From Cyanobacteriota bacterium (GTDB lineage: Bacteria; Cyanobacteriota; Cyanobacteriia; Cyanobacteriales; Nostocaceae): a DNA stretch of 64,000 bases. The position numbers and the translations under genes were made by a program. The notes below the pieces were generated by a model, which saw only the letters and a program-made list of their open reading frames with translations, had not been told where the DNA came from and searched no databases. The stretch is taken from positions 96,001 to 160,000 of the forward strand of contig JBJOKS010000001.1 in NCBI GenBank assembly GCA_046045965.1. The letters run 5' to 3'. This document shows positions 1 to 64,000 of the stretch, piece by piece (positions within the stretch are counted from its first letter, which is position 1; each line of letters begins with the position of its first letter).

Positions 1-1237
1 TCTCTACTTCGTTATAGAGATTGGTGTACTCGGTACAGTTACCTTGAGAACGACATAAAAAACTAATATTAGCAGACTGCCAAATTACTAAACCTGCAAT
101 TCCTCCAGTAACCAGTATAGTTGCTAAGACACTGATTATCAATTTCCAGTTACGTCTTTGATTATTTGAATTGTTTTTTTCTTCATTTTTTTCTATCTGT
201 GTAATTTCTTGATGGTTTAGAGGTACTTCTTCTGGTGTGAACTCAGTCAATAATTGAAAATTAGCTACTACTTCTAAATTCCTGTCAATTTTCAATGTAA
301 CAGTATGATCAGATCCATTTACTGCACCACTCCAGTGAGTAAACCGCCAATTTTGTTTTGCTATTGCTTTTACAGTCACTTGTTCATCTAATTCGTACAA
401 ACCATCACCTTCAATTTCGCCGCTTCCTGACGGTTTTGCTGTGACGGTTAAAGTATATTTCGGAATCAGCGGAGAACCAATATTTTTAGTTGTTTTTTGC
501 TCTACTGGTGATTCTGGATCTAGTTTTTCTAGTTCTGCTTCCAGGCGATCGCCTATCTCCCGTATTCTGAAGTTGCGCTTATTTGGGTTTGGATCAGTTA
601 CTTGAAGATACCAATCTGTAGCTGTTAATTTTGGCTGCAAATCAGCAATAATTTTGGCAAAAGCATAAATATCAGATGCCTTTGTTAAATTATCTGTTCC
701 TACTTCTGGTGCAAGATAATTTTTGTATTCTTTTTTCAAACTCTTTATAACGGATTGATTTCGCGAATTAATCAATGGTGCATAGCCAAAACCCCTTAAA
801 TATACTTTGTTTTCTACCACTACAAAACTAGACGGATTGAGGTTGCCATGTATTTCTTGTTGATGCAAAATATGAATGATTTCGGTAGCCTGTTTCCATA
901 ATTCTTTTGCATTTTCTGGTTGCTGATCTAAAAATTCTGCTAGGGTTTTGGTTTTTTCAGACCAAGTTGAATAAACTGAAACTATGGGAGAATTTAGCTC
1001 CTTACGAGTAGTTTCTGGGACAACAAAGCCAGACTTATTTTTAAAATCATTCAAAGATGCAAAGTGTTCAAATAATAAGTTTGCTTCTGCTTCCGATACT
1101 TGAGTTTGTAAAACTTGTAAAATTACAGTCTTGTTGTCCTTAGTAGCCCTAAACCATTTATAAATAGAATCCTCACTAATGCTTGCTACTAGTTCATATC
1201 CACAAATTGATTGTTTTTCTTCCATTTGATTAACCAT
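1..1237 (-). CDS. Membrane-anchored Ser/Thr kinase-like (pseudokinase) protein with a divergent InlB-B-type beta-repeat; runs off the left window edge
   Basis: Hand translation from ATG 1237 stays open to position 1: MVNQMEEKQSICGYELV...IHGNLNPSSF...YLRGFGY...YLAPE...SDIYAF (kinase fold), then YTLTVTAKPSGSGEIEGDG...WRFTHWSG...VVANF, then hydrophobic LIISVLATILVTGGIAGLVIW. Absent from the ORF track because its stop lies outside the window. Confidence 0.85.
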   Translation of the reverse strand, partial: MVNQMEEKQSICGYELVASISEDSIYKWFRATKDNKTVILQVLQTQVSEAEANLLFEHFASLNDFKNKSGFVVPETTRKELNSPIVSVYSTWSEKTKTLAEFLDQQPENAKELWKQATEIIHILHQQEIHGNLNPSSFVVVENKVYLRGFGYAPLINSRNQSVIKSLKKEYKNYLAPEVGTDNLTKASDIYAFAKIIADLQPKLTATDWYLQVTDPNPNKRNFRIREIGDRLEAELEKLDPESPVEQKTTKNIGSPLIPKYTLTVTAKPSGSGEIEGDGLYELDEQVTVKAIAKQNWRFTHWSGAVNGSDHTVTLKIDRNLEVVANFQLLTEFTPEEVPLNHQEITQIEKNEEKNNSNNQRRNWKLIISVLATILVTGGIAGLVIWQSANISFLCRSQGNCTEYTNLYNEVE

Positions 1238-1319
1238 AAATTTTGCTTTTAGTAAATTGACAACATTTCTCTTATTTAATCATGTTTATGCTTACTTTTG
1301 GCAGTTGAGCAATTAAGTT

Positions 1320-2804
1320 CTAGGAAAAATGAAATCCATCGTTTCTCTTAAATCCTTCACTTTCTAAAGTAACAGATACTCTTTGTTCTTCGCTCACTTT
1401 GAAAGTAACTTTAATGTCTCCTCCTTGAAGATGCTCAGGTAATTCGGTAATATTAATAGTTCCTACTAAGGAGTTATCTTTAACTAGTTTGGATGACCCT
1501 TGATAGACGTTGATATCTAAAGCATCTACATTATTGCTAATAGTAAATATTTGACTTCCTTCGCAGGGGGTTTTCCGATTTGCGGCAATTAACGGATGGA
1601 ATTTACCACCGATTATTTCAATACCTAAAGCATGGCAAGTACGCCTAAAGATTTTCACTTCTCGCCCGAAAACTTCTCTGTCATCAAGATAGGCTGCATA
1701 GATCGCTGCTCCCTCGGCTACACAGAGGGACAAATTACTATTAGCATAAATCTTTTGATCACCGAAAATATCACTCAATAAAGCTCTCATGCAGGGAATA
1801 TTACTGGAACTGCCAGCTAAAATTACGCGATCTACAGCTGATGAATTTAAATTAGTATCATCCCAAATTTTTTCAATTATGCCCTTGATTTTATTAACGT
1901 AAGGCTGAAGCAAATTTTCAAGTTCTGAACGAGTTACAATGGTATCTGTTGGCTGTCCAGGAATTGCTTCAAATATGACATCAGCTATTTGTGCGGCGCT
2001 GAGGGTATGTTTCGCTTCTATCGCTACTTCTGTAAGTTTGTGTTGAGCTTTGCGTAATGATTTTTCATCTAAGTTAGATAAATTTAACTTACCTTTATTG
2101 ATGAATAATTTTACTAGTTCTTGATCAAAGTCCATTCCTCCTAGTCGATCATCTCCACCTGTTCCTAACACTTCAAAAAGTAGATTATCTGGTGTTTGTT
2201 CTAGTCGAAATAGAGTTAAATCAAAAGTACCACCTCCTAAATCAAATACCAAAATATTTTCTGCATGGGTTCTGTCTGGATAGTCTTGAACCAACTGCCA
2301 AGTATATGCAAGAGAGGCAGCAATGGGTTCTTGTAAGATGTCGGAAAAGTTAATATCAGCTAATAAGGCTGCCTGGCGGGTATTTTCACATTGATGGGCT
2401 TTAAAATAGTAAGGTACAGTTACAACTGTGCCACGACTTTGGAGTTTACCTGCATATTGCTTATCTTTGATATCACTGTATAGATACTGGAGAATTTTGG
2501 CTGATATTTCAATTGGGGAAAATTCTTGTCCTCCTAGTACAATTCTTTGTGTAGCATCATCCATCAAACGTTTAACACCTTGAATCATATTTTCTGGAAA
2601 TGTAAAACCTTTGCGATATGCAGTGACTCCTACTAAAGATTCTTTTTTTGTTGGATCATTGTAAAATACTGATTGCAGAGTAGAACCAGCAGGGCTAAAT
2701 ATTTGATAAGCTCTTGGTCCTCTACCATCCCAACGAGCGATCGCACTAAATGTTGTTCCTAAGTCAATACCTAAAACGGGATTCAATTGATGATCAACAG
2801 GCAT
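1320..2804 (-). CDS. Hsp70-family protein (DnaK-like, no C-terminal lid)
   Basis: GIDLGTTFS, TVPYYF, EPIAA, FDLGGGTFD and LGGMDFD motifs; 494 aa, ending after the beta substrate-binding domain. Confidence 0.93.
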   Translation of the reverse strand: MPVDHQLNPVLGIDLGTTFSAIARWDGRGPRAYQIFSPAGSTLQSVFYNDPTKKESLVGVTAYRKGFTFPENMIQGVKRLMDDATQRIVLGGQEFSPIEISAKILQYLYSDIKDKQYAGKLQSRGTVVTVPYYFKAHQCENTRQAALLADINFSDILQEPIAASLAYTWQLVQDYPDRTHAENILVFDLGGGTFDLTLFRLEQTPDNLLFEVLGTGGDDRLGGMDFDQELVKLFINKGKLNLSNLDEKSLRKAQHKLTEVAIEAKHTLSAAQIADVIFEAIPGQPTDTIVTRSELENLLQPYVNKIKGIIEKIWDDTNLNSSAVDRVILAGSSSNIPCMRALLSDIFGDQKIYANSNLSLCVAEGAAIYAAYLDDREVFGREVKIFRRTCHALGIEIIGGKFHPLIAANRKTPCEGSQIFTISNNVDALDINVYQGSSKLVKDNSLVGTINITELPEHLQGGDIKVTFKVSEEQRVSVTLESEGFKRNDGFHFS

Positions 2805-2840
2805 AGTATCAAACCACTAATTTACTAATTTACTAATTAA

Positions 2841-3968
2841 CTAATTTTTCACAACGATGACTTCAGCACAGCGCAAAACTATTCGACTATCTGACGCTAA
2901 TTCATATTCATATCCGGCTCTACTAACTTCTTTGATGTCTTCAGTTGTTAATGTTTCATCTGGTTCAATATCTATAGGTTCATGTCGGTCATAATCAATT
3001 GGATTTCCTTTTTCAACTTGCATTCTATAAACACCAAATTTGTTTAATAAAGATAGAATCTTTTCCTGTAATTGAGCGTAGGTATCAAACCATAGTTGTA
3101 AATTCTCTGCTTGTTCTGGCTCTGCTTGTTCTGGAACTTCTTTTTCCATTGACTGAATTAGTGGCTCTGAAAATTGTTTACCACTATCTAAGGCATCTAT
3201 AATTGGTAGCATTTTTTTCTCAAGAAATTGCAGGAAACGTTTGCGTCTATTTTGGGCTGTTTCCCGCATTTTTCCCACTAAATGCCAGCGTTCATTTCCG
3301 CGTAGTTTCAATTGAGAGTCTAAAACTTTTTTGGCTGATGCTTCATCTACTTCCTGAACAATTAATTGACTCAACTCCTGTTCTGTAATTATCAAATGAT
3401 CTATAGATTCTCTGACTACGGTTTCTGTAATTTCTTGTGCTTGTTCTCGCAAGCGTTCTACCATTCTGCCAATAATTTCTAACCCTTCATTTCTACCTTG
3501 AATTTTTGCTTGTAATTCCTGTGGTAGAGATAATTTTAATTCTTGACTATTCGTTAATATGGCTTTGGTATCCTCAAGAAATAATGGCAACTCGTTGAAA
3601 ATTTCTTGTCCTTTCTGTTGCCATTGACAAGCTTGCTCGTAGTATTGTTCTAATTCTTGAATATCCGATTCCTGACTTTCTTTTTCCTGTTGCCAAGCTA
3701 AAGTAACTAATGCTGATAAGTCTTTAATCTTGGGAATATTATGCAGTGGCTGTTCTGTATTTGTTTCTAAATTAGCTGGTTCAGTGTTTGGTTGTTCACT
3801 GTTTTCTAACAAATTTTCTAATCCTGTTGATGTCTCTGTTGAATTAGGATCATTAGATCCAACCTCAATTGGATTATCTGGGTTTTGTTGATCTTGATCA
3901 GTTGCTAGAGTATCGTTATCCTGTGCAGAAGAATTCGATTGGATAGGGTTTGCAGAATTGTTTGTCAT
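2841..3968 (-). CDS. GrpE-like nucleotide exchange factor with a long acidic/coiled-coil N-terminus
   Basis: C-terminal LPIIDALD...GNPIDYDRHEPI...EVSRAGY...LRCAEVIVVK matches the GrpE head pattern; lies between Hsp70 genes. Confidence 0.8.
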   Translation of the reverse strand: MTNNSANPIQSNSSAQDNDTLATDQDQQNPDNPIEVGSNDPNSTETSTGLENLLENSEQPNTEPANLETNTEQPLHNIPKIKDLSALVTLAWQQEKESQESDIQELEQYYEQACQWQQKGQEIFNELPLFLEDTKAILTNSQELKLSLPQELQAKIQGRNEGLEIIGRMVERLREQAQEITETVVRESIDHLIITEQELSQLIVQEVDEASAKKVLDSQLKLRGNERWHLVGKMRETAQNRRKRFLQFLEKKMLPIIDALDSGKQFSEPLIQSMEKEVPEQAEPEQAENLQLWFDTYAQLQEKILSLLNKFGVYRMQVEKGNPIDYDRHEPIDIEPDETLTTEDIKEVSRAGYEYELASDSRIVLRCAEVIVVKN

Positions 3969-3996
3969 TTTATTATTGTTTTTATCACTAATTTGC

Positions 3997-5610
3997 TTAC
4001 GCGCGAGTTATTTCTAATTCATCAGCAGAACTTGAACTAACCGCCTGAACTTTCAGTAAGTTTTGTTGATCGATAGCAAAGGTAACTGTAATCTTTTCTT
4101 GTCCTTTGGATTTCGGGGGAATTTTAGTTAAGAAAAACTCACCAATACACTTGACTCCTTGATCATTGACGTATTCTACAAGTTCTGTTGACTGATAGAT
4201 ACGAATGACTAACTCTGTCATATTATCGCGGGAAGTAGTATAGTCTTTCTTTTCAATCAGAGGCTGATCTGTGGGAATTTCTAAATCTTTTTTTAGTAAA
4301 CAACTAAATTTACCACCTGCTATTTCAATACCTAAGAAATGTGTAACAATGTTGTTGATGGTGACTGTGCCTTTAAATTGGTCTTCAGGATTAACATTTT
4401 CTGTTTCTGGAATTTTGTCTGATGGTACTCCTAAATTAGCTCCAAAAATTGCTGCTCCTCTGGCTACTGCTGTATCTGGATCTGTGTCGGCATACGGCTC
4501 TTTACCAAACATTTCTGTGAGCATGGTTCTCACTAATGGAACTCGACTAGAACCACCAATCATGATGATCCGATCAATATCACCAATTTCTAATTTGGCA
4601 CTAGCTAAAGCTTGTTGTAATGCTTGTTTTGATTGCAAAATTAAATCTTTAATAGCAGTGTTGAAATCTTCACGAGTAATTTCTAATTCCAAGTTATACA
4701 TATTGCCTGATTCATCTGCAATCAAATTAGGCAGATCAATTTTTGCTGTTTGAGCTTCGCTCAGTTCCCATTTAGCTTTTTCTGCTTCCTCTTTTAATTT
4801 CTGTTGAGCGTTACGAATTTTATTGGGGCTAATTCCTTGATCTTTTTTGTCGTCTAAAAGATTAATGCCAGAAGTTTCTAGCAGTTTGGCGGCGGCAATT
4901 TTCATAATTTCATAGTCGAAATCGTCTCCACCTAATTGAGAGATTCCTGCTTTAGCAAGAATTTCAAAACAACTGGTTGATTCAAGGGAGGAATTGAGTT
5001 TAAGTATACAGACATCGAAAGTTCCACCACCAATGTCGTAGACTAAAATTGTCTGATTTCGTTGTTTTTCCATGCCATAGGCGATGGCTGCGGCTACGGG
5101 TTCTTCTAATAGGTAAAGTACCTCTAAATTCGCCAGTTCACTGGCTTTGATAGTGGCTGTTTTCTGTGCATCGTTAAAGTTGGCAGGAATGCAAATCACC
5201 GCATAGCGGGGTGTACCCCTGAGCTTATCAACATCTTGGGCAGCTTCCGCAGTTAACTTTGACAAAATTTCCGCGGAAATATCGACTGGTGTATATTTTT
5301 TTCCAGGGGATGCGGGAAACTCTTTTGTCCATTCCGTTCCCATCTCCCTTTTGATTGATTTCACCAGATTATCTGGATCGATAAGTAAGCGTTTACGCGC
5401 TTTCTTTCCCACTACCATTTCCCCAGCTTCTTGATCTTTAGGGATGTAAACCACAGAGGGACACATTTTTTCCCCTTCTATGGGTAGGATTTCAGCTACA
5501 CCTTTTCTAAAGATAGCGATCGCTGAGTTAGATGTACCTAAATCAATACCTAAAATATAAGGACTGTTTTTCGGTGCTATTGTCATAGATTTAAACAAGT
5601 CAATGGTCAA
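3997..5610 (-). CDS. Hsp70-family protein (DnaK-like, no lid); probable start ATG 5586
   Basis: GIDLGTSNS, IPANF, EPVAAAIAYG, YDIGGGTFD, LGGDDFD, IGGSSRVP. Confidence 0.93.
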   Translation of the reverse strand: MTIDLFKSMTIAPKNSPYILGIDLGTSNSAIAIFRKGVAEILPIEGEKMCPSVVYIPKDQEAGEMVVGKKARKRLLIDPDNLVKSIKREMGTEWTKEFPASPGKKYTPVDISAEILSKLTAEAAQDVDKLRGTPRYAVICIPANFNDAQKTATIKASELANLEVLYLLEEPVAAAIAYGMEKQRNQTILVYDIGGGTFDVCILKLNSSLESTSCFEILAKAGISQLGGDDFDYEIMKIAAAKLLETSGINLLDDKKDQGISPNKIRNAQQKLKEEAEKAKWELSEAQTAKIDLPNLIADESGNMYNLELEITREDFNTAIKDLILQSKQALQQALASAKLEIGDIDRIIMIGGSSRVPLVRTMLTEMFGKEPYADTDPDTAVARGAAIFGANLGVPSDKIPETENVNPEDQFKGTVTINNIVTHFLGIEIAGGKFSCLLKKDLEIPTDQPLIEKKDYTTSRDNMTELVIRIYQSTELVEYVNDQGVKCIGEFFLTKIPPKSKGQEKITVTFAIDQQNLLKVQAVSSSSADELEITRA

Positions 5611-5660
5611 ATAATTAGTCGTTAAATAAATCGAAAGCTATCTCGACTCTTGATTTATGG

Positions 5661-7193
5661 TTAAATGTTAGTATCAATAGTCACGGTTTTTGCATTAATC
5701 CTCCCAGTATTAATCAACTGATTTACCAGTGTTATGTGCAAAGCACCACCATTTTCGGCTGCATACTCTAAAATAGGTGTGATCACTTCACTTCTTGGTA
5801 ATTCCACCATCGTAAACTTGAGGATGCCATCAGCGTCTAAATTAAAGATCACTCCCAAAGGTACTTCTTCAGACTGAGGTGTAATTGGGAGAATTAGCTG
5901 CCCCAGTTGAGTATTTTTCTGGGGATCAGGATGTTCACCGCGAAAGACGCTAACACGTACTCGTTCTTGCCAAGGGCGAGATGTAGTAGCAAATCTGCCA
6001 TATTGGCAGGGATAGGGAGTTTGGCGAGGAATAACGGCTACAAATACTAGTTCTTCTTCACCATTGTTTTCCTGAAGCATATCTACGCCATAAGTGTGCG
6101 GTGTGACATCTGTCACTTCCACAGGCAAATTATCTACTATGCTTGCTGCCACAATTGCTGCCCCATGTGCCACAACTTCATCTACTCGGTCTGCGGTAAA
6201 GGGGTCTTTAATTTCCTGGGAAACAATTTCTCTAACTGCGCGGTTTCTGGTTGAACCTCCAACTAAAATTACGCGATCAATATCCCCTGCACTCATCCCC
6301 GCATCTCGCAGTGCATCGCGCATACACTGGATAGTTTTTTGCAGCAAGGGTTCTATCAGTTTGTTGTATTGAGATAATGATAATTCCAGTTCTAAAGGAT
6401 GACCCAAACAATCAGAGATTTCGATCAAGGCGGTTTCTGCTTGGGAAAGTTCTATTTTGGCTACTTCTGCGGCTTCTTTCAATCTCTGTCGAGCAATTTT
6501 TCCCTTGCGGCTAGAGTTATTGAGCAAATCAATCCCGGTTTTTGCTTGAAATTGGCTACTTGCCCAAAACATAATGGCTTCATCGAAGTCATCTCCACCT
6601 AAGCAACTGTCTCCACCTACTGCTTTGACTTTAAACTCATTTTGTTGGACTGTGAGGATGGAAACGTCAAATGTGCCGCCACCTAAGTCATAGACCATGA
6701 GAGTTTGGTCTTTACCTTTATCAAAACCGTAAGCGATCGCAGCTGCTGTTGGTTCAGGAATCAGTTTAAGAACATTCAAACCAGCTTTCTCCCCTGCTCT
6801 TTTCGTATCTTCCTTTTGAGCTTCTGTGAAGTAAGCAGGAACTGTAATTACTACATCTCGGATCGGCTGTCCTAGTTCTTTTTCCGCACATTCCACTAGA
6901 CGTTTTAGTATCATACTACCGATGTCCAATGGGGTCAGAGTCTTACCACCTACACGGTAAATTTGACTGCGATCGCCCATAAACCTCTTCGCTGAAGCAA
7001 CGGAATTCTCAGGATCTATTAATAACTTCGCTTTTGCAGATTGTCCCACCAACATACTTCCATCGTTACGGAAGGATACCACAGAAGGTAGAGTCGGACG
7101 ACCATCAATTAATAATGTTTCTACTACTCCTCTACGAAATACAGATATGACGGAATTAGTAGTTCCCAAATCAATACCGACAGCGTAAGCCAT
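5661..7193 (-). CDS. Hsp70-family protein (DnaK-like, no canonical lid)
   Basis: GIDLGTTNS, TVPAYF, EPTAAAIAYG, YDLGGGTFDVS, VGGSTR, DVTP. Confidence 0.94.
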   Translation of the reverse strand: MAYAVGIDLGTTNSVISVFRRGVVETLLIDGRPTLPSVVSFRNDGSMLVGQSAKAKLLIDPENSVASAKRFMGDRSQIYRVGGKTLTPLDIGSMILKRLVECAEKELGQPIRDVVITVPAYFTEAQKEDTKRAGEKAGLNVLKLIPEPTAAAIAYGFDKGKDQTLMVYDLGGGTFDVSILTVQQNEFKVKAVGGDSCLGGDDFDEAIMFWASSQFQAKTGIDLLNNSSRKGKIARQRLKEAAEVAKIELSQAETALIEISDCLGHPLELELSLSQYNKLIEPLLQKTIQCMRDALRDAGMSAGDIDRVILVGGSTRNRAVREIVSQEIKDPFTADRVDEVVAHGAAIVAASIVDNLPVEVTDVTPHTYGVDMLQENNGEEELVFVAVIPRQTPYPCQYGRFATTSRPWQERVRVSVFRGEHPDPQKNTQLGQLILPITPQSEEVPLGVIFNLDADGILKFTMVELPRSEVITPILEYAAENGGALHITLVNQLINTGRINAKTVTIDTNI

Positions 7194-7452
7194 AATTTTT
7201 CCTTATTTAATATTTAAATGTGCGTTGCTTAATTCCAGATTAATTGTCTTGTCATACCGCCCCTATCCCATAACAAAGATACGATCATGATATAGCTAAT
7301 GTTTGAGTTAATATCTATACCCACATGAAAATTTAAATGTTTTAGCTGCTTATTTAAATTTATTATAAAGTAGTTATATTTTACAAGTAATTTTGGGTAC
7401 ATTTAAGATTAAACTCGTAAAGTACACAGTATAGAACTAACAGTGGTTAGCT

Positions 7453-8013
7453 ATGAAAAACCAGCTACTGAATACGATTCTGACAGGAACAGCTATTACA
7501 TTAGCCTCTAGTTTACTGTCAAGCACTCCCGCTCAAGCTCAAGCAACGGCTTTTGTTTGTGGACAAAGCAACAATGTTCCAGCAACAATGGCTCAAACAG
7601 CAAGAGGTAATGTCCCCGTGATCCGTTGGAATTCTGACTATTTCGCAGCTGCTGGATATGATCCACAAACACGCTGTGAAATGGTATCACAAAGATTCCA
7701 AACTTTCCTCCAAAAGAAGGCTTTGAACTATATCACCACTGGACTCATCAATGGACAAAAAGTTGTCTGTGTTGCTCGTTTTCAAGGAGGTGACTGCGCT
7801 CGTGACCTTCCAGAAGCAGGATTATTATTCACACTCAAACCAGAAAGCAATCCCGGCCAAACTCTACGACAGTTAATGCAAGTAAGAGTAGGTGCATCTG
7901 GACCATTGAATGAAAATGATGCCCGTGTTTATATCAACGTCAATGATTTTCTGAATACATCACCAGTAGAGGAAAACACTATGAATCCACCGGTTGAAAA
8001 AAGCCTCTTTTAA
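7453..8013 (+). CDS. Secreted COP23-domain protein
   Basis: Signal peptide ending AQA; FVCG...VPATMA...PVIRW...RC..VS.RFQ...VVC...LLFTL pattern typical of cyanobacterial COP23. Confidence 0.8.
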   Translation: MKNQLLNTILTGTAITLASSLLSSTPAQAQATAFVCGQSNNVPATMAQTARGNVPVIRWNSDYFAAAGYDPQTRCEMVSQRFQTFLQKKALNYITTGLINGQKVVCVARFQGGDCARDLPEAGLLFTLKPESNPGQTLRQLMQVRVGASGPLNENDARVYINVNDFLNTSPVEENTMNPPVEKSLF

Positions 8014-8941
8014 CTTCTTATTAATCTGTTCAACCATGCTAAAGAAGCTAGAACTTTTGATGAATAATCTTGAAGTTACCAAAGGAAAAGGTATGCTTTG
8101 GCTGACAATTACCTTGCTTATTTCTACTGCTGGATTATTCATAGGAGAGGCAGAACAGATCAAAACTCTAGCTTCTGCTGATTTAAATACTATTCAAACT
8201 GATTTTTCTGACAACACAGAGGTATTGACAAAAGAAATAATCCAGCAGTCTAATTTATCAAATACCATACCTGAATCCTTGGCAATAATCGCCAAATCAA
8301 TTACCGTCAAAGTCTTAGCTGGTGAGGGTTCTGGTTCAGGAATTTTAATTCAACGACAAGGAGATATTTATACTGTTCTGACTAATGATCATGTATTAAG
8401 CTTAGGTAATAAGTATCAGATCCAAACACCAGATGGAAAAATATATGCGGCTTCTCGTTATTCAGTAGAGTTGGAAAACAATGATTTAGGATTAATCCGT
8501 TTCCAAAGCAGCAACAAATCTTACAGTATTGCCTCTTTAGATAGTGGCAAAGACTTAATGGTTGGGGATCAGCTGTTTGCTGCTGGGTTTCCCATAGATA
8601 TCAAGGTTTTTGCTAATCAACAAGGCGATTATATGATCTCTCATCCAGAGGGGTTTGTACTTACTTATGGACGGGTATCATTAGTCAATGACAAAATTTT
8701 AGCAGGAGGGTATCAGCTAGGTTATACTAATGACATTCAAAAAGGAATGAGCGGCGGTCCTGTACTTAATTATCAGGGACAGGTAGTAGCAATCAACGGA
8801 ATGCACGCTTATCCTCTCTGGGGAGATCCTTATGTATATAAAGATGGTTCAAAACCTTGTACATTTATGCGAGATTTCATGATCCACTATAGTTGGGGCA
8901 TTCCTATGGAAACATTTATCAAAATAGCGCCCAAACTTTAA
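7994..8941 (+). CDS. Trypsin-like serine protease (Trypsin_2), exported; true start probably downstream of 7994
   Basis: GSGILI, LTNDHV (His), NDLG (Asp), GMSGGPV (Ser). Confidence 0.9.
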   Translation: MKKASFNFLLICSTMLKKLELLMNNLEVTKGKGMLWLTITLLISTAGLFIGEAEQIKTLASADLNTIQTDFSDNTEVLTKEIIQQSNLSNTIPESLAIIAKSITVKVLAGEGSGSGILIQRQGDIYTVLTNDHVLSLGNKYQIQTPDGKIYAASRYSVELENNDLGLIRFQSSNKSYSIASLDSGKDLMVGDQLFAAGFPIDIKVFANQQGDYMISHPEGFVLTYGRVSLVNDKILAGGYQLGYTNDIQKGMSGGPVLNYQGQVVAINGMHAYPLWGDPYVYKDGSKPCTFMRDFMIHYSWGIPMETFIKIAPKL

Positions 8942-9003
8942 CTATTGCAATTATCGTTATCCATTATTTTGGCAAAAAAATTTATCAGTTAATGGAGATT
9001 TAG

Positions 9004-9639
9004 TTGATGAAAAGATTGAACAAACTAACATCCATATTCATCGGTACAGTAATGGTTCTAGCATTTTCCTCCGCAGGGTCAGCATCATCACAAGAAGCCA
9101 ATACTATTAATCAGGATGCTATTAAATTTGAAGGTTCTGACTACTTAACAGTAATTCAAGCCAGAATATTGATAGCCCAAGGACAGGCACTCTTGAATAT
9201 GGGCAGATACAGAGAAGCACTAGCAACATCTGATCGAGTCTTAGCAATTAAACCTACTGATTATCAGGCTTGGGAAATCAGAGGTAATGCTCTGAATAAA
9301 TTAGGTAGAGACAGGGAAGCTGTGACTGCTTATGAGCAAGCTTTGAAATTATTACAACAACCACAACAGAAATCTGTTCCAGGCAATAATACAGCCAAAG
9401 TAGAAAAACAATCAGAAATGTACCTGGGATTAATGCTGGATGATATTTGTAATCAAAACCAGAAATCCTATCCAATTCAGGGAAATAGATTGTCACAAAC
9501 TGAATCTGAATCTGTGAGTTTACCTGTATTTCCGAATATTAACTCAGGTTCAATCATCCCCAATTCAGAACCACAACTTAACATTCAGCCTTCCCCTATC
9601 ATCCCGCTAACTGAACCATTAAGACCTGCGCTTTGGTAA
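9004..9639 (+). CDS. Exported TPR-repeat protein
   Basis: Signal peptide; two TPR motifs (GQALLNMGRYREALA..., AWEIRGNALNKLGRDREAVTAYEQAL). Confidence 0.75.
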   Translation: MMKRLNKLTSIFIGTVMVLAFSSAGSASSQEANTINQDAIKFEGSDYLTVIQARILIAQGQALLNMGRYREALATSDRVLAIKPTDYQAWEIRGNALNKLGRDREAVTAYEQALKLLQQPQQKSVPGNNTAKVEKQSEMYLGLMLDDICNQNQKSYPIQGNRLSQTESESVSLPVFPNINSGSIIPNSEPQLNIQPSPIIPLTEPLRPALW

Positions 9640-9677
9640 AATTGATAGGAATTATTTGAATATTAAATACATACATT

Positions 9678-10595
9678 TTGGTTGAACAAAAACTTATGAA
9701 TCTGAAAAAACGAATTCCAAAAATAGTGAGTAGTGCAGGATTAGTAAGTACAATTTTCTTGATGATGCCAAAAATTGTAGTTGCACTACCCGGTAGTGAA
9801 GTCAGCAAAATTGCTGAACAGATTACGGTTCTTATTGATGGACAGAACCCTGGTTCTGGAGTAATTATTGGCAGAAAAGAAAAGTCTTATTACGTACTCA
9901 CTGCTAAACACGTGGTAGAAACACAGGATGAATACACAGTGCAAACATCAGATGGAAGCCGATATCAATTAAACTACAGCACTGTCAAAAAATTACCTAA
10001 TGTAGATTTAGCTGTTCTCCAATTTACAAGTAATAAAAATTATAACGTTGCCAAATTAGCTGATTCCGACCAAGTGGGTGTAGGTGTAAGTGTTTATATT
10101 GCTGGGTTTCCTAACCCTGGAAGAGAAATCACTCAGCGAATTTATCAGTTCACAAATGGAGAAGTATCAGGAAGACCAAAACCTGCTCTTAGAGATGGAT
10201 ATGCAATTGTTTATACTAATGTGACTAGAGCCGGCATGAGTGGTGGACCAGTATTAGATGCCAATGGTCGTGTCGTCGGTATTCATGGACGTGCTGAAAG
10301 TGAATCAGTTCCTACCAACGAATCAGGAACATCTGTTTCCAAACTTGGCTTTAATTTGGGAATCCCCATTAATACTTTTTTGAACTTAGCAAATAAAGTA
10401 GGAGTGAATCTAGGAGTACAAGCTGAAAAATCGCCCGTTGTTACTCAAACAAAGCCTCCCACTACTGTTTCCAGTCCTGTGTCAGAACCAAGTTCCACTC
10501 CTTCCTTTTCTCCGGGGACAATTCCACGACGACCGACACCCATACGTCCTACAAATCTACCACAAGCACCGGTTTGTGCTGGTAGTAAGTGTTAA
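9678..10595 (+). CDS. Trypsin-like serine protease with Pro/Ser/Thr-rich tail
   Basis: GSGVII, LTAKHV, VDLAV, GMSGGPV. Confidence 0.92.
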   Translation: MVEQKLMNLKKRIPKIVSSAGLVSTIFLMMPKIVVALPGSEVSKIAEQITVLIDGQNPGSGVIIGRKEKSYYVLTAKHVVETQDEYTVQTSDGSRYQLNYSTVKKLPNVDLAVLQFTSNKNYNVAKLADSDQVGVGVSVYIAGFPNPGREITQRIYQFTNGEVSGRPKPALRDGYAIVYTNVTRAGMSGGPVLDANGRVVGIHGRAESESVPTNESGTSVSKLGFNLGIPINTFLNLANKVGVNLGVQAEKSPVVTQTKPPTTVSSPVSEPSSTPSFSPGTIPRRPTPIRPTNLPQAPVCAGSKC

Positions 10596-10640
10596 TGCAA
10601 ATATGGTTTTTGAGTGAAATATACATAATCAAAACGAGGT

Positions 10641-11891
10641 ATGAAAATAATGCTAAAACAAATTTGTCAATCTAGCTTTTTAGCTCTGGCTTTAGTTCCA
10701 TTATTACTTAACTTCAATGCAGAAATCGCTGATGCCGCACCTGCAATTTATGAAGATGAACTCACAACTACCCGCGGGCTAAGATGGGGCGCTCCAGGAT
10801 TACCTTATAACGAAGCTGCTGATATTAAAGACAGTCTGGTAGATACAGTATTAGGAAAAGTTGTACCAGATCGTCATGGTATTGGTGCTAGTAGTTTAGG
10901 ACTTTTTGGTCCATTTCAAGGTCCACAATATGGCAGATTGGTATTTGTTTCCTTGTGGGGGAGTAAGATTGAAGGATGTTTTGTAGAAATGATTATTCAA
11001 TATTCTCCTAGTGATGGCCAAGCTAATGCCAATGAGATAGTTCCTAAATTGTTAGAAGTGGGAATTGGTTCACAGGCGATCGCATTACCTCCACAAGCAA
11101 ATACACAAAAAAGTTTCAGCCAAGGTTATTCTTACGAGATTGAAAGAGAGAAAAGGAAATATATCGTCAATAGCACTTGGTACATGACGCGTAATACATT
11201 TGCGCTCGATTCTAATATTGCGAGCATTCTCAGCAATGCACCAGTAAAACAGACTCGCGCTCGTCTAACCCTTGCTAATGGTGAGACGATGATTATCCCT
11301 ATAGGAGAAGGGACAGTCAAAAAGTGGAAGGAAGCATATAGTTTTAATCCCTATTGTACTAATTTAAATCAACCCCAACCTCAACAGCCGTCCACAACTC
11401 CACCGGTAAGTACACCATCAAAATTACCCTCTAAACCAGCTGCAAAACCGTCGCAGAGGTCTTCTAATCCTCAAAAAATGGCTGGTGGAAAAAAACCACC
11501 TGCTACTCAGTCACCTGCTCCTACACAACGCACAGTGGGAAATGTGGCTTTAGCAGCGACACAAACTTTAGATAATGTGTTGATTCAACTAGATGGAGCG
11601 AATGTAGATTCTTTAGGTAACTTCACTGCTAATTTGATTATTGAAAATCGCAGTCCTTATTTATTTGGCTTTGTGCCAGTATTTGCTAGAGTATATGATG
11701 CTAATGGACAAAGGGTATCTGCACGGATTTCTTTTAATCCTGGAGAAGATGCAACTATCGCACCTGGAGTTATACAAAAAGGCAAATTATCGATATTTGG
11801 ACAAAAGTGGCAAGAAACTGGCTCTCAAAATTTAATTTTGGAAATTCGGGAAAATTCAACTAGGGGTAGACTTTTTCGAGTTCCATTTTAA
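10641..11891 (+). CDS. Hypothetical exported two-domain protein with a Pro-rich linker
   Basis: 416-aa ORF with signal peptide, co-oriented with the protease cluster. Confidence 0.7.
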   Translation: MKIMLKQICQSSFLALALVPLLLNFNAEIADAAPAIYEDELTTTRGLRWGAPGLPYNEAADIKDSLVDTVLGKVVPDRHGIGASSLGLFGPFQGPQYGRLVFVSLWGSKIEGCFVEMIIQYSPSDGQANANEIVPKLLEVGIGSQAIALPPQANTQKSFSQGYSYEIEREKRKYIVNSTWYMTRNTFALDSNIASILSNAPVKQTRARLTLANGETMIIPIGEGTVKKWKEAYSFNPYCTNLNQPQPQQPSTTPPVSTPSKLPSKPAAKPSQRSSNPQKMAGGKKPPATQSPAPTQRTVGNVALAATQTLDNVLIQLDGANVDSLGNFTANLIIENRSPYLFGFVPVFARVYDANGQRVSARISFNPGEDATIAPGVIQKGKLSIFGQKWQETGSQNLILEIRENSTRGRLFRVPF

Positions 11892-12162
11892 AACTAAGTA
11901 GAGGCAGATATTAGAGCTTGTTGAGAATTTTCATCTTAATTCTTAATTTAAAAGCAAGGTTTTTGGTATCTAAAAAACAACTAGAATAAAAGTCAAAGGC
12001 GAGTTGATTTTCATAATCAGCTTCAAGACCAAAGGTAAAGTCAAGACGTAATCCCAGGTTTTGAGGATTTAAAGAAATACCAACTAAATCAGCACTTTTT
12101 AAATCTTCAAGAAAATATGATATCATAATATCATTGTTAATGGATTGAAAAATTGAAAAGAT

Positions 12163-12381
12163 ATGATAGAACAAGAACTGCTCAACCGTATTTTCATAGA
12201 TCCAAAAGTAATGGTAGGAAAACCTACTATTAAAAGTACAAGATTAACTGTTGAATATATACTTAATCTTCTGGCACACGGTGCAACAGTCGCAGAAATT
12301 ATAGAAGAATATGAAGGTTTAGTAGAAGCTGACATTCGAGCTTGTTTAGAATTTGCTGCTGTAGGTGCTGTTGGATGGTAA
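12163..12381 (+). CDS. DUF433-family antitoxin-like protein
   Basis: RIFIDPKVMVGKPTIKSTRLTVEYIL..LAHGAT..EI.EEY..L...DIRACL pattern. Confidence 0.85.
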   Translation: MIEQELLNRIFIDPKVMVGKPTIKSTRLTVEYILNLLAHGATVAEIIEEYEGLVEADIRACLEFAAVGAVGW

Positions 12382-12424
12382 ATGTTAATATATAAATAGT
12401 CTAGTTAAACCTTAGTTAAACACC

Positions 12425-12712
12425 ATGACTAACATCAATCTTAATATACCTGAATCACTGCAAGACTTTATTACAGAACAAATTGCTGAAGGTGGTTATA
12501 ATTTAGTAAGTGAATATTTACAGCAGTTAATTATTCAAGAAGCAAGAAGAAAAAACAAAATAAATACAGCAACCTTTCTGATCACCGAGGAAGAGTTTGA
12601 ATCTACTTTAGATGAATTAGCCGAAAATTTTGCAGCCTGTGTTGGAGAAAATTCACCTATTTTGTCTGATTATGCTGTCAGTCGTGAAAGTATTTATGAA
12701 GATCATTTTTAA
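12425..12712 (+). CDS. Ribbon-helix-helix antitoxin-like protein
   Basis: MTNINLNIPESLQDFI.EQIAEGGY..VSEYLQQLI (ParD-like N-terminus); tail LSDYAVSRESIYEDH. Confidence 0.65.
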   Translation: MTNINLNIPESLQDFITEQIAEGGYNLVSEYLQQLIIQEARRKNKINTATFLITEEEFESTLDELAENFAACVGENSPILSDYAVSRESIYEDHF

Positions 12713-12723
12713 AGATTAATAAC

Positions 12724-12978
12724 ATGGAATATTTAGTAGATACTGATAATAATAGTAGTAATATATTTGAAATTAGCTGTATAAAAGTTGGTTCTAAACA
12801 ACCTAAAATTAAATCAGATAAAAATAATTCTAGTAATTCTCAATTAAAGCAGCGTAATAAGAATAAAATTCAGATAGAAAAAGTGGATAAATTACGGTAT
12901 TTTGGTTTAAGTGATGAGCAAATTGCAGAGGCGCTAGATTTACCTTTGGAGGTTGTCAAGCAGGTAGACTCGGAATAA
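12724..12978 (+). pseudogene. Chimeric remnant: PIN-toxin-like start fused to an Rpn-like C-terminal helix-turn-helix
   Basis: Starts MEYLVDT; low-complexity middle; ends GLSDEQIAEALDLPLEVVKQ. Confidence 0.5.
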
Positions 12979-13073
12979 TCAAGCTTTTAATTTTTACGGT
13001 AATTTTATCTTTTGCATTTTTCTACTTTACACAATCAATGTTATAATAACACTAATTGTTAAGTATCTTGTTT

Positions 13074-13358
13074 ATGAGCCAAATTCTAACTCTAGAACTG
13101 AGTGATAAAATAGCGATCGCTATTCAGCAACAAGCTAATAATGTCGGTATTTCTCCAGAAAGTTTAGCAACAGCATTGCTAGAACAACATTTTAGTCAAC
13201 TTTTGGTAGTACCTACAGATGCACAAAAAGAATTAGCACGGGCAAAATTTGAGCATCATTTTGGCACACTCAATATTAATGATAGTCACAATATTGATAA
13301 TGAAAGCATTGATGCAGATTTAGCTAAAGAATATGCTAATAACCACGAGGAGGATTAA
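13074..13358 (+). CDS. Putative antitoxin of the downstream PIN toxin
   Basis: RHH-like start MSQILTLELSD; acidic tail DNESIDADLAKEY; stop overlaps the toxin ATG (TAATG). Confidence 0.7.
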   Translation: MSQILTLELSDKIAIAIQQQANNVGISPESLATALLEQHFSQLLVVPTDAQKELARAKFEHHFGTLNINDSHNIDNESIDADLAKEYANNHEED

Positions 13359-13759
13359 TGCTCATTGATACCTCCGGGTTACTTTGTTTACATTATCCAA
13401 CTGAGCCACTTCATAGTCTAGCTTGTACTGCATACAAAAAGGCTACAGTTAGACTAACTCACAGTTACATCATTGCTGAATATGTTGCTTTAGCAAATGC
13501 CAGACGCTTTCCTCGCTCATCTATACTTGCTTTTGTTATTGACTTATTGGATAACCCAGATATTGAAACGGTTTGGATTAATGAATCATTGTATAGAAAA
13601 GCAATTGATCTATTGATGATAAGGCAAGATAAAAGTTACTCTTTATGCGACTCTATCAGCTTTGTACTGATGCGTGAACGAGGTATTAATGAAGCTTTGA
13701 CAACAGATAAACACTTTGAGCAAGAAGCTTTTATTCGCTTACTGCATCCTGAATCATAA
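13358..13759 (+). CDS. PIN-domain (VapC-like) toxin
   Basis: LIDTS...AEY...YSLCDSISF..M...GI.EALTTDKHF. Confidence 0.88.
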   Translation: MLIDTSGLLCLHYPTEPLHSLACTAYKKATVRLTHSYIIAEYVALANARRFPRSSILAFVIDLLDNPDIETVWINESLYRKAIDLLMIRQDKSYSLCDSISFVLMRERGINEALTTDKHFEQEAFIRLLHPES

Positions 13760-13792
13760 TAAACATATTCATTATTTTAACATATCATAATA

Positions 13793-14329
13793 TCATCTTT
13801 GCTGAGTCATTGCCATCACATTTGTAACAGTTAATTCTAAAATATTATCCAGGCTAGGGAGTATATCATTATCAGCATAAATAAGTGGTAATTCTTGATT
13901 TTCCCACACCCAAATTTGCTTTCTTTGAATATCAATTAACCAAGCAAGTTTTGTCTCATTACTCAAACAATGCAGGATTTTGTATTGTATATCTAAGGTA
14001 CTTTGATCAGGAGAACGAATTTCAATTAACCAGTCTGGTGAACCTTGTAGGGGTCCATCTTCATTAGAAAGACGCGCACTTTTAACAACTGCAATATCAG
14101 GTACAGGAGACATAGGAGGTACAATACACCGCAATTCTTGAATAGCTTCGTAGGCGGTAGTTTGGCTGTTGATGGCGTTAACAAGGTTACGTTGGAGGCG
14201 GGAATGAAACAGCGTTGGCATGGGTTTTTGCTGGGCTTTTCCCTGGATAAACTCCCAAGCAGGAGAGGCTTCAATATTGGGTTGTTGAAGAAAATTGTCT
14301 AATGGGTTGGTGAGGGTAGTAAATTGCAT
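13793..14329 (-). CDS. Uma2-family (DUF820) endonuclease
   Basis: PVPDIAV...PDWLIEIRSPDQ...WLID. Confidence 0.88.
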   Translation of the reverse strand: MQFTTLTNPLDNFLQQPNIEASPAWEFIQGKAQQKPMPTLFHSRLQRNLVNAINSQTTAYEAIQELRCIVPPMSPVPDIAVVKSARLSNEDGPLQGSPDWLIEIRSPDQSTLDIQYKILHCLSNETKLAWLIDIQRKQIWVWENQELPLIYADNDILPSLDNILELTVTNVMAMTQQR

Positions 14330-14652
14330 AGTTGCTGTTATTTATTATTCACATTTTTGGGTATTTCAGTAAATTCAATCTTTCCTTTTCAATAAATTTA
14401 AAATGGAATATTCTCATCCTGTAAATCCTTTAATCCTGGACATCCTGATTCAGACAAAAATTATAACACAAGATAACTCAATAACATCCATCTCCCTATA
14501 TTTCTATTTTGTATTCCCCCATACAGAAAACGAAATCCTAAAACAAAATAAAGAAATCGGTTTTTCGACTACCAAAACTCTACACTAATAATAGTAACAG
14601 CAAATACATAAAACCTATTTTTCCTGTCATTAGCACAACTTTTTTCGACAAA

Positions 14653-14850
14653 TGAGTACAACTTAATATATCTCAAAATATCTTGCTTAAATCGCTGCAA
14701 AGTCTCACATACCAATAGATTATCTTGAGTACAAAAAAGCTCAAACCCTACCCTAAAAATACCCGTACCCCGATCATAAAACACTAGAACCCCTAACCCC
14801 ACAGAAAATGTAAACTTCTGTTAAATAGGGGTTTAAACCTATTGAGTACA
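14653..14850 (+). promoter_or_regulatory. Three TGAGTACA motifs upstream of nifP (putative CnfR-dependent nif promoter elements)
   Basis: Exact TGAGTACA at 14653-14660, 14726-14733 and 14843-14850. Confidence 0.7.
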
Positions 14851-14884
14851 ATCTTAATAAATTCAATATATCTAATCGGTATCT

Positions 14885-15688
14885 GTGGTTTTGTCTGCTT
14901 TCAAGTCACCTGATATAAGCAGAAAAACACAACATGGCTCTTTTAACCAGACAGTACCGATGCAACAGTCTCTAGACAGTATTAAAACCCAAACTGCAAA
15001 TACAGACTCGCAGAAAAATCAACGTTCTGGCGGTTTTTTTGAGCCATTAATGAGTGATTTTCGCATCATATTTGAGCGTGATCCAGCCGCACGTAATTGG
15101 TTGGAGGTTATATTTTGTTATCCTGGTTTTCATGCTCTTTGTTTACATCGTCTCGCACACTGGTTACACATTCGTAAAGTGGGTTTTATTCCCCGTTTAA
15201 TTTCTCATTTGGGACGATTTTTTACAGGTATTGAAATTCACCCAGGTGCAAAAATTGGTAAAGGTGTATTTATCGATCATGGTATGGGAGTTGTCATTGG
15301 TGAAACTGCCATTGTCGGCGATTATACGCTTATTTATCAAGGTGTAACTCTCGGTGGAACTGGGAAAGAAAGCGGTAAACGTCATCCTACTTTGGGTAAT
15401 AACGTTGTTGTGGGTGCGGGTGCGAAAGTGTTGGGAAATATTCAAATTAGCGATCGCGTGCGGATCGGTGCAGGTTCAATTGTCTTGCGTGATGTTCCTC
15501 CAGATTCTACCGTGGTTGGTATTCCTGGCCGCATTATTTCCCAAAAACAGAAAAAACGCATTTCTCCTTTAGAACATGGAAAACTACCCGATGTGGAAGC
15601 TGGTATAATTCGTTCTTTACTTTCCCGAATTGAAGAACTTGAAAAACAAGTTCAAACTCTCAAAAATCATCACCAAAATGATGAATGA
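14885..15688 (+). CDS. nifP: Serine O-acetyltransferase (NifP/CysE)
   Basis: [36 protein letters not shown]; upstream of nifVZT. Confidence 0.9.
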
Positions 15689-15703
15689 TTCAATCTGTAA
15701 ACT

Positions 15704-15985
15704 TTGCCTATCAACGTGCAGTTATTTATGTCACTTGATGATAACTTTTTCGCTTTAGGTGAACAATTTTTGGAAGTTCCTTTGAGCGATCGCTCAGAAA
15801 TTTTTCACCGCTTGCAAGAGTTAATGATTATCTGTACTTATGAACCGGATGGTTCTTTAAGAGTGCAAGTCAATAGCTTCAAAGAAGCAGTTCTTATTCA
15901 AAGTACAGTCATGCAATTTTTAGGTTCTCGTGAGGAATTAGTAGAATGGCTAGAAACTTGTTGGTATTGCGGTCATAATCACTAA
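15704..15985 (+). CDS. Small nif-associated protein (Asr1405-like)
   Basis: DR.EIFHRLQELMI.C......L.VQV...LVEWLETCW pattern; position after nifP. Confidence 0.65.
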   Translation: MPINVQLFMSLDDNFFALGEQFLEVPLSDRSEIFHRLQELMIICTYEPDGSLRVQVNSFKEAVLIQSTVMQFLGSREELVEWLETCWYCGHNH

Positions 15986-16279
15986 TTTCCCAAATGGATG
16001 TGAGTGATACAATTCAAGACTTATCTCAGGTTTAATCACCACAATATCAGAAGTAAGTTCATGATGCAACAATGATTTATCTTCTGTAATAGTCAAAGTT
16101 ATTGTTCACTCACAATTTAGCTTGCAAAATCACTAAAATTAACCTAAGCTTAGGTTTCGCTCACTTTGCTCAATCTGCTAAATCTCAATTTTCTCTGACA
16201 TATTTCATGCTTTAAAAGAGTCTAATTAGCAGGTAAATATGGCGTATTTTGTTTATTGTGATATTTTCAACTTCAAATT

Positions 16280-16477
16280 ATGGTACATCGGAACAGCGAA
16301 AAGAAATTATTGCATTTTTTGCATAGTGAACTGGAACTTTCCAAAGCGGATATTGCTGTTGCTTTGCGACATCGTGAATTTGATAAAGGACCCATTCCCA
16401 TGCTGCTTTGGCAGTATGGTTTGATAGATTTACAACAGTTAGAAAAGATTTTTGATTGGTTAGCAGAACAGACTTAA
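16280..16477 (+). CDS. DUF2949-family protein
   Basis: FL.SELELS...IAVALRH...GPIPMLLWQYGLI.LQQLEKIFDWL. Confidence 0.8.
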   Translation: MVHRNSEKKLLHFLHSELELSKADIAVALRHREFDKGPIPMLLWQYGLIDLQQLEKIFDWLAEQT

Positions 16478-16575
16478 TCAATTAAAAATTAAAAATTAAA
16501 AATTAAAAATTATCAGGACATTTTACAAGTATTCTGACTCCTGACTCCTGAATTCTTAATTATGAGGTAAAAACT

Positions 16576-16695
16576 ATGATTGCTAGTTTAATTGCTGGAC
16601 TGAGTATTTTATTACTTACAGGATTGACTAATAGCTATATTAGTTACTGGCTATTTATGGAGCGTCCAAATCATGACAGAAAAAAATCTTCATAA
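16576..16695 (+). CDS. 39-aa single-TM small protein (below the ORF-track cutoff)
   Basis: GAGG ribosome-binding site upstream; MIASLIAGLSILLLTGLTNSYISYWLFMERPNHDRKKSS*. Confidence 0.55.
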   Translation: MIASLIAGLSILLLTGLTNSYISYWLFMERPNHDRKKSS

Positions 16696-16897
16696 ATTAT
16701 ACCAAAATTTGGTTTTCTATCATACAGATGTGCTGTGAGTTATTGAGCAATAATTAAATATTAGAAACTGTGTTTAATAACTTGTTCTATTTTTAGCAGT
16801 TATCTAGAAATTTTTAATGTTTTTTTTATATTTATGAGAGCCAGGAATTGTAGCGTTAAATGGTATTAGTAAAAACTCGGCTAGAGGGATATTTGAG

Positions 16898-18031
16898 ATG
16901 AATCAAATTAGTATTAATGATACTACGTTACGTGATGGTGAACAGGCTGCGGGTGTTGCTTTTAACCTAGAAGAAAAAGTGGCGATCGCCAAATTTTTAG
17001 ATACCATTGGTGTTCCCGAATTAGAAGTTGGTATACCGGCAATGGGAGAAGAAGAAATCCATGCCATTCAAGCAATTGCTGATTTAAATTTAGACGCTAA
17101 ATTATTAGCTTGGAACCGCGCTGTTATCTCAGATATTAAAGCCTCCATAGCTTGTGGACTAGAAAGAGTACATATTGCTATTCCCGTTTCTGGTATCCAA
17201 ATTGCTGCTAAATTTCATGGTCAATGGAGAGTAAGTTTACAAAGACTGAAAGACTGTATCAACTTCGCTGTTGATCATGGTCTTTGGGTCGCAGTAGGAG
17301 GAGAAGATTCTTCTAGAGCAGATGAAAACTTCCTCGAAGATGTTGCATTATACGCTCAAGAATGGGGTGCGTCAAGATTTCGTTTTTGTGATACAGTTGG
17401 AGTTCTTGATCCCTTTGGAACTCACCTAAAAGTTAAGCGATTAGTATCTACTTTATCAATTCCTGTCGAGATTCACACTCATAATGATTTTGGACTAGCA
17501 ACTGCTAACGCTATTGCTGGTATTAAAGCTGGAGCAGTTTCTGTAAATACCACCGTTAATGGTTTAGGTGAAAGAGCAGGAAATGCAGCTTTAGAAGAAG
17601 TTGTCATGGCCATAAAATGTATCTACGGTGTTGATTTAGGAATTGATACTCGACACTTATTAGGACTATCTCAATTAGTTGCTGCTGCTTCCGGTGCAAA
17701 CGTGCCACCTTGGAAAGCAATTGTTGGTAAAAATACCTTTGCTCACGAGTCAGGAATTCATGCTGATGGTGTACTAAAAAACCCCGAAACCTATGAACCA
17801 TTTTCACCAGAAGAAGTAGGTTGGGAACGTAGTTTAGTAATAGGTAAACACTCTGGAAGGCATTTAGTATCTAACTTATTAGCACAGTATGGCATCTTTT
17901 TGAATTCCGAAGAAACTCAATCTATTTTAGATGCAGTACGTCAAGAATCAACACTAAAAAAACGCAGTCTCACCACAGAAGAATTGTTGAATTTAGTAAG
18001 TGAACAGAGGTATTCCCATGCAGCGCGATGA
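16898..18031 (+). CDS. nifV: Homocitrate synthase
   Basis: [32 protein letters not shown]; adjacent to nifZ and nifT. Confidence 0.95.
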
Positions 18032-18305
18032 AATAGAACTTAACTCTCAACCAGTTTTTGAAATTGGTGAAAAAGTCCGAGTTAAGAAACTCATCAAAAA
18101 CGATGGTACTTTTCCAGGTCGAGAAATTGGAGAAGTTTTAGCAAGAATTGGAGACGTTGGTTACGTATCCAGCATAGGAACTTTTCTACAAGCTTACTAT
18201 ATCTATGCTGTGCATTTTTTAGATACAGGGTACATCATCGGTTGTCGAAAAAGAGAACTAGAATCTGCTGAGGAAACACATGAAAGTAATGCTACGGATG
18301 AATGA
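18018..18305 (+). CDS. nifZ: Nitrogen fixation protein NifZ
   Basis: [13 protein letters not shown]...GDVGYV..IGTFLQ..YIYAVHF....IIGCRKREL. Confidence 0.93.
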
Positions 18306-18483
18306 TGCTGGAACTTTGGTTGTCTACGTCGCTAAAAAAGACCTAGAAGAAGAAGTTGTTAAACAAACAGATAGTGATGCAGGTAAAGTTCTCACTTTAG
18401 CTAATGGTTGGGAATTAGAATTTAGTGAAATCCCAGCTAAGGAAAGTTTACCGCTAACTGTGGAAGCTAAACGCCTAGCTTAA
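18280..18483 (+). CDS. nifT: NifT/FixU protein
   Basis: MKVMLR...YVAKKDLEEEVV...LANGW...LPLTVEA. Confidence 0.93.
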   Translation: MKVMLRMNDAGTLVVYVAKKDLEEEVVKQTDSDAGKVLTLANGWELEFSEIPAKESLPLTVEAKRLA

Positions 18484-18722
18484 AATTATCTAAGCATTCA
18501 GCATTCAGCGGTCAGTCATCAGCTAATGTCTAAAGGCTGTATATGACCTAATCCCGCATGGCTTTACAGCTTTCAAGGCTTAAATACAAAGAGTTAGAAA
18601 TAATGAATAACTTGTAATTTTCTGGAAATTCATACTTCTGAATTTTTGCCATTCCTGTTCTTAGCTGACTGCTGATGGCTGAATGCTGACATTATTTTCT
18701 ATGGGAAATTTGGGTTATCAAT

Positions 18723-19280
18723 ATGGGTGAAAAGTACCAGACCTTATCGGAATTGAATCTGGAAGGACAGTTTTTAGGTTTTGTTGGTAATAAATCGCAA
18801 AAATCTAAACATTTGCGGTTAGCAATTCCTTCAGGAAATGTGAAAATTAAAATACCTAAAGATTTACGCTGTTCTCTGGTTTCTGCTTTAGTACCTGGTG
18901 AACAAATTCGCGTTGATGCTATTAGTAAGTTAAACCCACGGACAAGTAAACTGAAACTCATAGCTTATGGAGTTCAAGCAGTTGGTTTTTGTCCGCTTCA
19001 TCATCAACTACCGGAAACTACAGCCAAGATTATGGTCTGTCAAAAATCTGGTTGTATGAAACGGGGTGGCAAAGGTTTATTATTAGAGTTAGAAAAAACT
19101 TTGTGCGATCGCGGTTTGTTAGATCAGGTAAAAATTGAACACACCGACTGTCAAAAACGTTGTAGCAGCGCCCCCAATTGTGTTTTGATGTTGGGTAAAA
19201 AGCAATACAAAAAAGTTCATCCAGAAGCGATCGCTTCTTTGTTAGAGAATCATTTATCAGGATATTTTAAAACTGAATAA
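18723..19280 (+). CDS. Protein with a thioredoxin-like [2Fe-2S] ferredoxin domain
   Basis: VCQKSGC..RGG...CQKRCSSAPN cysteine pattern. Confidence 0.85.
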   Translation: MGEKYQTLSELNLEGQFLGFVGNKSQKSKHLRLAIPSGNVKIKIPKDLRCSLVSALVPGEQIRVDAISKLNPRTSKLKLIAYGVQAVGFCPLHHQLPETTAKIMVCQKSGCMKRGGKGLLLELEKTLCDRGLLDQVKIEHTDCQKRCSSAPNCVLMLGKKQYKKVHPEAIASLLENHLSGYFKTE

Positions 19281-19343
19281 ATATTGTAACAATGCTCACA
19301 ATTTGTAATTTTAAAGTTGAAAAATATCAGCTTTAAAAGTTTT

Positions 19344-19372
19344 TCCGGAGATATCTAATCAAGGTTTGTACA
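19344..19372 (+). promoter_or_regulatory. Putative DIF1-type heterocyst-specific promoter
   Basis: TCCGGA (19344-19349), 17-nt spacer, TGTACA (19367-19372). Confidence 0.5.
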
Positions 19373-19503
19373 AATGTTATATTAGAGGATATTTTTGAAA
19401 GGGTTTTTGCTATAAAAATTAGCACATTTTAGCATCTCTGTAATCGGTAGGAAATTGATTTTCAGTTGCATTTCACCCCAGCAATAAAAATGAAATCTAC
19501 CTT

Positions 19504-20706
19504 TTGGTACTTTATAAAAATCCTCTTAGTTCAATAATTAATAAATTGTATAAGAGTGTGAGGACTAGAACTTTGACCAAACGCCAATTTGCCAATGTAA
19601 TTTCCGCTAATTGGCTACTGTTGATTGGGATAAATCTCTTAGGTTTTCTGTTCCTATCTACATCTTTTGCCATTAAACCTTCATCGGCAATTGATAAATC
19701 AGTTTCTGATGCCGCCAGCAAGGAATTAGCGACTGATAAAAAAGCAACATCCACTGAAGAAATTAGCCAAGAATCCCAACAACTAGCTGTTGAACTTAAT
19801 CAACCTTTGATTCAGATCAAACAACCACAAACTATCAGCCAAAAGATAGATGCTTCTGGTAGTGTAGGTGATACCTTTGGTGAAGCCAAAAAACTTTTGC
19901 TGACTCAGCCTCAGACTATCACTCAACAGATAGATACCTCTGGTAGTACAGGTGATAAATTAGAAGATGTTAATCAATTACGCAAAGATTTATTAGTTGA
20001 ACCCCTTTTTCAAATAACTCCTCCACCCAAACGAACCTATCAACCTGGACTTAGCTTTGGCGCTCCCAGTGCTTTCGGGGCGGGTTGGGGTGACTTATTT
20101 CTAGCAGCATCAGGCGCTACAGCAGGTAAAAGTAGGGCTGGAAATCCAGACGCAAGTATGAGCGCAGGTTTTGGTATAGGAAATGCCCGGAAACTAATTG
20201 CTCTAGAATTTACCTTTAACAACGGTAGTATCAACAACTTCGGTTACAATGGCACTTTTGACTTCAAAGCTCACCGCGTTGTCTATGCTCAAGGCAACAC
20301 ACAAGTTGCTGTAGCTGGTGGCTGGAATGCCTTTGCCCAGTATGGTAATGAAGGTATTAGACCTTCCAGCGCCTATGGTGTACTCACAACATACTCTCTT
20401 TTACAGCCTAACAATCCTGTCAATCCCATGGCCATCTCCTTTTCTCTAGGAGCCGGTGGTGGCGACTTCCGACAAGGTACTGAGAGTACAGGCATATTTA
20501 CTGGCGTGGGTCTGCAAGTTCATCCCCAGGTAGGTATAGGTGTAGGTTGGAGTGGAGTCGGTTTAAATGCTGGGGTTTCCTTAGTCCCTGTGCCTACCAT
20601 TCCTTTAACAATTACTGCCCAAGGTGCTGACCTCACAGATAACAGTTTCGGTGGAACTATATTTGTTCTGACTGTCGGCTATGGTTTCAATTTCCTGCCT
20701 AGATAG
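19504..20706 (+). CDS. Hypothetical exported, probable outer-membrane beta-barrel protein
   Basis: Hydrophobic N-terminal segment; Gly/aromatic alternating strands; ends VGYGFNFLPR. Confidence 0.6.
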   Translation: MVLYKNPLSSIINKLYKSVRTRTLTKRQFANVISANWLLLIGINLLGFLFLSTSFAIKPSSAIDKSVSDAASKELATDKKATSTEEISQESQQLAVELNQPLIQIKQPQTISQKIDASGSVGDTFGEAKKLLLTQPQTITQQIDTSGSTGDKLEDVNQLRKDLLVEPLFQITPPPKRTYQPGLSFGAPSAFGAGWGDLFLAASGATAGKSRAGNPDASMSAGFGIGNARKLIALEFTFNNGSINNFGYNGTFDFKAHRVVYAQGNTQVAVAGGWNAFAQYGNEGIRPSSAYGVLTTYSLLQPNNPVNPMAISFSLGAGGGDFRQGTESTGIFTGVGLQVHPQVGIGVGWSGVGLNAGVSLVPVPTIPLTITAQGADLTDNSFGGTIFVLTVGYGFNFLPR

Positions 20707-20797
20707 GGCGGGTTGATAGCGTCGCTACTCCTCACGAAAAAACGTTTTCAGCCAACCCAAAATCAGCACTTCAATATTTACTATCTAGAGAATCACC

Positions 20798-21604
20798 ATG
20801 TTAAAAATCAGAACCTTTTTTATTGCTCTCGCTTTCGCGCCTTTAATTTCACTTACTTGGCAGTTAACGAATCAAGCCCAAACTAATTCACCAAGTAGAG
20901 GTACAGCGGGATCTGCCAGTGGCGGCGGATCTACAGGTTCTGGTGGCACAGTTTTTACATCACCAAGTAGAGGTACAGCGGGATCTGCCAGTGGTGGTGG
21001 AAATACAGGCTCAAATAATAACCCTGTTTCATCACCAAGTAGAGGTACAGCGGGATCTGCCAGTGGCGGTGGAAATACAGGCTCAAATAATACAGAACCT
21101 GAATCACCTAATATCAGTGTTACACGAGAACCAAATGGCTCTCTACGTATTACGCTGCCACCTGTGGTTGTACAGCAACTGAATACTGCTGCTGCTGGTA
21201 TACTTGCTAGTGATAGTCGTAGTATATTTTCACCTGCTAACGCCGCTTCATTGACCGCATCCTTAACTTCAAATGGGCTGCCTCCACAATTAGCACAAGC
21301 ATTAACAGGTGCTGTATCTAATATTTTGATCCAGTCCCGTCCTTCTACTACACCCAGTTTTCCTTCAGTTCAGTTACCACAAGAACGGCTAGTAGCCAGC
21401 ATTAAAGCTTCAAAAGCTGGTTTAACCATCGCTGAAACTAATGAAGCAGTAACTGTGAACGTTGACAAACTCAACGAATCTATTAATATCTACAACAAGA
21501 TTGTACTAGAAACCGATCCAGCAACTCTTCAAAAGCTTTCACGCAACTCAAACTTTGTGGCAATTGGTAAGGCTCTCAACACATTGAGGGCGACAATTAA
21601 GTAG
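20798..21604 (+). CDS. Hypothetical secreted protein with three SPSRGTAGSASGGG repeats
   Basis: Signal peptide; near-identical DNA repeats at about 20888-21072. Confidence 0.75.
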   Translation: MLKIRTFFIALAFAPLISLTWQLTNQAQTNSPSRGTAGSASGGGSTGSGGTVFTSPSRGTAGSASGGGNTGSNNNPVSSPSRGTAGSASGGGNTGSNNTEPESPNISVTREPNGSLRITLPPVVVQQLNTAAAGILASDSRSIFSPANAASLTASLTSNGLPPQLAQALTGAVSNILIQSRPSTTPSFPSVQLPQERLVASIKASKAGLTIAETNEAVTVNVDKLNESINIYNKIVLETDPATLQKLSRNSNFVAIGKALNTLRATIK

Positions 21605-21694
21605 TATTTTTTTCACGTCTGTAGGGTAAATTAGGGGTTACTCTGTCCCTAACTCACCCTACTAGACCTCTTGCATTCCCATGCTTTCTTCTTC

Positions 21695-23095
21695 CTAAGT
21701 AACCAACCCTTCCAACACCTGCTGCAAATCATTTGTTAACTCAGCCACTCCTTGTCTGGCACTCACTCGACTAGCTTTATAAGTGGGATAACGTTCAGAA
21801 ACAGATATAGGCTTACCTACAGTAATTTTGACCTTTTGTTTACCCAACTCTGGACGATTTAAAGGATTATTACCTTGAATTTTATTTACCATATCCCATA
21901 AAAGTAAAGTTGTTTCTGCAAATCTTTCTACTGTTGGTTTTTCGCGGATATAAGTACCAGAAACAGCTACAAAACTTTCTACTAATCTCATGTGCCACAT
22001 CCGAAAATATGCTTCTTCGGCGATTCTATCACCTAAATTTTTCTCGATGCTCGATAATGTTTTAATATCTTTAAACTCTTCTCTAAATATATAATTCCAT
22101 CCTGCCTGTTCTACCCGTCTACATCGATCATTCCAATTACCTCTAGATGGTAAATCAAAATATTGTTCAGCAATGAATAAGGCTGCATTCATCACAGCTT
22201 GTAACCGATAAGCTAAGGCTTCATTTCTGTCTTTAATTTCCCCATTAGCAATCTTTTCATCTGGCAATGTTTGATGATAGAATCGGGTGTAGAATTTCTC
22301 CATTATAGATAATAAATGTTCTGCCAAAGTCAATAAACGGCTATAAAGCACCTCAAAAGAAGTGGCATTACTGGCTGATTGAAAATGCAAACCACTGGTG
22401 GTTTCTAATTTAGTTAATAAATTAGCGATCGCTCCCCAAGGTTCATCAACATAACTATATTTCAGTCCAATAGGTACAATAAAAACATCCTCATTTCTGC
22501 CCGCTTTTTGCAAATCTTCCGCACACCAAAAACCCATTTGTGCAATACCTGGTTCTAAAGGGCTAATTATCTCAGATAACCCATTAGTTGCACCTTCTGG
22601 AGCCGCAGCCATTGGGAATTTACCATTAATATACAAATCCCGTACAGAACGCAACCCCATCCAGTCAGCTTTCCCCCTCTGAATAGGAGTACCACCTAAG
22701 TTAGAAGCAAGCCAACCTATATGTTTACCTGCCCAGAGAGGAATACCCCGATCATAGATAAAATGGGCATGAATTGGCTGCTGTATAGCTATATTTTGCT
22801 GTTTTGCCACCTTTGGCACAAGTTGAGAAAACAAGTAAGTTAAACAAAGAGGATCTTCTGTTTTTGGATGACGAAACGCCAACATAAACCGGATCTTACC
22901 AGCTTGAAACTGACGATAAAGATCCGCCAAAACTTCCACATTTTCTGCTTCAATTTGGCTAATGGGAGTTTTCCAGCTGATCCAGTTGGGTAAGAACAGA
23001 TGCACAAATCTTAACAACAACGGGTTAAATGCTGGGGGGATAAATTCTAGGGGTGGTTGTGCCTGATACATGAAATATGAAAAGATAGAGGACAA
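21695..23095 (-). CDS. Glycerol acyltransferase (PlsC-like) family protein
   Basis: FRHPKTEDP (HX4D), APEG, IVPIG. Confidence 0.8.
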   Translation of the reverse strand: MSSIFSYFMYQAQPPLEFIPPAFNPLLLRFVHLFLPNWISWKTPISQIEAENVEVLADLYRQFQAGKIRFMLAFRHPKTEDPLCLTYLFSQLVPKVAKQQNIAIQQPIHAHFIYDRGIPLWAGKHIGWLASNLGGTPIQRGKADWMGLRSVRDLYINGKFPMAAAPEGATNGLSEIISPLEPGIAQMGFWCAEDLQKAGRNEDVFIVPIGLKYSYVDEPWGAIANLLTKLETTSGLHFQSASNATSFEVLYSRLLTLAEHLLSIMEKFYTRFYHQTLPDEKIANGEIKDRNEALAYRLQAVMNAALFIAEQYFDLPSRGNWNDRCRRVEQAGWNYIFREEFKDIKTLSSIEKNLGDRIAEEAYFRMWHMRLVESFVAVSGTYIREKPTVERFAETTLLLWDMVNKIQGNNPLNRPELGKQKVKITVGKPISVSERYPTYKASRVSARQGVAELTNDLQQVLEGLVT

Positions 23096-23343
23096 ATAAA
23101 TTCAAAATTATCAAAATTCAAAACTTTGGTGCTGTTGATACCTTACTCATAGAACCTTTACCTCACCAAATTACCGCAGTTGATGGAGAAATACTACCAC
23201 GCCAATCACAGCCTTTTTTCCTTACCTTCTCCTTCTGATAGCGTAGCTTCAGCCATACTCCTGTAACTTCTAACTGATAACAAGCGATCGCAAATGGCAC
23301 AATTGCGGGAAACTGAGAAAAGAGATCAAGAAAGGAGAACTCT

Positions 23344-23697
23344 ATGGCCTGGACAAAAATTCTCGAAGCCAAAGCCCTATCCCCTGGTGCGCGAGAAGTG
23401 GTGAAAGTAGGTAACAGAAACATTTTAGTGTTAAACCACGAAAATCAGTTTTATGCTGTGGAAAATAGCTGTCCTCACCTCAAATTACCCATGAAATCCG
23501 GTAAAATTAAAGACGGAGCCATTGTTTGCTCTTTCCATCGCAGTGCTTTTGACTTGAATACAGGTGAAGTAAAAACTTGGTGTCCCTGGCCACCTGGAGT
23601 TGGTAAATTACTATCAATGGTATCCGAAGCCAAAACCCTGCCAGCATTTCCTGTCCGTGTGGAAGATGGCAATATTTTGATTAACGTGCCAGAGTAA
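23344..23697 (+). CDS. Rieske [2Fe-2S] ferredoxin-like protein
   Basis: CPH...CSFH. Confidence 0.9.
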   Translation: MAWTKILEAKALSPGAREVVKVGNRNILVLNHENQFYAVENSCPHLKLPMKSGKIKDGAIVCSFHRSAFDLNTGEVKTWCPWPPGVGKLLSMVSEAKTLPAFPVRVEDGNILINVPE

Positions 23698-23890
23698 ACA
23701 TACCTATCAGATCCCCGAATTCTTAAATAAGTTGGGGATCTTGAGGAATAATAGAAATATTCAACCTATCCCCTGCCTCAACAAATATGAAACTGCAACA
23801 AACGGACATAACATGATATGAACTACTACGTAATTTATTTGTAGAAGATTATTATAGGATGGACGGAGTGTTACAAAATGTGGGGCTATT

Positions 23891-24238
23891 ATGGCTCGCT
23901 ATACCTGTTCTTTTGTTGTTTCTGTTCCCATTGACCATCTGCAACCATTACTGATAGAACTACTACAGTATTGTGGTTTGGAAGTTCAATACTACACAGC
24001 AGACTATATTATGGCTCGTGAAATTCCCGGTAATGTATCCTTCTCGAAGTTAGTTTCTGTGGAAGTGCTGATTGATAAAACCAATGCTACGGAAACGGAA
24101 ACGCGGATGAGTATTGTCATCAAAAATGAGGAATTACCACTCAAATTAGATAATCACTGCCGACAAGTCTTTGATTTTGTCCGCCAGGAAATTGAACATA
24201 GTCGAAATTGGCATTTAATTGAAAGTATAGCAGGTTGA
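23891..24238 (+). CDS. Conserved hypothetical cyanobacterial protein
   Basis: 115-aa ORF MARYTC...KNEELPL..DNHC. Confidence 0.7.
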   Translation: MARYTCSFVVSVPIDHLQPLLIELLQYCGLEVQYYTADYIMAREIPGNVSFSKLVSVEVLIDKTNATETETRMSIVIKNEELPLKLDNHCRQVFDFVRQEIEHSRNWHLIESIAG

Positions 24239-24340
24239 CTCTCTCCCGACTGGAAAAACAAGCAATAGCAAAATTTTTATCAAGTCGGGATATTTTTGCT
24301 GGTATCAGTTGACTGAAACTGGATTTTCAAAATATCCTGG

Positions 24341-25039
24341 CTAAGATTTATCACCAAACAAACCCAACAATGGACCAAGAATAGCCCCAAAAATAAAACC
24401 ACCTGCGTGCGCCCAGTAAGCAATACCGCCACCTTCCATGCCAATATTAGTAGGTGCTTCTAAACTGGCTATTCCGTAAAAAGCTTGTTGGATAAACCAA
24501 AATCCTAAAAAGAAATATGCAGGTACTCGGAAAGTCGGGAAGAAAATACCCAAAGGCAGTACAGCGAGAATTTCTGCTTGGGGAAAACGGAGAATGTATG
24601 CACCCATCACCCCGGCAATAGCTCCACTTGCACCCAAGGAAGGAACGTTAGAATTTTGAGCAAAGTACCATTGGGTTAAAGATGCCAAAACACCGCAAGA
24701 TAAATAGAAGACTAAATATTTAAAATGACCTAATTTATCTTCTACATTGTTACCAAAAACCCAGAGAAACAACATATTTCCAGCTAGATGCAAAAAACCA
24801 CCGTGGAGAAATTGGGCAGTAATTAAAGTTGCCCATTCTGGAACTGGTTGATGTACAGGAATACCTGCAAAGCTTAACGAAAGTTCTCTAGGAACTACAG
24901 CCGCTAAATGTAGAAACTCATTTAATGCTTGAGGAGGAAGACTTGCTGCATATAGAAAAGCGAGGATATTGGCAATAATTAACCCATAAGTCACATAAGG
25001 CGTAATTTCTGTAGGATTATTGTCTTTTAGGGGAACCAC
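24341..25039 (-). CDS. Rhomboid intramembrane serine protease
   Basis: FLHGG..HLAGNM, GASGA, AHAGG. Confidence 0.93.
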   Translation of the reverse strand: MVPLKDNNPTEITPYVTYGLIIANILAFLYAASLPPQALNEFLHLAAVVPRELSLSFAGIPVHQPVPEWATLITAQFLHGGFLHLAGNMLFLWVFGNNVEDKLGHFKYLVFYLSCGVLASLTQWYFAQNSNVPSLGASGAIAGVMGAYILRFPQAEILAVLPLGIFFPTFRVPAYFFLGFWFIQQAFYGIASLEAPTNIGMEGGGIAYWAHAGGFIFGAILGPLLGLFGDKS

Positions 25040-25066
25040 TGAATTTATTCCTTATTTTTGAGCAAC

Positions 25067-25163
25067 TATAGCAGGAGTCAGGAGTCAGGAGTCAGGAGTA
25101 AAACCCTCTTGTAGTGGAAGTTTCATTATCAATTGATGTCCTAACCCACATTCCGCAGCTATA
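25067..25163. repeat. Dispersed miniature repeat, family A (second copy at 59820-59903)
   Basis: TATAGC...(CAGGAGT)n...TTTCATTATCAATTGATGTCCTAAC...GCTATA shared by both copies. Confidence 0.8.
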
Positions 25164-25314
25164 GCTTTAAGATAACGAATTTTCTCAGTAATTTCTTCTG
25201 CCAAGTGGATGGAACTTTAAATCTTCTACAGTTTTATCACATTCTACTTAATAGGGTTTATACTATATTAATCTGGATACTTTCCTCTATAGGGTTTGTA
25301 GGTGAAATTGAACT

Positions 25315-27369
25315 ATGCAGCTAGGTGGACGTTACGAAATTATTGAAGTATTAGGAAATGGTGGTTTTGGCATTACCCACAAAGCTACAGATACCCAAAA
25401 ACCCAGTAAACCTATATGTGTGGTGAAGGAACTTTTACCTCAACACCATAATACCTTCGCCGCCAATTTCTTTGAAAAGGAAGCGAGAATTTTGGAAGTC
25501 CTGGGTACACATTCCCAAATTCCTCACTTATTAGCCTACTTTGAGGAAAACCAAAAATTTTACATTGTGCAAGAATTTATTCAAGGACAGTGTTTAGATA
25601 AAGAAATTATTCCTGGTAAGCGACTCAGTGAAGGTTATGTTGCTAAATTATTGCAAGATGTTTTAGAAGTTTTAGCTTTTGTTCACCAGCAACAGGTTAT
25701 TCACCGAGATATCAAACCGCAAAATCTCATCCGCAGACAGCAAGATGGGAAAGTTTGTTTAATTGACTTTGGCATAGTCAAAGAAATTGCTTCGCAAATA
25801 ATAGATAGTCGTGGTAGTATGCAGACTTCAATTATGGCAGGTACTCTTGGTTATATGCCAGCAGAACAAGTCAGAGGTAAACCTGTTTTTGCTAGTGATA
25901 TTTATGCTTTAGGAATAACTGCTATTCAAGCTTTAACAGGTTTGCGATCGCAAGACCTAGAAGAAGATCCACAAACAGCAGAGTTATTATGGCAAAAACA
26001 AGCCCAGGTAAATGATAATTTAGCGGCATTTATCACAAAAATGGTGCGTCGTCACCATAGTTTACGTTATCAAAATGCTCAAGTAGCTTTAGAGGATTTT
26101 AAAAAATTAACTGCTTCTCTACCTACAGCTATTTTAGGCTCTTCATCTGTCACCCCTTCTGCTAGAGATATATATTATCAGGAAGCTGCTAATCTAGCTC
26201 AAAAATGTAAGGGACAATTTTCTCCTGTAATGTTGAAAGTATTGGAAACAAAAAGACTCGATTTAGGTTTATCTGAACAAGAAGCAAAGGAAATTAAACA
26301 AGCAGTTTTAAAACTATATGATCCCCATCAACAGCAGCCGCAAAATACAGCACAAAAACCGCATCAAAATCAACCAGTAAGCACCACAATATCCGCTAAA
26401 ACACCTGTTAATAGAAAAAACCATAGATTGCAATTTCCACAAACATCAGCACCAGAAAACCAATCAGTTTCTCAACCACAAACATCATCTATTATTAAGA
26501 CTCAAACCTTTGAGTTTGAAACAGCACAATTGGTTTTAAAACCAGGATTTTTGGGTTTGGGAAAAACTTGGGAAATTCAACGCAGCCAAAAAACAGCACA
26601 GTTGTTTTTAGAACAATTAAAAAATGGCATAGTTTTAGAATTAGTTGCCATTCCTAGTGGTAATTTTTTAATGGGTTCAGCAAACAATGAAATAGAAGGC
26701 ACGGATAGCGGAAGTCCTCAACATCAAGTTACTATTCAACCTTTTTTGCTAGGCAAATATCCTGTTACTCAAGCACAATGGCAAGCTGTTTCTAAATTAC
26801 CAAAGATTAAAACTGATTTGTATCCAGATCCATCCCATTTTAAAGGAGCTAACCGACCTGTAGAACAGGTATCATGGCATGATACACAGGAATTTTGCGC
26901 CAGATTATCACGAGAAACAGGTAAATTATATCGTTTACCTAGTGAATCTGAATGGGAATATGCTTGTCGTGCAGGAACAACTACACCTTTTTATTTTGGT
27001 GATACTATTAACACGGATTTAGCCAATTACAATGGTGAATATATTTATGCTAATGGTTCAAAAGGAATTTACCGCAAGGAAACAACAAATGTCGGAACTT
27101 TTCCAGCAAATGCTTTTGGTTTATATGATATGCACGGGTTAGTTTGGGAATGGTGCGAAGATGGCTGGTATGATAATTATATAGGTGCGCCAGCTGATGG
27201 TAGTGCGTGGTTAACTGGCAGTAATAATAACCCTCGTCGCGTGTTGCGTGGTGGTTCTTGGTCCTATCGTCCAGTTTATTGTCGTTCTGCCTATCGTGTC
27301 AATTACCCCGCAGTTAGTAGAGACTTTAACCACGGTTTTCGTGTTGCTTGTTCTGCTAATTGGAATTAA
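25315..27369 (+). CDS. Ser/Thr protein kinase with C-terminal FGE-sulfatase (C-type lectin fold) domain
   Basis: LGNGGFG, VVK, HRDIKPQN, DFG; RLPSESEWEYACR, NAFGLYDMHG, RGGSW, GFRV. Confidence 0.93.
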   Translation: MQLGGRYEIIEVLGNGGFGITHKATDTQKPSKPICVVKELLPQHHNTFAANFFEKEARILEVLGTHSQIPHLLAYFEENQKFYIVQEFIQGQCLDKEIIPGKRLSEGYVAKLLQDVLEVLAFVHQQQVIHRDIKPQNLIRRQQDGKVCLIDFGIVKEIASQIIDSRGSMQTSIMAGTLGYMPAEQVRGKPVFASDIYALGITAIQALTGLRSQDLEEDPQTAELLWQKQAQVNDNLAAFITKMVRRHHSLRYQNAQVALEDFKKLTASLPTAILGSSSVTPSARDIYYQEAANLAQKCKGQFSPVMLKVLETKRLDLGLSEQEAKEIKQAVLKLYDPHQQQPQNTAQKPHQNQPVSTTISAKTPVNRKNHRLQFPQTSAPENQSVSQPQTSSIIKTQTFEFETAQLVLKPGFLGLGKTWEIQRSQKTAQLFLEQLKNGIVLELVAIPSGNFLMGSANNEIEGTDSGSPQHQVTIQPFLLGKYPVTQAQWQAVSKLPKIKTDLYPDPSHFKGANRPVEQVSWHDTQEFCARLSRETGKLYRLPSESEWEYACRAGTTTPFYFGDTINTDLANYNGEYIYANGSKGIYRKETTNVGTFPANAFGLYDMHGLVWEWCEDGWYDNYIGAPADGSAWLTGSNNNPRRVLRGGSWSYRPVYCRSAYRVNYPAVSRDFNHGFRVACSANWN

Positions 27370-27410
27370 GAATAATGCGGGTGACAGGAGTTACTTGATT
27401 AATATTGTCC

Positions 27411-28043
27411 ATGACAAAATCTATGTTTTTTACCAATTCTTTAGAAAATCAACTGCAACGTTGGAACGAAACAATTATTAAACAACCAAATAACCCTAAT
27501 GTTTACATTCGTCGGGGGATGGTTTATTTTCAATTGGGGAAAATTGAGGAATCAATTATAGATTTTGACACCGCAGAAAAATTAGATGATCGAATTACTC
27601 CCTATTTGTGGCAAAGGGGTTTATCTTATTATTATGCAGCGCGATTTGCTGAGGGTGCTAAACAGTTTGAAATTGATTTAACTGTCAATGCACAGGATGT
27701 AGAAGAAACCGTTTGGAGATATCTTTGTATAGCGCGTTTATCTGGTGTAACAGAAGCGCGTAATTCTTTGTTACCTGTGAAAAATGATCCCAGGAAAATC
27801 ATGCGGTCTGTATATGATTTATTTGCAGGAAATTGTACAACTGATGATGTTTTGAATGTTGGTAAATTTGAAGGTTTAAAAGGAAATTTTTACAGTCATC
27901 TTTATTTGGGTTTGTATTACGAAGCTGAGGGTAATTTGGAGTTAGCACAAGAGTATATTGTCAAAGCTGCGGATAATTTTAAAATTGATGATTATATGTG
28001 GTATTTAGCGGTGGTGCATAAACAGGTGAGAGGGTGGGTTTGA
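27411..28043 (+). CDS. TPR (NlpI-like) protein
   Basis: YIRRGMVYFQLG..EESI.DFD, LWQRGLSYYY, HLYLGLYYE. Confidence 0.8.
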   Translation: MTKSMFFTNSLENQLQRWNETIIKQPNNPNVYIRRGMVYFQLGKIEESIIDFDTAEKLDDRITPYLWQRGLSYYYAARFAEGAKQFEIDLTVNAQDVEETVWRYLCIARLSGVTEARNSLLPVKNDPRKIMRSVYDLFAGNCTTDDVLNVGKFEGLKGNFYSHLYLGLYYEAEGNLELAQEYIVKAADNFKIDDYMWYLAVVHKQVRGWV

Positions 28044-28075
28044 TTTGTGTTAATCAAAACTCGCAAATTTACTGT

Positions 28076-28732
28076 TTATAAATAAAAATTTTCTAAAAAA
28101 TAAATGATGGTAGCGCAAAATGGTTTGTATCTACCATCATCATCTAATTCTAAATAGTCCTTAATAATATTCTTAATTTCCTCTTCATTAAAATCCTCAT
28201 CTGCTAATAATTCTAATTCTGCATCAATAGCAGCTTGACGCATTCTTTGTAACTTAGGAATATTCAAGGCTAAATTTTCTATTGTTGTTTCAGCAGCAAG
28301 TTTTTTACTGGTTTCTTCTGTAGGTAAAATTTCCCCCGCAGCAGAATATCTAAAAAACTCCGTACAATTTTCTATTAATGGAGAAACTAACAAATTTTCA
28401 TCGTACCAATTATCTTTTTTATGTCCACAATGTACGGGAATTTTTGGTTGAGTTTCATCTTCTCCTTGACAGGAAACCATCAGATTAAAATAATCAAATC
28501 TCACAGTTTCATCTGTACCTTGAGGTTTAAAATGTTCAATATGACAACTTCCTTTATCTATAGCAACACCACAGTAACAACAAATATAACCCTGTTCTTT
28601 TAATAAAGTCTCTAAAAGCTGATCTTTAACTACCGTTCTTCTAAAACTTTTCCAACTAGGAATTTTATCACCTTGTTTAATTTTCCACGCAGATAAACTA
28701 TTAAGTTCGACACCCTTTTGAATATATTTCAT
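28076..28732 (-). CDS. HNH endonuclease, PtuB/TIGR02646-like
   Basis: EQGYICCYC...HIEHFKPQ...YFNLMVSC...HCGHKK; overlaps the ATPase stop. Confidence 0.85.
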   Translation of the reverse strand: MKYIQKGVELNSLSAWKIKQGDKIPSWKSFRRTVVKDQLLETLLKEQGYICCYCGVAIDKGSCHIEHFKPQGTDETVRFDYFNLMVSCQGEDETQPKIPVHCGHKKDNWYDENLLVSPLIENCTEFFRYSAAGEILPTEETSKKLAAETTIENLALNIPKLQRMRQAAIDAELELLADEDFNEEEIKNIIKDYLELDDDGRYKPFCATIIYFLENFYL

Positions 28733-29979
28733 TTACGCGAAAGTCCTTTTCTCCTCATTAAAATATCTGCTTTGACAAACTGCGCTTCATCTTCACCAAT
28801 TTTTGCTGCTAATTCTTGTCGTAATTGTTTAGCAGCGTCTAAATTTCCTGCATCAATTAAACGAAATAATCTTAAAAGTTCCTGTTTTATTTCCTGTGGA
28901 CGTTCAGGAACATTCATTAAATCTTCTAAAATTTGATTACTATCTCGACCATAGGAACTTTCAGGACGTTTAGCAATTATACCATCATTGGTTTTTTCTA
29001 AAATGTAAATTCCTTGGGGTTTAACTTGACTAATTACTTGTGGTGAATGGGTAGTAACTATAAACTGACAATGGGAAAAAGTTCTAGTTAAAGCTGGGAT
29101 AATTTCTCTTTGCCATTTTGGATGTAAATGTAATTCAATTTCATCAATTAAAACTACTCCATAACCATCTAGAGGATTTTCTAAACCAGGGTTAGCAATA
29201 GCTAATCTTCTCGCTAAATCTCCTACCATTGCTAATAAGCATTTTTCCCCATCTGATAATTGATTAACTATTAATTCTTCACCATCTTTTTCTACTGTCA
29301 TTCTTAAAGGAGAACGACGAACACGCAGTTTTTTAAAATTAGGAATTAGTGAAGATATTGCTTGTCTAACAGCTTCTAATTCTTTATCTTTATAATCATG
29401 TAAATCTCGGAGTGTTTCGCTTTCTATATCTTCTCGATTTCTAAACCATTGGAAAAATTTAGAAAAACTAATTTTTACACCTATTAAGGATTCTTCATAA
29501 GCGTCTATTTGTTTAAATTCTGACTTGTGAGGAACTTCTAAATCAATATCAATAACTGCTCGATTAGTAGGATAATAAACTATTAGGGGTATGTTATACA
29601 AAATATTACTATACCAATTTCTCCAAATAGCATTACAAGCTGCTCTTATTTTTTCATGTCCTGATTCTTCAGATATTCCATGACGATTTCTAAAAATTGT
29701 CCAATTATTTTCACCGGGAGATAATATTGTAATATCTAATATTGTGCCATTACTTTTATTAGAAATATCCAGTTCATTAAATACTTTTACTTCTTGAGTA
29801 TCAGCAACCCCTCCTATCCATTCCATATAACGAGAAAGCAATAAACAAAGAGCATCAAGAATACTTGATTTACCCACACCATTAATACCAATAAATACTG
29901 TAGGTTCTATTTCATCAAAGTCTATTATTAAATTATCAATTCCGCGAAAAAATTGTATTTTTAGCTGCTTAATTCTCAT
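28729..29979 (-). CDS. ABC-type AAA ATPase, PtuA-like
   Basis: GINGVGKS, LSDGEK, LIDEIELHLHPKWQ, TTHSP. Confidence 0.88.
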   Translation of the reverse strand: MRIKQLKIQFFRGIDNLIIDFDEIEPTVFIGINGVGKSSILDALCLLLSRYMEWIGGVADTQEVKVFNELDISNKSNGTILDITILSPGENNWTIFRNRHGISEESGHEKIRAACNAIWRNWYSNILYNIPLIVYYPTNRAVIDIDLEVPHKSEFKQIDAYEESLIGVKISFSKFFQWFRNREDIESETLRDLHDYKDKELEAVRQAISSLIPNFKKLRVRRSPLRMTVEKDGEELIVNQLSDGEKCLLAMVGDLARRLAIANPGLENPLDGYGVVLIDEIELHLHPKWQREIIPALTRTFSHCQFIVTTHSPQVISQVKPQGIYILEKTNDGIIAKRPESSYGRDSNQILEDLMNVPERPQEIKQELLRLFRLIDAGNLDAAKQLRQELAAKIGEDEAQFVKADILMRRKGLSRK

Positions 29980-30067
29980 AATTCCTATAGTTTTACTATG
30001 CTGTAAACCTTCCCTCTTTCTCTCTGCGTCCTCTGCGTCTCTGCGGTTCGTTCAAAAAAATCCATAA

Positions 30068-30124
30068 TCACCTACCCAACATTTTATCCCTTAAATGTTT
30101 AATGCGATCGCCAATTTTCACCGC
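30068..30124 (-). pseudogene. Displaced duplicate of the uvrB 3' end
   Basis: Encodes [18 protein letters not shown], versus the uvrB end [18 protein letters not shown]. Confidence 0.8.
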
Positions 30125-30126
30125 CT

Positions 30127-30687
30127 TTAAACCTTCCTCAAAAAATCCATAATTGTAATTTCACACTCAGGAAAAGCTAAAGGTGATATAGTTAAATTTT
30201 CCCCTAAAATACTTTCACTTTGATAACCTGCGATACTCGGATCATGATAAACACATAACTTACGTCCATTAACGTCTAAAACCCAATAATCAATAATACC
30301 CGACTTAGCATAAGCTAAACTTTTAACTTCCCGGTCATATTTCAAACTAGAATCAGCAACTTCAATCACTAAAAACACTTCCGATGGTTGAGGATGATGA
30401 TCTTCATAATCTAAAACATTCGTTTTCACAACCGCAACATCTGGTTCAGGTTCAGAAAAATCATCAAGAGTAATAGGTGATTGAGTCCTAATTAAAACCT
30501 GATCACCCAAACGTTGATTTAAAATTCTTTGTATTCTAGTAATAGCTGCTTCGTGTGCAGTTCCTTTAGCTGCCATTTTAAGAATTTGTCCTGATAGTAA
30601 CTCTAGACGTTCTTCCGGGTGAAAAATCCCCATTTCCACCATTCTATGGTATTCTGTAACACTAATTTGGCGAATGTTAGTTAACAT
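30127..30687 (-). CDS. Uma2-family endonuclease
   Basis: EPEPDVAV, LVIEVADSSLKYDREVK..YA..GI.DYWVLD. Confidence 0.9.
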   Translation of the reverse strand: MLTNIRQISVTEYHRMVEMGIFHPEERLELLSGQILKMAAKGTAHEAAITRIQRILNQRLGDQVLIRTQSPITLDDFSEPEPDVAVVKTNVLDYEDHHPQPSEVFLVIEVADSSLKYDREVKSLAYAKSGIIDYWVLDVNGRKLCVYHDPSIAGYQSESILGENLTISPLAFPECEITIMDFLRKV

Positions 30688-30703
30688 AAAAATTCCTTTA
30701 TTA

Positions 30704-32701
30704 TTACTTACCCAACATTTTATCCCTTAAATGCTTAATCCTATCCCGTAACTTTGCAGCTTCTTCAAACTCCATCTTTTTCGCTGCTTCCTTCATCTGT
30801 TTTTCCAACACAGTAATTAACTCAGGAATATCCTCCAAAGCAAACTCATCAATATGTTCATCAACCACCTTTAAATCACTAGCATTCAACCTGCGAGAAA
30901 CATCCAAAAATGATAAAATTGCATTACTTGATTTTTTCACAATCGGTTGCGGAGTAATCCCGTGCATTTTATTATAAGCCATTTGAATACCCCTTCTTCG
31001 ATCAGTTTCCTCAATAGCTTTAATCATGCTATCTGTTAATTTATCAGCATACATTATCGCTTTCCCGTTAATATGACGCGCAGCACGGCCAATAGTTTGA
31101 ATTAACGAACGTTCCGCACGTAAGAAACCTTCCTTATCTGCATCCATGATAGCAACTAAAGAAACTTCCGGTAAATCCAAACCTTCTCGCAATAAATTTA
31201 CACCCACCAAAACATCAAATTTACCAATTCTTAAATCTTGTAGAATTTCAATTCTCTGAATAGAATTAATCTCAGAATGCAAATATCTAACTTTAATTCC
31301 CCTCTCTTCCAAATATTCAGTTAAATCTTCCGCCATGCGTTTAGTTAAGGTGGTAATTAACACCCGTTCTTTAAGTTCAACTCTATCTTTAATTTCTCCT
31401 AATAAATCATCAACTTGTCCATCTGTGGGACGCACAAATATTTCTGGATCAATAACTCCAGTTGGTCTAATTACCTGTTCTACTATATTATCTTCTGAAA
31501 TTTCAATTTCCCAATTTCCCGGAGTAGCAGAAACGAAAATACATTGATTAACTTTTTGCCAAAATTCTTCAGCTTTTAAAGGACGATTATCAGCAGCACT
31601 AGGAAGACGAAAACCATGATCAATTAAAACTTTCTTCCGTGCTTGATCACCATTGTACATTCCGCGAATTTGGGGAACAGTAACGTGAGATTCATCAATT
31701 ACTAATAACCAATCTTTAGGAAAATAATCAATTAAACATTCTGGTGGTTCTCCTGCTTGTCTACCTGCTAAATGACGAGAATAATTTTCTACACCGTTAC
31801 AATATCCCACTTCTCTTAACATTTCAATATCATAACGAGTGCGTTGATCTATTCTTTGTGCTTCTACTAATTTTCCTAATTCTTCTAAGTTTAATTTCTG
31901 TGCTTTTAATTCAGCGGCGATATCTGCACAAGCAATTTCTAACCTTTCTTCTGGGGTGACAAAGTGACGCGCAGGATAGATATTGACTGTTTCTAAACTG
32001 CTGAGAATTTCCCCCGTTACCGGATCAATATAACGTATTGCGTCTATTTCATCGCCAAAAAATTCAATTCTAATTATTCTATCTTCGTAAGCCGGTCCAA
32101 TTTCTAAAACATCACCACGAACTCTAAATTTACCCCGTCCCATTTCGACATCGTTGCGGCTATACTGCACAGATGTTAAATCTCGTAAAATCTGCCTTTG
32201 GTTAACTTCCATACCTATTTCTAGTTTAATTGCGGCTTTGAGGTATTCTGCGGGCATCCCTAAACCGTAAATACAACTAATGGAAGCAACAACAATTACA
32301 TCACGACGTTCAAATAGAGAACGAGTTGCAGAATGTCGTAACATATCTATTTCATCATTAATCGCTGCTGTTTTTTCTATATAAGTATCAGTAACGGGAA
32401 TATAAGCTTCCGGTTGATAATAGTCGTAATAACTAACAAAATACTCGACAGCGTTATGGGGGAAAAATTCCCGTAACTCATTACATAACTGCGCTGCAAG
32501 GGTTTTGTTATGTGCCAGAACTAGGGTAGGTTTACCAACTTTTTCAATAACTGCTGCGATAGAAAACGTCTTACCCGTTCCCGTTGCACCGAGTAAGGTT
32601 TGATAACGACTACCAGCTTGGATGCTTTTAAAAAGTTGGGCGATCGCCTGTGGTTGATCACCAGTGGGAGTAAAAGGAGCTTGAAGACTAAATTCTGTCA
32701 T
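30704..32701 (-). CDS. uvrB: Excinuclease ABC subunit B
   Basis: [33 protein letters not shown]-terminal UVR domain; start taken at [10 protein letters not shown]. Confidence 0.97.
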
Positions 32702-32969
32702 AACCGTTTCGCTGAACATACCCTTTCCCATAGTAGCGATAGTGGGGATGCGATCGCCTAACCGTGTAATCAGATATTGTTTACAAAAGTTTACTCTTTT
32801 AATTTACTTATGTATCTGTTTTGAAGAAACTTATATCTATATGTGGTTTTTTAAGGTTACACTCTTGTATATGGGAAAAAATAAACCTTTCCTTAAATAT
32901 TGTAAAATTCACGTAACAAGCTAGAGGTGTTAGTTTATAAACCACCTCAGATGCAAAGGAGATAAAAAA

Positions 32970-33320
32970 GTGGAAGAAAATCAAGGTAATACAGAACAAG
33001 GTTCTCAGGGGACAATTATAGTTGCTGGAGAGCGTCCTATTGGTAGCAGCGACTTACAATTTTCAGGAACAGTATCAATAGCTGGTTTACGTCCCATTAG
33101 TACAAGTAGTATACAAGTGATTGAAACTTACAATTCAATGGGAATTCGTCCCATTACTGCGAATACATTTCAAGTAGTGAATAGTATTAACCTATCCGGT
33201 ATTCGTCCAATTGCTTCCAGTGCATTGGTCGTTTCGGAAAACTATTCAATATTTGGTAATCGTCCCATAGCATCAAATACAGTTGATGATTCTGAGGTTT
33301 TGATGGGTTTTCTCGACTAA
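32970..33320 (+). CDS. Small hypothetical protein built from five GxRPI repeats
   Basis: GERPI, GLRPI, GIRPI, GIRPI, GNRPI at about 19-aa spacing; AGGAG RBS. Confidence 0.75.
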   Translation: MEENQGNTEQGSQGTIIVAGERPIGSSDLQFSGTVSIAGLRPISTSSIQVIETYNSMGIRPITANTFQVVNSINLSGIRPIASSALVVSENYSIFGNRPIASNTVDDSEVLMGFLD

Positions 33321-33347
33321 TTTCTAATATTATCCTCATATCTTTTC

Positions 33348-33380
33348 AACCCGGTTTTATCAATAAACTGGGTTTTTTTT
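33348..33380 (+). terminator. Rho-independent terminator
   Basis: AACCCGGTTT...AAACTGGGTT stem followed by a T run. Confidence 0.7.
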
Positions 33381-33496
33381 ATTCCTTATTCCTTTTTGCA
33401 TAGATATCTAATATATCGTATATATCTTGTGGTGGAAGTGTTAAGTCAATATTCAAGCTAATTTAGTAGGGTGATTAGTAATTATAGGTAAAAAAA

Positions 33497-33679
33497 ATGA
33501 GCATAGAAAAACGGGCGAAAGCCACAGGTAAAAATATTGAAGGTAAAGCACAAGAAGCTTTAGGAAATATGACTGGTGATCCCGAAGATAAAGCTGAAGG
33601 TAAGGCCAAACAAACAGAAAGTGAAGTGCGTCACTCTGTGGAAGATGTCAAAGATAATGTAAAAAAAAAGCTTGATTAA
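33497..33679 (+). CDS. CsbD-family stress protein
   Basis: EGKAQEALG.MTGD.....EGKAKQ. Confidence 0.88.
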   Translation: MSIEKRAKATGKNIEGKAQEALGNMTGDPEDKAEGKAKQTESEVRHSVEDVKDNVKKKLD

Positions 33680-33752
33680 AAGAACGCAGATAAACGCAGA
33701 TAGACGCAGATGATTTATTGATGAGAAAGTTTGTTATCTGAGGAGTAAAATT

Positions 33753-34193
33753 ATGATTTTAATTCAGCAGAGTCGCAAAATATTGACGGCTTTTGTGTTG
33801 ATTTTAATATTAACTTTAACTACTGCTTGTGGTGGGGGAAGAGTTGCAGAAGTTGATCGTACAACTACTCCACCAGCAGTAGGGAGAGATGTGACTTATG
33901 CTGAATTAGAACGCGGTAATACTCCCGCAGGGCAAAATTTTGGAAACTGGGTTGTGCAGACTTCTAAGGGATTAGTTACAGATGCTTTTGTGAGAGATAA
34001 TAATAAATTAGGTGTGGTTATTTCGCCTCAAGTTAGTCCTAAGGAAGTGCGTCCTTTAGCAAATTCTTTGGTGCAGGGTTTTAGAAAGAATTTTCCTAAC
34101 CAAGATGTGAAGGTTTTGATCTATGCACCTGATAAAAAATTAATTTTAACTGCTGATTATATTGCTCAGACAAATCAAGTTAGGTATAGCTAA
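33753..34193 (+). CDS. Hypothetical lipoprotein
   Basis: Lipobox LTTAC after a hydrophobic stretch. Confidence 0.75.
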   Translation: MILIQQSRKILTAFVLILILTLTTACGGGRVAEVDRTTTPPAVGRDVTYAELERGNTPAGQNFGNWVVQTSKGLVTDAFVRDNNKLGVVISPQVSPKEVRPLANSLVQGFRKNFPNQDVKVLIYAPDKKLILTADYIAQTNQVRYS

Positions 34194-34263
34194 CCATAAA
34201 AGGTAATTGAAAATTCAAAATCACAGCTTCATTGTGTAAATAATAAATCAGGAGAGCAGTCAC

Positions 34264-34785
34264 GTGAGAAGTAGTGAAGAATATAAACGCGAGATTATGA
34301 AAGATTTGGCTCAGGGAAATGTCGAATCTTTGGATAATATGCCGACAGATACGACAAATGAATATGAAACTTTTGATGATTTTGCTCAACGCACAACAAC
34401 AGATCAAAGACGGCATTTATTTAATCAATCTTTGCAACCAGACCGTATTCCTCCTAGTCAGATGGAACCGGAGTTACAAAAGGCAATTTCTCAAATTAAA
34501 CCCAATGAAAGAGATGATGTAGCAAGAGCTTTTTTCAAACAATTAAAGGAACGAGGACTGGATGATAAAAGGTTAGAACAGCAGTTAAATCTTTCTACTC
34601 ATCATCCTAACCGTATGACTGCTGATGATGTGAGTAAATTAGCCTCTTTTACCTATCATAATCATCCTGATGTTTTTCGTGAAGTGTTAGCGGAACAACC
34701 AGGAATTATCAAGTTTCTTAGTAATCCTATTGTGGCGGGAATTATTGGTATTGCGGCGGCTAAATGGTTGGGTAGTCGGAAGTGA
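34264..34785 (+). CDS. Hypothetical protein with a C-terminal hydrophobic helix
   Basis: AGGAG RBS; 173-aa ORF. Confidence 0.7.
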   Translation: MRSSEEYKREIMKDLAQGNVESLDNMPTDTTNEYETFDDFAQRTTTDQRRHLFNQSLQPDRIPPSQMEPELQKAISQIKPNERDDVARAFFKQLKERGLDDKRLEQQLNLSTHHPNRMTADDVSKLASFTYHNHPDVFREVLAEQPGIIKFLSNPIVAGIIGIAAAKWLGSRK

Positions 34786-35023
34786 TTATCTGTAGTTTTG
34801 TAGTAAATAAGTTCCCCGACTTCTGCTTTGTTTGGTAAGAAGTTGGGGATCTAGGTTCTATACTCGAAAAAAGATTATTCCTAATTGTAGAAATAAGATA
34901 ATGGAAACTTTAATCTGAGATCCCCGACTTCTGTAATAAATTGATAATTTATTGACAAGTTTAAAAAAGAAGTCGGGGATCTGATGTTGATCGTTTTGTT
35001 TGTGCGATCGCCTACACCACTAC

Positions 35024-35497
35024 CTAACCTTCTCCCTGACCACCTGATTGCTTGATTAAATAATCTAAAATTCTGTCAATTCGTTCCAAGGCAGCATTTG
35101 TGGTACGCTGAAACTCTTGATTGTTTCTTTGGAACTCCTGATTATTTCTTTGAAACTCCTGAAACTGCCTTTCAGACTGCCTTAGTGCTTGCTGGTGTAA
35201 ACGTGCAATATCCGCAAGGTTGGTTACTGTTCTCTCTAGTCGTGCTAAAGCTTGACTGTTAGAACGGGTTTCACGTCTGACACCCTCCTGAATAGTACGG
35301 ACTAAATCAATTTCATCTCCAAGCTGATCTAATCTGCTATCAATATCATCCAGTCTTGCATATACAGCATTTTCCGGTGTAATGAGGTACAATTTGGGCG
35401 GGCAAGATGCCCACCCCACAAGAGTTTCATGATGATGATTTGTACCTCATAAGAACGAAATCTGCTGTATATCTTCTGATGGCTGTGAATTACTCAT
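35024..35497 (-). pseudogene. Coiled-coil protein gene interrupted by a miniature element
   Basis: Removing 35365-35467 plus one TA restores MSNSQPSEDIYARLDD...; ATG overlaps the upstream gene's stop (ATGA). Confidence 0.8.
35365..35467. mobile_element. 103-bp MITE/REP-like insertion with TA duplication
   Basis: Ends CAGCA...TGCTG, inner inverted repeat TGAGGTACAA/TTGTACCTCA, flanked by TA on both sides; core GGGCGGGCAAGATGCCCACCCCACAAGAG. Confidence 0.8.
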
Positions 35498-35664
35498 AAT
35501 ACCTCTTTATTTTGTGGGTTTTCTTTATTTTTCTCCTTAATAGCTTTCGTCACAATGTACGCGGCCAGGTTAGCTGGTGTACGCTCCTGTTCTTCAGCTA
35601 TGTTTATAAGCTCTTTATATATTTCTTCATCCAGTGTAATTGTCACTCTCGGTCTGATAGCCAT
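35494..35664 (-). CDS. CopG-like ribbon-helix-helix protein
   Basis: MAIRPRVTITLDEEIYKEL..IAE.QERTPANLAAYIV. Confidence 0.8.
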   Translation of the reverse strand: MAIRPRVTITLDEEIYKELINIAEEQERTPANLAAYIVTKAIKEKNKENPQNKEVL

Positions 35665-35857
35665 AGGTCTAATATCTAGCAGTGACACTATTTTAGATTC
35701 CTGTTGATCAAAAAATACTAAGCTGACTGCTAACGCGATTAACATCACAGGTCTACTATAGCATCATCAGCAGCAAATTTAAATTTCATAAAAAAATAAA
35801 CCCCCGACTTCCTAAAGAAATCGAGGATTTAAGTATTATTCAGTTAACAGTATTCAA

Positions 35858-36565
35858 TTAAACAGCCGCTAATTCCTTAGTAGGACGCTTGCTGTTACGA
35901 ATATTATTGATTGCTTCCGCATAGTCAGGAGCATTAAACACAGCAGAACCAGCTACAATAGCATTAGCGCCGGCTTCCAAAACTTGCCAGGTGTTATTAG
36001 CTTTGAGTCCACCATCAACTTCGATCCAAGGATCTAAACCGCGTTCATCACACATTTGACGCAGTTTACGAATTTTAGGAACGACGCTAGGAATAAAGCT
36101 TTGTCCACCGAAACCGGGGTTAACGCTCATAATCAGCACTAAATCACATAGTTCCAGTACGTATTCAATTAATTCTAAAGGTGTACCAGGGTTGAGTACA
36201 ACTCCAGCTTGTTTACCGAGTTCTTTGATTTGTCCCAAAGTCCGGTGTAAGTGAGGTGAAGCGTTATGTTCAGCGTGTACAGAAATGATATCAGCACCAG
36301 CCTTAGCAAAACCTTCTACATACTTTTCTGGTTCCACGATCATTAAGTGGACATCCAGGGGTTTGGTTGTAATCGGACGAATCGCCTCCACAACCAGAGG
36401 ACCTATTGTAATATTAGGTACAAAACGTCCGTCCATTACATCAACGTGAATCCAATCTGCTCCCGCTTTGTCCACAGCGCGAATATCGTCACCTAGACGA
36501 CTAAAATCCGCTGATAGGATAGATGGAGAGATAACTATAGGCTTTTTAGATGGGCTTTGGGTCAT
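35858..36565 (-). CDS. rpe: Ribulose-phosphate 3-epimerase
   Basis: [35 protein letters not shown]. Confidence 0.97.
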
Positions 36566-36713
36566 GGCTAGTGGGTTCTTAATCGTCCTCGTCTGTAGGC
36601 ATTGTAACAAAATATGGAGAAATCAATTCATAATTCATAATTCATAATTCATAATTTTTCAGAAAACTCCTCCTTTTGCCTTTTGCCTCTTGCCTTTTGC
36701 TTCAAAATGGACT

Positions 36714-38303
36714 ATGAAAAAAATCTGGATAATTTGCGGTTTGGCTGTTTCCTGTTTAACTGTGCCAGTGTTGGCATCTGTAAAGTTTGGCGGTTCTCTA
36801 GGAAGCGGTGGTATTGATGCGCTGAAATTACATCAACCACCATACAATTTAACTGGCCGCAAAATTGCCATCGGTCAGGTAGAAATTGGTCGTCCTGGTA
36901 TGTTTGGTTTAGATAAAGCGGTCTCTAAAAATCGTGCTATTTCTCCTATTGCAGTATTTTCACGCACTACACCAGCTAAGTCAAATACTGGTGTTGATCC
37001 CCATGCTTATAATGTTGCTGCGGTGATGGTCAGTAAAGATAAAGCTTGGCCGGGAGTTGCACCAGATGCAAGACTATATTCTTCTGCTGTGGGTGCTACG
37101 AGAAATATGGGTCAAGCGGAAGAATGTTTATCAGCGCAACATATAGCATTACAAAACAGTGGTGATGTTCGTGCTATTAACTTTAGTTTTGGCGAACCTT
37201 TGAACCGTGATCCCAGACCAGAAGCGGTTTTAGATGGTCAAGCTTTACTAACTTTGTGTATTGATTGGTCAAGTCGGGTGCATAATGTGGTGTATGCGAT
37301 CGCTGGAAATCAAGGTAAAGGCGGGATTCCCATTCCTACAGATAATTTTAACGCAATTAACGTGGCTTTTTCATCACCAAGAGAGGGAATTTTTAATAAA
37401 GTTCATGTTTCTAATTTAGCAGGAAATAATCAAGGAGTAGGCGATCGCTTAGTTGGTAAAGAATTTAATATTGGTGGACGCAGATCAGTGAGTTTAGTCG
37501 CTCCTGGTAGTAATATTCCTGTACTTAACCCGGATGGGAAATTGAATAAATCTACAGGTTCAAGTTTTGCCGCACCTCACCTTACAGCTACGATTGCATT
37601 ATTACAAGAATTTGCTGACAGACAGTTAAGAATTAAACAACCTAATTGGACTATTGATGCGAGAAATCATCAAGTTATGAAAGCTGTATTATTAAATTCA
37701 GCAGAAAAAATTCAAGATAGTGGTGATGGTTTGCGGTTGGGAATGACCAGAAATTTAGTTGATAAACAAAATCGAGATTGGTTTGTTTCTGATGCTTACA
37801 AAGACCCGAAAATTCCTTTAGATGATCAAATGGGAGCAGGACATTTAAACGCTTTTCGTGCTTATCAACAATTGATGTTTGGTCAATGGCAACCAGCCGC
37901 ACCTATTCCGCCTATAGGTTGGGATTATAACACAATTAATGCTAATTCTGCTCTAGAATATAAGTTAGAAAAACCCTTAAAACAAAATAGTTTTGTAGCT
38001 GTCACCTTAACTTGGGATAGATTAGTGGAATTAGATGATAAAAATAAAAATCAACAATATGATGTGGATGAAAGTTTTATAGATAAAGGATTAAATAACC
38101 TCGACATTTATCTAGTCAAAGCGGACGATCCAAAAACAGAAATTGCCAGTTGTGCTTCTGTGAGTGAAATTGATAATGTAGAGCAAATTTTTTGTCCTGT
38201 TCCTGCTACGGGTAATTATAAAATTCGTGTGCAGTTTAAACAACAAGTCAACGAACCTACTCAAGCATACTCTTTAGCTTGGTGGACTGTTCCTGAAAAT
38301 TAG
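36714..38303 (+). CDS. Secreted S8 subtilase-family peptidase
   Basis: Signal peptide; GQVEIG, DPHAYNVA, AGN, GSSFAAPH. Confidence 0.85.
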   Translation: MKKIWIICGLAVSCLTVPVLASVKFGGSLGSGGIDALKLHQPPYNLTGRKIAIGQVEIGRPGMFGLDKAVSKNRAISPIAVFSRTTPAKSNTGVDPHAYNVAAVMVSKDKAWPGVAPDARLYSSAVGATRNMGQAEECLSAQHIALQNSGDVRAINFSFGEPLNRDPRPEAVLDGQALLTLCIDWSSRVHNVVYAIAGNQGKGGIPIPTDNFNAINVAFSSPREGIFNKVHVSNLAGNNQGVGDRLVGKEFNIGGRRSVSLVAPGSNIPVLNPDGKLNKSTGSSFAAPHLTATIALLQEFADRQLRIKQPNWTIDARNHQVMKAVLLNSAEKIQDSGDGLRLGMTRNLVDKQNRDWFVSDAYKDPKIPLDDQMGAGHLNAFRAYQQLMFGQWQPAAPIPPIGWDYNTINANSALEYKLEKPLKQNSFVAVTLTWDRLVELDDKNKNQQYDVDESFIDKGLNNLDIYLVKADDPKTEIASCASVSEIDNVEQIFCPVPATGNYKIRVQFKQQVNEPTQAYSLAWWTVPEN

Positions 38304-38507
38304 ATATTGAAATAGATACCCAATTGCTATGAGAATTTGGGTATCTATATTTTGGATATGTTACCTATTGAAACAAACCTGAGCTAAAAACCTGTTACCA
38401 AAACTGTAACCATTAAATGTTTATGTGCGGTATATGAGATAGTGAACATCTGACACATCATGAGCGTCTAACATCATAGACAGCTGAAACAACAAATGAG
38501 GTAGCAG

Positions 38508-38717
38508 ATGAACGTACACAAATTTAGTGCTGTGCAAGAAAATTTCTTACAAAGACGGTACGGAGTGAGTTTAGGTAGACGCTACGTTTTAGCAGCAGCT
38601 AGTATTGTGATGTTGAGTGTACTTGGTTGTTCCCAAATTGATGATAATACCGCATTAATCACTAAATCGCGTCTACCTAGTACCGAGTCTGAATTGACCA
38701 AAGATCATGGCTACTGA
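38508..38717 (+). CDS. Short lipoprotein-like ORF, possibly a truncated gene
   Basis: GAGG RBS; RRYVLAAASIVMLSVLGC signal/lipobox with only about 28 mature residues. Confidence 0.45.
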   Translation: MNVHKFSAVQENFLQRRYGVSLGRRYVLAAASIVMLSVLGCSQIDDNTALITKSRLPSTESELTKDHGY

Positions 38718-38788
38718 TGATGTTTGTTGCTTCTGGTTTCTGTAAGGGTTTAGCAATGTTAAACCCCTACTGACTCCTGGAACTCCTG

Positions 38789-40501
38789 CTAATAATGTGA
38801 ACCCGACTTGCGGTGGTTGATAGCAGTCACAGCATCAGGTTTGAGTAATTTACCGTTATCAACGGTTGCATATACTACCCAATGATCGCCACATTCCAGA
38901 CGTTGGTTAACGGAACATTCCAAATATGCACAAGCATCGGTAAGCACTGCACAACCATTGTCTGCTTCGACTGTTTGGAAGTTAGCAAACCTGTCTTCTC
39001 CAGGAGCAAAATGCTTGCGGAAATGTCTCATGTAGTCTACATGAACACCTTCTGGAAGAATATTCAAGACAAACTTACCACCAGGATACATTAATGATTC
39101 AACAGCGCGATCCTTAGCGATCGCCACTGTAATTCCTGGTGGATTAAAAGTAGCTTGAGATACCCAAGTTCCCAGCATTGCTGTAGAAACTTCACCTTGT
39201 TTAGCTGCAACCACACACACAGAACCAACTATTCTCCCTACTGCTTGTTCTGTAGGTGTTGCTGCTTGTTGGGGTACACGAATTTTCTTTGCTTTCTTCA
39301 AACTTTGTGCAAAGTCTGTACCCATCTCTTCACACATTTTCAGGGTGACTTCATCTGGTTTAAATTTCACTTTTAAAGTGTCAAAACCAAACCGATATCC
39401 AGCATCCCGCAGTTTACCTTCTACCAAGTCTAAAGCTTCTCCACTCCAACCATAGGAACCAAACACCCCAGCTAGTTTACTATTGTCACCAATAGCTAAA
39501 ACAATTCCTAAAGCTGTGTGTATGGGTGTGGGAGCATGGCCACCAATGGTAGGAGTACCAATAATAAACGCATCTGCTTGTTCTACAGTGCTACGAATTT
39601 CCTCTGGGGGTGCAAATTCGCAATTAATAGATTTAACCGCAACTCCACCTTTAGTCAATCCCCAAGCGATCGCCTGTGCTAAAGTTGCAGTGTTGCCATA
39701 AGCTGAAGCATAAAGTAAGGCCACAGATATTTCCCGATTCTTGTGGGAATGACACCATTCACCATAAGCTTTAGTTAGTTCAATTAAGCCAGTGCGTACC
39801 AATGGACCATGACCAACACCATACATTCTTACCTGCAAATCAGAGATTTTCTCTAAAGCAGCTTCGACATGAGTTGCATGGGGAGCCATCAAGCAATTAA
39901 AGTAATAATGCTGGTCTTCTTTAAAGGTTTCCGAATTATCATCAAAAACTTCATCACCGCAGATATGCACACCAAATAATTTATCTGTGTAGAGAATTTG
40001 GGTTTGTTGATCATAGGTGCAAAGTGCTTCTGGCCAACGGGGACTAGGAGTAGGTAAGAATTTCAAAACATGACCTTTACCTAAATCTAAGGTTTCTTTA
40101 CCCCGCATAATCAAAACTTTGATATCTTGATCTGGGAAAGCTGCACGCAAATTATTTGCACCGATTATAGAACAAACAAAAGTAATTTGCGGTGCAAGTT
40201 CTAACAGTGCTTTTAAGGTTGGTATGCGGTTAGGACTAAAATGACCCAAAATCACATAATCCAACTTTCTAAAATTGATAGTATTCTGCAATGCTTCCAA
40301 ATAAATATTTGTGAAGCTTTCCCCTGGAGGATCAATTAATGCAGTTTTATCGGCTTCTATTAAATAGCAATTTGCGGTAGTTCCTCGACAAAGTGCATAT
40401 TCAATTTCAAACCGTAGACGTGACCAACTTCTCGCTCTGAGAACTTTTGTGTTTGTAGCAATCGCTAGAATTTGTACGTCCCGTGGTTTGGAATCTGTCA
40501 T
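38789..40501 (-). CDS. flv1: Flavodiiron protein, Flv1 type (probably the heterocyst Flv1B)
   Basis: Beta-lactamase-like domain with non-canonical GHFSPNR, flavodoxin YASAYGNT, flavin reductase GDHW; tandem with flv3. Confidence 0.88.
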   Translation of the reverse strand: MTDSKPRDVQILAIATNTKVLRARSWSRLRFEIEYALCRGTTANCYLIEADKTALIDPPGESFTNIYLEALQNTINFRKLDYVILGHFSPNRIPTLKALLELAPQITFVCSIIGANNLRAAFPDQDIKVLIMRGKETLDLGKGHVLKFLPTPSPRWPEALCTYDQQTQILYTDKLFGVHICGDEVFDDNSETFKEDQHYYFNCLMAPHATHVEAALEKISDLQVRMYGVGHGPLVRTGLIELTKAYGEWCHSHKNREISVALLYASAYGNTATLAQAIAWGLTKGGVAVKSINCEFAPPEEIRSTVEQADAFIIGTPTIGGHAPTPIHTALGIVLAIGDNSKLAGVFGSYGWSGEALDLVEGKLRDAGYRFGFDTLKVKFKPDEVTLKMCEEMGTDFAQSLKKAKKIRVPQQAATPTEQAVGRIVGSVCVVAAKQGEVSTAMLGTWVSQATFNPPGITVAIAKDRAVESLMYPGGKFVLNILPEGVHVDYMRHFRKHFAPGEDRFANFQTVEADNGCAVLTDACAYLECSVNQRLECGDHWVVYATVDNGKLLKPDAVTAINHRKSGSHY

Positions 40502-40725
40502 AGATTTTTCTTGTGCATAAAAAACTTGAGCAACCCAATTTTTGGCTGATGTGAAAGCGTTAGAAACAGAATCAGAAAATGACATAGTATTTATCAAATA
40601 TTTTTGCTAGATAAATATCTGTTTGTTCATGAAAACTCAACATGGAAATATTGGGAATTGATAATGGGTAATTAGAATAATTATTGATTACCTATTCCCA
40701 ATACCAAGTCCCCAGTCCCCAGTCC

Positions 40726-42444
40726 CTAGTAATAGTTTCCTACTTTGCGATGACGTACTGCTGTGACTGCTTCAGCTTTGGAAACTCTTCCATCTTCAAC
40801 GATGCAATATAAAATCCAATGATCGCTACATTCCATGCTGCTGACTACTTCACATTCCATGTATGCGAGTGCATCGGTTAAAATTGGTGAACCATTTTTA
40901 GCAGTTTGGGTTTTTACTCCTGCAAATCTATCCGCACCGGGATGTAAACGCTTGAGGAAATGTTTTTTCAGGTCTTGATAGTTTCCTTCTTCGAGAACAT
41001 TAAGAACAAAGCGATCGCCTATTTGTAATAAGTTATCAATCGCTCGATCTTTGGCTACAGCAATTGTGAATCCTAATGGCTGTAAACTAGCTTGTGTCAC
41101 CCAAGAAGCTATCATTGCACCGCTAACATCACCTTTTTTAGCAGTGACAATATATAACCCACTACTAATTCTCCCTAACGCTTTTTCCATGTTCACGTCG
41201 AGAGATTTGATTTGTTTGATGTTGCGTTCTCGCACCACCAATTGTCCTAATTCTTTACCTGCTTCTTCACAATTTTTATAAATTGATTCACCAGGAATTT
41301 CTTTGATCCGAATTGCTGGAAATGCTTCTTTAATTCCTAAGTCAATAAATTTGCGACGTAGGGTATCAATGGGTTCATCATCACCACCATAGGATTCAAA
41401 TAGTCCTACTACTTGCTTATTTTTGGCGACAGATAATAATGAACTAATTCCAGCTTGTGCCACAATAGAAGAAGTAGGTGGCATTCCCATAATTAAACCA
41501 GATGCTCTACCTGCTAATTCTTGAATTTCTTGCAATTCTGCTGTGTTAAGATCAATTACTTCTACTCCCACACCAGCTTTTTGCAAACCATCACCAATTG
41601 CATGAGCTAATTGATCACTATAACCATAACCGGAAACATAAAACAAACCAATTACAGTTTCTGCTTTGGCTTGTCTTTGACTCCAATTTTGATAATACTC
41701 GGTTAAAACATCAAGGTGATGGTATAGTAATGGTCCGTGTCCATTAGCAATAATTTGAATTTTGCCTAAATCACCCATTCTCTTCATTGCATTCAATAAA
41801 GAACGAGCATTGGGTCCCATTAAGCAATCATAATAAAACCGAAAATCGGCTTCAATTGCTTCTAAATCTTCATCAAATGTGCGACTATCACAAAAGTGCA
41901 TTCCAAACGCATCACAAGTGTAAAGGATTTGGGTTTTGCGATCAAAGCTGAAGATAGTATCAGGCCAGTGTAAATTTGGCGCACTAACAAATTCTATTTC
42001 ATGTCCTGTACCAATATTTATGCGATCGCCACTTTTAACGATTCGTTTGGAAAAAGGATCATGTACCAAACCTTCCAAAAATTGCAATGCTACTTTGGAA
42101 GCTAAAACAGTCGCTCTCGGTGCTAACTGTAATACGTCTTCTACTAAACCACTATGATCTGGTTCGGTGTGACTGACAATTATATAATCAATTGTCTTAG
42201 GGTTAACAAGTCCTTTCAGAGTGTCTAAATACAATTGACGAAACTTCTGATGAGAAGTATCAATCAAAACAGTTTGTTCACCCCTAATTAAATAGGAATT
42301 ATAGGTTGTACCATTTTGCAATCCAAATTCTATATCAAAGCGATCGCGATCCCAGTCAAGAGAACGAATCGCTGTAGTATTAGGGGCAATTTCTACAGTT
42401 TGTATAGTTAACCTTGGTTCAATTTTCTCTGAGATCGCTACCAT
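40726..42444 (-). CDS. flv3: Flavodiiron protein, Flv3 type (probably the heterocyst Flv3B)
   Basis: HTEPDH, LHWPD, CDAFG, GHG; flavodoxin and flavin reductase domains. Confidence 0.88.
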   Translation of the reverse strand: MVAISEKIEPRLTIQTVEIAPNTTAIRSLDWDRDRFDIEFGLQNGTTYNSYLIRGEQTVLIDTSHQKFRQLYLDTLKGLVNPKTIDYIIVSHTEPDHSGLVEDVLQLAPRATVLASKVALQFLEGLVHDPFSKRIVKSGDRINIGTGHEIEFVSAPNLHWPDTIFSFDRKTQILYTCDAFGMHFCDSRTFDEDLEAIEADFRFYYDCLMGPNARSLLNAMKRMGDLGKIQIIANGHGPLLYHHLDVLTEYYQNWSQRQAKAETVIGLFYVSGYGYSDQLAHAIGDGLQKAGVGVEVIDLNTAELQEIQELAGRASGLIMGMPPTSSIVAQAGISSLLSVAKNKQVVGLFESYGGDDEPIDTLRRKFIDLGIKEAFPAIRIKEIPGESIYKNCEEAGKELGQLVVRERNIKQIKSLDVNMEKALGRISSGLYIVTAKKGDVSGAMIASWVTQASLQPLGFTIAVAKDRAIDNLLQIGDRFVLNVLEEGNYQDLKKHFLKRLHPGADRFAGVKTQTAKNGSPILTDALAYMECEVVSSMECSDHWILYCIVEDGRVSKAEAVTAVRHRKVGNYY

Positions 42445-42840
42445 GATTCGTCTCCGAGTCCAAATAATATTTTCTTCTCCCCACCATTTTCTTCCTAAAT
42501 TCTTTTTAAAGCTGTAATCAAGAATATATTTCGATAAATTGAACTTGTATTAATTAATGCAGTTTTTTAGCATATTTTCTAACTAGGAAAATACACTAAT
42601 TATTAATTATGTCAAAGGCAATACGGTTTAAATATTTATTTTTCTTGGCATAATTTAAAATCCCTAAATCATTATACATATCCTTTGATTTCTTGACAAA
42701 GAATTCGTTATAAAAAAAGGATCGATATAGTATTTCCTAATCAAATGATATGTATCATAGCCCCCTCCTGGCTTGCGGGTAGGGGGTTAGGATTCTATTT
42801 TGACATTTTTACAGTTAGTTCTGAAATCATTAATTAAATT

Positions 42841-45606
42841 CTATTCATGTTGAGTCCAAGCTTTAACGCCTTCAATTAAAATACCAGCAGGAGCAAATAT
42901 CACCTTTACTGTTTCAATACCGACTGCTGTTGCAACTCTACGTAAACGTATTTTTAGATTTGGATAATTTTTTATCGCTTGTTCAATCACTTGTTTATCT
43001 TTAAGTACAGGATGATTATCAACAGCTTGATTAACAATTAACTCAGCTTCGATTGGTGTTGGTTTATTTTGTTCTATTTGTTCAAGCAATTTTTGAATTA
43101 CTGTTTCTACTTCAGCAATATTTTGTGCTGATGGATAATTGTTTTGAGTGCCAATGCTATCGCCTTCAACATTTCCTGCAACACTGCTACCAGTAATAGG
43201 TGCATTAAAATTCATTTGTACTTTAGGATTTTCTGACATGATTTTAAGAGTTTGATTGAGTGTGTTTATAGAATCAGTTAATGAATCGGTGTTAATCTCC
43301 TCTTCCAAAGGGGGAGAAGTTGCAATTATATAATTATAATATTCGCAGCGCCCTTGAATTGCTGAAATGACTTCCAGAAAGTTGTCCAGAGAATCATTGA
43401 TTTCTGTTTTTAATAAACATAGAGACAAATAAGGCAGGAAATTACAAGTACCAATATCTCTTATAGCACTGAAGGCATTTATACTTGTCCAAGAGTCTTC
43501 ATCATCTAAACGTTCAATTATGGCATTAATTATATCATCACTATTTCCCTTATCTTTTAGCCAATAAACAGCATCACGGCGAATACTAGGATCTTCACTT
43601 GTTAATGCCTCTTTTAGATAATCAATACTCTTGGTTTCATGATTATATTTGTTACCACTATAAGCATAGCTAATTAATCTGGGTATTTGTCTAGGGATAG
43701 GAAAAATATTATCACCCCACACACTGTTATAAATTTCCCGATTAAGGTGAAAATTTTTTTGTGCCAAATACCTATCTAACTCAGAAATCTTCTGTTTATT
43801 CGTGATTTTTCCTAATACATAAAGTGATCTAGACTTGACGAAAACATCTTGATATTCCAAATTTTCGATTAAAGTAGGAATTGCAAGTTCACTATTAATT
43901 TTCTCGAAAGCATAAATTACTTGAATGCGAACCATTTGACTATCATCATTTGCCACTTGTAATAAGTAAGGAATAATTATATCAGTGCCAATAGCTTCTA
44001 AAGCATTAACCGATTTTCCTCTAATTGATTCTTCTTTATCATTTAAAGCCTTATCTAAAACAGGAATAGTTTCTTCAGTTCCTATTTTTTCTAGTGCTTC
44101 AGCTGCAAACCAACGAATCATTATATTTTCATCATCTAGAAAATTTGCAATAAGAGGAATTGCATCATTTGATCGTGTAATTCCTAGAAGTTTAAGTTTT
44201 AGTGAAGCGAGAATGTTTTGTTGATTGATTAAGCTAATAGTTGCTTTCTGAATATCTGGCTTAACTGCTCCTGCCAACTTCGCACCCAAGAATAAATCAA
44301 CATCTAAAGCTAAACTCACTATTTCGACCGCCTTTTTGTCTTTTACTTCAGGCAATGCTAACATCAAAGATAAAGGTTCTGTCCACTTCAAATAATTCAG
44401 ATAATAATATTTCAACTGCTCAGGACTAATTTGGTCAAGTCGTTGCAGCAGACTTTCTGCGGCATAATATTCCTGAAGTAATTGATGACAAAATTCAATT
44501 TCGTCATTTTGAGGATTGCGTTGAATTAAGTGGTGCTTTAGCAAATCTTTTAGACAAATCTTCGCTAAACTTGCTGGTAACTCGTCCTTGCCTTGTAGAA
44601 ATTCTCCAAAATTTTTTTCTGCTTCTTTTTCAGAAATGCTCAAACGAAAATCTATAGGTTTATCAGCTTGCATCATTTCAAAAGCCAGATGTTCCAATAA
44701 ACCAGACCACCAGCGACGGGACTTTTCGGTAACTGGGACATCATCTTTAGAATTACGTTCATATAACTGGGTAAACTTCCGCAATGCCTCTCCGCTACTT
44801 AAAGGTACATCTTGCGTTTTCTGAAATATGAAATACAGCATCCACATTATTAGCGGCGTTTGTCCCAATTCTCGCAAGCGATCGCGTAATTGTTGTAAAA
44901 TTTCCCTAGTCTGCCCTGGCATACAATCATCAATAAATCGCTGCACCTCACAATTTGACAGGGGTTGCATTTCCAATTTCTTTTCAATCCCCAAATCATA
45001 GCCACCATCTCTTGTGGTGAATATCATGGGTGTATCAGAGTTATCCCGACAGAAAAGTTTGATATTTGTCCGAGCATTATCGTCAGGTAATTCGTTAATA
45101 CCATCCATTAACAACAAAAATTGCCCCTCGAATAATAAGTCTTCTAATGTAGAAATATCCAAACGTAACTTGTGTCGTTTCAGAAAAGCTTGCACTAAAT
45201 CCAGGACTGAAGTTTTGTAATAATCTTTGTAATATCGCAACTCCACCAACACAGGAATCTGGCTTTGCTGATTTTGAAGTGCTTCTTTAGCTGATTCCAC
45301 CAACAACCGCGCTAAAGTCGTCGATTTACCTGCACCTGGACGACCTATCAACAACACAGATTCGTTGGCAGCATACTTACGCAATTCCTCCAAAACTGAG
45401 AGACGTTCTGGTTTTTCAGAAATTTCATTTTGTCGTTGTCTTGGCTCAATTATCTGCGCCATCAAGCCAAAATCAAACAGTGAGGATACATTTTCTCCAT
45501 CTGCTTTTTGCAAATCTACGGTATTTGTTAGTTTATCTACTAGGCTCCACCACTGTTGATACTTCCTGCAAATAGATTCTAGATATCTCTGAAAATCAAT
45601 GCTCAT
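42841..45606 (-). CDS. NACHT NTPase with HEAT repeats and a C-terminal helical domain
   Basis: Walker A GRPGAGKST, Walker B LLMDGINE, FTTR, TPL, FCHQLLQEYYAA; HEAT-like repeats (IRWFAAEALEKIG). Confidence 0.88.
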   Translation of the reverse strand: MSIDFQRYLESICRKYQQWWSLVDKLTNTVDLQKADGENVSSLFDFGLMAQIIEPRQRQNEISEKPERLSVLEELRKYAANESVLLIGRPGAGKSTTLARLLVESAKEALQNQQSQIPVLVELRYYKDYYKTSVLDLVQAFLKRHKLRLDISTLEDLLFEGQFLLLMDGINELPDDNARTNIKLFCRDNSDTPMIFTTRDGGYDLGIEKKLEMQPLSNCEVQRFIDDCMPGQTREILQQLRDRLRELGQTPLIMWMLYFIFQKTQDVPLSSGEALRKFTQLYERNSKDDVPVTEKSRRWWSGLLEHLAFEMMQADKPIDFRLSISEKEAEKNFGEFLQGKDELPASLAKICLKDLLKHHLIQRNPQNDEIEFCHQLLQEYYAAESLLQRLDQISPEQLKYYYLNYLKWTEPLSLMLALPEVKDKKAVEIVSLALDVDLFLGAKLAGAVKPDIQKATISLINQQNILASLKLKLLGITRSNDAIPLIANFLDDENIMIRWFAAEALEKIGTEETIPVLDKALNDKEESIRGKSVNALEAIGTDIIIPYLLQVANDDSQMVRIQVIYAFEKINSELAIPTLIENLEYQDVFVKSRSLYVLGKITNKQKISELDRYLAQKNFHLNREIYNSVWGDNIFPIPRQIPRLISYAYSGNKYNHETKSIDYLKEALTSEDPSIRRDAVYWLKDKGNSDDIINAIIERLDDEDSWTSINAFSAIRDIGTCNFLPYLSLCLLKTEINDSLDNFLEVISAIQGRCEYYNYIIATSPPLEEEINTDSLTDSINTLNQTLKIMSENPKVQMNFNAPITGSSVAGNVEGDSIGTQNNYPSAQNIAEVETVIQKLLEQIEQNKPTPIEAELIVNQAVDNHPVLKDKQVIEQAIKNYPNLKIRLRRVATAVGIETVKVIFAPAGILIEGVKAWTQHE

Positions 45607-45680
45607 ACATCGACGATAGGAAGGTAGGCGCTGTTTTCTATGTTACTCGATAAAATAAGCTGTTCCGCATTTAAACTGTA

Positions 45681-45758
45681 TAACTTAAATAAGTCTAACT
45701 CTTGTGGGGTGGGCATCCCTGCCCGCCCTAATATTTAAATTAGATGAGTTTTAGCTTA
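45681..45758. repeat. Dispersed REP-like repeat, family B (second copy at 56749-56827)
   Basis: TAACTTAAA..GTCTAACT..TTGTGGGGTGGGCATCCCTGCCCGCCCTAATATTTAAATTAGATGA..TTTAGCTTA in both copies. Confidence 0.85.
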
Positions 45759-45831
45759 ACTGTTGATTCACCCTCAAAAACAAAATCCACCCACACATAA
45801 AAGTGTAAGTGGACTTGTTAATCATTTAAAA

Positions 45832-46219
45832 TGGAGCTTATGGGAGTTGAACCCATGTCCAAATTGGGTATTAACCCACCGCTCGTTCACAGGTTTAGCC
45901 TTTCTGACCCTCAAGGCGGGAATCGTTCATTATCCCGAACGTAGGATGCTCTGATTTAATCTTAGTCAGCAAGCCAACCAGAGAACGCTTACTGAAGCAT
46001 CCGTTGGGGTTAGGTCTCTAGTCCTTAACGGAGTCAAACTGGAGACGCTCGAACCTAAAAGAGGTTTCTTAGGCAGCTACTAGAGCTTCCCGACGAGCAA
46101 ATTTTACGATATTGTTCGCATTTACTTTTTTTTCGAGTCTTTGATTTCCGAGAGGAGACTCGCTCTCGACCTGAATCACAGAGAAGCTTTCGCCAACCTG
46201 TCGAAACCGTTAAAGCCCC
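45832..46219 (-). ncRNA. ssrA: tmRNA
   Basis: 5' GGGGCTTTAACGGTTTCGAC; tag ORF ANNIVKFARREALVAA*; 3' GGGTTCAACTCCCATAAGCTCCA. Confidence 0.96.
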
Positions 46220-46330
46220 ATGCGCTTTATATTTTTATTATAGTATGCCGTTTTGAAAATGTGTTGCCTAACAGAAAAAATTTTATTGTCATTGGTCATT
46301 AGTCATTAGTTGTTTCTTCCCCTGCTTTCT

Positions 46331-46378
46331 GTCCCCAGTCCCCAGTCCCCAGTCCCCAGTCCCCAGTCCCCAGTCCCC
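46331..46378. repeat. Short tandem heptamer repeat (CCCCAGT)n, STRR type
   Basis: About 7 tandem units. Confidence 0.9.
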
Positions 46379-48033
46379 TAAGATAGCGATACCTTGTATT
46401 TATTGCCTTTTTGCTGGATCTGTAAGGAAGTGCAAGATTGCAAAAATTTGATAAAACTACCACTAATCTGTAAATCTTTCATTTGCTTGGTGATGGGTTT
46501 ACCATATTTTTGATTAAATTTAATACCTAAAATCCCGATATCAATATAGCTGTTCTTAACTTCCTGTGTTAATTCTGTCAGAATCATCTTTAGTGTTTGT
46601 TCTAAATCAGCAGCAGAATTAATATTAGATGATACAACAGATGCTTGAGTGTGAGAATCAGATTTACTTACTTCCCATTTATTATCTTTGAGTTGAATTT
46701 GGAAATAACTACAAGACTGCAAAAACTTGACAAATGTACCACCTATCTGTAATTCTTTCAGCTGCTCAGTGATGGGTTTACCATATTTTTGCTTAAATTT
46801 ACTGGCTAAAACAGTAATATCAAAATTGCTATGTTTGGATTCTTTGATTAATTCTTCCAGAATTTGCTTGAGGACTGCTTCTAAATCTAGCTGGGAAGTA
46901 ATAGTAGATAATGAATTAGATTTGATGCTGTTGACTGTTTCCGATTTGTCAATCTCTTTATGCTGAACTAGACTATGTTCAAAGAGTGTTATATATAATT
47001 CTCCCACATCATCAATTTGATGAATGACAAAATCCGCTGGATAGTTAATAAATATATCTTTCGCTCTTTTACCAGGTAAATATTTAGCAACGATATTGCT
47101 AATATTCAAGTGATATTTAATTTTATATAATTTAGAAAGTTGGGAAAGTTTAATCCAATAACTAGCTGTTTGCTTTTGTTCTTCTTTGATTAAATTTTTG
47201 ATTTGGAGAATGAATTGATCAAGAGATGGTACTTCTGGTAATGGTTTAATGCTATGGATGGTCGTTTCACCTGTAGAATTATTGAAGATATTGATATTTT
47301 CCCCATGCTGACTGACTTGATATACTGTTAAACCATGCTGTTGTAAATTGTTGCATAAATTAGTCATGACCTTATCTGAAGAGCATACAAAAACTTCTTT
47401 AGCATTGGGATAAAGTTCATGAATTGATGCACCAAAAGCAATCATTTTTCCATCTGCATTATCTCTACCTGCGGGGACATGAATCAAATCATAACCACGT
47501 TCATGTAATTCTACATCTAGCTTGCCTCGATTACTCCAATTAGCAAAGGCAATTTTCACTTGAATCGGACATTTACAAATAGTGGCTAAAAATTTTTCTG
47601 TGTTGTTGTTAAGTTGTAAGTTTTCCGCATCTAAAAGTAAAACCGCAATTCCTGCTGACATTAAAGGAGGAAGAAATGTGGAATTGAAGGAGCTATTTAA
47701 CTCAGATATAATAGGATTGTGTTGATGAATTTCAGCAATTAATTCTGCTAAAATTGGTAAATTTAAAGCTTCAGGAACTAGAAACGCCTTCAGGTATAAT
47801 TGCAGCTTTTTTACTAAGTCCTCCCTACTTTGAGTTTGACTGAGTAATGCTGTAAATTTAGCACTCAAAGCAGATTGATTAGATGTCTTTTGCCACTGAA
47901 CTTTTCTGTACTTTTCCATTAATAATTCTGGCTGCTGTTGTTGAATAGTCACGATGGCTTGGCAGACCTGAGAGACTATTTTGTTGAACAGGGCAGAATC
48001 AGAGGTAGTCAGCGATCGCTCATGATTTGACAT
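46378..48033 (-). CDS. NYN-domain protein with OST-HTH/LOTUS repeats
   Basis: LLLDAEN, NADGKM, SSDKVM; repeated F.QKYGKPIT.Q.K.LQI.G.F.KFLQSC. Confidence 0.8.
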   Translation of the reverse strand: MSNHERSLTTSDSALFNKIVSQVCQAIVTIQQQQPELLMEKYRKVQWQKTSNQSALSAKFTALLSQTQSREDLVKKLQLYLKAFLVPEALNLPILAELIAEIHQHNPIISELNSSFNSTFLPPLMSAGIAVLLLDAENLQLNNNTEKFLATICKCPIQVKIAFANWSNRGKLDVELHERGYDLIHVPAGRDNADGKMIAFGASIHELYPNAKEVFVCSSDKVMTNLCNNLQQHGLTVYQVSQHGENINIFNNSTGETTIHSIKPLPEVPSLDQFILQIKNLIKEEQKQTASYWIKLSQLSKLYKIKYHLNISNIVAKYLPGKRAKDIFINYPADFVIHQIDDVGELYITLFEHSLVQHKEIDKSETVNSIKSNSLSTITSQLDLEAVLKQILEELIKESKHSNFDITVLASKFKQKYGKPITEQLKELQIGGTFVKFLQSCSYFQIQLKDNKWEVSKSDSHTQASVVSSNINSAADLEQTLKMILTELTQEVKNSYIDIGILGIKFNQKYGKPITKQMKDLQISGSFIKFLQSCTSLQIQQKGNKYKVSLS

Positions 48034-48157
48034 AACTTACACTGTACAGTAAGGCATCCTGGCTAAAAATACTGAAATCATTCTTCAATATCCTAATTTA
48101 TACCAATTTGGGATTTTAGAGGTGGGAACATCCATCTAGTAGTATAAAAGTGCTAAT

Positions 48158-48466
48158 CTAATGTTGGGGAAATTTCCGTACTTGATATTCACTAAACTCT
48201 GACATTTCATAGGAAAAGCCTAGAGATTGGTCAAATTTTTGCGCGATCGCCTCTAGTTCCGTTTCTGGGATAGCTTTCCACTGTTCCCGACTTTGCCAAT
48301 GCACCACAATCACCACTTCTGTGAGATCATGAGGACTAATCCAAACTTCTTTACCTAAAAACCCTGGATATTTAGCTAACACAGTAGTCCAGCTTTCCTC
48401 ATCCTTCTGGATAAATATTTCCCGCATTTGAGCAGGTATTTTAAACTTAAGTAACTCAATCACCAT
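48158..48466 (-). CDS. ABM-like protein (TIGR03792-type)
   Basis: MVIELLKF...PGFLGKEVW...W.SREQWKAIP. Confidence 0.75.
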   Translation of the reverse strand: MVIELLKFKIPAQMREIFIQKDEESWTTVLAKYPGFLGKEVWISPHDLTEVVIVVHWQSREQWKAIPETELEAIAQKFDQSLGFSYEMSEFSEYQVRKFPQH

Positions 48467-48550
48467 ATTTTCTGATTTTACCTATAAATAAATTTCTCAA
48501 AATCAAGGAAACAGATAACAGTAACAGTTTACACCCAAATTGATTTGGTC

Positions 48551-49582
48551 ATGACTCAAGGAACAACTACTGCAATTGAAGGTATCTATGAAGTTTGTAT
48601 TGGCGTTACAGAGCCAATTTTAGCAATTCAATATTGGCAACAATTTGGTTATCGCATTGGGGAAATAGGAGAATTAACCCCAGAGGTAGCGTATCAATTA
48701 TACGGGGTAAATTCTCCTTTAAAAGCAATTCGTCTTGATCACCAAGATGCAGATCATGGTTTAATCAGATTGATGATTTGGCAAAATCCCACAAATCAAG
48801 GTTTGGGTATCAGTTCCATGAAAGTTAAGGGTAATCGCTGGACTACGGCTTTAACTGCTGATTTATTAGGAATTTTAAACCATGCGGAAACTGCCAGAGC
48901 CGCTGGTGAGACGCTCAGGTATACTTACCCTTACTGGGAAGTCATTTATCAAAAAGAACGCAAAAGCCGTCCCTTTGTCGATCCTGCGGTAGGAGTCAGA
49001 GAAATGCTGCTGCTGCAACCTTTGACGCGACAGGTGTTATTTCAACGCTTTGGTTATATCATGCCCCATTATGGCAAAATCAATCACAATGCAGCTTTGA
49101 ACACCAGCCAGTTTACCCATCTGGGGTTAGTTGTTCAAGACGACAGCAAAGAAACCCTACGGTTTTATGAAGATGTTTTAGGTTTGTTGCGTGTACGGGA
49201 TGATGTGGAAACCAGCTATGAATCTTCTTTTGCAGGTCGAGATTTTTTTGACCTCCAACCAGGGGAAAAGTTTATAGTCACTGCTTTTGATGATCCTCGT
49301 TCTTCTCGCACTAATTTAATGGCAGCACGCAGTGGTAGACTTTATATTGTCCGCTTTCCAGAGCATATCCCCTTAGAATCACGTTTTACATTTGCTCAAC
49401 CGGGAAGTTTAGGAATGTGCCTTTACACCTACCGCGTTCAGGAAATAGAAACGTATTTTGACAGGATTCGGGAAAGTAATGTACAGAAATTTACTAATAT
49501 TGTAAATAATGAATTTGGGGAAATGAGTTTTTCTTTTGTTGCCCCAGATGGCTATTTCTGGACTTTGGTAGAAAAAAAGTAA
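48551..49582 (+). CDS. VOC/glyoxalase-family protein
   Basis: FYEDVLGL, FVAPDGYFW. Confidence 0.7.
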   Translation: MTQGTTTAIEGIYEVCIGVTEPILAIQYWQQFGYRIGEIGELTPEVAYQLYGVNSPLKAIRLDHQDADHGLIRLMIWQNPTNQGLGISSMKVKGNRWTTALTADLLGILNHAETARAAGETLRYTYPYWEVIYQKERKSRPFVDPAVGVREMLLLQPLTRQVLFQRFGYIMPHYGKINHNAALNTSQFTHLGLVVQDDSKETLRFYEDVLGLLRVRDDVETSYESSFAGRDFFDLQPGEKFIVTAFDDPRSSRTNLMAARSGRLYIVRFPEHIPLESRFTFAQPGSLGMCLYTYRVQEIETYFDRIRESNVQKFTNIVNNEFGEMSFSFVAPDGYFWTLVEKK

Positions 49583-49583
49583 T

Positions 49584-49637
<54 letters not shown>

Positions 49638-49813
49638 AAGGCAGAAGCTATCCATAATTCTGACTTTTGAGTGATTACTGAGCGAAGTCGTTCACGGAGC
49701 GTGGCCTTAGCCATAGAATTGACTTTGGACTTGATTTATCTCCCTATCTCCCCTGTTCCCTGTTCCCTGTTCCCTGTTCCCTAATATAAAAATCAGGAGA
49801 AAAAATACAATAT

Positions 49814-50629
49814 ATGGTAGCCCACATCCAAGAAATTGATGCCCAACAATGGGTAAAAACTCGTTCTTCTCTCGATGCTAATGAATCTACTTTTCTGGTT
49901 TGGACTGGTAAAATTTATAGCTTTGTCCCTGGGGAAAAGCGACAATTATTATTTAAAATCATTGGCATGAGCGTCAGTCGGTGTATTCTCACTGCTGAAG
50001 GTCGTTGGGATTTTACTTCTAGAGAACTGACTTATTACCTCAACCCAGAGACTGATGAAATTTTGCGAAAATGGGAAAATCCTTGGACTGGTGAAACTGT
50101 CTCAGTGATGCACGTTGCTAATAGTCCGGTACAAGGTAAATTTAAAGGTAAATTGCCTGTGGAAGTAGAAGGTGAAAATACTACCTTTGTCTTTGATCTG
50201 TTTCCCCATTATCCCAATCCTTTGGCAGAAGATCCGCAGTTTGCGCCATATTGTCCGTCTCCAATTTATCAAGCGGCTGAGTTGTTTAAAATTACTGTTC
50301 CTAGCGCCGATTTGCTAAATTCGGAACTGAATTCTGTGACGGAACTAAAATTAAGTTGGGATAGAATTGGTCAATGGTTGCCTTGGATGAAGATGGGAGA
50401 ACAGCCTGGACAACTTATCTATAGTGCTACTGGTAGTAAGGTGGGCGGTTTTACGGAGTTACCCCCTCTGCTACAAGCGGAAATTAATAACCGCCTTCCT
50501 TTGTATAAGCAAGCGCCAACTGCTTTTCTGGATGGTGAAGATATGACTTCTTGGTTGTATTTCCAAAAGCATTTTCCGGCTTATTTGGCTGGGGAAGTTT
50601 TTCCTTTACTAGCACCGGAGGAAGGTTAG
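49814..50629 (+). CDS. DUF1838-family protein
   Basis: W.G.IY..VPGEK...LF...G...SREL.YY..P...W.NPWTGE...H.AN; WLPWM.MG. Confidence 0.7.
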   Translation: MVAHIQEIDAQQWVKTRSSLDANESTFLVWTGKIYSFVPGEKRQLLFKIIGMSVSRCILTAEGRWDFTSRELTYYLNPETDEILRKWENPWTGETVSVMHVANSPVQGKFKGKLPVEVEGENTTFVFDLFPHYPNPLAEDPQFAPYCPSPIYQAAELFKITVPSADLLNSELNSVTELKLSWDRIGQWLPWMKMGEQPGQLIYSATGSKVGGFTELPPLLQAEINNRLPLYKQAPTAFLDGEDMTSWLYFQKHFPAYLAGEVFPLLAPEEG

Positions 50630-50788
50630 CACCGCAGGGCGGAAGTCAAAAGTTAAAAGTCAAAAGTCAAAACTGATACAGCGTAAGCTTTTGAGAGATT
50701 TGAAATACGAGCAAAAGTCAAACAGTTTTTCAGGTTTTGAACGATTCTCAAATTCCCCTCCTGACTTCTGACTCCTGACTCCTAACCT

Positions 50789-51181
50789 TTAAAACTTCCG
50801 CATCCCATGACTAACGGGATCAAAACCCCTAGAAAAGCGCGTGCTGTCATCATAACAAGCACCCTTCAAATTCGCGCCATAGAGCTTCGTATTGTGAAGT
50901 CTAGCACCCCGAAGATTTGCTTCACAAAGATTAACACCGCACAAATTAGCCCTAGTCAAATTAGCATTTGCTAAATTGGATCTACTCAAATCAGCACCCC
51001 AAAGTTTAGCTTTAGCGAGATTAGCATCAGTTAAATCTGCTCCCCACAAATTGATTCCAGGTAAATAGGCATCAATCAACTTGATTCCAATTAACTGAGC
51101 AGATAGAAAATATCTCTCTCCAGCGGCGTAGCGTCGTTTAATATCCTCAGCATCCATTTGTATTTCACTGCCTTCGATCAC
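50789..51181 (-). CDS. Pentapeptide-repeat protein
   Basis: A(D/N)Lxx repeats. Confidence 0.9.
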   Translation of the reverse strand: MIEGSEIQMDAEDIKRRYAAGERYFLSAQLIGIKLIDAYLPGINLWGADLTDANLAKAKLWGADLSRSNLANANLTRANLCGVNLCEANLRGARLHNTKLYGANLKGACYDDSTRFSRGFDPVSHGMRKF

Positions 51182-51381
51182 AAAACAGCGATTTCTACTT
51201 CTACTTCTGATTTAACCACAAAAACAGCCAAACCGCTATCTACTTCCTGCCGCTGGTCCTGTATTTTCCCATCATTACCAGTACCATTAAAAACAAACAA
51301 CTTGATACCAGAAAAATAACGCTTATTTCTTTATACACGAAAAAGCGCCAGAGTCCTTTTCGCTTACTCAGGCGCTCTCCC

Positions 51382-51395
51382 GTATAACTTTATAC
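51382..51395. promoter_or_regulatory. Putative NtcA-binding site
   Basis: GTA-TAACTTTA-TAC fits GTAN8TAC and is nearly palindromic. Confidence 0.5.
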
Positions 51396-52032
51396 CATTT
51401 CACTGTGTAATGTAACATTTTAAACCCTCTACACTGCTATTAGGGGAAGCATTGTTAGGATAACCTGTAACAAACATGAATGAAGTGGTATCACTCCTTG
51501 CATTTAATAAGAATATCTCTTTTATCACCAAATAGCTAGTGTGGAGAGTGACACTTTATAAACTGACACTAGTTAAAAACAATGCAACAGAGATAGTAAC
51601 TAAGAAGACAAGCCACCCTTAGAAATAAGCTACCCTTGCTGTTGATCTGAAACCCACATTCCCCACCCTCTGGAGTTTTGATACAGAAATATCCTATCCC
51701 TTCAAAACGATGGGATATTTTTTGATTTGGAAGTTGCCCATATAGCATAGCCAGCCTAAATCATCTAAACTTAGCAATAATACGGTTAATTTTGGGCAGC
51801 ATCACCGTATGAGTAACTAAATTACGGAGAGTGAATAATTCGTTATTTGTCACGAAGCCTAAAGAGACAGTAATTCTCGATAATAAGTCATTGGACATCT
51901 GGAGGTAAAGAATTCCAACCAAGGAACATCTCTAAAAGAATTCGAGAAGATGCACATTTAAATTTGGTCGATGTCTATTAAAAGTCAGTAGCCACAGGAT
52001 CTAAACTTTTACCCTGAATTTTACAAAAATTT

Positions 52033-53754
52033 ATGAACAAAATTCTGATTATTGAAGATGATGCTCAAATAAGAGATAACATTCAGCAAATTCTCGATTT
52101 AGAGGGGTTTAGTACGATCACGGCAGAAGATGGATGGCACGGTTTACAGATGGCTGAACAATATCGGCCAGATATGATTATTTGCGATCTGATGATGCCT
52201 CATTTGGATGGCTATGGACTAATTAAGGCATTGCGTCAAAAGCCTGTAACTGCCGCTATTCCGTTCATTTTTATCACCGCGAAATCAGAACATTCGGATT
52301 TGCGTCGCGCGATGGAACTTGGTGCAGATGACTATTTAACTAAGCCGTTTCAAGTCAATGAACTTCTTCAGGTGATTGCAACTAGACTGGAAAAACACCA
52401 AATAGTTCGTCAATATTATCGTGATCAGATTGAGGAGATGGAATCTCAGCTTAATTATCTGGCTCGTCATGATAGCCTAACTGGCTTACCTAATCAACTC
52501 TTTTTAGAAGAGCATTTCAATCAAATTCGTCTTCAAGCTTACAGTCAGGGTCAACAACTATCTTTATTACTGATTGATATAGATATTCTCTACCGCAATA
52601 AGTTATTCTTGGAACCGAGTTTGAGGTATTTATTACTCAAAGCTGTTGCTGAAAGATTAACTGGTTTGAATTCATCAGAACAAGTTATTGACTTAATTGC
52701 TTACTTGAAAACCGATCAAATAGTCATCTTGTTAAAGTCATCTGAAGACAGTAAAATTGCTTCTGATATTGCTCAAAAAATTTTAGATAATCTATCAGAA
52801 CCTATAGTAGTCAACCAGCAGCAAATCTCTGTTAAAACTCAAATTGGTATTGTTTGTTATCCTAATGACGGACTGCAACTAGGTGAACTACTAACTCATG
52901 CAGAATTAGCCTTAGAACATTTTAAAAATGAAGATACTGTTGCGTATCATTTCTACAATCAAGAAATCTTCAATATTCTCTTTAGAAAAATAATTTTGGA
53001 GACTGATTTATGGCAAGCACTAGAAAGAAATGAGTTTCAACTTTACTATCAGCCTCAATTTAATGCCAAAAGTGGAAAATTTGTCTGTGTGGAAGCATTA
53101 ATTCGCTGGAAACATCCAGAATATGGACTTGTTTCTCCTGGTGAATTTATTCCTATTGCTGAAGAATCAGGTTTTATTATTCCTTTAGGAAAATGGATTT
53201 TAAAAACAGCTTGTTCTCAATTACAAGATTTAAAATTACAAGGATTAGTAAATGTAGATTTAGCAGTTAATATATCAGCTAATCAATTTAGACAACAAAA
53301 TTTTGTTCAACAAATTCATGAAGTTATTGCTGAAACCAATTTTCCACCGGAGCAATTAAAGTTAGAACTCACTGAAACTGTGTTTATTCAAGACATGGAA
53401 GCAGTGAATAAAAAGATAAATGCCCTCAAAAATTATGGAATACAATTTTCTATTGATGATTTTGGGACGGGTTACTCATCTTTTAAATATATTCAAGGAC
53501 TTTCTTTTAACCAAGTTAAAATAGACCGTTATTTTATCAACAATATTGATAAGCTTGTCCAAAAGCAATCAATTGTTAAAAGTATTATTCAGATGGCTCA
53601 TAATCTGAATATAAATATAATTGCTGAAGGAGTAGAAACCAATAATGAGCTAAGTTGGCTAATGCAAAATAATTGTCATATAATCCAGGGTTATTTTTTC
53701 AGTCGTCCATTACCAATAGAAGACCTGAAGACTCTTCTACTAGCTAAAAGATAA
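52033..53754 (+). CDS. REC + degenerate GGDEF + EAL c-di-GMP phosphodiesterase
   Basis: CDLMMP; HDSLTGLPN with KTDQI in place of GGDEF; EAL, DDFGTGYSS, EGVE. Confidence 0.92.
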   Translation: MNKILIIEDDAQIRDNIQQILDLEGFSTITAEDGWHGLQMAEQYRPDMIICDLMMPHLDGYGLIKALRQKPVTAAIPFIFITAKSEHSDLRRAMELGADDYLTKPFQVNELLQVIATRLEKHQIVRQYYRDQIEEMESQLNYLARHDSLTGLPNQLFLEEHFNQIRLQAYSQGQQLSLLLIDIDILYRNKLFLEPSLRYLLLKAVAERLTGLNSSEQVIDLIAYLKTDQIVILLKSSEDSKIASDIAQKILDNLSEPIVVNQQQISVKTQIGIVCYPNDGLQLGELLTHAELALEHFKNEDTVAYHFYNQEIFNILFRKIILETDLWQALERNEFQLYYQPQFNAKSGKFVCVEALIRWKHPEYGLVSPGEFIPIAEESGFIIPLGKWILKTACSQLQDLKLQGLVNVDLAVNISANQFRQQNFVQQIHEVIAETNFPPEQLKLELTETVFIQDMEAVNKKINALKNYGIQFSIDDFGTGYSSFKYIQGLSFNQVKIDRYFINNIDKLVQKQSIVKSIIQMAHNLNINIIAEGVETNNELSWLMQNNCHIIQGYFFSRPLPIEDLKTLLLAKR

Positions 53755-53813
53755 AAGTCCAAACCCAAACAATTTTGATTTATTCAGTTTTTATTAATTT
53801 AAGGAAAAAGAAA

Positions 53814-54905
53814 ATGAAAAAAATTCTGATCATTGAAGATGAACCACTAGTAAGAAATAACATCAAAGAAATTTTGGAATTAGCAGATTTTGACGCATTA
53901 GTTTCAGAGAATGGTCAACAGGGGTTGCAATTTGCAAAAGATAAAAAGCCTGATTTAATTATCTGTGATTTAATGATGCCTGAGTTAGATGGTTATAGTG
54001 TATTAACTCAACTGCGTCAGGATAGTTCTACTGCGACAATTCCTTTAATTTTCTTAACTGCTAAATCAGAATGGTCTGATTTACGTCGAGGGATGGAACT
54101 TGGTGCTGATGATTACTTAACTAAGCCTTTTCAACCTGATGAATTACTGCAATCTATTGCTGCTCGATTGCATAAACAAGCAATAGCTGACCAAGAAAGT
54201 GAGCAAAAATTGAATAATTTACGCACTTCTATCAGTCAGGCACTACCTCATGAAATTAATACTCCTCTCAATCATATTATAGGAATGTCAAATTTATTGA
54301 TTCAAGAGCAGGGAATACTTTCTAATACAGAAAATTTAGAAATGCTCGAATCAATTCATAAAGCTGCTTTACGACTACATAGACTGACTATCAATTCCCT
54401 GATGTATGCCAATCTAGAACTAATAGCCTCTCATCCCGAAAAAATTGCTGCTATTCGCAATAATCTAGACAAAACTTTTGTGCGCTCAACCATTGAAAAG
54501 GTAGCTTTCAGAATTTCTCAAGATGCAGGTAGGGCGACTGATTTAACCATAGAAATATCAGATGCCATGGTCAATATTTCTCAATTAAAGTTGAGTAAAG
54601 TGGCTGAAGAAATAATTGACAATGCTTTTAAATTTTCTCAACCAAACACACCTGTAAAAATTATAGGTTGTAGCAGTTTTAATGGATTTAATTTGTACAT
54701 AATTGATAGCGGTCGAGGCATGAACAAAGAGCAAATTGCTAGAGTTGGTGCTTATGTACAATTTGAACGCAAAATGTATGAACAACAAGGTTCCGGTTTA
54801 GGATTATCAATTGCTAAGAAGTTGGTGGAAATCCACGGAGGAGAGTTTTTAATTGAGAGCTTACCTGGTAAACAAACTATTGTCCGCATGATTCTACCTC
54901 AGTAA
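53814..54905 (+). CDS. Hybrid REC-histidine kinase
   Basis: REC domain, PHEINTPL, NAFKF, DSGRG, GSGLGL. Confidence 0.92.
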   Translation: MKKILIIEDEPLVRNNIKEILELADFDALVSENGQQGLQFAKDKKPDLIICDLMMPELDGYSVLTQLRQDSSTATIPLIFLTAKSEWSDLRRGMELGADDYLTKPFQPDELLQSIAARLHKQAIADQESEQKLNNLRTSISQALPHEINTPLNHIIGMSNLLIQEQGILSNTENLEMLESIHKAALRLHRLTINSLMYANLELIASHPEKIAAIRNNLDKTFVRSTIEKVAFRISQDAGRATDLTIEISDAMVNISQLKLSKVAEEIIDNAFKFSQPNTPVKIIGCSSFNGFNLYIIDSGRGMNKEQIARVGAYVQFERKMYEQQGSGLGLSIAKKLVEIHGGEFLIESLPGKQTIVRMILPQ

Positions 54906-55071
54906 TAAAATGTGCTAAAAGAGGTGAATTTGATTCCAGTTCGCCTCTTTATCAGGGGAGCCAGTCGCTTGTGGGGGTTTTCTCCGTTGTGAGAACTGGC
55001 GTGGAGTAGGGGGGCAAAATATTTTTTATCCACGACTAAAGACTGCTAACATAACCTCTTAGAAATATGAT

Positions 55072-56091
55072 TTAAATTACAGCAGTATCTAACATTTTGA
55101 TTGTGCCATTATCAGCGTCTATTTCTACTTCTAAACCCACAGGTACTGTAAATTTATCTTTGATATGACCAATCATAGAACCATACCAAGCGGGAATATC
55201 TAAAGGCTTGATATGTTGTTGTAATATTTGCATTAAAGTAAATGATTGTTCATCTGAAGGTTGACAATTTGTACATTGTCCAAAAATAAAACCTGCAATT
55301 TGATTGAGAATACCAGCATTTTTTAACTGCGTCAGCATTCTGTCTAGGCGATAAATATCTTCACCTATATCTTCCAAAAATAAAATATTATTATACCATG
55401 ATGGCAAATAGACGGAACCTACCATAGCAGCTACAACTGATAAGTTACCCCCAATTATTTTACCCCTAGCTTTACCCGGTGTAATTATTTCTATTTTTCC
55501 CTCTTTGGTGGAGTTATTTTCCATTGTTAATTTTTCCCCATTAAATAAAATGCGTTGAAAATAATCAACTGTAAATTCATTCCAGGTGGAAGTAGCAACT
55601 GCTCCATGAAAGGTAATTAATCGACTCCGGGCATTAATAGCTAATAATAAAGAAGTAATATCGCTATATCCAATGATAATTTTTGGCTGGGAACGAATCA
55701 ACGGATAATTAAGTAAAGGTAAAATTCGATTACAACCCCAACCGCCGCGCATGGCTATAATTGCTTTTACAGACTTATTTGCAAACATTGTATGAATATC
55801 TTGGGCGCGGTTTATATCTGTTCCGGCTAAATATCCATCACGCTCTAAAATATGTGCGCCTGTTATTACCTTCAGCCCTAATTTTATAAAAGTTTGTTTT
55901 GCATCTTCTATATCTTTGGGTTCAATGATACCAGCAGGAGAAACCAAGCCGATAGTATCCCCTATTTTTAGACGTGGTGGTTTGATAGTGGTTTGTGGTG
56001 AAATTTGACTTTGGGCAATAATTGGGGAAATTTGAGTTACTAAGGTAGTTATTCCTAAAGTGCTGAGAAATTGCCGACGTTTGATGGTCAT
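55072..56091 (-). CDS. LD-carboxypeptidase (peptidase S66)
   Basis: RGGWG, GYSDIT, GGNL, LFLED, IGH; KRRQFL Tat-like signal. Confidence 0.9.
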   Translation of the reverse strand: MTIKRRQFLSTLGITTLVTQISPIIAQSQISPQTTIKPPRLKIGDTIGLVSPAGIIEPKDIEDAKQTFIKLGLKVITGAHILERDGYLAGTDINRAQDIHTMFANKSVKAIIAMRGGWGCNRILPLLNYPLIRSQPKIIIGYSDITSLLLAINARSRLITFHGAVATSTWNEFTVDYFQRILFNGEKLTMENNSTKEGKIEIITPGKARGKIIGGNLSVVAAMVGSVYLPSWYNNILFLEDIGEDIYRLDRMLTQLKNAGILNQIAGFIFGQCTNCQPSDEQSFTLMQILQQHIKPLDIPAWYGSMIGHIKDKFTVPVGLEVEIDADNGTIKMLDTAVI

Positions 56092-56428
56092 GGAATGTAG
56101 GCTGAACAATGACTATAACAAAGTTATAACTAAAAGTGACACAAACCTACGGATAGTCTGAATTAATCTTAAAGATTTCTTAAGGGATTTTTAAAAAAAA
56201 TTGACCATAAAAATGGTACATAAAACAAAGTGTAAAACCGGAATTTAGCACAAATTGCACAAATATTGTATTGCTCTTGGCTCACTCTGAGCAGAAAAAA
56301 AAGAAGATCCAATTATTAAATTCCCTACAGCTGATATACTATCATATGATAGGTAGCTAAAGTTTCGTAACTTAAGCAATATCACAATATGCTGTTTATA
56401 TAAGGACACGTTAAAACGTGTATAATCT

Positions 56429-56710
56429 ATGGAAACTACTGCAAATTTAATTCCAGAATTTGAACAATTATTTAGACAAAAACTCAAACTCAATAATTGC
56501 AAACTTAAAAAGAAACGCCAGGAGAATAATTATGAAATTACTACTCCATCTAAGGACGTTTTTTTGATGTATTGGTGCCAATTTCCAGAAATCAGCTTGA
56601 TCTATCAACATATAGGAGTACGCACACCACAGACTGGAGTTTATGAAAAGGCTATCCGCTCCCATATTAATTTTTGTGTCAGTAGTATTAAGGATAAAAC
56701 GGCCTCTTAA
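56429..56710 (+). CDS. Hypothetical protein
   Basis: 93-aa ORF with plausible composition. Confidence 0.6.
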   Translation: METTANLIPEFEQLFRQKLKLNNCKLKKKRQENNYEITTPSKDVFLMYWCQFPEISLIYQHIGVRTPQTGVYEKAIRSHINFCVSSIKDKTAS

Positions 56711-56748
56711 TTCTTAATTATGATCAGATGTTTCCCATTGAAACCGTA

Positions 56749-56827
56749 TAACTTAAAGTCAGTCTAACTATTGTGGGGTGGGCATCCCTGCCCGCCCTAA
56801 TATTTAAATTAGATGATTTTTAGCTTA
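56749..56827. repeat. Dispersed REP-like repeat, family B
   Basis: Near-identical to 45681-45758. Confidence 0.85.
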
Positions 56828-57075
56828 CTTCTGGTTTTACAGGTTTCACCTTAGAAACATTCAATCTGATTGATTGACCGTGATTTTCTGCGCTAAACTA
56901 AATTTATTGGGATTTATATGAGACATCTGGTGAAAAATTAGAGACTTCTATGAAACGTCTTGACAAGGGTTTCAGGTAACGCATATTTAATTTTCACGAG
57001 ATGTTCATAGGAATTTAATGGGATCATCTCTGGCAGTAAGTTAAATAAACCAACTACCTCAATAACTCCAGTGCA

Positions 57076-57414
57076 ATGTCTCAAGAGCCTAAAAAATCAC
57101 TCCAAATACAGGAAATTATCGGACTAAAACCGCAACACTTTGCCGACTTAATCAGAACTGCACAATTAGTTTTTGACCCCTGTGCGGGACTTTCTGGCAG
57201 AAATCTAAAAGTTGATTGGGAAGACTTTGGCATTCCTGGTAATGTAGCGGATAATCTCAAAGAAATTGGCCAAGAATATCAGTATGCTTCTCCTCACATT
57301 CCCCCTGAAGTGGTTTGGGCTAAATTAACCACTGAATCGCGGGTTTGGTTCATTGAAAATAAAGATAGTTTGTGGCGGTTTGAAGAAATTTTCCCTGCGC
57401 TTGACGAAGACTAG
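57076..57414 (+). CDS. Conserved hypothetical protein
   Basis: 112-aa ORF convergent with the response regulator. Confidence 0.7.
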   Translation: MSQEPKKSLQIQEIIGLKPQHFADLIRTAQLVFDPCAGLSGRNLKVDWEDFGIPGNVADNLKEIGQEYQYASPHIPPEVVWAKLTTESRVWFIENKDSLWRFEEIFPALDED

Positions 57415-57479
57415 AAAGCTTAATCATTCTCAGCAAGATACGTTGAAATACTCCCCCGTCTTCTCAACGGGGAAGTATG

Positions 57480-58196
57480 TCAATCCCCTAGTAATTTGTA
57501 ATTTCGGAGCAAATTTGTATTTTCCGCAGTCAGTAATTCCTGCAAGCTATCAACCTCTTTCAATATATCGAGTTCCTGCGTGTATGCTTCTTTTAAAATT
57601 GATAAATATTTATCACGTTCCTGATCATTTTTAGCTTGTTTGATCATATAAATTGCCATATTAATGCTAGAAAGAGGATTGCGTAAGTCCTGGGAAATTC
57701 TCTCTAACAGCTTTCCTCGAATTTGTGCCAGTTGCTGAGAGTTTTGCAATTCAGTGCGATTTTTTTTCATCTCCTGTTGGAGAGTTTCTGACTTCTGAGA
57801 CTCTTTCAGGTAAGCCTGATTTGAAAGTGAATGTCTTTTTAATCGCGCCTCAACAGCTTCTAATAGTTCAAAAGGTTCAAAAGGTTTGGTAATGTAATCA
57901 TCAGCCCCTAGTCCCATACCTTGACGGAAATCATTGCGCTCGATTTTAGCGGTAAGAAAAATGAAGGGAATATCAGCAGACTTAGGATCTTGTCGCAGTT
58001 CTGCTAACACTTCATGGCCATTTAAACCTGGCATCATAATGTCACAGATAATTAAATCAGGCTGTTTAGTTTTAGCTAACTGTAAGCCGATTTTACCGTT
58101 GGCAGCAGTAATAACTGAAAATTCTGCCAGTTCCAAAATTTCTTGGATATTTAACAGAATTTTAGTTTCATCTTCAATCACTAGAATTAAGCTCAT
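57480..58196 (-). CDS. Response regulator: REC + coiled coil + degenerate HisKA-like segment
   Basis: CDIMMP; SQDLRNPL; no ATPase domain. Confidence 0.88.
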   Translation of the reverse strand: MSLILVIEDETKILLNIQEILELAEFSVITAANGKIGLQLAKTKQPDLIICDIMMPGLNGHEVLAELRQDPKSADIPFIFLTAKIERNDFRQGMGLGADDYITKPFEPFELLEAVEARLKRHSLSNQAYLKESQKSETLQQEMKKNRTELQNSQQLAQIRGKLLERISQDLRNPLSSINMAIYMIKQAKNDQERDKYLSILKEAYTQELDILKEVDSLQELLTAENTNLLRNYKLLGD

Positions 58197-58456
58197 AATT
58201 GAGAGGCCACCTAATATATAGCACTATCCATATTGTTGACAGATTCCTTCACGAAACTCACTGATTGTAAGGGAATTGTCACAATACAAGTATAATGCAA
58301 CTCTTTATACTATGCTGCTTTGTTGTCATAATTTTGCTAGTGAATTAGGAGCAGGAATAATATTTACAGTCAAAATCTTGTACTGTATGGCTTTTTTCGT
58401 AAATAGTGATAATTTACAATGAATCATGACCAATCACCAATCACTAGGACAAGACA

Positions 58457-59671
58457 ATGGAGAATCTAAGTAACTATACCAGTATTTTAGTAGTCGATGA
58501 CAATCCCGTTAATTTAAAAGTTATTGGGCTGACTTTGAGTGGTGCAGGTTACAAAGTCAAAATGGAGGCAAATGGGCTAAATGTCATCCAACAAGTCCAT
58601 GAGAATTTTCCTAATTTAATACTGCTAGATATTATGTTGCCTGATATTAGCGGATTTGAAATTTGTGAGCAACTTCAAGCCGATCCTCGTACCAAAGGTA
58701 TTCCTATAATTTTCATGACGGCTTTAGCTGATACTACGGATAAGGTAAAAGGTTTGAGTTTAGGTGCAGTAGACTATATAACTAAACCATTTCAAAAAGC
58801 AGAACTACTAGCTCGTGTACGCACCCATTTGCATTTACAGAAGTTAATTACATCTTTAGAACTACAAAACCAAGAACTCAAACAACTTACACAACGCAAT
58901 GAGGACTTAGAAAATAGAGTTGCAGAACGGACAGCAGAATTAAGACAGGCTCTCGCAAAGGAACAGGAATTAAACCAATTAAAATCGCGCTTTATTACCA
59001 TGGCATCCCATGAGATTCGCACACCTTTAGCTATTATTTCCTCATCTACAGGCATTTTACAAAAGTTTGGCGATCGCCTGATTCCCGAAAAAAAACAGAG
59101 ACACCTACAGACTATCCAAGAAACCATCAAGCAGATGACTCAACTGCTTGATGATGTACTGATGATTAACCGCGCCGAAGCTGAAAAGATGGAATTTAAA
59201 CCAGAAGCAGCAGATATTATTGCTTTCTGTCACCGTCTCAGAAAAGACATAGAAGCTAGTAATACCAAATATACAATTAATTTATCTTTAGATTTAGGCG
59301 AGGAAATTCTCAACAATACTCTGATTATTCATTTCGATAAAAAACTTTTACAGCAAATTCTCACCCATCTTCTCACTAATGCTATTAAGTATTCTCCTAC
59401 CCACAATGCAGTTAAATTAAGCTTGACTAAAGAAAATAATCAACTGCTCTTGAAAATCAGCGATAAAGGTATCGGCATTCCTGAAAAAGATCAAGTTAAT
59501 TTATTTGCACCTTTTTACAGAGCATCTAACGTCGGTAATATTTCTGGAACAGGTTTAGGACTATCCATAGTTAAAAAATGTTTGGATTTGCACAAAGGGC
59601 AAATTAGGGTAGATAGTCAAGTAGGAGAGGGAACAACAATTACAGTCAGAATTCCTTTTTTAAGAGGATGA
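58457..59671 (+). CDS. Hybrid REC-histidine kinase
   Basis: LDIMLP, SHEIRTPL, NAIKYS, DKGIG, GTGLGL. Confidence 0.93.
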   Translation: MENLSNYTSILVVDDNPVNLKVIGLTLSGAGYKVKMEANGLNVIQQVHENFPNLILLDIMLPDISGFEICEQLQADPRTKGIPIIFMTALADTTDKVKGLSLGAVDYITKPFQKAELLARVRTHLHLQKLITSLELQNQELKQLTQRNEDLENRVAERTAELRQALAKEQELNQLKSRFITMASHEIRTPLAIISSSTGILQKFGDRLIPEKKQRHLQTIQETIKQMTQLLDDVLMINRAEAEKMEFKPEAADIIAFCHRLRKDIEASNTKYTINLSLDLGEEILNNTLIIHFDKKLLQQILTHLLTNAIKYSPTHNAVKLSLTKENNQLLLKISDKGIGIPEKDQVNLFAPFYRASNVGNISGTGLGLSIVKKCLDLHKGQIRVDSQVGEGTTITVRIPFLRG

Positions 59672-59819
59672 AAATCTTGATTTACTGGGTAAGCATCATC
59701 CTTATCATCCTCAATAATAATAAGTTTTTTCTCTAGGTATTCTCTTTTCTAGACTTGAAAAATCATACTTGAAAAATCATGAAAGTGTTTTGATGGGAAC
59801 TTCAGCCTCAAACGTGAAT

Positions 59820-59903
59820 TATAGCAGGAGTCAGGAGTAAAACTCTCTTGTATTAGGAGTTTCATTATCAATTGATGTCCTAACTACCCTGTCCACGGCT
59901 ATA
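59820..59903. repeat. Dispersed miniature repeat, family A
   Basis: Matches 25067-25163. Confidence 0.8.
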
Positions 59904-59935
59904 CCTAAAACCTAAACCCTTTTGAAACTTGGTTA

Positions 59936-60847
59936 GAGGATGTTTGAAAAGTAGGAAAGGTGGTAAAAAAGCTCTCTCAGTATAAGCTGTGAATAGATAG
60001 TAGACAGCACCGAGAGAGCAACATGAGTAAAGCATACCCCAGTAACCTGACCCTTGGCCAATATCAGTTCCTGAGTGACCTTATTCCAGAACCGAAAACG
60101 GGTGGTCGTCCGCGTGAAGTGGATATGTGGGAGGTGCTAAATGCGATTTTCTATATCCTGGTAGAAGGAGTCAGATGGAGAGCATTGCCAGGAGATTTTC
60201 CCGCTTGGCAGACAGTGTATACATATTTTCGCAACTGGCGTAAGGATGGAACATGGTTGCGTATCCATGACCGCTTACGAGAATGGACAAGGATTGAACT
60301 CCAACGGCATCAGTGTCCGTCGGAGGCAATTATCGACAGTCAGAGTGTAAAAAGTGCCGCAATGGTGAGTAAATCAGTAGGCTATGATGCAGGTAAAAAA
60401 ATCAAGGGACGCAAGCGATTTATGACAGTCGATACCTTGGGTTTAGTCTTGCGCGTCTTGGTAACAGCAGCCAATGTGGGTGAGCGAGAAGGGGGGAAAC
60501 AAGTTCTCAAAAGAGTCAAACAATCTCCACATCAGGCATCTCGTCTGACAACTATCTGGGTAGATGGTGGTTTTGACGGTGAGCCGTTTATGCAGTGGGT
60601 GATGGATTTTTTGCGGTGGATTGTGCAGGTAGTTCTACGTTCGCAACAGACTCAGGGCTTTACTCTACTCAAAAAACGTTGGGTAGTGGAGCGCACTTAC
60701 GGTTGGTTAATGGGCTGTCGGCGATTAGTCAGAGATTATGAGTTATTGCCCGAAACCTCTGAGACTTTTATCTACCTTGCCATGATCCGGATCATGGTGC
60801 GGCGATTAGCATAAAATTTAACCCTTCAAAACTTTTCAAACACCCTC
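59936..60847 (+). mobile_element. IS5-family (IS1031-group-like) insertion sequence, 912 bp
   Basis: TIRs GAGGATGTTTGAAAAGT / ACTTTTCAAACACCCTC (16 of 17 match); TTA duplication on both sides. Confidence 0.93.
60023..60814 (+). CDS. IS5-family DDE transposase
   Basis: YPSNLT, WRALPGDFP.W.TVY, IIDSQSVK, WVDGG, RWVVERT. Confidence 0.95.
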   Translation: MSKAYPSNLTLGQYQFLSDLIPEPKTGGRPREVDMWEVLNAIFYILVEGVRWRALPGDFPAWQTVYTYFRNWRKDGTWLRIHDRLREWTRIELQRHQCPSEAIIDSQSVKSAAMVSKSVGYDAGKKIKGRKRFMTVDTLGLVLRVLVTAANVGEREGGKQVLKRVKQSPHQASRLTTIWVDGGFDGEPFMQWVMDFLRWIVQVVLRSQQTQGFTLLKKRWVVERTYGWLMGCRRLVRDYELLPETSETFIYLAMIRIMVRRLA

Positions 60848-61026
60848 TTAATTTCATGCCTACCTAATCGCAATACTTTTGTATAAATAACCGCCTATTT
60901 TTGATGTTATTGGTGCGTAAAGCTGCTCAATTGTCAAACTTTCAAACTGCGATGATTTTCACATCTCAACCCGGACTAGAGCTAAAAACAATCGAATTAA
61001 CTACATAATATAATATCTGACAGAAA

Positions 61027-61563
61027 ATGCTTATGAGAATTTCGGCTGTTAGGTTTTTGCTAACTTCTCTGTGGTTGATAGTTGGTTTTTTAGCTGCGAA
61101 TTTGAACAATACGAGTACGGTTTTAGCAGAAGCACCCCCAGAATTTTCTCAATTAGTTAATGGTAAACAGTTTACTGTCAATAAATCTGAGTTTGGTGTG
61201 AGAATAGTTGATGTTCAGGGTAAAGCCAATTTTTTTCCCACAACTAAAGTACCACTGAAAAAAGGTGATGCTTATGGTTGGCGAATTCAACTGCAAAATT
61301 ACCGGGGTAAGGTAAAATGGCGGGAAGTTTTACGTTTACCAAAAACTCCAGAAACTTGGGCTACACAGGAGAAAGATGAGAATTTTTCTCTATCTGCGGA
61401 TGGAAGGACAGCTACAACAACGCGCACGCAAACATCTACAAATGGTGTGATTGAAAATTTTTGGCAGATAGCTCCTGGTGATCCTCTTGGTAAACATAGA
61501 ATAGAGGTCTATATTGATGACCATCTAATTGCCATTTTTGAATTTGAAACTGTAGAATTTTAG
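61027..61563 (+). CDS. Hypothetical exported protein
   Basis: Signal peptide; beta-rich mature part. Confidence 0.7.
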   Translation: MLMRISAVRFLLTSLWLIVGFLAANLNNTSTVLAEAPPEFSQLVNGKQFTVNKSEFGVRIVDVQGKANFFPTTKVPLKKGDAYGWRIQLQNYRGKVKWREVLRLPKTPETWATQEKDENFSLSADGRTATTTRTQTSTNGVIENFWQIAPGDPLGKHRIEVYIDDHLIAIFEFETVEF

Positions 61564-61645
61564 TGCCAGGAGTTAGGATTTAGGAGTCAGAAGTCAGAAT
61601 TAAAATTGTTTCTGACTCCCTAGTGGAATGTCTGCAACTTCGCTT

Positions 61646-62725
61646 TTATTCTTCGTCTAATTCAACTTCTTCTTCTTCTTCTTCTCCATTTACTTTAGTA
61701 ACAGAGTTAGCAGAAACCACAGCCCCTTTATCGAGCTTTTCCCGCACCTGCTCTTCAATTTTGGCCGCAAATTCAGATTTTTCTTCTAAATATTTGATAG
61801 CGTTGTCTCGACCTTGGGAAATGTTATCACCGTTGTAGCTATACCAAGCACCTTTACGGAGGAGAACTCCTGTTTCTTCTGCTAAGTCAACTAAGCAACC
61901 CAGGGTAGAAACTCCCTTCCCAAAGATAATGTCAAATTCGGCAATTCTAAAAGGTGGTGCTACTTTATTTTTTGCTACCTTCACTTTAACGCGATTACCA
62001 AATTCATCTGTGCCTTTTTTCAAGGTTTGAATTCTGCGAATATCTAACCGCACGGAAGCGTAAAATTTCAACGCATTACCGCCCGTTGTGGTTTCTGGGC
62101 TACCGTAGGTGACACCGATTTTTTGCCGCAATTGGTTAATAAAAATTACTGTGCAACCAGATTTACCAATATTACCTGTAATTTTGCGTAATGCTTGGCT
62201 CATCAACCGGGCTTGTAAACCAACGTGGATATCACCCATATCGCCTTCGATTTCGGCGCGGGGTACTAGGGCGGCTACGGAGTCAACTACAACTATATCA
62301 ACGGCGGCAGAACGTACTAACTGATCAACTATTTCTAACCCTGCTTCACCCGTGTCTGGTTGGGAAACGAGTAAATTTTCAATATCTACACCTAATGCAC
62401 CTGCGTAGGTGGGGTCTAGGGCGTGTTCTGCGTCAACAAAGGCAGCTATACCGCCATTTCTTTGTACTTCTGCGATCGCATGAAGTGCTACTGTGGTTTT
62501 ACCAGAACTTTCTGGTCCATAAATTTCAATTACCCTTCCCTTGGGTAAACCACCACCCAAGGCTAAATCCAGAGTTAACGCACCTGTAGAAATAGTCTCT
62601 ACACGCATCCGGGTAGCGTCACCCAAACGCATTATTGCCCCTTTACCAAAGCTGCGCTCAATCTGGTTGAGTACCATATTCAGTGCTTTTTGCTTTCCAG
62701 AAGTATCTGCTGTGTTGGTTGCCAT
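61646..62725 (-). CDS. recA: Recombinase A
   Basis: [32 protein letters not shown]. Confidence 0.99.
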
Positions 62726-62775
62726 TAGAGCCTCTAAATATAGGATTTAAGGAAGTTTGCGTTGGGAGCTTGATT

Positions 62776-62789
62776 AGAACAGATATACT
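62776..62789 (-). promoter_or_regulatory. Putative cyanobacterial LexA box upstream of recA
   Basis: AGTATATCTGTTCT on the minus strand resembles the AGTAC-N4-GTWCT-type box. Confidence 0.7.
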
Positions 62790-62839
62790 ATTTTAACCGG
62801 AAAATGTGCAATTGGTAAGGTGTGGGAAAAAAGTTTTAT

Positions 62840-62992
62840 GGCAGGAGGCAGGAGGCAGGAGGCAGGAGGCAGGAGGCAGGAGGCAGGAGGCAGGATGCAG
62901 GAGGCAGAAGGCAGAAAATCATATTTTATTCTCCCCATCTCCCCATCTCCTCAGTCCCCAGTCCCCATCTCCCCATCTCCTCAGTCCCCAGT
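62840..62992. repeat. Tandem heptamer repeats (GGCAGGA)n and CCCCATCT/CCCCAGT units
   Basis: Visible tandem units between moeB and recA. Confidence 0.9.
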
Positions 62993-63013
62993 CAAGAGTC
63001 AAGAGTCCCCAAT

Positions 63014-64000
63014 TTAATACTGTGGCACAGAAGGATCTACTTCCAAACTCCACGCATTAATGCCACCTTTGACGTTAGTTCCCACAATACCGGCTTCTTT
63101 GAGGATAGCCAGGGCTTTGGCAGAACGTCCACCCATTTTACAATGAGCAATTAAACGGTGTCCGTTGAGTATTTCTTTTACCTGAGCAACACCATCACCA
63201 TTTTCAATATCTGGTAAAGGTACTAAGACAGAGCCAGGAATTTTGGCAATTTCATACTCGTGGGGGTTACGTACATCTAACAGGACAAAATCTTGCGCCC
63301 CACTATCAATTAATGCTTTTAATTCCGTAACGGTCATTTCTTGAATTTCCATCTGCTGTTTCGCTTCTTCTGCTTTTGCTTGGGGAATACCACAAAATTC
63401 TTCGTAGTCGATCAGTTGTTCAATAACTGGACGGATGGGATTAGGACGCAATTTCAACTCTCGGAATTTCATATCCAAAGCGTTGTAAAGCATCAAGCGC
63501 CCACTGAGAGTATTACCTTTACCAATAATAATTTTTACCGTTTCTGTGGCTTGGATCACGCCAATAATTCCCGGTAAAATTCCTAACACACCACCTTCTG
63601 CACAAGAGGGAACCATTCCTGGTGGTGGTGGTTCAGGATACAAGTCACGATAGTTAGGACCACCTTCGTAGTTAAATACGGTTGCTTGTCCTTCAAAACG
63701 GAAGATGGAACCGTAAACGTTAGGTTTGTTTAATAATACGCAAGCGTCGTTAACTAGATAGCGTGTGGGGAAGTTGTCAGTTCCATCAACGACGACATCA
63801 TAAGGACGAATGATATCTAAAGCGTTTTCCGCACAGAGACGAGTTTCGTATAAGTCAACCTGACAATAGGGGTTAATTTCGTGAATGCGGTTTTTTGCGG
63901 ATTCAATTTTGGGTTTACCTACCCAGGATGTACCGTGGATAACTTGACGTTGCAAGTTAGAAAAATCAACCACATCAAAGTCAACAATACCGATGCGGCC
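63014..64000 (-). CDS. moeB: MoeB/ThiF adenylyltransferase with rhodanese domain (5' end outside the window)
   Basis: SNLQRQ, DGTDNF, SCAEGGVLG, DVRNPHE, HCKMGGRS. Confidence 0.92.
   Translation of the reverse strand, partial: GRIGIVDFDVVDFSNLQRQVIHGTSWVGKPKIESAKNRIHEINPYCQVDLYETRLCAENALDIIRPYDVVVDGTDNFPTRYLVNDACVLLNKPNVYGSIFRFEGQATVFNYEGGPNYRDLYPEPPPPGMVPSCAEGGVLGILPGIIGVIQATETVKIIIGKGNTLSGRLMLYNALDMKFRELKLRPNPIRPVIEQLIDYEEFCGIPQAKAEEAKQQMEIQEMTVTELKALIDSGAQDFVLLDVRNPHEYEIAKIPGSVLVPLPDIENGDGVAQVKEILNGHRLIAHCKMGGRSAKALAILKEAGIVGTNVKGGINAWSLEVDPSVPQY

Follow-up and report, generated by a model that had tools for sequence, protein, structure and literature searches.

The locus raises the question of what three Hsp70s, a GrpE-family protein and a kinase-like protein do together in one cyanobacterial operon. 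In the window (the whole stretch of 64,000 nucleotides that was analysed), five minus-strand ORFs were confirmed at the operon, in the order and with the tight spacing claimed in the initial annotation (gaps of 50 or 74, 28, 36 and 82 bp; Table 1). For HspB, homologues favour the ATG over the alternative TTG start. The pseudokinase gene passes the left edge of the window by 718 bp, and this is the operon end. To its left, the translations identified a convergent oxidoreductase gene and then a nifB-fdxN-nifSU-nifH-nifD cluster, which rules out further leftward operon genes. The operon had been expected to continue past this edge. That was true of the remaining 718 bp of the pseudokinase gene, and no J-domain, PP2C or vWA genes were found there. 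A promoter/terminator scan of the left flank gave fewer sites than shuffled sequences.

Table 1. Coordinates of the operon genes and of the divergent genes beside them
Feature	Position	Strand	Description
HspA	5661..7193	-	lid-less Hsp70, 510 aa
HspB	3997..5586	-	lid-less Hsp70, 529 aa from ATG at 5586; 537 aa from TTG at 5610
GrpE-L	2841..3968	-	GrpE-family protein, 375 aa
HspC	1320..2804	-	most diverged lid-less Hsp70, 494 aa
Pseudokinase	1..1237 in the window; G000:C1:95282-97237 complete	-	651 aa
COP23, trypsin, TPR, trypsin and uncharacterised genes	7453..11891	+	divergent; same 12.8-kb island as the operon

The divergent genes possibly co-act with the operon; trypsin genes flank other loci as well. 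The contigs of one RNA library matched the operon without mismatches (76-1124, 1434-3269 and 3332-6955). As the same contigs also covered all neighbouring bins, intergenic DNA included, they were rejected as evidence of expression, and a second run (share 0.09) gave no evidence.

All three Hsp70s were above the Pfam HSP70 cut-off (E 1e-117, 8e-106 and 1e-76). Their pairwise identity in the alignment was 39, 28 and 31%. Orthologues were 45–65% identical across phyla, compared with 28–39% for the paralogues and 31–41% for the Hsp70s against DnaK. In a quick tree (52 rows, after 14 near-duplicate rows had been dropped), clades A, B, C and D were each supported by an SH-aLRT of 99–100, and DnaK stood apart at 97. 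HscA, HscC and YegD of Escherichia coli grouped with none of these clades. The phylogeny agrees with the earlier view that the three Hsp70s are divergent and not a recent duplication. The TIGR02350 scores were 400, 366 and 256 bits against a DnaK equivalog cut-off of 822, and all three proteins were far below the DnaK and HscA cut-offs. Long HspB fusions (941–2685 aa) were dismissed as weak evidence: there were just four, and they were eukaryotic Hsp70 repeats.

The ATPase residues were kept: D8, K70, E171, D194, T199 and D201 are the same in all 54 sequences, and none of these sequences has N170 or L392. R167 was absent from all 42 B, C and D sequences and kept in 10 of the 12 A sequences. 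The beta-sandwich was retained in all three Hsp70s. The lid was missing, with chains ending 32–69 residues past DnaK position 470 (~170 in DnaK), and so was the hydrophobic J-docking linker (VLLLD). Each paralogue has its own distinct peptide pocket. HspA kept most allosteric residues. Its linker is Hsp110-like, its peptide pocket is altered (F426 to G/A), and some 35 residues are inserted between the final two strands of the SBD. HspC lost the allosteric and J-docking residues along with E267, the latter a loss common to HscA and HscC. The copy in the window additionally has two changes in the adenine-binding motif, G342S and R345N. With 67 residues, the subdomain IIB loop of B compares with 66 for DnaK; the loop is shorter in A and D (61) and in C (61–63). 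HspB, which also has a long acidic linker insert, is the only paralogue with a full-length loop and is therefore the likely client of GrpE-L.

In GrpE-L, the Pfam GrpE domain matched residues 217–374 of 375 (34.2 bits; cut-off 25.8). A disordered N-terminus precedes an extra helical hairpin (85–178), and there is one beta head. In the model, the hairpin closes a four-helix bundle within one chain, so that GrpE-L models as a single-chain pseudo-dimer. Residues 204–375 of the model aligned to 1dkg_B with Z 11.1 (rmsd 5.1, 142 aligned), and residues 123–310 to 1yo7_B with Z 10.5 (rmsd 3.0, 115 aligned), a Z that is common for bundles. Since the sequence support for an internal duplication was weak (hhalign probability 2.7–5.4%; best HMM E 0.008 among 16 GrpEs), an origin of the hairpin by GrpE duplication is unproven. 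A natural fusion of pseudokinase and GrpE-L exists (P0019).

The initial annotation had also suggested a hetero-oligomer and structure prediction of the complex. This was run for one pair, HspB (1–529) with HspC (1–400), and gave an ipSAE of 0.66; the best of three controls gave 0.00. Of 157 solved complexes, 116 reach the ipSAE mark, as do 2 of 215 mismatched pairs. The runs agreed in at least 87% of contacts, and partner pLDDT was at least 84. The modelled interface is NBD-NBD, on the face known from the DnaK dimer and Hsp110. The high score may come from memorised structures, because the face is a known one; as a like complex has already been solved, the model shows likeness at least. The hetero-oligomer has modelling support to this extent, its interface being like that of solved dimers. 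HspA and HspD share HspB's surface, so the partner of HspC could also be either of these.

In the DnaK dimer, 56-272' and 28-345' are among the contacts described (PMC6742908). All 17 B and all 12 A sequences have E272, which none of the 91 C sequences has. Position 56 was R or K in 51 of 91 C (N in a further 23), 3 of 17 B and none of 12 A sequences, and position 28 was Q in 86 of 91 C sequences. Judged from the alignment, the paralogues retain the DnaK-dimer contacts asymmetrically, split between the partners. Conservation of the interface was not enriched over the rest of the NBD (0.76 against 0.77 in B; 0.59 against 0.72 in C).

The pseudokinase consists of a kinase-like domain, an InlB B-repeat (Flg_new_2), a TM helix (367–385) and a helical C-terminal part. 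The kinase fold was modelled with a pLDDT of 86, and the best Foldseek matches were Stk1 and PknB (E 1e-9 to 8e-9). At the positions which we take to be those of the catalytic Lys, HRD and DFG motifs, the Lys is Q, the HRD Asp is absent in 14 of 14 rows and the DFG Asp is present in 1 of 14. The kinase is thus predicted to be catalytically dead in all aligned homologues. A membrane anchor is found in some loci (hydropathy peak >2.3 in 5 of 14 rows), and in the disordered tails of the cytoplasmic pseudokinases a short [ILV]GxAF motif recurs (7 of 14 rows). In KSB3 loci, the pseudokinase is absent. For the proposed membrane sensor, the kinase fold and the TM helix of the window copy stood; as the kinase appears dead and is TM-anchored in only some loci, the sensor is not a core part.

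Orthologues were found in Cyanobacteria, KSB3, Desulfobacterota, Bacillota and Armatimonadota. Among cyanobacterial genomes, 2 of 401 are carriers; in one family the figure is 4 of 71, and in KSB3 it is 2 of 9. Cultured hosts include Pseudanabaena cinerea FACHB-1277, Priestia megaterium and Desulfonema magnum; several of the named hosts are presumably filamentous or multicellular. Gene order was compared in 27 loci; among them are a duplicate pair, a pair that overlaps and a single bin split into two halves. HspC came next after GrpE-L in all 25 loci with a visible next gene, HspB before GrpE-L in 20 of 21, and HspA before HspB or HspD in 12 of 12. With an order conserved across phyla and Hsp70s outside the DnaK clade, the locus fits the dedicated, non-housekeeping module that had been proposed. 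The gene cluster is rare but ancient.

In related loci, the module is accompanied by genes for TerF-type vWA, TerD-like and trypsin proteins. The vWA pair beside the module is 27–44% identical to a pair preceding a vWA-PP2C-kinase triad on contig C17 of the same host genome. The window's own copy has no vWA, TerD or in-operon trypsin genes, trypsin is missing in 2 of the 11 loci with visible upstream DNA, and KSB3 lacks the pseudokinase; the Ter link is therefore contextual only. Flanks were housekeeping in most loci inspected, and nif genes adjoined none of the others.

The five HIP1 sites (545, 2737, 5516, 6733 and 6969) that had been taken to suggest long residence were all present. Five sites in 7.9 kb compare with 4.05 expected by genome rate and 0.03 by base composition, which indicates amelioration in a cyanobacterial background. 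Long residence itself did not hold up. The operon lies within a 12.8-kb island that a same-genus genome lacks at the syntenic site, and none of 45 same-family genomes was found to carry the operon; it is therefore not long resident in this lineage. Genome G160 is rearranged at the syntenic site and so cannot polarise gain against loss. GC3 of the operon genes lay between the genome's 22nd and 80th percentiles, with no foreign signature. Among viral contigs, 33 pattern matches were obtained, none related to the module; two GrpE-L queries found no match on plasmids.

The host genome encodes four DnaKs and canonical GrpE and J proteins, all outside the operon. Its J-domain ORFs, 9–11 in number, could act in trans, and HspA is the paralogue that keeps R167. 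The missing J-domain gene reported for the operon proved to be missing from every module locus. With no J gene in the loci and a degenerate J-docking surface, the module is probably J-protein-independent.

With canonical DnaK-DnaJ-GrpE, the module shares the catalytic motifs of the NBD, the beta-sandwich and the GrpE head; it differs in the missing lid, VLLLD linker and J gene, in the modelled single-chain GrpE and in its separate clade. HscA-HscB and HscC-DjlB/DjlC of E. coli are likewise specialised Hsp70 paralogues, but HscA and HscC retain R167 and a hydrophobic linker, have a J partner and still show the remnant of a lid. YegD, outside clades A–D, adjoins a vWA-PP2C-kinase triad (yegI-pphC-yegL). 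The eukaryotic Hsp70-Hsp110 pair and the DnaK-ATP antiparallel dimer are alike in the NBD-NBD face, a diverged non-hydrophobic linker and lost J-domain docking, as far as their descriptions go (PMC13580251, PMC12305717, PMC4457872, PMC6742908). The A and D linkers (PIEISD and PIEFSN types) resemble the diverged, charged Hsp110 linkers given as PFKFED and EFSITD (PMC12305717, PMC13580251). Hsp110, however, is described as keeping an extended lid, which makes up half of the interface (PMC13580251, PMC12305717, PMC4457872), whereas the module Hsp70s are lid-less. The module also keeps a GrpE-type factor and comes from a separate bacterial branch, so the likeness is one of working only. Ter-associated systems (TerD, TerF-vWA, TerY-P triad) share the TerF-type vWA and TerD-like genes that flank the module. 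Unlike them, the module has no PP2C or active kinase, and the accessible part of their description contains no multi-Hsp70 unit (PMC11090510). The TerY-P triad (TerY vWA, PP2C and active kinase) was absent from module loci. No published description of the operon was found; the 2012 Ter source paper, the Desulfonema proteogenomics paper and the supplements of PMC7159879 might list the locus.

The best explanation, to which we assign a probability of about 0.55 as a whole, is a dedicated J-independent Hsp70 machine of three non-interchangeable subunits. It appears to be a mixed machine in which Hsp70 acts on Hsp70, and as such a candidate for the bacterial equivalent of the eukaryotic Hsp70-Hsp110 pair, not a spare folding chaperone. 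HspC is modelled to pair with the HspB NBD face to face, on the DnaK-ATP-dimer/Hsp110 surface, and would be the regulatory partner, an Hsp110-like co-chaperone replacing J protein and lid. GrpE-L would reset HspB via the full IIB loop and may compete with HspC for the HspB face, giving an ATP-driven assembly switch. HspA, with an optional HspD-vWA, would provide client-selecting arms. The pseudokinase-InlB protein may serve as a scaffold and determine where the machine sits, which would be the membrane in loci with a TM helix. Stress would be sensed via TerF-type vWA, TerD-like and trypsin proteins. The machine would most likely act downstream of Ter-type stress (envelope, xenobiotic or infection) and remodel a small set of dedicated clients rather than serve bulk folding. 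The best reading is thus a heteromeric Hsp70 switch, so far undescribed and linked to the sensing of Ter-type stress; its role is one that we infer. Tentatively, and at somewhat under even odds, the module may be an independently evolved obligate heteromer of Hsp70-Hsp110 type. HspC, with half of the DnaK-dimer contacts lost, would gate HspB and HspA by NBD-NBD pairing instead of a J protein, and the single-chain GrpE and pseudokinase scaffold would make this a signal-triggered remodelling switch in Ter-type stress or infection sensing.

An anti-phage or conflict role, also raised in the initial annotation, is the strongest competitor but rather unlikely. On this view, the Hsp70s would act as an NTP-thresholding switch. 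The effector that it triggers would be a trypsin protease or a variable partner, and the arrangement would resemble the Hsp70-GrpE theme known from GAP1-N2 DO-GTPase systems (Kaur et al. 2020, PMC7159879). The patchy, mobile distribution, the island missing in the same-genus genome, the variable accessory genes and the presumed filamentous or multicellular hosts speak for it. Trypsin and vWA are described as common in such systems (PMC7159879). The same source describes a dedicated Hsp70 with GrpE, to which a second Hsp70 is sometimes added, as well as vWA and kinase themes, a membrane link and multicellular hosts. However, GTPases and GAP1 form the centre of these systems, accompanied by an FNIII-DnaJ or FNIII-TPR protein, and their second Hsp70 is described without a peptide-binding domain, whereas the three or four Hsp70s of the module keep the beta-sandwich (PMC7159879). 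GAP1-N2 (PF20013) was found in none of five carrier genomes (control rings, 1 of 14; G000 is 92% complete), no GAP1 GTPase was found, and a scanned subset of flanking proteins contained no FNIII fused to DnaJ or TPR. The conserved core has no nuclease, TIR, SIR2 or pore effector. PADLOC (2023 library) gave only weak, generic partial matches (2 of 14 proteins; E 7.5e-7 and 1e-5). Neither a defence effector nor a defence island was found around the loci inspected, where flanks are mostly housekeeping, and the cross-phylum identity of the orthologues is probably above that of typical arms-race proteins.

It is less probable still that the Hsp70s act independently, each on a client of its own (e.g. 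the pseudokinase tail or secreted trypsin-TPR proteins), as a specialised assembly or export chaperone of the HscA-HscB kind, with no stable heteromer. The distinct peptide pockets fit this, the [ILV]GxAF tail repeats could be ligands, and HscA and HscC are described as functioning without GrpE (PMC4753570), with HspC likewise lacking E267. Yet the E. coli HscA and HscC loci each encode a dedicated J protein and module loci none, and the fixed order and asymmetric dimer-face residues would be left unexplained. Redundant general chaperones, a decaying duplication or a nif-cluster helper are very improbable. The operon adjoins nifB-nifS-nifU here and its catalytic residues are intact, but the low DnaK and HscA scores and intact orthologues in all five phyla argue against redundancy, which tree and gene order largely refute. 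The same-genus genome keeps its nif genes without the operon; together with the HscA scores, this rules out a nif or Fe-S assembly link.

The dedicated Hsp70 machine proposed here offers a compact, conserved and purifiable test case, with three paralogues dividing motifs and a predicted heterodimer whose contact residues are named. It has hosts in culture, and its GrpE may act as one chain. If the reading is true, an Hsp70 cycle would run without J proteins or lids.

The gene order of the operon recurred across 27 loci (including one duplicate pair, one overlapping pair and two halves of one bin). GrpE-L, the 375-aa GrpE-like protein, was followed by HspC in all 25 loci with a visible next gene, HspB stood before GrpE-L in 20 of 21 loci, and HspA was found upstream in 12 of 12. 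The core of the module, meaning the homologous gene cluster in any genome, is therefore HspA-HspB-GrpE-L-HspC. A fourth Hsp70 type, HspD, lay between HspA and HspB in eight of the 12 HspA loci, and most HspDs carried a vWA domain. In 15 loci the gene after HspC encoded a pseudokinase; two loci had a different kinase-like membrane protein there and one had a TerD-like protein.

The module was rare (2/401 cyanobacterial genomes, 4/71 in one family and 2/9 in KSB3). The GrpE-like family comprised 112 clusters at 50% identity (E < 1e-30). The HspC profile found 288 proteins at E < 1e-150, from Cyanobacteria, Ca. Vecturithrix, Ca. Magnetomoraceae, Desulfonema, Priestia, Desulfitobacteriaceae and Armatimonadota. 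A trypsin gene was located upstream of the module in 9 of 11 loci and TerF-type vWA genes in eight; KSB3 loci had TerD-like genes on both flanks. The first two vWA genes of L120, an operon on contig C17 of the source genome (G000), were homologous to the vWA pair upstream of the module in other genomes, and here the pair precedes a vWA-PP2C-kinase triad.

The five minus-strand genes of the initial annotation were present in the window, with three Hsp70s and one C-terminal GrpE domain identified by Pfam. Continuation past the left edge had also been proposed; the fifth gene does end 718 bp outside the window, but no J, PP2C or vWA gene was found there. This flank was readable because the window is G000:C1:96001-160000. 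Beyond the fifth gene (651 aa) lie a convergently oriented oxidoreductase gene and then the nif cluster, so the operon has five genes in G000. All five HIP1 sites reported earlier were recovered, at a density matching the genome (5 observed vs 4.05 expected at genome density and 0.03 by chance). Cyanobacterial module loci had 6–20 HIP1 sites; three loci that did not look cyanobacterial had 0–1, as did the KSB3 locus. Together with a divergent COP23-trypsin-TPR cluster, the operon forms a 12.8-kb island that was missing at the syntenic site of a same-genus genome, and the operon's proteins did not cluster with other cyanobacterial copies in a quick maximum-likelihood tree. Both observations point to transfer.

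Features in the window, elsewhere in G000 and in related loci
Feature	Location	Orientation	Remarks
COP23, trypsin, TPR, trypsin, 416-aa protein without Pfam match	window 7453-11891	divergent from operon	same island; five further COP23 copies elsewhere in G000
43-bp dispersed repeat	window 14415-14457		152 matches on 45 G000 contigs; cause of many loose ends in read mapping
AAA ATPase and HNH-like gene pair	window 28076-29979	minus	similar to a Septu or retron-type ATPase-nuclease pair
nif cluster (L001)	G000:C1:76445-93159		nifD-like gene apparently interrupted by element with integrase-like gene (from translations), resembling heterocyst excision elements
Second specialised Hsp70 locus	G000:C5:103724-113066 (L121:3724-13066)	all genes on one strand	738-aa Hsp70, three unnamed ORFs, short GrpE, J-TPR protein
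vWA-vWA-CAP-vWA-PP2C-kinase-unknown operon (L120)	G000:C17:30345-38548		
gyrB-like gene, 1098 aa	G000:C17:39741-43037		apparent intein insertion (from translation)
HspD of locus L018	L018:5457-7748		260-residue domain, no Pfam match, in place of C-terminal vWA
Genes directly downstream of module in locus L006	L006:14266-20885		1063-aa product without family match; helicase-like protein of at least 1187 aa

The operon does not encode housekeeping DnaK. Elsewhere, G000 has four full-length DnaKs and 9–11 J-domain ORFs, and a canonical GrpE gene adjoins a DnaK and a DnaJ gene. HspA, HspB and HspC scored 400, 366 and 256 bits with the DnaK profile (cut-off 822), and none of the three reached the HscA cut-offs. 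A quick maximum-likelihood tree (52 rows) resolved HspA, HspB, HspC and HspD as one clade each (SH-aLRT 99–100), with A and D as sisters. The grouping with housekeeping DnaK that the initial annotation had considered was not seen, DnaK being a separate clade (SH-aLRT 97); nor did any of the four group with E. coli HscA, HscC or YegD. Identity was 45–65% among orthologues and 28–39% among the three paralogues, meaning that the paralogue split is old.

The N-terminal domain of the fifth protein has a Hanks kinase fold. The catalytic Lys is missing, the HRD Asp is absent in 14/14 rows and the DFG Asp in 13/14. An InlB B-repeat follows. The transmembrane character noted earlier applied to the G000 copy, which has a clear helix, but to only 5 of 14 rows overall. 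Seven soluble pseudokinases instead had extra B-repeats, together with a disordered tail bearing short GxAF motifs. P0019 is a natural in-frame fusion of pseudokinase-InlB to GrpE-L, and P0238, P0241 and P0244 are in-frame chimeras in which an HspC NBD is fused to part of the GrpE-L coiled coil and to lobe II of HspB with degenerate catalytic motifs. Fusion and chimeras may be local rearrangements.

We compared 54 module Hsp70 sequences in E. coli DnaK numbering; residue roles follow general knowledge except where a paper is cited. As D8, K70, E171, D194, T199 and D201 were unchanged in 54/54, all module Hsp70s are probably ATPases, with G342S and R345N as a caveat for HspC of the window. The lid was absent throughout, chains ending at the last beta-sandwich strand. 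N170 and L392 were lost in 54/54, and none of the 42 sequences of types B, C and D retained R167. HspA retained R167 in 10/12 as well as D/E393 and D481, had G or A for F426, and carried 35 inserted residues between its last two strands, a position at which Hsp110 also has an insert. HspC lost R151, D148, D393 and K414, and its K55-E267 pair was replaced by Y/F and I/V. The IIB loop was full only in HspB (67 residues vs 66 in DnaK and 61–63 in other module Hsp70s); subdomain IIB is the part on which GrpE acts, according to PMC4753570. The VLLLD linker, contacted by J domains according to PMC13580251, was replaced by subfamily-specific motifs, and the HspA and HspD linkers look like the Hsp110 linkers PFKFED and EFSITD. 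The module loci yielded no J domain, as the initial annotation had indicated for the operon.

A GrpE-L model built on a 97-sequence alignment (pLDDT 86.9, pTM 0.76) matched GrpE at 204–375 (1dkg_B, Z 11.1, rmsd 5.1, 142 aligned) and single-chain four-helix bundles at ~121–313 (1yo7_B, Z 10.5, rmsd 3.0, 115 aligned). Canonical GrpE builds its bundle from two chains (PMC4753570), whereas that of GrpE-L is predicted within one. Hence, an extra hairpin (85–178) seems to take the place of the second chain, which leaves a modelled pseudo-dimer with one beta head. The sequence hints weakly at internal duplication as its source.

Complex prediction, as proposed earlier, gave HspB(1-529) with HspC(1-400) an ipSAE of 0.66, and none of three controls exceeded 0.00; 116/157 solved complexes and 2/215 mismatches reached the mark used. 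Runs shared at least 87% of contacts, with partner pLDDT of at least 84. The modelled contacts (DnaK positions 28–32, 53–60, 271–285, 345 and 359–368) lie on the face of the DnaK-ATP dimer, for which NBD contacts 56-272' and 28-345' (PMC6742908) and a resemblance to Hsp70-Hsp110 (PMC4457872) are given. Because this face was known, the pass may reflect memory. The interface was no more conserved than the remaining NBD. Independent of the model, E272 was retained in 17/17 B, 12/12 A and 0/91 C, R/K56 in 51/91 C, 3/17 B and 0/12 A, and Q28 in 86/91 C. This asymmetric retention favours putative C-B or C-A heterodimers over homodimers.

The most likely reading (probability about 0.55) is a J-independent heteromeric Hsp70 switch. 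HspC would gate HspB or HspA via NBD pairing, single-chain GrpE-L would reset HspB, HspA and HspD would choose clients, and the pseudokinase would localise the machine. Its input may be envelope, xenobiotic or infection stress, as the neighbouring Ter-type genes suggest. Gene order, clades and motifs are observed, the dimer and pseudo-dimer come from models, and the roles and the biological function are inferred. That the module is instead a conflict system, as its patchy spread and trypsin/vWA partners would fit, seems unlikely: no effector was seen, and neither a PADLOC match nor GAP1-N2 was found. Among described systems, the closest is the Hsp70-GrpE theme of GAP1-N2 systems, but the GTPase/GAP1 and FNIII-J parts that define them in PMC7159879 were not found for the module. 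Independent specialised chaperones are less likely still, as they leave both the missing J proteins and the asymmetric dimer contacts unexplained.

No description of this operon was found in the literature searched. The module is real and conserved, an apparently undescribed variant of the specialised Hsp70 machine. The predicted switch would work like Hsp70-Hsp110, yet the module is not Hsp110. Bacterial Hsp110-like co-chaperones are an open proposal in PMC13580251, and the module lets this proposal be tested directly.
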